Positions 1 through 64,000 of a DNA stretch of 64,000 nt are shown piece by piece. Source of the stretch: Antechinus flavipes (Eukaryota); the NCBI RefSeq assembly GCF_016432865.1, contig NC_067401.1, positions 558,001 through 622,000 of the forward strand, in the 5' to 3' direction. The position numbers and the translations under genes were made by a program. Within the stretch, counting starts at the first letter, position 1, and every line of letters begins with the position of its first letter. The notes below the pieces were generated by a model that was not told the DNA's origin, ran no database searches, and was given only the letters and a program-made list of their open reading frames with translations.

Positions 1-780
1 GGCTGGTACAGTAAGATTATGGAATGACTGACTAATTGCTCCCTTTGTCTTCCCTCTTCCCGGTGTCCAAATTCTGGTGAAATCATAGATTACCCACAGG
101 CCCGGTGAGCCTGAGAGAGTGAATGGCTCACACAGGGAGGCAGGGAAATGAGGATCCACTTCTGTGGAATCTGAAGAAACATTTTCTCTGTCTCATTCTC
201 CTGTCTAAATAATTAACAAAACAGATCAGAGCCCGAGTGCAGTTTGCCCATTTCTGAAGCCTGAACGGTCAGACTGAGAACTTAACAATTGGTTCTCAGG
301 AACAAGACCCTGAATGGGAGGCTCTGTTATTTCAGAAGCTGCAATCTGCTGAGTCAGGCAAGGCAGAGTCTGTCGGTCCAGTCCTGGGATGTGGCAGGAC
401 CCAGCCCACTGGCAGCTGAGGGGTTCCTCCATGGCACCCTCTCGCCTTTGGGATCTAACTGGACCCAAGGCCATGCAGAACTTCCAGGCAACTCTTCCCA
501 GAATCCAGGAAGGTCTCCAGAGGTCAGGGGAAAACATTCATAGTTCTGTCCTTGCTGTCAGAGTATCTGTCCCTTTGTAAAAGTTCATTCATTCTTTCAT
601 TGGGTAATTAATGCACTAGTCTTGGTGATTACTGGAGGAGAGAACACATTGGACTGTGTGCTTGAGCAGATAACATTAACTGTTCCCCAACTTCTTAAGG
701 GTTCCGCTAGGATCTTGAGGGGAGACAAGGAACTGACCTCATCCTGGGAGAGAGTACACATCAGACTCTATACACATGTA

Positions 781-962
781 TGTTGTTCAGTCATGTCTGA
801 TTCTGTGACCCCATTTGGGGTTCTCTTGGCAAAGACACGGGAATGGTTTCCCATTTCCTTCTCAACTCATTTTGCAGATGAGGAAACTAAGGCAAACAGG
901 ATGAAGTAGCTTGTCTAGGTCACACAGCTAATAAGTGTCTGAAGCTAGATTTGAACTCAGAG
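781..962 (-). mobile_element. marsupial CORE-SINE (MAR1-like)
   Basis: tgttgttcagtcatgtctgattct...ttttgcagatgaggaaactaaggc...gatttgaactcag: reverse complement of an RTE-tailed CORE SINE (recognised from memory). Confidence 0.7.
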
Positions 963-3398
963 CCTGGGGCAGTGCCCTCTGCAGTGTGATAGAGGAGAGA
1001 AGTGGGAAGACAGCTATCTGGATTGGTGAAGGGATTTACCCCATCTGATGGTCCCCCCACCAATGGAATCTCAAATCTAATCTGCTCTCTTGGTTCCTTT
1101 TGGACACCAATGTCTCTCTTTTTAGGGCCTTGAACTATCGGATTTCAAGAAGCTGAATCACAAGGGGGTAACCCAGCATTCCCTGCACTTGATACTAAGG
1201 AGGCAAGACTGAAGGGAATGAGATCCTACCCCAAGATCCTTGGTCCCAGCCTCTCTTTATCAGAGCCTGTTAATGGAGCCTGGGGCTAATCCATGAGGAG
1301 ATCAACAAGGGCCAACATTGAGTCCTGCCCTCAAGAAGCTCGCAGTGGGATCCAGTACATCCAAGAGGCACGCAGGATAAAACAGAAGTTCTCTTGGATG
1401 AAATGAGAGGGAGGGAGAAAGTCTGCTAGAAAGGGTGGGAAGCAAGAGGTGAGTGTTCTCCCAGGTGAGCAATGGTAGGCAGATGCTACTGGCTGATAGA
1501 GTGCATAAGGGACAGGAAGTGTAGATGATGGGCTAGAGCAGGGGGAGGCACTGGAGTTTCCCAAGGGTGCTAGGAACATGTGCCAGGAGGCCTGGGGGGT
1601 GTTGAAGCTGGCTGGCTGGCTGTTGACATCCAAAGATGGCAAAGATGAGTAATCAAAAATGGGAAGATGATACCTAACGGGGTTAGAGAAGGCTCAGGGC
1701 ACTTGAAGGGAAGATGGTCAGGAACTTAGGGAAGTTAGGGTTTGAAGTCTCAGAGAGGGACTGAGGAGAGGCAATGGCCACAAAGAGGCCAAGAGGAAGG
1801 GAGTGAGAAAAGGTCAGTTGTAGAGAACTTGGGGAAGAGGCTGAAGCATGAGAGAGAGGTGTGGAGGCCTTTCAACTGGCAGGCTGCCACCTCAAGGGAC
1901 TTTGCCACAGAAAGGAGAAAAGAGATGAAAGGATGGAGGAAATACAAGGATCTAGAGGGTTTGGGGGGGAAGGAAGAGACATGGATACATTTATAGGCAG
2001 CAGAAAAGCAACTGCTCCTTCATTTGTAAGAGTATCAGTGACTTCATGGGGTGATGTCTTGACTTTCTCATGGTTATGTGAGACAGAACCACACAAGTCA
2101 CTGGCCTTACTGTGGCAGGACAAAAGTCAGGACAACAAGAAGGTCCAGGATTCATGGGATGAAGGCGCCTGTGTCTGCTCCCCAATTCCCGAGTTCAGGT
2201 GCCTTCATGGCCCTTCAAACAAATTGCTCTCATCCACTCAGCCTGCCAGAGGAAGCCTTCACATGCTTGGGGAGAACACTCCTCTGATTCACCCATACCT
2301 GTGCTGTCTGTTACCTTAGCCCAATTTGGCCCAGCCACCCAGATGCTTTATGCACATGTGACAGCTGATCATAGTACAACTTCTTGAAGTCAGAGATGAG
2401 AGATGGGGGACAAGTGGCCACAAAGATGGATGAATAGTCTTGAAAAGGGCCCAGGAAAAACAGCCAACCTGGAAAATAGATCCAGGAGAGACCATTTAAA
2501 AATAATTGGTCTACCTGAAAGCTATGACCAAAAAACCCAGCATTCTTCAAGAGATCATCATGGAAGACTGCCCTAATATACCAAAACCAGAGAGGGAAAT
2601 AGTCATCAAAAGAATCCATTGATAACCTGCAGAAAGAGATCTCACAAGGAAAACCCTAAAGAACATTGTTGTAAAACTCCAGAACTATAATCTTAAGGAA
2701 AAAATATTGCAAGCTACCAAACGAGAACAATTCAAGTATTGAGGAGCAACAATCAAGATTACCCAGGATCTGGCAGCGGACACGATAAAGGGTTGGAGGG
2801 CCTGGAATGCCATATTTTGCAAGGCAAAGGACCTGGGCATACAAATAAGAATTTACTAGCAAGACTAAGCATCATCTTTCAGGGGAGGAGATAGATATTT
2901 TATGAAGAGACTTTCAATCATTTCTATTGAAAAACCAGAAGTAAACAGAAAATTTGATCTTCAAACACAGGGCTCAAGGGAAGCATAGGAAGGTAAAGAC
3001 AGGTGGAGGTGGCAGAAGGGCTGAAATACATATTATTCAAAGGTTAAACTGTTTACATCCCGATTTGGGAACTTGGGAACTATATTTGTTATTGGGGCAG
3101 TTAGAGGGGACATACATGGACTGAGGGTGTGGTTATCAATGGCTTCTAATGTGATGATATAAAAGAAAAAGACATCAAGGAGTAGAAAAAGAATTGTACT
3201 AGGAGAAGAAGAAAGGGGAGGACAAATTAAATCACAAGAAAAGGCACAAAAGACCTATTTCAATAGAGGGAAAAATTTTCCTAACCTTAATTCTAATTCT
3301 AAATGTGTCCCGACTCCCAACTCTAACCTGACTATCAAGTTGGGCTCAAAGAGGGAATAACTTAATCATTCAGTTGGATATAGAAAGTACTCTTACCC

Positions 3399-3942
3399 AT
3401 TGTGATATATGAATGTTATGGAATACTATTGTTCTGTAAGAAATGACCAGCGGGATGAATACAGAGAGGCTTGGAGAGACTTACATGAACTGATGCTAAG
3501 TGAAATGAGCAGAACCAGGAGATCTTTATATACCTCAACAACGATACTGTATGAGGATGTATTCTGATGGAAGTGGATTTCTTTGACAAAGACAGGATCT
3601 AACTCAGTTCCAACTGATCAATGATGGACAGAAGCAGCTACACCCAAAGAAAGGACATTGGGAAATGAATATAAACTGCTTGCATTTTTGTTTTTCTTCC
3701 CAGGTTATTTATATCTTCTGAATCCAATTCTTCCTGTGCAACAAAGAGAACTGTTCTGTTCTGCACACATATATTGTATCTGGATATACTGTAACCTATT
3801 TAACATATAAAGGACTGCTTGCCATCTGGGGGAGGGGAAAAGTCAGAACAGAAGTGAGTGCAAGGGATAATGTTGTAAAAAACTATCTTGGCATGGGTTC
3901 TGTCAATAAAAAGTTATTATAATAAAAGAAAGAAAGAAAGAA
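3399..3942 (+). mobile_element. 5'-truncated L1 3' end with A-rich tail and 17-bp target-site duplication
   Basis: TSD AGAAAGTACTCTTACCC at 3382-3398 and 3943-3959; AATAAA and (GAAA)n tail. Confidence 0.85.
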
Positions 3943-4519
3943 AGAAAGTACTCTTACCCTATAAAGACGTAGGAGGAGAAAGGGGAAAGAAAAGGGTGGG
4001 ATTGAGTAAAAGGGAGCATAGAAATACTAGGACAAAGAGGTAAGAGAAAGGAAGGATAAAGGTAGGGTTAGAAACAAACTCTACTAAGAAGGGACAGGTT
4101 GGAAAGAGAAAAACAAAAATGTTTACAGGAGAAACCAGGGAAATGCAGAGTGGGTCATCATAACTTTGAATATGAATGGGATGGAATCTCCCACTAAATG
4201 GAAGCAAACAGCTGAGTGGATTAAAGACAGAATCAGGATCTTGTAATATGTTGTTTACAAGAAACACATCTGAAACAGAGATACATATAGGGTAAAGGTA
4301 AAAGATTGGAGCAGAATGTATTATGCATCAGCTGAAGCAAAAAAACAAAAAAACGGGCAATTCTGATCTCAGACAAAGCAAAAGTAAAAACAAATCAAAT
4401 TAAAAGAGGTAAGGAAGGAAACTATATCTTGTTAAAGGGTCTCACAAACCATGAAGTAGTATCAATACTAAATGTATAAGCACCAAGTGATAAAGCATTC
4501 AAATTCTTAGAGAAGTTAT

Positions 4520-4993
4520 TGAATGAGATAAGGTGAGATCTTTCAAGACAGTTGTGAAAATCGAGTAAGGCTTCATCTATTTCAAAGTTTGAGTAGGCCT
4601 GAAGGACTTTAAGCATTAAGTCAAGGGCATACTTAAAGTGTCTCCTACCTGTTATCTCCCTAAGGGAGTCCCCTTCTTGTTAGCCTCCCTATTTCGACCA
4701 AATATGGGCAACCGTGTACTTATTGGTCAAGTTAAATTGCTTGGATAGTTTGCGGGGTGTTTAGAATGTAAGATCCTCAGTCAATAAGGATGAGGGTCAG
4801 TGGTGGGAGGGGGAATTTGCATTAGGGATTAAAAACCTTGACCCTGCCCGCTATGGTGCTTTCTCCCTTCCATTGTCTGCTCGATGGGTGGGACAGCCTG
4901 ATTGGGAGAATGTATAATAAACTTTGCTTTACTTCTAGAGATCTATCCAGTTTTTTTTTTTTTTTTTTTAATTAATGGTTTCTGACCCACACA
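4520..4993 (+). mobile_element. probable solo LTR inserted in the L1 endonuclease remnant
   Basis: TG...CA termini; TTAT at 4516-4519 and 4994-4997; AATAAA at 4916-4921; L1 ORF2 sequence resumes right after. Confidence 0.6.
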
Positions 4994-6418
4994 TTATTAA
5001 ACCAGTTACAGGAAAAAATAGACAGCAAAACCATATTAGTGGGGAAACTCAACCTTCCCCTCTCAGAATTAGACAAATCTAATCACAAAAAATAAAAAAT
5101 AAAAACAAGAAAGAAACTAGGGAGGTTAGTAGAATCCTAGAAAACTTAGATGTGATAGATCACTGGAGAAAACTGAATCAGGACAGAAAGGAATACACCC
5201 TTTTTCTCAGCAGTACATAACACCTACACAAAAATTGACCATGTATTAGGGCATAAAAATCGTACAATCAAATGCAAAAAGGCATAAACAGTAAATGCTT
5301 CCTTTTTTTTTTTAGACCACAACACAATAAAACTATATTCAATAAAGGGCCAGGGAAAGCTAGACTAAAAACCAAGTGGAAATTACAGAAACATTCAGTA
5401 ATTTCATCCAAAGAAATGAGGCAACCCATCAAAACCTATAAGATGCACCCAAAGCAGTTCTTAGGGGAAATTTTTTATCTTCAAATAGTTACATGAATAA
5501 AATAAAGATCAAAGAATTGGGCATGCAACTAAAAAAGCTAGAAAAGGAACAAGTTTTAAAACCTCAATTAAATACCAAATTAGAAATTTAAAGAGAGAGA
5601 GAGAGAGAGGAGGTACTATCATCACCTGGGATGAAGCTGAGTTTCCTGGGGAGGTGGTGCCTGAGTTTAGAAAGATACTCTGACTTCTCCAGTAAGAGAC
5701 AGAAATTTGGGTTGGAGGCCTGTGGGACAGGGACTAACCCTAAATTCACGCCTTGGAATGAGGCACTTGGGGAGGTCTGCGAGAGATCCTGGAGGCACTG
5801 GGGACCCGAGGACTTGCCCTTGAAGGGGAGTACCCAGCCTTACTCCGGTAGCTGAGGAGGGGGTGAGGGGGATGGATCGTAGAAGACAGCCTCAGGAGCA
5901 AACTTGCAGATGTGGGTATGGAAGGGACTGAGGGGCCTGCTGAAGCTGGGATCCGAGGGTGCCTCCTGTTGCTCCCAGATGACCCCCAGAGGCAGGAGGC
6001 GTTTGCCTTAAAAATCTGCCAAGCACCAACCTACTGGGTCTGAGGTGCCAGGGAGCAGGCAGCCCCTATAGTCACCCTGTTTCTAAAATCCAGTTTTGTT
6101 CCTCGGCTCCTACCTGGTGGCCCGAGGGGCCTCAGTTTCCCCCTTTGTAAAACAGAGGGCTAGACCAAATGATGAAGGCTAAGGTGGGGTCCCCAGCCTC
6201 CCGGGAGAAGCTCGGGGTGCCCAGAAAGTCCTGCCCAGTCGCCTGGTCCCTTCGCCTCCGGGGGCGTGGCCTCCCTTGGGGAAAGGGACGGGGCGGGCCA
6301 GAAGGAAACTCCTCCCCTCCCATTTGGGGCTTGAGGGCGGGGCGAGCACAGCCCAGACCCAAAGAGGCAGGAGGACCCGAGCGAACCGAGCGCACGACTG
6401 GACTGGCTTGGCGACATC

Positions 6419-23887
<17,469 letters not shown>

Positions 23888-24478
23888 GTGCCCGTCCTGA
23901 CGCCTCCGCCGGCCCCGCCGCGGGCACGCTGCCAGGAGGTGGCCTAGTGTAGACCCTTGGGGACGTCACTTCCTCGCCGCAGCGACGGGTCGGTCGCCAG
24001 TCCTCGGCGGCTTAGAGTTTGAAGGTGGTGGGCAAGAGCGGAACCTGGCACTCTGGCTTGAATGACGTGGACTCTGACTGTCAGAGCTGGATGGGACCTT
24101 CTGGCCAAGTGCCTCATGATGTAGTTGGGGAACCTGGAAGAGGGGGATTTTTTACATTGAAATTGAAAAGGACAGAGAGGGAAACTGAAGCATGCGGTGG
24201 CTTCTTGGAATCGCCTCAGAGTTAACAACCCCCTAGTGTGGAAGAGGAAGTGACGTTCCCCAGCCTCCTTTTCAGCCACACCACTTATCCCTGACCTGCT
24301 ATCCTTGCCAGCATGAGGGAGGACCACCCTTCAGGCACTCAGAAACACTGGGGCCGGCTGGGGTCAGGGCGGGCCTGGGGCTCGGCCCCTCCGGCGGTGA
24401 GCCGGCCACCCGGGGCCAGGACCTCAAGCTGTGCACATTCCTACTGTGATCATACTGTATCTGTATCTTGTCTGTTAG

Positions 24479-24484
24479 ATTAAA
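24479..24484 (+). terminator. PFKL polyadenylation signal (ATTAAA)
   Basis: ATTAAA about 590 nt after the stop codon, followed by TG-rich sequence. Confidence 0.65.
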
Positions 24485-25344
24485 AACCTACTGATCGAGC
24501 AAGCTATTGTGTCACTGAGTCTTGGGCTAAATGGGAATACAGGCCTTTGGGGAGGCCATCTTGGCTGAGGCAGGAGGGTGGAGGGTCAGGAGAGGCTGAG
24601 ATGGCCCCCGTGGGCTGGACCGGCAGCCCTCCCTGCCGCCCCCTCTGGAGGCTGAGGGTCCTTTGGCAGCAGTCAGACATCAGCCATGCAGGCATCTAGG
24701 TCCCTTGTGGAGGCTGCTGGTGTGGAGGGTGGGCTCTAGAGTGAATGACAGCCTGCCTTCCTCCCCTTGTTCCTGGAGCTTAGGCTAAAGCTCTGAGGGG
24801 TGGGCCAATGGCCTTCCTCTCATTGCTCCATTTGTCCTCCAGGACCTCAATTCTGACTCTGTGTCACTTTCTCACTGTACTCCTAGCTAGTCTCCTGTGG
24901 GAAGAGGAAGGGGAAGCAGGATAGGAACAACCCCCTCCTCCCCACCAGAAACAGAGAGAAGTCACCGGGGCTGGAGCAGGTGACAGCCTGGCCCTCTGTA
25001 AGAAGCAGCTCTGTGGGGGAGGAGGCACCTGAGGAGAGAGCTCTAGGGGTGCCCAAATCTCGCACTGACTGAACAGAAGTCCCTCTGCTTGAAGACGTCT
25101 AGCAATTCAATCCAGTCCAAATTGGCCCTCAGCACTGCCCGCTCCATTCTGCCCTTTAGCCCAGGGTTTCTTAGAATTTTCACCCTATATGACCCCAAGC
25201 ATATAAGTACCAAAAATATGTATACAAACCCACAATTCATTATTTCATGACTCCCACATTCAGCTATGTGACCTCAGGGGGTTGCGATTCACAGTTTAAG
25301 AAGTTTTGCTCTAACATACATGGGTCTGTCTTCAACTTGTTCAG

Positions 25345-27010
25345 CTTCTATTCAACCTACAAATATTAAGTACCTACTATGTGTTGGGTACTGTGCCAAG
25401 TGCCGAGAATTCAAATGGCTCCAGCCCTTGGAGCTCATACTCTAATAGAGCAAACAACATGCCAGTAAATATGTATAATTCAAACTCTATAAAGGATAAA
25501 TAGGGAATTGGGGAAGGCTTCCTGTAGGGGGTGAGATTTCAATTGGAACTTCAGGAAGTCAAGGAGGTCAGTAGTGGAAATGAAGGAGGGAGAGCATTCC
25601 AGAAAAAGATGCCCAGAGCAGAGACATGGACACAGAAGGCTAGAGTCACTGAACTGACTAGTACATGTCAGGAAGGAAGAGGTAAGGTGACTAGAAAGTG
25701 AGGAGGGTGCTGGGTTGTAAACTTTGAATGCCAAGTAGAACATTTTCTATTTGTTGCTGGAGGCAATATGGAGCCCCTGGAGTTTACTGAGTATGGGAAT
25801 GACTTGATCAGATTCGTGCTTTAGAAAAAAATCCCTTTGGCGGCTGAACAGGGGATGGGGTGGAGTGAAAATTTGAGCACCCTCTTTCTCCCCCTGCCCC
25901 AGCAGATATTGCTCCAGGGATGAGGCAATGGGCCTGCACCAAGAAGGGGGCAGTGTCAGAGGAGAGAAGAGGGGATATTGGAGAGATGGTGCCCAGGTGA
26001 AATCTGGAGAGGTGATGCAGATGTGAAACTGACAAGAGGAAATGGGGCGGGGACTGAAAATGACAAATAATATTGGAGAGGTAAAATTGACAAGAGGTAC
26101 TGCAGAGGTGAGATTGACAAGAGATGCTCAGAGATGATATTGACAGGAGATCCTCAGAGATACTAATTGCCAAGAGATGATCAGAGATGATATTGACAGG
26201 AGATCCTCAGAGATACTAATTGCCAAGAGATGATCAGAGATGCTGCAGAGGTGACATTGACAAGAGATGCTCAGAGATACTAATTGACAAGAGATGCTCA
26301 AAGATGATAATTGACAAGAGGAAATGGGGCAGGGACTGGAACTGACAAACAATATTGTAGAGGTAAAATTGACAAGAGGTGCTGCAGAGGTGAGATTGAC
26401 AAGAAATGCTCAGAGATGATATTGACAGGAGATGTTCAGAGATACTAATTGCCAAGAGATGATCAGAGATGAAATCGACAAGATGCTGCAGAGGTGACAT
26501 TGACAAGAGATGTTCGAGATACTAATTGACAAAAGATGCTCAAAGATGATAATTGACAAGAAATGTTACGAAGGTGTGATTGACAAGAGATGCTCAGAGA
26601 TGAAATCGACAAAGGATTCTGTAGAGATGAGATTGACAAGAGATGTCCAAAGGTGATATAACAGACCATGGCACCATATTTGATGTGGGTAAAAGAGTGA
26701 GAGTCTAGGAGGATTCTTAGGTCATGAGCCTAGGGGCACGGCAGGAAGGTGGTGATGGCCCCATGAGAATAAAGTGAGAAGCTGAGTGAGAATGTGGGAA
26801 GGTTTAGGGAAAAAGATGAATTCTTTTTTAGACATATTGATTTAAGATGTCCACTGGACATCTAGTTCAAGATGTCTGAAAGGCAGTGGGAGGCATGAGA
26901 TTGAAGGTTATTAGAGAGTTTGGGGCAGGAAAGGTAGATTTGAGAATCATCTGAATAGAGATGGTTATTAAATCCATGGGAGCTGTTAAGATCACCAGGT
27001 GAAGAAGAAG
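25345..27010 (-). mobile_element. ancient LINE-2 remnants (interrupted by minisatellite)
   Basis: caaatattaagtacctactatgtg...tactgtgccaag and ggaaggcttcctg...; L2-like ORF2 text at 26840-27000. Highly diverged. Confidence 0.5.
25975..26660. repeat. complex AG-rich minisatellite (~26-bp ATTGACAAGAGATGCTCAGAGATGAT subunits, ~280-bp higher-order duplication)
   Basis: gacaagaggaaatggggc recurs at 26031 and 26313; many ttgacaagagatg subunits. Confidence 0.85.
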
Positions 27011-27551
27011 GTAAGGAAAGCCACATTAAGTTGCTGAGCAGCCTGAAGAGGGATGTCCTGGGACTTCCTCCCTCAAAGCTCCAGGGAGGGAATGGGGAGC
27101 AGGGAAAATGGACAATGTGGAGCAGGATGGGGATCCAGGGTTGGCAGAATGTGCCGAGATGTGGCCTGAGCTCACCGTGAGGGCCAATGACAGGTTGTTG
27201 GGCTTTTGCCTTCATTCACCTCTGATGCATGGACCAGAGACCTTCCAGGGGCACTTGGGCAGGAGGTGGGTCTCTCAGGGGACTTTACTTTCAGAGGAGG
27301 TGGGCTAAGGCTAGAAAGTCTCACAGGGTGACAGGGAGTAGGGGACTGGGGGAGTGGCCAGCTTGGCTGGATTCTTTCTGAGAGTCACTGTTCCAGGTCA
27401 TTTCAGCTCAGTCATCCGGCAATAAAAAGGCTTTGCCTTCCCCAAATTAAAATGCTCAGTGTAGAAAATCATTCCTGTGGGGGTCCCAACCCTCCCCAAA
27501 CAAAAGAAATGCCAGGCTCAGCAAAGCCCCCAAGGGGCATGGGCTATTGCT

Positions 27552-27564
27552 TGCTGACTCAGGG
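27552..27564 (+). promoter_or_regulatory. Maf recognition element (T-MARE-like)
   Basis: TGCTGACTCAGGG matches TGCTGACTCAGCA at 11/13. Extra half-sites TGCTGAC 27591-27597 and TCAGCA 27518-27523. Confidence 0.65.
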
Positions 27565-27623
27565 CTGTTGAAAATTCCCAGTTGAAAGGGTGCTGACCTA
27601 GAGAGTTGGGGGTGAGGTGGGAC

Positions 27624-27629
27624 TATAAA
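27624..27629 (+). promoter_or_regulatory. TATA box of gamma-crystallin gene
   Basis: TATAAA(G) about 60 nt upstream of the MGK exon. Confidence 0.8.
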
Positions 27630-27685
27630 GAGGGATGGACCAGGCAGTTGGAGCCATCTGCTTCCACACCAAGCACTCCTGCATT

Positions 27686-27694
27686 ATGGGCAAG
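27686..27694 (+). CDS. gamma-crystallin exon 1 (MGK)
   Basis: ATG GGC AAG then gtaacc donor; about 60 nt downstream of TATAAA. Confidence 0.9.
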
Positions 27695-28756
27695 GTAACC
27701 TGGGTGACCTGGGCAGAGGGGAGAGGGGAGAGGAGGGAGTCCCTGAGCCCTGTTCTAGCCTTCCAGTTGAGGCCCAGGGATCCTGGGTAGCTCTGGTCTG
27801 GTGAGAGTCAGGAACACAGCTCATGTATGCCTTTCCCTGGCCCAGCTCAAGCCTCAGACTTTAAGCAGTGGGGCATGTTTGGGCTGCAAGAACTCACGGA
27901 GAAAATGGAGGAATGGCCTGGCTGTCACTTGCTCTCTAGGGGCCTCAGTTTCCCTGTGTGTAAATGAAAGCATTGGACTTGGAATGGTCAGAGCTCCTTC
28001 CAGTTGCTCTGATCCTGGTGTATGGCTCCAGGGCCCAGATGGGCGGCAGCGCCCAGCTTGGGCCCCTGACCCTGCTCTCTTTCCCAGATCACCTTTTATG
28101 AGGATCGCCATTTTCAAGGCCGCTGCTACGAATGCAGCGGCGACTGTGCTGACCTGCAGGCCTACTTCAGCCGCTGTAACTCCGTGCGGGTGGACAGCGG
28201 CTCCTGGGTCCTGTATGAGCAGCCCAGCTATAAAGGTTGCCAGTACTTCTTGAAACGTGGCGAGTACTCGGACTACCGCCAATGGATGGGCACAAGCGAT
28301 TCCATCCGCTCCTGCCGCCTGGTACCCAGGGTGAGTTCCTCAGGGGAACTCTGCTGTCCTAGGCAGGGTCTGGGGAGGAAGAGGTGGGCACCTGACCCTC
28401 TGGGTGGTTCTTACAGGCCCAGATGTCCATGGGCCCCCCTGTGGCCCCTGGCTCAGGCTCTCCGCTTTCTTCCATCGCAGCACGAAGGCTCTTTCCGCAT
28501 GAGGATTTATGAGAGGGAGAACTGTGCAGGCCAGATGATGGAGTTCACCGAGGACTGCCCCTCTGTCCACGACCACTTCCACCAGAGAGACGTCCTGTCT
28601 TGTAATGTCCTGGATGGTTACTGGGTCCTTTACGAGCAGCCCAACTACCAGGGCCGGCAGTACTTCCTGCGGCCTGGCGAGTACCGGCGGCACAGTGAAT
28701 GGGGGGCTGGCACCGCAGTCCTGGGCTCCTTCCGGCGGGCCACAGACACCAGTTAG
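27686..28756 (+). CDS. gamma-crystallin (3 exons: 27686-27694, 28088-28330, 28481-28756; 175 aa); orthology unresolved
   Basis: MGK micro-exon (9 nt) + 243-nt exon + 276-nt exon, all GT-AG and phase 0, the classic gamma-crystallin layout. Protein [48 protein letters not shown]...[19 protein letters not shown]...GSFRR has four Greek-key motifs and four Trp; ORF intact. Confidence 0.96.
28088..28330 (+). CDS. gamma-crystallin exon 2 (N-terminal domain, Greek keys 1-2)
   Basis: ttcccag acceptor; [11 protein letters not shown]...[10 protein letters not shown]; gtgagt donor; 243 nt. Confidence 0.96.
28481..28756 (+). CDS. gamma-crystallin exon 3 (C-terminal domain, Greek keys 3-4)
   Basis: cgcag acceptor; [27 protein letters not shown]...[10 protein letters not shown]. 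Confidence 0.96.
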
Positions 28757-28787
28757 ATGTCTGCTCAGCTCCACGCTTTCCAAACTC

Positions 28788-28793
28788 AATAAA
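28788..28793 (+). terminator. gamma-crystallin polyadenylation signal (AATAAA)
   Basis: AATAAA 32 nt after TAG; very short 3' UTR as in gamma-crystallins. Confidence 0.85.
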
Positions 28794-29164
28794 AGTATTT
28801 ATGGCTGACCTGTGGCTCTCGTTCCAGTATTGATTGACTAGTGGCTTGCATAGCATTTAATAAGGAGGTCACGGGGCCAAACCCAAACCCCATTTCTGCA
28901 CTCTCTAACTCAGGAGTTGTTATCCTGAAATTACAAAAAGGTAAACTGAGGAACCAGGAGGGAAAATGATTTTCTTCTGTCCCAGCAGAAGTCCCAGCTG
29001 CGTGATGCTGGACAAATCACTCCCAAGATCTGGGGCTGATTCCTTATTTATCTGTAAAAAAACAAAAGGGTTGCCTCCAGCATGCCTTCAGCTTACAATG
29101 TAATGTTCCCCTTTTTCTCTTTTATTTTTAATAGCATTTTACTTCTTCAAATACATGTCTTTTC

Positions 29165-29315
29165 TCTTTTATTTTATTTGTTTTTGCTGAGGCAGTTGGG
29201 TTAAGTGACTTGCCCAGGGTCACATAGTCAGGAAGTGTTAAGTGTCTGAGATCAGATCTGAACTCTGGTCCACCTGACTTGAGGGCTGATGCTCTAACCA
29301 TTGTGCACCTGCCCC
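29165..29315 (-). mobile_element. tRNA-derived marsupial SINE (WSINE1-like)
   Basis: Reverse complement of ggggcagg...gagttcagatctg...gtgaccctgggcaagtcacttaaccc with a T-rich tail. Confidence 0.7.
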
Positions 29316-31650
29316 TTCTCTTATATTTTTAATAGTATTTTTAAAAATACATGCCTTTTCTCTTTTATTTTTAATAGTATTTTTTTCAAAAACATGTCTT
29401 TTCTCTTTTATTTTTAATAGTATTTTACTTTTTCAAATACATGCAAAGATACTTGTCAGTGATTTACAATACAATGTCATCCAGGCTTCCCTACTGCTCC
29501 TCCTGTTCTACTAGAAGTCTCCTAATCGGTTTCTTTCTCCAGGTTTGGCCAAAACAATCTTCCGGAGCAGATCAGGGCTTGGCCAAGTCGCTCTGTTCTG
29601 TGGCCGTGGTGTGCTTGGCTCCTCCTCCCTTGTCAGCCTTATTCCCTTCTCTCCTGTTACCTCCTCTGGACATTCCTCTCCCAGGGTCAGGGCTCTCCCT
29701 TCCCTCAAGCACCTGGCTGCATCTTCCCGCCATCCCTGAGGGGCCGTCAGGACCTGCTTCCTCTTCCACGCCAAGAGTGTCCCAGCCACACAGGGAGCAT
29801 TTGGTGGAGTTGGATATGGGCCCTTTTCTGGGCAAGGCTGTCTGGTTTCAAGTGCCCAGAGCAGCTCGGAGGAGGAGAGCTCAAAAAGAAATCTTGCTGA
29901 AATGCCAGAAATCATGCTTTGGGATTCGCCAACCCAAGAGCCTGGGCTGTGAAGAGTCCCTCGGACCAGACCTGCCCTTCGCTGCCTCCACACTGAGCGT
30001 CAACTATCTGGCCAGGGGCTCTTTGGAGAAGACGTGCTCCCTGAACCCCCAGAGTCCTCCGGCAGGTACATGTAAGGGTGATCGCTTGTGTCGCCAAACG
30101 ATTGCTGGTTCTCTACAACGGCGACTTCCTCCCCGTTCAGCTACAAGTGTCCGATTGACCAGGAGCTCAGTAGAAGCATGTCACCTAGAGGAGACAGCCT
30201 ACCTAGAGGAGATATCCTGGGGGTCAATGGACAGGAAGCGCCGTCTGCATTGGTGGAGGGACCCCAACATCAGCGGAGTCCGAGAGCAGACTGAAAAGTG
30301 GGTTCCTTGCAGACAGTAGTGTGCCCTTCCTAGTCTCCCGTGGCCCCACATGGCATGGGGTGCTTGTGTCAAGGCGCCTGGGCTGGGCTGGGAGGGAGGT
30401 TCCTGGGGCAGGGGGAAGCTCCCTGGCTCTCCCAGGTCCACCACCAGCCATACCTTCTGCTCGCATAGAAGAGGGTCGGGTGGGAAAGAGGAGGAGACCC
30501 TCTTCTTGGGGGACTTCTGCTTCCCTTGGTGGTGGTGGAAGAGCCCTGGGCCCAGGCAGCCTCACAGGGCAGGCCCAGGGGAGCCCAGGAGGCCCAGAAT
30601 AAACTTGCTCTCGGAGAGCTATTAGAAGATGCTTTGGGGGCTTTCTCAGAGGTCTTTCAATGGGCTTTGCTTGCGGCTAACTGCTGAGAGCTCGGACTAT
30701 CCAGGGAGCAGGGAGGGGCCCCAGGCCCAGCACCAGGCTGTGCTAGACAAAAAGGCAAGGGGAAGCTCCCTGCAAGTGCGAATGGAGGCTCCTGGGGCAG
30801 CAGCACTGGGCAGAGCCTCCCTAAAAGGGAGCCAGGAGGAGGAGGGAGGGCATTCATTGTACCCAGAGTGCCAGGGTGGGCTGGAATGGGGAGGGCACCA
30901 GAAACAGCCTGCAAAGGGGGTGTCCCTGAGCTCAAACCCTGCCCCAGAAACTATCTGTCTGACCCTGGGGAAGTCCCTGAGGCTGTGTGCCTCAGCTTCC
31001 TCATTTGTAAAATGATCTGGAGAAGAAACCACCCTGATATCCCTGGCAAGAAAACCCCAGATGGGGTCTCAAAGAGCCAGACACAGCTGGAAAGTGCTGG
31101 CAAGGACTTTGTCATTTCATTTCCAGGCGGCCTAGATGCATGCCCTGGTTACGCCACGTTCCATGTCCTTCATTAGCTGGGGGGGGGGGGGGTCCACCAT
31201 ATCGTCTGGCCCTCACCCCCCCATCGAGGTCCTGGCTAGTAATGGCATGTTCCTGAGTACCTCCCTCACCCTAGGAGCTCCAGAGTGGTAGAGACTATGG
31301 CAGAGAGACCCTGGCTACGCTGGGCATTGCCCTGGTGGAGGGGATCCCCACACTGGGAGCTCCCCCCGTCACTGCTCTAGAATGGATTACTGTCGGGACA
31401 GAGCTTCCAGGGGCTTCTCCAGGCCTTTCCCCCTTGCTGCCTTGCATACAGTTGGTGCTCAATATCCAGGACAGGTTGAAATGAATGTCTCCCCTAGAAG
31501 GCAGGCGGCAAGGAGAAAGACCCAGTCCTAGGTGTGGGCCAGAGGCCCCATGGCAGAAATGAGCCAAACATCGAGGCCCCTGGAGACGCTGGGCCCCTGG
31601 GGTCCCTGATGTCACTTCGATGGCCACATTCCCATGAGAACTTGTCTTCT

Positions 31651-31839
31651 GGGGCAGCTAGGTGGCGCAGTGGACAGAGCACCATTCCTGAAGTCAGGAG
31701 GACCTGAGTTCAAATCTGACCTCAGGTACTTAGCACTTCCTAGCTGTGTGACCCTGGACAAGCCACTTAACCCCAATTGCATCAGGGGAAATAAAGGAAA
31801 AAAACACACACACACACACACAAAAACCACGCAAAAAAA
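31651..31839 (+). mobile_element. tRNA-derived marsupial SINE (WSINE1-like) with 15-bp TSD
   Basis: GGGGCAGCTAGGTGGCGCAGTGG A box and GAGTTCAAATC B box; A/CA tail; TSD gagaacttgt(c/t)ttct at 31636-31650 and 31840-31854. Confidence 0.85.
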
Positions 31840-31994
31840 GAGAACTTGTTTTCTCCCCAGACTTTGCCTCTACGAGCAAGCCGCTCACTTGTGGGGAAAA
31901 GCCCCTGTTTCTGCAGGGCTTCCCAGGACTTTACCCAGAGCCCAAACAGAGACAGAGACACGGAAAGAGACAGACAGAGAGAAAGAAAGGAAAA

Positions 31995-32263
31995 NNNNNN
32001 NNNNNNNNNNNNNNNNNNNNNNNNNNNNNNNNNNNNNNNNNNNNNNNNNNNNNNNNNNNNNNNNNNNNNNNNNNNNNNNNNNNNNNNNNNNNNNNNNNNN
32101 NNNNNNNNNNNNNNNNNNNNNNNNNNNNNNNNNNNNNNNNNNNNNNNNNNNNNNNNNNNNNNNNNNNNNNNNNNNNNNNNNNNNNNNNNNNNNNNNNNNN
32201 NNNNNNNNNNNNNNNNNNNNNNNNNNNNNNNNNNNNNNNNNNNNNNNNNNNNNNNNNNNNNNN
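31995..32263. other. assembly gap (269 N)
   Basis: N run within a GA-rich simple repeat. Confidence 0.99.
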
Positions 32264-34373
32264 GACAGAGGGAGATAGAAAGACACGGAGAGAGAGAGAC
32301 AGAAAGACAGAGGCAGAGACAGAGAGAGACAGAGAAAGGGAGAGACAGAGGTAAACAGGGAGAGACAGACAGAAATAGAGACAGAGAGGGGGCAAAGAGA
32401 GGGGAAATGGGGCAGAGAATAGCACTTAAACTTATTCCTGGCTGTCAGAACATCTTACAAATCCTGAAGTGTTTTAGCAGTATGAGGTATTTTTTTGGGG
32501 GGTGGGGCAGGGCAGGGCAGGGCAGAACACAATATACTAGATGGGACTGAACAGAAGACAGTTTCAGATCTCCTGCCTCTCAGAGAACCCTAAAAGTCCC
32601 TTGGTTGTCTGGCCACCATAACCTACCCTAGACTCCCAGAGAGCTTGTGGCTCATTATGGCCCCTCAGATCTTCCTCCCCAGGGACCAAGCCCTGCCCTG
32701 TTCATGTGAAACTGATTTTCTGCCCTGAGTTCAGGAAATCACACTTATTCCCACAACATTTTGCCTTCAATTTAACCTTTGATTCATGCCCTAGGAATGA
32801 TTTAGTTCCCATTTGTCTTCCACAAAGCATGGCCCATGGACCTCTGGGGGAACCAAGACCCCACCTGCACTTTAGAGAGCAGTCCTTGGGGCCTCTGAAT
32901 GGACGCTGCTCCGATGTGCCCGACAAACCCACGGGGAGTCATACAATTCCAGACATGGAACCTCTTTCCCGCATCTGGCATCTCGGGGCTGCCTTCCCGG
33001 GAGTCAGGGTGAGCCCCAGCCCACTCCCAGGAAAAAACAAACCTTTAAGAATGTCCTTGCTGAGGCAACTGGAGCAATCCATTCTGAGCCTTAAGCCTGG
33101 AGGGAGCGTCTGCTCCCAGATGGAGTTGTGGAGGCTCCCTTTTTGAGCCTGACCCGCTGTTTTTCAGGGAAGGCCATTTTTATTTGAAACCATGGGAATC
33201 GATGGTTCTTCAGGCTAGAGTACTGGTAGACATCTCCTAAAAACCGAACCGTCTGTGACTTCTCGGACATGGGACCGTGTTTGTTACCACTGATAAAATC
33301 TGAGCCTTCAAATGAAAGTTAGAATTTTGGAAAACTGCTGCTGCCCCGGGGAACCGACACAATCCCAATCATGAAAGAGCTTTCTGATTCTCTGCTGATA
33401 TTAATGGGATCTTGTTCCCTTTTTTTTCTTTTTTTGCGCTGGATGATGGTGTCCCCATTCGGAAGATCCTCGTAACTCAATGAACCCACATTTTCCAAAC
33501 GAACCAAGCACAAAGTTACCGAATTATAGGGTAAAAAATCTTTTCCGAGTGAAAGACCAATAAACTTAACCCCAATTTGAAGGATCTACTTCTCCCCTTC
33601 CCAGCCACACTCGCTGCTTTTCTTCACGTTGCAGCCAAAATAAGATAGTGCAAGGGAGTGAAGGAGAAAGAAAAATGACTTTCTGACGAAGTCGGACATT
33701 TGGGAGATTTGCAGAATTGGGAGATTTTTTTTTCGGGGGGGGGGGGAGAGGGGACTGTTTTAAATTAAAATTATGTAACATGTAACAGATGTATTTATAC
33801 TTCCTGGTATGGGAAACGTCAGAACCCACAGTGACAAAAGCTCTTCGGGATCTTCGCGAATTGCTAAGAGCGGAACAGCATCCAACCGCAGCCGCAGAGC
33901 AGGGGCCCGGGAGCGCCAAGGGCGGAGCCTCGGCGGCCCTTTCCCTGAGGTTATTGGAGAGCCACACCCACGTGCTGTCCCGAAAGCCGCAGGGGGCCAC
34001 GCTGACCTGGGGCCCTCTAGGACCGGCCCACCCCCGAAATGCGTCTCTAGCGAGTCCAGGAAGCTTCTGGGAGCTGAAGCCCCGCTTCCGAGCTTCTCCA
34101 GGCGCAGCCTTCAGCCTCCCCTCCGCAGCGGAAGACTCCAGCGGGGAGTCACAGCGCAGCTCCCCCGTTATCGGCCGCCCCCCCTTGTTGCGCTGCAGCC
34201 GTCGTCAGATAACGGGGCCAGGTCACCCCCCGAGCCCCCGGCTGCTGCGCGCCGTTCTCAGTGTCCATTGCTTTCTTCTCCCTGCCCAGTGGGGTCGCCT
34301 GGCAACGCCCTGGGGAGGGGGGGAGGGGAGGCTGAAGGAGGACCACCGCCCGGCCGCCGTTCTGACAAAACGC

Positions 34374-34379
34374 TTTATT
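34374..34379 (-). terminator. CFAP410 polyadenylation signal (AATAAA)
   Basis: tttatt on + = AATAAA on -, about 560 nt after the stop codon. Confidence 0.75.
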
Positions 34380-34937
34380 TTACTGAGATTCGGATGCTCG
34401 TGGGAGGAAGCCCAAGAACAAGCAGTACAGCCCCGCCCCCCAAGCAAATGCAGGATTTCCCAGACCCACAACCCAAGGGCCCCCTGGGCAGCAAACCCTG
34501 GCAGAGCCCCAGCCTGGGGGCCCTGCATCAGGAGGCCAGGCTTCGTCGGGAGATGATCCTGACAGCTTCGGAGCCTCCGGCAAAGGGACTTTGGGGCCCA
34601 GCACCGGGCTCCTTCTCGCCTCCGTGTGGCCCCCAGGGCCCGCCCAGCCTCGTGGGTCAGGGAAGAGGACCCAGGTGGGTACCACTTCCTCCAGTGCCTG
34701 TGGCTGGAAGTCTCCCTACAGCCCCCTCAGGACGGCAAGGACGCGTTCTGAGCAATTCCGCTTATTGGGAAGATGGGATTTTGAATGGAACGCTCAGATC
34801 CAAACGGGACCTCTGCGGGTGGCCCCGCCCCCTGCACCCTGTCCCTGGGGTGGGGGGCAGCCACGTGGCCGACTGGATGGGCTGACCACACCAGCCACCC
34901 CGGTGTGTGGCTCGGGCTGGACAGAGCAGGCCGGGCC

Positions 34938-50560
<15,623 letters not shown>

Positions 50561-50784
50561 TCCGCAGAGATACTGGAGGGGTTCACCATTTCCTTCTCCA
50601 GCTCATGTTGTAGGTAAGGAAACTGAGGCAGGCAGGGCGAAGTGACTTGGTTAGGATCTCACAGCTAGGGTGTCTTGGAGGCTGGAACTGAAGTCAGACT
50701 TTCCCATCCCCAGACCTGGTGCCCCACCTGCTGTCCCAGGAAACAGCAGCCACAAGCAAGCTGGCAGCAAGCCAGCCTTTTTTT

Positions 50785-51180
50785 NNNNNNNNNNNNNNNN
50801 NNNNNNNNNNNNNNNNNNNNNNNNNNNNNNNNNNNNNNNNNNNNNNNNNNNNNNNNNNNNNNNNNNNNNNNNNNNNNNNNNNNNNNNNNNNNNNNNNNNN
50901 NNNNNNNNNNNNNNNNNNNNNNNNNNNNNNNNNNNNNNNNNNNNNNNNNNNNNNNNNNNNNNNNNNNNNNNNNNNNNNNNNNNNNNNNNNNNNNNNNNNN
51001 NNNNNNNNNNNNNNNNNNNNNNNNNNNNNNNNNNNNNNNNNNNNNNNNNNNNNNNNNNNNNNNNNNNNNNNNNNNNNNNNNNNNNNNNNNNNNNNNNNNN
51101 NNNNNNNNNNNNNNNNNNNNNNNNNNNNNNNNNNNNNNNNNNNNNNNNNNNNNNNNNNNNNNNNNNNNNNNNNNNNNNNN
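50785..51180. other. assembly gap (396 N)
   Basis: N run next to T/CT-rich repeats. Confidence 0.99.
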
Positions 51181-51224
51181 TCCTACCTCTATTCCTTCCT
51201 TCCTTCCTTCCCCTCTCTTTCTTT

Positions 51225-52980
51225 TTTTTATTAAAGGTTTTAATTTTTCAAAACACGTGTGAACAATTCTTCAAACATTAGCCCTTGCAAAACCTTGTGT
51301 TCCAATTTTCCCTCCATTCCCCCAAGCCCTCCCCTAGATGGCAAGTAGTTCGATATATGTTAAATCTGATGTATGCATACATATTTATACAATTATTGTG
51401 CTACACAAGAAAAATCATATCAAACCAGTAAAAAAAAAAAAAGCAAAATAAAACACAAGCAAGCAACAACAGAAAGAGTGAAAATGTTATGTTGTAGTCC
51501 ACAGTCAGTTCCCACAATCCTCTCTCTGGATATAGATGGCTCTTTTCTTCACTGAACGAATGGAACTGGTTTGAATCATCTCATTGTTGCAGAAAGCCAC
51601 GTCCATCAGAATTGATCATCATATAGTATTGTTGTTGTTGAAGTATATAGTGATCTCCTGGCCCTGCTCATTTCCCTCAATATCAGTTCATGTGAGTCTT
51701 TCCAGTCCTCTCTGTATTCATCCTGCTGGTCATTTCTTACAGAACAATAGTATTCCATAACATTCATATACCACAATTTATTCAGCCATTCTCCATGATG
51801 GGCAGCCACTCAGGTTCCAGTTTCTGGCCACTACAAAGAGGGCTGCCACAAGCATTCTTGCACATGTGGGCCCCTTTCCCTCCTTTAACATGTCTTGGGG
51901 ATACAGGCCCAGTAGAAACACTGCTGGGTCACAAGGTGTGCACAGTTTGATAACTTTTTGAGCAAAGTTCCAAATCGCTCTCCAGAATGGTTGCATCCAT
52001 TCACAGCTTCACTAACTGTGGTGATCTTCTTCTTTTAAAATAAGTAGAATAGTTCTCTCTGGGGGAGAGGGTAGGTTTCTTGGGGGAGGTTTTCTTGGAA
52101 GCAGTCTTAGTTGCAGTTGAAAGTAATAATCACCCAAATGCAGCCAGCTGGTAAAAATACAAACGTTTACTTTCTCCTTCCAAAGTAGCCTGGTTAGTTG
52201 AAGCCTCTCTCTCTGCTTGGTTCCAAAAGCTCCCTCCGAATGTCTCCAAATCCAAAGGTTTTGCCCTTCAGCCTCTGCCTCTGCTTTCTTCAGCCTCCAG
52301 AGCCAGCACCAAGTTGAATCTGTCTTGCCTCTGAGAGAATCTTCTCAATCTTCACTGAGCTCTCCACTCGTAGCTTCTTCCTCTGAAAACTCTTTTTCCG
52401 CCACCAGCCAGCCAAGTGGAAAATATTCTGCAATGAATCACTCTTCACTGGCTTATATATGACTCTTCTGAGAGAATGGGATTATGGGTTTTCTCCCATA
52501 GTGCTCTCTGGCCCTAAGAGCTTCAAGGGAGGTATGAATTCAGATATCTCATACTAACCCCTGAAATTTCCCAAACATGTGAACTCCAGTGAGTAAAGGT
52601 GCAAACACAAGCATTGTATCAATTAGTTTTACTTAGTACCTTGTTTCAGGTTTTGGCCCAAAACATCTTCTTGTAAGAGCAGATCAATAATCTATCAACT
52701 CTAATGAGTTAGCAGTTTGTAAAGATTCCAACAACTAACAAGGTATCCCAGTTTTTTAATTGTGTCCCAGTTTTCCCACATACCCTCCAATATTGGTCCT
52801 TGTCTTTTCCTGCCATCTTAGCCAATGTGAGAGGTGTGCAGTGGTACCTCAGAGTTGTCTTGATTTGCATTTCTCTGGTCAATAGTGATTTGGAGCACCT
52901 TTCCATCTGACTAGAAATGGTTTCAATTTCTTCATCTGAAAATTGTCTGTTCACATCCTTTGACCCTTTATCAATTGGGG
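51225..52980 (-). mobile_element. LINE-1 3' portion (ORF2 C-terminus + 3' UTR), split by an LTR
   Basis: Minus-strand ORFs MNRQFSDEEI...EMQIKTTLRYH and QPFWRAIWNFAQKVIKLC.P.DPAV.LLGLYP match the L1 ORF2 C-terminus; T-rich tail at ~51225. Confidence 0.88.
52017..52733 (-). mobile_element. solo LTR with 6-bp TSD (class II/beta-like ERV inferred)
   Basis: TG...CA termini; ACTAAC at 52011-52016 and 52734-52739; minus-strand TATATAA (~52453-52459) and AGTAAA (~52166-52171). Confidence 0.75.
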
Positions 52981-53764
52981 AATAAACCAGTCTTTATTTC
53001 TTCCGAGCATCGTGGGTGGGTGATTGTGAGGCTCACATGAGGTAACACTGATGAAGTGGAGTGCCGGCACATAGTAGGCACTCCACTCCATATTTCCTCC
53101 CTTCCCTTTTCCAGCTCCCAGGGATGAGAGCAGTGTGTCTGGTCTCTCCTGGCACCATGTGATATGGCGACCTTTGAGGTGATGGCAGTCTGCCTCTTAA
53201 CTATGGGGAAGCTGAGGCCGGACCGTCTGTGCAATCAGCCAATAAGCACTTATTAAGTGCCTATGTGCGCCAAACTCTATTTCTCAAGGAAGAGGCAACA
53301 GGGACCTCTCTCAGCACGTGCAGGACCAACAGGAGCTAGGTCCCGTTTGTGGGGAGGGAGGTTGGATTTCCAGTAGAAGGGCAAGATTGGAGGAAGCCCA
53401 GGCTTTTGGGGTCAGAGGCGAGGAGGGAGGCAGAGGTTCCGAACAAAGGCCTCAGCTCTCCTTCCACCGGACACTGCGCTCCTCCAGGGAGCAGGATAGC
53501 CTGTTTCCATGGCCAGTCTGTCGCCTGGCAACTGTTAGGAGGAAAAGGCTGGTTGAAGGCTGGAGATGCTGTTCTCCTCTTTAGGACCTCCGACTCCTTC
53601 TTGGACCTGGCGAGGCTGGAAAGGGCTGTCCACCTGACCAGGCAGCTGAGGAGACCTTGATTTCCTAACAAGAAATTCCTGGAAATGAGGCTGAAGGAGG
53701 ATGTTTCTGAGAAGGATTTCTGGCAGGAAGCTGAGAGCCAGGGAACTGAGGGCCCAGCTGCCCT

Positions 53765-53955
53765 TCCTCCTTCCTGCCTGCTGCCCCTCCACTTTTCTCT
53801 GCCCGCTGCCCCGCTGTTTTTCTCTGCCCGCTGCCCCACTGTTTTTCTCTGCCTGCTGCTCCACCACTTTTCTCTGCCCGCTGCCCCTCCGCTTTTCTCT
53901 GCCCGCTGCCCCTCCGCTTTTCTCTGCCCGCTGCCCCGCTGCTTTTCTCTCCAGA
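53765..53955. repeat. ~26-bp pyrimidine-rich tandem repeat (TTTTCTCTGCCCGCTGCCCC)
   Basis: About 7 copies visible. Confidence 0.85.
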
Positions 53956-56900
53956 CCCTAGGGCCTCTTTGCTCCCGTTTATTATTCATGACCAGAAGGC
54001 GCAGGCTCTGCCCGCTGCCCTCCTTGGTTTTCATGGGCAGGCCTTGTGCTGCCCAAGGTCTTCCTGACCTCGGAATAATGGCCTCTGTGGTGTTCCTGAA
54101 ACTTGTGAAAGAGCCATTCTGGCCCGTTTTCCCATCTCTAAACTTTCAAGCAGCGCCCTGGGATGGGCAGAGCAGTCTGCAGGCTGTGGGCCGCCGCAGC
54201 TGCCACTAATGGAGAAGGAGGCCGTTCGGCCTGGGGCTTTGGGAGCCCAGCCCCGGCAAAAGGAACACGCTCTTCTCCACGCTCTTCTCCGTGCCCTTCC
54301 CAGCCCTCTCCAAGAGGCCGGGGCTCAGCTGTTGGCTCGGGCAGACAGGCTTCTGAAATGCTTTCCTTCCCTGTGGACTTGGCGTGGACTTGGCCCGCCC
54401 TACGGCCCACCGCGCCCGGCCGGTGCTTTGGGATCCCTGTTGGTAATTGTGCACTTCTCATTTTCTTCCTCTAGATTCTGACCGCATTGGTACAGATGGT
54501 TCCCAGGGCATCCAGAACAGTCCTGGGGAAGGAAGCAGGGAGCTGCCTGCTGCTGACCGGCCAGCTGAGTGACCTGAGGTCAGCCTTGCCCTGGCGTGGC
54601 CCACCGAAAGCCCAGACTGCAGGGAGCTTTCCAGGGCACGGGAGGGTCATGATCCCCAGAGAGTGAGCTCCCTGGCCAGAAGAGGGCTCCCACCCGGCGC
54701 ATGGGTGTGGAGGGGAAGCCTGGGCCGCAGAGGGCCGGCACTTGGCAAGATGCCTTCTGGTCCAGCCCAGACCTGCATGAGGATCTCCACTAGGGCACGT
54801 GTGATGGGCGGCCACCCCACAGCTCCCGAGAGCTCCTCCTCTGGGCTCCCAGAGCACACCACCCCCTTCCTGGACATGTCCGCAGGTTGCCTTTGTGTAA
54901 GACTGCCTTTGCTCCTGCTTCTGGCCCCAGGGAATTCTTCCAAAGGATGAATTAGCCAGTGAGCATTTATTAAACTCTTACTGTATGCCAGATACCATGC
55001 TGGTGTTGGGGATACAGATAGAAAGACGGGGCCTGCCTTCAGGAAGCTTCCCTTCTAAGGAAGAAGATGGGGGGCATGGGACGCAAAGTTCTGTGGAGAT
55101 GCAGTAATGCAGGAGAGAAGTCTCCCCCTTAAATGGGAGCGTCTGGGAGGAAGGCAAGGCCTCCAGGATCTGGACACAGCATGGGGGGGTGGGGGATGGA
55201 CACGGCTCCAGGTTGTTTCCCCTCAGTCCCACCTTGTCCCCTCCCTCCAGGAAAGTGAGGCAAGTTCTTTCCCTGACCTGAAGTGGTCACAACTTCCCAG
55301 TCACTTCTCCTGGTCGCTTACGCACCTCAGGGGGCCACATGCCCTCTGTCTTCTTGGCCAGATGCACCGTAAGGCATAGAGGATGTGGAGGTGAGGGGGG
55401 GCCACATGTACCCGAGAAGCAAACCTCCTCTGTTAACTCCTGAGTAACCGATGCTGACTCCCAACTGCTGGGAAGGGTCCTCCACGGAGGGAGTCTCCAG
55501 GAGGCAGAAGCTGGAAGATGCTGGAGGGCTTTCTTTGGAATCCCCAGAGTGCCTAGGATGGGGCACGCTCTCAGTGAGTGAGGGAAGGGGGGGAGACAGA
55601 TGGACATTTTGCCCCGGAGAAGACAGGCACCCTCATTGTCGCCATCAACCCTCTCTCCAGGGGCTCTCCCCAAGGCAGATGTCTGGCCAGCCCAGGGGGG
55701 CTCCCGGTCCTCCAGGAGGGCCTTGTGAGGAGCTGGGGCAGGAGCTGCATCATGAAGCTGCTGGGCGCAGGCCGAGAGCTGGGAGGGAGCTGTCCTGCCT
55801 GTCATGCTTCCGGACCCTTATTGGATGGCAGCAAAAGAGCCCTGGCTCTGGGGTCAGAGGACCCAGATTCCAGTTCTGCCACTTTCTCTGGGACCTCGAC
55901 CAAGGCATGTCCTGAGCCTCGAGGCCTCTGAAGTCCCCCCTAGTTCTAGATCTGGGATCCTGGGGAATGGGGTTGGGAAGTGAATGCCATCCCTCCCAGA
56001 GGAGGGGCTGACCAGCCTGCTTCTGAGAAGACCCTCGGCTGTGCCCCCACTGAGGCTTCCAGCTGCTAGTGCTCTACAGAGTGTGGTGAATGTGCCTGGG
56101 AGGCTACTTACCTAATGGGGCAGGAGCCAATCGGGAGCTGGCAAACTTTCTCTGGCTCCCAGATGCCTTTGCTGGTGTTTGCTGGCTGAGCCTGGCTTCC
56201 TGCAGAGCCTTCCCTTTGTGCTTCTCCTAGGCTGGGGACTTCCCTGTGTGAGTCTGGCCACCTCTGTAGGTGGGGGGGGGCTTCTCGCCATGGACATGAG
56301 GAACAGCTGGGGGCACGGAACTCAAGCCCACCCCCATCCAGGCCTGGGGGCTTGGCCTCTGGGAGACAGCCAGCAGCTCCTGGTCCTGTCTCCTTACAAG
56401 AGCCTTTGGACACAGTTCATTGTGAGGAGGCTGAGGCTCAAAGACAAGAAGCACAGAAGTCATGGAGCCCACAAATGGTGGAACCATCAGTTTTCTTGAC
56501 TCCAGGTTCAGGCCTCTTTGCACTGCTCTCTACCCTCCTCCTCCTTTTCCTCTCCTCCCCTCTTCTTCCTCCTCTTCTTCCCATTCTTCCCCCCTCCACT
56601 CCTCATTTCTGTTTCTTTCCATTTTCATCTCTTTCTCTTCCTCTTCTTCTTCTTCCTCCCCTCCTCTTTCCCTCCCCTCCCCTTCCTCTTCCTCCTCTTC
56701 TTCCCATTCTTCTCCCCTCCACTTCTCATTTCTGTTTGCTCATCATCTACATGGACAAGTTCATTCTCCTTCAGTTCCTTCCTAAGTGGTGTTTGAAGCC
56801 TCAGAGTTAATCAGGTGCCACCCACTTCTTGGGGGCTGAGGGTACCCCCCACAATCTTGGGGCAAAGCCTGCAGCAGGATGTGTTGGCAGGAAATGGGAG

Positions 56901-57334
56901 GGCTGGTCCAGCATAGTAGAGGCTGCCCACCAAAGGGCCTTGGCAGGGCCCTGCTCCCAGACAGCCACGGGCACTTCCAGTTCTTGCCCATCCGCCATAC
57001 TCTGCTCTAGCCCAGCCCCACCACACCCCCGTAAGGAAGCGGCTCTTCCTCCCCGTGTCCAGTCCCCAGTGACCAGTTCCCGTCTGGTCCCCAGTGTCCT
57101 GCTCTGCGGCCAAACTTTCTCCCTTAGTTAGATGTGGATGTTGGGGCCATTGAGAGTGGACCCCATGGCTGTCTGTGCTTTTGTATTTACTCGGATAGAG
57201 CCAGGCCCTGGGAGATCTTGGGAGAGAAGAGGAAGAAGACAAGCCTTTAAGGGGGCTGGCCTGGTCTGGGGACAGAAGGCTTCAAGGAGAGGGAAGTGTT
57301 TCCTTTGGATTGTCTCCTGGGTGGTGCTGTCTTT

Positions 57335-57795
57335 GGGTGAGGAGGGAGAGGAGAGGAAAAAAGGAGAAAAGGGAAGGGGAGAGGAAAGGAAAGGAGTTGA
57401 GAGAGAAGAGAGAAGGGGAGAGGAGATGAGAAGAGAGGGAGAAGAGGAGAGGAAGGGAGAGAAAAGAAGAGATGGAGGAGAAAGTCGAGGAGAGGAAAAG
57501 TTGGGAGAGGAGAAGAGAGGGAATGAGTAAGAGGAGGTGGGGGAGAAGAGAAGAAGAAAGCAGGGAAGGACAGGAAAGGGGAGGAGAGGGAGAGAGTTAA
57601 GGAGAGGGAAGGAGGGAGGAAGGGAGAGAAGAGGAGAAGGGAGAAGAGAAGAAAGGAAAGAGGGGCAGGAAAGAGGAGGAGAGGGAGAGAGTTGAGGAGG
57701 AGAAGGGAAGAGGAGGAAAGAAGAGGGGAGGGGAGAGGAGAGGGATGGAGGGAGAAAGGAGGAGGAAGGGAGGAAAGAAGGGAGGGAGGGAGAGT
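57335..57795. repeat. polypurine (GA-rich) low-complexity tract
   Basis: About 450 nt almost exclusively A/G. A complementary CT-rich tract with an internal duplication lies at ~56530-56740. Confidence 0.85.
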
Positions 57796-60700
57796 TGGGT
57801 GTATGCAGTCAGGTTTTTCTTGTTCACTGCAGCAGAGCTGGGCTCTGCACTGGGAGGACTCTGCCTTCTCTCACCAGCGCACCCTTCCCCAACTGCTTGT
57901 CCTCTGCAGTCTGATTGGAGCAGAGTTCCCAGCATCCATGCTCCTCCTCCCCTCCTCCTCCTGCTCCTTCTCCTCCTTTCCCCTCCCCTCTGCCCCCTCC
58001 CCCCTCCCCCTGCTCTTCTCCTCTGAGCCGCAGTCAGTGTTCAGCTACTTTGGCAGATGCTTCTGTCCGCAGCGGCCGGAGCTCCGGGAATAACCCGCCT
58101 GGCTTTGAGGGGAGCTCGGGTGTCCATTGCATCTTGCCCCGAGCCCCGGAGACGGAGAGGCAGGGTGGGGAGGCCCTGCTGCAAGAGGACAGGTACCACG
58201 GACAGCTCTAGCTCCCCAGCTGTGGGGTGTGTAGGGGTGTCTGTCTGTGGGGGGACTTGGCCAGCCTGCTGCTGAGGGCCCAAGTGCCCCCCTCTGGTGG
58301 GGGCCAGCCAGGGTGCGAGTGGGGAGCGCGGCAGGATGGAACCAGATGCCCTCTCAGCTCCCTCCCAGCCTCTGCCCATGGCTGAACCCTGGAAGTTATG
58401 GGACGGCTGGGAGTTTTCTTTTACTCTCTTGGCTCTCACTACACAACCCTTATTTGGTATGAGGGCATTTGAGTCTTGGGGGTGGGGGGGTGCCCCTTCC
58501 CCCTCCCCCTCCCCATGCCCTTTTATGCCCTTTTATGCCCTCATTGGAGATGCTGGAAGTGCAGAGGCATCTCCGGGTGCCTGACTGGTAGGCTGGACAT
58601 CGCACACGGGACACAGCAGCTCCCTGACACCTTGCCAGCTGCCCGTCTCTTGCGTGCTCTTCTCCCTCCCGGGAGGGCCGTGGTAGGAGCATCTGTGCTT
58701 TGGGCTAGTCTGAGGACATGGGCAGGTGCTCTGGGGCCTGAGCCTTGGTGGGCTCTGGGCCTCCACAGCCGGCTCTGAGAGGCAGCAGCCGTCGGTGTGG
58801 CTGGGTGTGTCTCCTTGGAGCTGGGGTCCCTGCCCACAGACAGAGCCCCCCCCCCAGAGCCTTGTTTCTTCGAGGTTGGGACTTCTTTGCTTCCTTGTGG
58901 GAGGCTGGACCATTCTTTGGGGACTGTGGCAGAGGCTGGCTCCCAGCATCCTCCAGCCCCTGGCCATGACTCTGGCCTGCCTTCCGGGGTCATTTGTTTA
59001 ATTTTTAATGACATGAGTTCCCCGGACAAACATGTATAGAGTCTGACGGGTGGGGGTGCCTCTAAAGCAAGGAGACAGACTGGCAGGGAGTAGCTACTAA
59101 ATAAATGGTCGTCAAGTGAATGAATGAACGTGAAAGGCAAACGGGCAGGACTGGTTGGGACACAGGCAGTGGCCACCTGGGACTTTGGCCATGTAAAGAG
59201 CAGGAAACAGGAGGAAGAAGTGGGAGGAGCCTGGAGGTGACAGAGGGGCTTTGAGGGGCTCCCAGTCAGTCTGTGCAAGAGAAGGGGCTTGATCCCGGGC
59301 TGGCTCTAGTTCTCCTTACAGCCTCTGGTACTTACAGATGTAGCTTTCTAGGGGGAGACAGCAGTCTCAGAAATGGAGAAAGGCCTGTGAGAGAAACCAC
59401 CTCTTTTGTGACCACAACCCCTCCCCCCATTCTTCATATCCCTTATCCTCACAACAATCAGGAGAGGGAAGTGGGGCAGACAGCAGATGAGAGGAAGTGA
59501 TTTACAGAATCCATTTTAGAGCCAGCAGGGATCTTGGGATCTTCTAGCTCTTCCATTTTACATCTGGGGAAATTGAGTGACACAGTCTCAAGACTAGCGA
59601 GGGGCAGAGCCAAGTGCAAACTTCTTGTCACATTGTGTTGGCAGACAGTTCACCTAAATCAGGGAGGTTAAAAATAAAATTAGCACAGATTTCTGGGAAG
59701 TCCTGGTTTTGCAGATGATTATTTCTCTTTCCACTCCTCCTGGGGATGTAGCAAGAATTAGATGGTCAATATAGGAACGATCCTTTGAGCTGTTGGCAGG
59801 CGATCACATGAAAACCTGGTGGGAGGGTGTGGAAGGGGAAGAGAATCGGGCTTGATGAGCATGTCCGGGGCCCAATGAGCCAGCCTTGTGGGGTGCCCCA
59901 TATATTCATGATCTGTCCCTTCAAGCATTTTGACCCCATCTTAAACAACCCGGGAGCTCCTTGTGCTAGTCATGGAGCCTGCCATGTGCTAGTCAAATCC
60001 TGCTTTCATCCCAGGGTCAAACCCTTTGCTTGGGAATTCAAATGGACTTTGAGGACTGGAGAGTCCGAAGGAAGTGTGGAGGAAGATCCACTTCCATTCC
60101 AACTCTGCCCAAGGGGCTAGCTTCAGAAAAACCCTGGTCAGAGTAAAGGCCAGTTGCTGCCTCCCTGATGGCTGCCCTAAATTCTGGCACCCATTTTCCA
60201 GGTAGCCATTTCTGCCTTTTTCACTGAGGAGGCTGTCCTTCCGGGGCATCTCTTGTCTGCAGCCTTCCCCAGAGCTCAAAAGAAAATGCTGGTACCTCAA
60301 AAGGCATCCTCACACAGATTTAAGCCAAAATTCTTTGGGATGATTGTGGGAAGGATTTAAGTGAAAGATCCTCGGACCTAAAGCCCCAAGGAAGGAGAGA
60401 GCCAGGACCCAGCCCTGCTGGAGAGTGACCCTGAGACCCTCCACAACTGTGCATTTAGAGTTAGGGTTAAGGTTAGTCTGCTGGCCAGCTCCTCCTCTAA
60501 ATGAATGCATCTTGGTCAACAAATTGCAGGAAGAGAAAATAGGCCCCTTAGTCACCTTTGTGAGCTAGTAATAAAGGGCAAGGTCTTTCCCACTTCCTCA
60601 GCTGCCCTGAGAGTAGAGCCCTGAGTATTCTCATGCTGTCCTCAGAGTGGATCTCCTCTGTCTATACCTTGTTAGGGCCAGCTGCTCTCCTCTTCCCTCT

Positions 60701-61499
60701 GTCCTTCAGAGTCATTTGTACCTCTTGAAAAGTACCTGGGTTGCTAGGCTGTTCGAACCCAGAGAGGAAGGCTCACTACTTTTGGGGAAGAAGGTAACAG
60801 ACTAAAAAAGCTTGACATATCTGACATATCTTTCCATTGTCCGTCTATTTGCTGTTCTCGTTTCATCCTTAAATGCTTTTGGACAGATTTTGTTTAATTG
60901 ACAATTCTCACCAAGCTGTCTTTAAGCTGGTTTTTCCCTCCACAAGCTTCTCTTGTTTCATAAAATGATGCTACTTGTAATGGTCCACTGTCTTTATAAG
61001 ATTTGACAAGTGAATTCATATTCTCAACTGGTGCTGCCCATGGCTGCCATGTTTCTCCATTTGGTGAGTGAATTAAAAAAAAACTTGATCTCACCAGTCA
61101 TCCAGTAAAAACCAAGGGGACGAAGAACGTCTATTGCTCAGACTGGGATCTGTAGGTTCATGAACAATTTATGGAATCCCTCAATTAATCAATCAGTTAA
61201 TCAAAGAGCAATAAGTGGCTGCTCTGAGCCAGGCATTCTGATAGATGCTGGGGAAACACATACAAAAAAAATGCAAGAATTACTATTTATCTGTCCTCCT
61301 GTCCATCTATCATCTTTCCATCTACCTATCTTTTTTCTGTTTTTCATTGTCTCTCTCCATTCTTCTGTCCATATGTTTATCTATTCATCCATCATCCTGT
61401 TTATGTGATCTTTTCCTTCCCAAGAGGCTCCTCCTGAAGCTGTCATCCACTGTCTTCACCATAGATTTTCTAGAAAACATCTTCTGTCCAATCTCTATG

Positions 61500-62050
61500 C
61501 CTCCTTAATCTCCTTCTCACTAAACCTCATCTCTTCCCTCCTCTTTATTGAAACTTCTCCCTCAGGTCACCAAGTACACCCCCAGCCTCCATTCTCATCC
61601 TCCCTGGTATGTGACAGTGCTTCCTTCTCCTGGCTCATATTGTAGCTAAGCCCTTTTGGTTCTCTCCTGTTTTTTTGACCACTTGTTCTCAATCCCCTTT
61701 GCTAGATCACCATCTGGGTCCCACCCCTTATAACTGTGGGTATCCCCCAAGGCTCTATATTGAGTCCTCTCTTCTCACATTCAGTGACATCATCAGCCCC
61801 CATGGATTCAATCATCTATGTAAATGATGGCCAGATCAAGGTACCCTTGTCTTTCCCCCAATCTCCAGTACTAGATCAGCAACTACCTATCAGATGTTCC
61901 AGCTACACATCCTGGAGAGAGCCCAGTCTTAGCATGACCAGACCAAGAATTCATTCTTTTCTCTTCCTGCCCAAATCCAGGCCTTTTCCAAATGTCTGTT
62001 TTTCTTAAGGATATCACCATCCTCCCAATCATCAAACTCACAACCCTACT
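61500..62050 (+). mobile_element. ancient LINE-2 remnant
   Basis: CT-rich L2-like text (ggtatcccccaaggctctatattgagtcctctcttctc...atctatgtaaatgat). Confidence 0.45.
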
Positions 62051-62114
62051 TTGGTTAGATGGTACTGGATTTAGAATCAGGAAGATGAAACCCACCCTCA
62101 GACATTTATTTTGT

Positions 62115-63650
62115 TTTTTTTTTTTAATATTTTTATTTAAAATTTTGAGTTCCAAATCCTATATCTCTCTCCCCAAGACAGTAAACAATAAGATATAGCT
62201 TATGCATGTGCAACCACGTGAAACATTTAGTCATTTTGTACAAGAAGATTCAAATCAAAGGAAAAAAATGAAAGAAAGAAAATAGGAAATAGTATGTTCC
62301 ACTCTGTATTTAGACAGTGTCAGTTTTTTCTCTGGAGGCATATAGCATGCACCATCATGAGTTCTTTGGGATTGTCTTGGATCATTGTATTGCTGAGAAG
62401 TGCTAAGTCATTCACAATTCTTCAGTGAACAATGTTGTTCACACTATTGCTGTGTACAACGTTCTCCTGGTTCTGTTCACTTCACTATGCATCACTTAAG
62501 GTTTTTCTGAAATCATTCTCCTTGTCACTTTTTTAACAGCCCAATAGTATTCTGTTGCAACCATATACCATAGTTTGTTTATCCATTCTTCAATTAATGG
62601 GCATCCCTTTGATTTCCATTCCTTAGTCACCACAAAAAGAGCTGCTGTAAATATTTTTGTATTTATAGGTCTTTCCCCTCCTTTTAAATTTTTTTTGGGG
62701 GGATATAGACCTAGTGGTATTTCTGGATCAAAGGATATGCACAGTCTTATAGTCCTTTGGGTACAATTACACATTGTTCTCCAGAATCACAACTGGCACT
62801 ACTGTGCCTTAGTGTCCTAGTTTTCCCACATTTTCCCCTAAATCCAACATTTCAGTTTTTTGTCACATTAGCCACTCTCTTAGGTGTAAGGTAGTACCTC
62901 AGAGTTGTTTTAATTTGTATTTCTCTGATCAATAGTAATTTAGAACATTTTTTCAAGTCTAGATCTGATTTTTGTCTGAAAACTGCCTGTTTATGTCTTT
63001 TGACCATTTGTAAATTGAGGGATGACTTGTATTTTCTATGAATAGACTCAGTTCTCTATATACTTGAGAAATGAGGCCTTTATTAGAGATAGTTGTTGCA
63101 AAATTTTCCCTCTATTTTCTGCTTTCCTTCCAATTTGGATGCACTGGTTTTGTTTGTGCAAAAAAGTTTCAATGTTTTATAGTCAAAATGATCTATTTTA
63201 CATTTTGTAGTGCTCTCTATATCTTCTTTGGCCTTAAATTCTTCTCTAGTCTATAAATCTGACAGATGAACTATTCCATGCCCTCTTAATTTGCTTATGG
63301 CATCACTCTTTCTTTATGTGCAAATCATGTACTTATTTTGACCTCATCTTAGTATTTCATATGAGATGTTGGTCTATACCTGACTTCTATCATACAGTTT
63401 TCCAGTTTTCCCAGCAGTTTCTACCAAACAATGAGTTTGTACCTGACTTCTATCATAGTTTTCCAGTTTTCCCAGCAGTTTCTACCAAACAATGAGTTTT
63501 TGTTCCAAAAGCTTTGATTTTGGGGTTAATTGTATACTAGATTACTATGGTCACTGACAATAATGTCATTTGTACCTAATCTATTTCACTGATCCACTAT
63601 TTTTTTTCTTAGCCAATACCATATTGTTTTCATAATTACTACTTTATAAT
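62115..63650 (-). mobile_element. older LINE-1 3' portion
   Basis: Minus ORF 62496-62774 (LCISFDPEIPLGLYP...KIFTAALFVVTKEWKSKGCPLIEEWINKLWY) resembles the L1 ORF2 C-terminus; contains a ~60-bp tandem duplication at ~63377-63500. Confidence 0.8.
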
Positions 63651-64000
63651 ACAGTTCAGCCTCAGATGTTTATTAGCTGTGAAGCTTTAAGTCACAATCT
63701 CCTCCATCCTCAGCTTTCTCATCTATAAAATGGGAATCATAAGAGTATCAGCCTGTCGCAGTGGTGAGGACAAAAGGAGATCATATCTGTACAGTGCTTT
63801 GCAAACCCTACAATGCTATCTAAATGCTAAGTGTTATTATTATTATTCTCTTTTCTCTTATCCTGTCTCTAACCAAATGCCAAGACTTAATGAATCTGCT
63901 TTTCCTCTGTCTCTCTCCTCTTTCCTGGTCATAGCCTCACTGGTTTGCCTGCTTCTAACTTTTCCACTTTTAATCTGCCCCTCACATGGCTGCCAGTTAT

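Follow-up and report, generated by a model that had tools for sequence, protein, structure and literature searches.

A gamma-crystallin gene shared by marsupials and the echidna and located between PFKL and CFAP410 probably represents a lineage separate from the other mammalian gamma-crystallins

The window (the whole 64-kb stretch of DNA that was analysed) carries a gamma-crystallin gene in the interval between PFKL and CFAP410. The upstream neighbour was recognised by its last coding exon (23720..23884, + strand), which corresponds to residues 731-780, the C-terminus, of human liver-type phosphofructokinase (7lw1, E 5.4e-21); the liver type fits far better than the muscle (E 2e-8) and platelet (E 3e-7) types. 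The last coding exon of CFAP410 (34944..35078, - strand) lies downstream and matches the CFAP410 C-terminal domain (8axr, E 1.3e-7). The PFKL exon is collinear with annotated PFK genes in devil and echidna, while the CFAP410 exon is conserved with echidna and collinear with annotated LRR_9/HIND genes. The matches on either side confirm the position between these two genes that had been proposed in the preliminary description. An Rfam search of the PFKL-CFAP410 interval of the window gave no match.

The crystallin gene is encoded on the + strand and consists of three exons. A TATA box (TATAAA, 27624-27629), read from the sequence, is located 62 nt upstream of the ATG, an offset common to all three marsupial loci analysed (window, devil and Dromiciops), whereas the echidna has TATAAAA at 68 nt. 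Exon 1 (27643..27694) comprises the 5' UTR and ATGGGCAAG; its 5' end is approximate because position 27643 is the start of a spliced RNA contig and not a mapped transcription start. The coding part of this exon, ATGGGCAAG (Met-Gly-Lys), measures 9 nt (27686-27694) and is directly followed by GT. Intron 1 (27695..28087, 393 nt) separates it from exon 2 (28088..28330, 243 nt), which encodes the N-terminal domain with Greek-key motifs 1-2. Intron 2 (28331..28480, 150 nt) is in frame and stop-free. Exon 3 (28481..28808) encodes the C-terminal domain and contains the 3' UTR; its coding part of 276 nt (28481-28756) includes the TAG at 28754-28756. The signal AATAAA (28788-28793) follows 31 nt past the TAG, and a loose run of A's in an RNA contig beyond 28808 indicates a poly(A) site near this position. 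Both introns are in phase 0 with GT..AG ends, as supported by the sequence and by RNA joints, and the two large exons are additionally supported by RNA depth.

Each of the large exons encodes one Crystall domain (PF00030) that is covered completely (E 2e-31 and 1.7e-34, respectively). The spliced coding sequence of 528 nt is free of internal stops and frameshifts in the window and encodes 175 aa. With the 9-nt MGK exon, one exon per domain and phase-0 introns the gene shows the layout of the gamma-A-F genes. Thus, the intact gene that had been read from the sequence beforehand (TATA box, MGK micro-exon, exons of 243 and 276 nt, AATAAA, 175 aa) is borne out by the sequence and the RNA joints. 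The MGK micro-exon was also found in the devil, Dromiciops and echidna loci. Interpretation as a retrocopy was rejected due to the presence of the introns.

The region upstream of the ATG (27356..27685, + strand, ~330 bp) represents a conserved promoter and 5' region with long blocks that are identical in the window, devil and Dromiciops, and its core blocks are kept in the echidna too. Intron 1 could be aligned with that of Dromiciops only partially (~71 %). The block GCTCAGCAAAG (27516..27526, + strand), situated 168 nt upstream of the ATG, contains TCAGCA, the complement of the Maf half-site TGCTGA, and is identical in the window, devil, Dromiciops and echidna, in the latter at an offset of 171 nt. 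Furthermore, two TGCTGAC motifs, representing Maf-responsive half-sites, were detected 134 and 95 nt upstream of the ATG (27552..27597, + strand). They constitute the sole such pair in the window, at a chance expectation of 0.06. Both copies are kept in devil and Dromiciops; the echidna keeps the distal copy only, 136 nt upstream. Judging from these motifs, the gene may be bound and controlled by Maf factors via the putative half-sites. TATA boxes and Maf-type half-sites are expected in promoters of lens fibre-cell genes.

Transcription was followed in RNA-derived contigs from a close relative that is ~5 % diverged from the window in non-coding DNA. At the joints of these contigs precisely 393 and 150 nt are left out, each stretch being bounded by GT..AG. 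The joint across intron 1 (27694 -> 28088) was found in both runs, X5 and X7, and the joint across intron 2 in 11 contigs of X5 and in one of X7; a 576-nt contig of run X7 extends across all three exons. In run X5 the word depths add up to ~5e5-7e5 across exons 2 and 3, with zero depth inside intron 2 and none in most of intron 1. The depth in run X7 is low (~15). RNA depth stops in the bin 28764-28824, and the variants in the RNA are those of the genomic contigs of the same organism. The PFKL-linked gene is therefore transcribed and spliced in a close relative of the window species. A pseudogene was rejected based on this spliced transcript and a dN/dS of 0.03.

In a search against solved structures bovine gamma-B was the best match of the deduced protein (gamma-B and other gamma-A-F, E 9e-76), followed by gamma-M7 (E 3e-62) and gamma-S (E 3e-57). 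The AlphaFold model (pLDDT 88, pTM 0.83) superimposes on human and bovine gamma-B (2jdf, 4gcr) with a TM of 0.97 and an rmsd of 1.0 A. The fold is predicted to be exactly like that of gamma-B, a closed two-domain monomer, and the protein presumably serves as a densely packing structural protein of high refractive index in lens fibre cells.

The transcript abundance and the gene family point to the lens as the tissue of expression, the tissue labels of the runs being coded. Some beta/gamma-crystallins have been reported to serve outside the lens, and in view of the coded labels and the depth of only ~15 in X7 this conserved and transcribed gene might instead be used mainly elsewhere, e.g. in the retina. 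Such a role seems very unlikely since a depth as extreme as that in X5 is what a lens crystallin typically shows, the TATA box and Maf-type half-sites fit lens fibre-cell genes and the predicted fold is indistinguishable from that of lens gamma-B.

The arrangement PFK(+) - Crystall(+) - LRR/HIND(-) is shared by six species, namely by the window species, echidna, devil, Dromiciops, opossum and brushtail possum. Inspection of the interval in other marsupials, as recommended in the preliminary description, accordingly found the gene in all four of those included. In Dromiciops the main gamma cluster is located on chromosome CM033367 and the PFKL-linked gene on CM033368, which substantiates the earlier claim of a location outside the main cluster; Dromiciops is the only species in which a separate main cluster was demonstrated beside the PFKL-linked gene. 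Its main-cluster locus (L004) comprises two adjacent gamma genes, one of which is named 'gamma-crystallin B'. In devil and echidna a separate main cluster is suggested by the gamma-D and gamma-D-like models, respectively, whose contigs differ in length from those of the PFKL-linked gene. Flanked by PFKL and CFAP410, and on another chromosome than the cluster in Dromiciops, the gene does not belong to the tandem CRYGA-F cluster.

RefSeq/GenBank proteins with at least 90 % identity were found in about 12 marsupials, where they are annotated as 'gamma-crystallin B(-like)'. The echidna orthologue, which is 77 % identical, has likewise been modelled under this name and has its C-terminal tail in common with the marsupials, as well as the MGK exon, the TATA box and the promoter blocks. 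Since the echidna gene resides in an equal PFK-crystallin-CFAP410 setting, the lineage is older than the split of monotremes and therians. No platypus orthologue was detected among the protein matches listed. The suggestion that an ancient lineage was retained in marsupials hence holds with regard to its age, but not with regard to its restriction to marsupials, as a monotreme has it too.

The same observation bears on the alternative that a cluster gene was transposed at the DNA level specifically in marsupials, as the retained introns and the isolated position between unrelated genes might suggest. The echidna orthologue in matching synteny, sharing the tail, the MGK exon, the TATA box and the promoter blocks, contradicts this lineage-specific transposition, and the PFKL-linked clade is placed outside all marsupial main-cluster genes. 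Marsupial-specific transposition is thus effectively ruled out and is left with hardly any probability.

Comparison of the coding sequences from the window, devil, Dromiciops and echidna revealed a dN/dS of 0.030 against Dromiciops (dS 0.47), no non-synonymous and 8 synonymous changes against devil, and a dN/dS of 0.13-0.16 against echidna. The proposed check of dN/dS across marsupials thus returned a value of 0.03. The PFKL-linked gene is under strong purifying selection.

In the maximum-likelihood tree the PFKL-linked genes form their own clade (100/100), and all other sampled mammalian gamma proteins form a clade (100/99) that leaves the PFKL-linked genes outside. Both are positioned within the tetrapod gamma clade (99/96). 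Gamma-S-like proteins from a 50 %-identity representative search, 44-57 % identical, served as outgroups, and one very long branch (P0313) was omitted from the careful tree. The sister relation between the PFKL-linked clade and the whole main cluster received 78/1.6, a weak support. The PFKL-linked genes form a separate clade in this tree; their exact branching point can be proposed only provisionally. At 8 alignment columns with a clade-wide derived residue in the main cluster the PFKL-linked lineage has the derived state in 4 and the ancestral state in 4. Residues R84, C99, Q119, L123 and L165 are invariant and specific to the lineage, C99 being located where the motif-3 signature Y/F-x4-Y/F-x-G has its second aromatic residue. 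The four tryptophans and the residues at the invariant Gly/Ser positions have all been retained.

The two domains differ in their closest relatives. The N-domain is closest to eutherian gamma-A-F and adjoins the mammalian main cluster in the N-domain tree, whereas for the C-domain alone the identity to non-mammalian gammas (60-64 %) slightly exceeds that to mammalian gamma-A-F (56 %), which is explained by retained ancestral states. In the C-domain-only tree the lineage branches early with a support of 46. A chimera or gene conversion was rejected as the separate domain trees revealed no supported discordance.

The closeness of the C-domain to non-mammalian gammas, its early branching and the poorly resolved relation between the PFKL-linked clade, the amphibian genes and the main cluster would also suit a lineage of pre-amniote or pre-tetrapod age that is orthologous to an amphibian- or fish-type gamma, persists in non-eutherian mammals alone and was lost independently elsewhere. 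We consider this rather unlikely, since 4 derived residues are common to the PFKL-linked lineage and the mammalian main cluster, and the best full-length and N-domain trees place the clade beside that cluster; the early placement of the C-domain is itself unsupported. Moreover, no non-mammalian protein among the best 120 matches exceeds 70 % identity or groups with the clade, and the one Xenopus gene that was checked is located within a tandem gamma array.

Based on the annotation the gene could also be the true orthologue of eutherian CRYGB, its different location in non-eutherian mammals resulting from a move in a single lineage. Bovine gamma-B is the best solved-structure match, gamma-B is the earliest-branching group of the main-cluster clade, and the AU test did not reject a tree joining the PFKL-linked clade to the gamma-B group (delta lnL 19.2, p 0.249). 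However, gamma-B is slow-evolving, so that a best match to it is expected of any early branch. The maximum-likelihood tree excludes the PFKL-linked genes from the main-cluster clade (100/99), the lineage lacks 4 of the 8 clade-wide derived residues, and Dromiciops possesses an additional 'gamma-crystallin B' in the cluster beside another gamma gene. As the PFKL site is common to monotremes and marsupials, orthology with CRYGB requires that in eutherians the gene left this site and entered the interior of the cluster, a less parsimonious course than a loss. Neither the neighbourhood, which differs in six species, nor the grouping in the best tree identifies the gene as a CRYGB orthologue, and we regard this origin as unlikely. 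The preliminary description had counted an already named orthologue among the outcomes that would speak against it: the gene is indeed modelled in the databases as gamma-crystallin B(-like), but this name looks wrong.

Among the annotated proteins, the matches listed and the tree no eutherian protein was found with more than 71 % identity to the PFKL-linked protein or inside its clade. Nor does a published inventory of gamma genes and pseudogenes in human include one on chromosome 21 (PMC3554465). The absence from the annotated proteins and from this inventory suggests that the gene was lost on the eutherian stem.

With good confidence we therefore interpret the PFKL-linked crystallin as a functional gene of the gamma-A-F structural type that has persisted as a separate paralogous lineage at PFKL/CFAP410 since before the monotreme/therian divergence. 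Most likely it diverged at the stem of the mammalian gamma-A-F lineage, prior to the radiation of the cluster, and was probably moved or duplicated at the level of genomic DNA, introns included. The long stem branch suggests that it evolved fast for a time, with strong purifying selection since. The gene survives in marsupials and echidna, whereas eutherians appear to have lost it on their stem; it is presumably transcribed from its own TATA promoter via the conserved Maf-type half-sites. The more far-reaching reading, which we regard as somewhat probable, is that of a seventh gamma lineage of early mammals that predates the gamma-A-F radiation, occupies a fixed site at PFKL, has its own conserved Maf-type promoter and an invariant Cys for the hallmark Greek-key aromatic, still provides a major protein of the lens in marsupials and echidna, and disappeared by deletion on the eutherian stem.

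The lens owes its refractive index and its hardness to gamma-crystallins, whose gains and losses track visual ecology. The textbook set of mammalian gammas (A-F, S, N) derives from eutherians; if the more far-reaching reading is true, this repertoire is incomplete and the marsupial 'CRYGB' is a distinct, unnamed gene. According to the main evolutionary study A-F radiated from one gene prior to the monotreme split (PMC2929430). An extra conserved and strongly transcribed lineage outside the cluster enlarges this picture. The opossum set of Kappé et al. may include the gene. Searches of the literature for a crystallin linked to PFKL returned only one unrelated case report. Recognition of the lineage would correct a systematic mis-naming as 'gamma-crystallin B', by which orthology-based work on the evolution of the lens, e.g. 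in species with regressive eyes, would be misled. In addition, the Cys at the site of a signature aromatic provides biophysics with a natural variant. The lineage represents a solid yet incremental addition to a family known for expansion and contraction.

The PFKL-linked gene resembles those of the gamma-A-F cluster (CRYGA-CRYGF, human 2q33-34) in its three exons with the 9-nt MGK exon and one exon per domain, and the proteins share the length of 175 aa, two Crystall domains and 62-71 % identity. It differs in its location on another chromosome and in its introns 1 and 2, which measure 393 and 150 nt in the dasyurid gene in contrast to ~95 nt and ~2.2 kb in the Dromiciops cluster gene (L004), so that the contrast in intron size noted earlier holds. 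The promoters differ likewise, with TATAAAGAGGG and TGCTGAC sites in the PFKL-linked gene and a TATATATA context in the cluster gene. CRYGB in particular is the best solved-structure match by both sequence and fold, and the AU test is compatible with a sister relation; nevertheless, the PFKL-linked gene lies outside the cluster and the maximum-likelihood tree keeps the two apart.

The amphibian gammas (Xenopus gamma-1 to gamma-4 and relatives) belong to the same tetrapod gamma clade, are 62-70 % identical and have ancestral C-domain residues in common with the PFKL-linked protein, e.g. S-C-N-V-L-D-G. Their genes form tandem arrays, as checked for Xenopus tropicalis gamma-4, and none groups specifically with the PFKL-linked lineage. 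Gamma-S, gamma-N and fish gamma-M are members of the same superfamily with the same two-domain fold. The exclusion of the former two in the preliminary description is supported by the gene structure: gamma-S (~50 % identity) has a longer N-terminal arm, whereas the PFKL-linked protein begins with MGKITFYED without this arm, and gamma-N, described as a hybrid beta/gamma gene structure, has its C-domain split over two exons, in contrast to the single 276-nt exon observed here. The affinity to fish gamma-M that had been suggested for the C-terminal domain does not hold, since the Met-rich gamma-M proteins show the greatest distance (46-55 % identity) and form their own clade (100/98), while the PFKL-linked protein contains 4 internal Met and is placed among the tetrapod gammas.

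The gene at the centre of this analysis was found to be complete, as proposed in the preliminary description; it is small and located on the + strand. A TATA box (TATAAA, 27624, + strand) lies 62 nt upstream of the ATG, and the coding part of exon 1, the MGK micro-exon ATGGGCAAG (27686-27694, +), is directly followed by GT. Intron 1 (393 nt, AG at its end) leads to exon 2 (28088-28330, +, 243 nt), intron 2 (28331-28480, +, 150 nt) has GT..AG ends, and the coding part of exon 3 (28481-28756, +, 276 nt) ends with TAG; an AATAAA was read from the sequence at 28788 (+). The spliced frame of 528 nt encodes 175 aa, with one Crystall domain per large exon (PF00030, E 2e-31 and 1.7e-34).

The proposed neighbours were likewise confirmed by protein matches. 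The C-terminal exon of PFKL (23720-23884, +) matched residues 731-780 of 7lw1 (E 5e-21), the liver-type phosphofructokinase match being far better than that to the muscle or platelet types, and the C-terminal exon of CFAP410 (34944-35078, -) matched 8axr (E 1.3e-7), which places the crystallin gene in an 11-kb tail-to-tail gap. Runs of N (17172-17320, 31995-32263 and 50785-51180), representing assembly gaps or masked stretches, leave the gene untouched. The PFKL-crystallin gap also contains a 27/53-bp minisatellite (26113-26645, about 10-15 copies) whose counterpart region in the devil matches, and a C-rich 62/70-bp tandem repeat (36736-37040) lies just inside the 3' part of the CFAP410 region. 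A 10.2-kb minisatellite (39008-49255; 48-bp unit with a 24-bp half-unit, about 216 copies, 86 % match) is located in the CFAP410 gene body or next to it; the array also occurs in the devil (L002 19790-21123, many matches).

The PFKL-linked gene, as we term this gene and its orthologues, is real and functional. Contigs from four public sequencing runs of one closely related organism were placed on 27300-29100. Runs X1 and X2 covered exons and introns evenly with 90-95 % likeness and behave like genomic DNA from a relative diverged by about 5 %. In run X5, depth was absent from intron 2 and most of intron 1, while exons 2 and 3 reached summed word depths of about 5e5-7e5; the gaps bridged by its joints measure exactly 393 nt and 150 nt and are bounded by GT..AG, a loose end of A's followed after 28808, and one contig (depth about 276) extended from 27879 into exon 2. 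Run X7 yielded a single 576-nt contig composed of 27643-27692, 28086-28329 and 28480-28759. Since variants at 27684, 28237 and 28255 are common to the RNA contigs and the genomic contigs of the same organism, the RNA contigs derive from the orthologous locus. The abundance in X5, the tissue label of which is coded, would fit the expectation for a lens crystallin. Intron 2 is in frame and stop-free, joining exons 2 and 3 into a single open frame of 222 codons (28088-28753), and the ORF listing of the window includes an ORF of 190 aa beginning at 28184. No sign of an isoform retaining intron 2 was detected, RNA depth being absent from it.

The window protein exactly matches residues 18-192 of P0019, the "gamma-crystallin B" of Sarcophilus harrisii, and the non-coding DNA of the two loci is 84-90 % identical. 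The 90 % cluster of P0019 comprises 18 models, all named gamma-crystallin B, from opossum, Gracilinanus, Dromiciops, koala, wombat, brushtail possum, sugar glider, wallaby, bilby, Antechinus, Sminthopsis and devil. In the Antechinus flavipes model, the N-terminal sequence equals the upstream ORF of the window; together with the likeness to the devil locus, this points to a dasyurid, most likely Antechinus, as the source of the window. Among the database models P0019, P0159, P0163 and P0164, those of 192-227 aa start at upstream ATGs such as the in-frame ATG at 27635, 6 nt after the TATA box. As the spliced X7 contig begins 3' of this ATG, at 27643, these models are probably too long. Other models run through the acceptor, with "...SQ" or "...PQ" ahead of ITFYED. 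Such extensions at the N-terminus seem to be artefacts of annotation, the gene's likely product being the 175-aa protein that starts with MGK.

In the echidna, P0035 ("gamma-crystallin B-like") shares 77 % identity and the RRATDTS tail with the window protein. A canonical MGK micro-exon (ATGGGAAAG|GT) at L001:10811-10819 is skipped by the 204-aa model XP_038604723.1; if used, the echidna introns would measure about 2.25 kb and 1.43 kb. Although the echidna possesses an orthologue, none from platypus was among the protein-search hits, the platypus gene being either lost or unannotated. The order PFK (+), Crystall (+), LRR/HIND protein (-) was found in echidna, devil, opossum, brushtail possum and Dromiciops. 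This shared order excludes a marsupial-specific transposition, which had been offered as one possible origin, and the gene occupied the PFKL-CFAP410 site already in the latest ancestor shared by all extant mammals. In Dromiciops it is located on CM033368, and a cluster-type "gamma-crystallin B" adjoins another gamma gene on CM033367; the cluster-type proteins of devil and echidna are likewise encoded on contigs that differ in length from the one carrying the PFKL-linked gene.

By the Nei-Gojobori method, exons 2 and 3 gave a dN/dS of 0.030 between the window and Dromiciops (dS 0.47) and of 0.13-0.16 between marsupials and echidna; window and devil differ by no non-synonymous and 8 synonymous changes. 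Conservation among marsupials in the 330 bp 5' of the ATG is far above that of intron 1. This region contains a TGCTGAC pair 134 and 95 nt upstream of the ATG, the sole such pair in the window (0.06 expected by chance), and a TCAGCA 168 nt upstream. The echidna carries TATAAAA, TGCTGAC and TCAGCA 68, 136 and 171 nt upstream of the ATG of the micro-exon at L001:10811. We regard the TGCTGAC and TCAGCA motifs as putative half-sites of Maf type, such as lens fibre-cell genes employ.

Kappé et al. 2010 (PMC2929430), who included opossum and platypus gamma genes in their tree, concluded that the gamma-A-F genes radiated from a single gene before the monotreme split; neither PFKL nor synteny is mentioned there. 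Our tree (IQ-TREE, LG+C20+F+G4) comprised 94 proteins, including 10 PFKL-linked, 17 amphibian and 39 mammalian cluster genes (7 marsupial and 1 echidna among the latter), together with lungfish, coelacanth, ray-finned fish, shark, gamma-M and two gamma-S-like outgroups. The PFKL-linked proteins form a clade (100/100) on a long stem (0.36), and all cluster genes form another (100/99). Both nest within a tetrapod clade (99/96), the amphibian genes of which form an unresolved comb. The best tree places the PFKL-linked clade, though weakly (78/1.6), as sister to the entire mammalian cluster clade. At the 8 columns with a clade-wide derived residue in the cluster clade, the PFKL-linked lineage is derived at 4 and ancestral at 4, a pattern that would fit a lineage branching off the gamma-A-F stem.

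Alternatively, the gene could be an orthologue of CRYGB, as its annotation implies, and joining it with the gamma-B group was indeed not rejected by the AU test (delta lnL 19.2, p 0.249). However, the eutherian gene would then have had to leave the PFKL site and insert amid the cluster genes, so that paralogy followed by loss is the simpler reading. The PFKL-linked gene is already annotated under a doubtful public name, gamma-crystallin B, which hides a distinct, old, non-cluster lineage. The manatee model P0043 ("gamma-crystallin B-like", 176 aa), which contains the N-terminal domain twice and no C-terminal domain, probably reflects an assembly or modelling error in a cluster gene.

As to the loss, no eutherian protein in the searches exceeded 71 % identity or fell within the PFKL-linked clade, and the human PFKL-CFAP410 gap is presumably smaller than 2 kb. 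Human gamma genes and pseudogenes are listed at 2q33-34, 3q27.3, 7q36.1 and 2p16.3 only (Wistow 2012, PMC3554465). Taken together, these points suggest that the gene was likely lost in eutherians.

The C-terminal domain had been described as resembling amphibian and fish gamma-M types. It is indeed nearer to non-mammals (60-64 % identity) than to eutherian A-F (56 %), but the Met-rich gamma-M proteins show the lowest identity (46-55 %). The N-terminal domain shares 74 % with eutherian A-F versus 64-71 % with non-mammals, and these domain identities account for the earlier impression; separate trees of the two domains showed no supported conflict. Residues R84 (linker), C99, Q119, L123 and L165 are invariant and specific to the lineage, C99 replacing the second aromatic of the motif-3 signature (Y-x4-C-x-G), a state found in about 1 % of the other alignment sequences. 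The protein retains all 4 tryptophans as well as the invariant glycines and serines, and over 174 residues its AlphaFold model (pLDDT 88, pTM 0.83) superimposes on human and bovine gamma-B (TM 0.97, 1.0 A). Structurally, the PFKL-linked gene is an ordinary gamma-crystallin gene.
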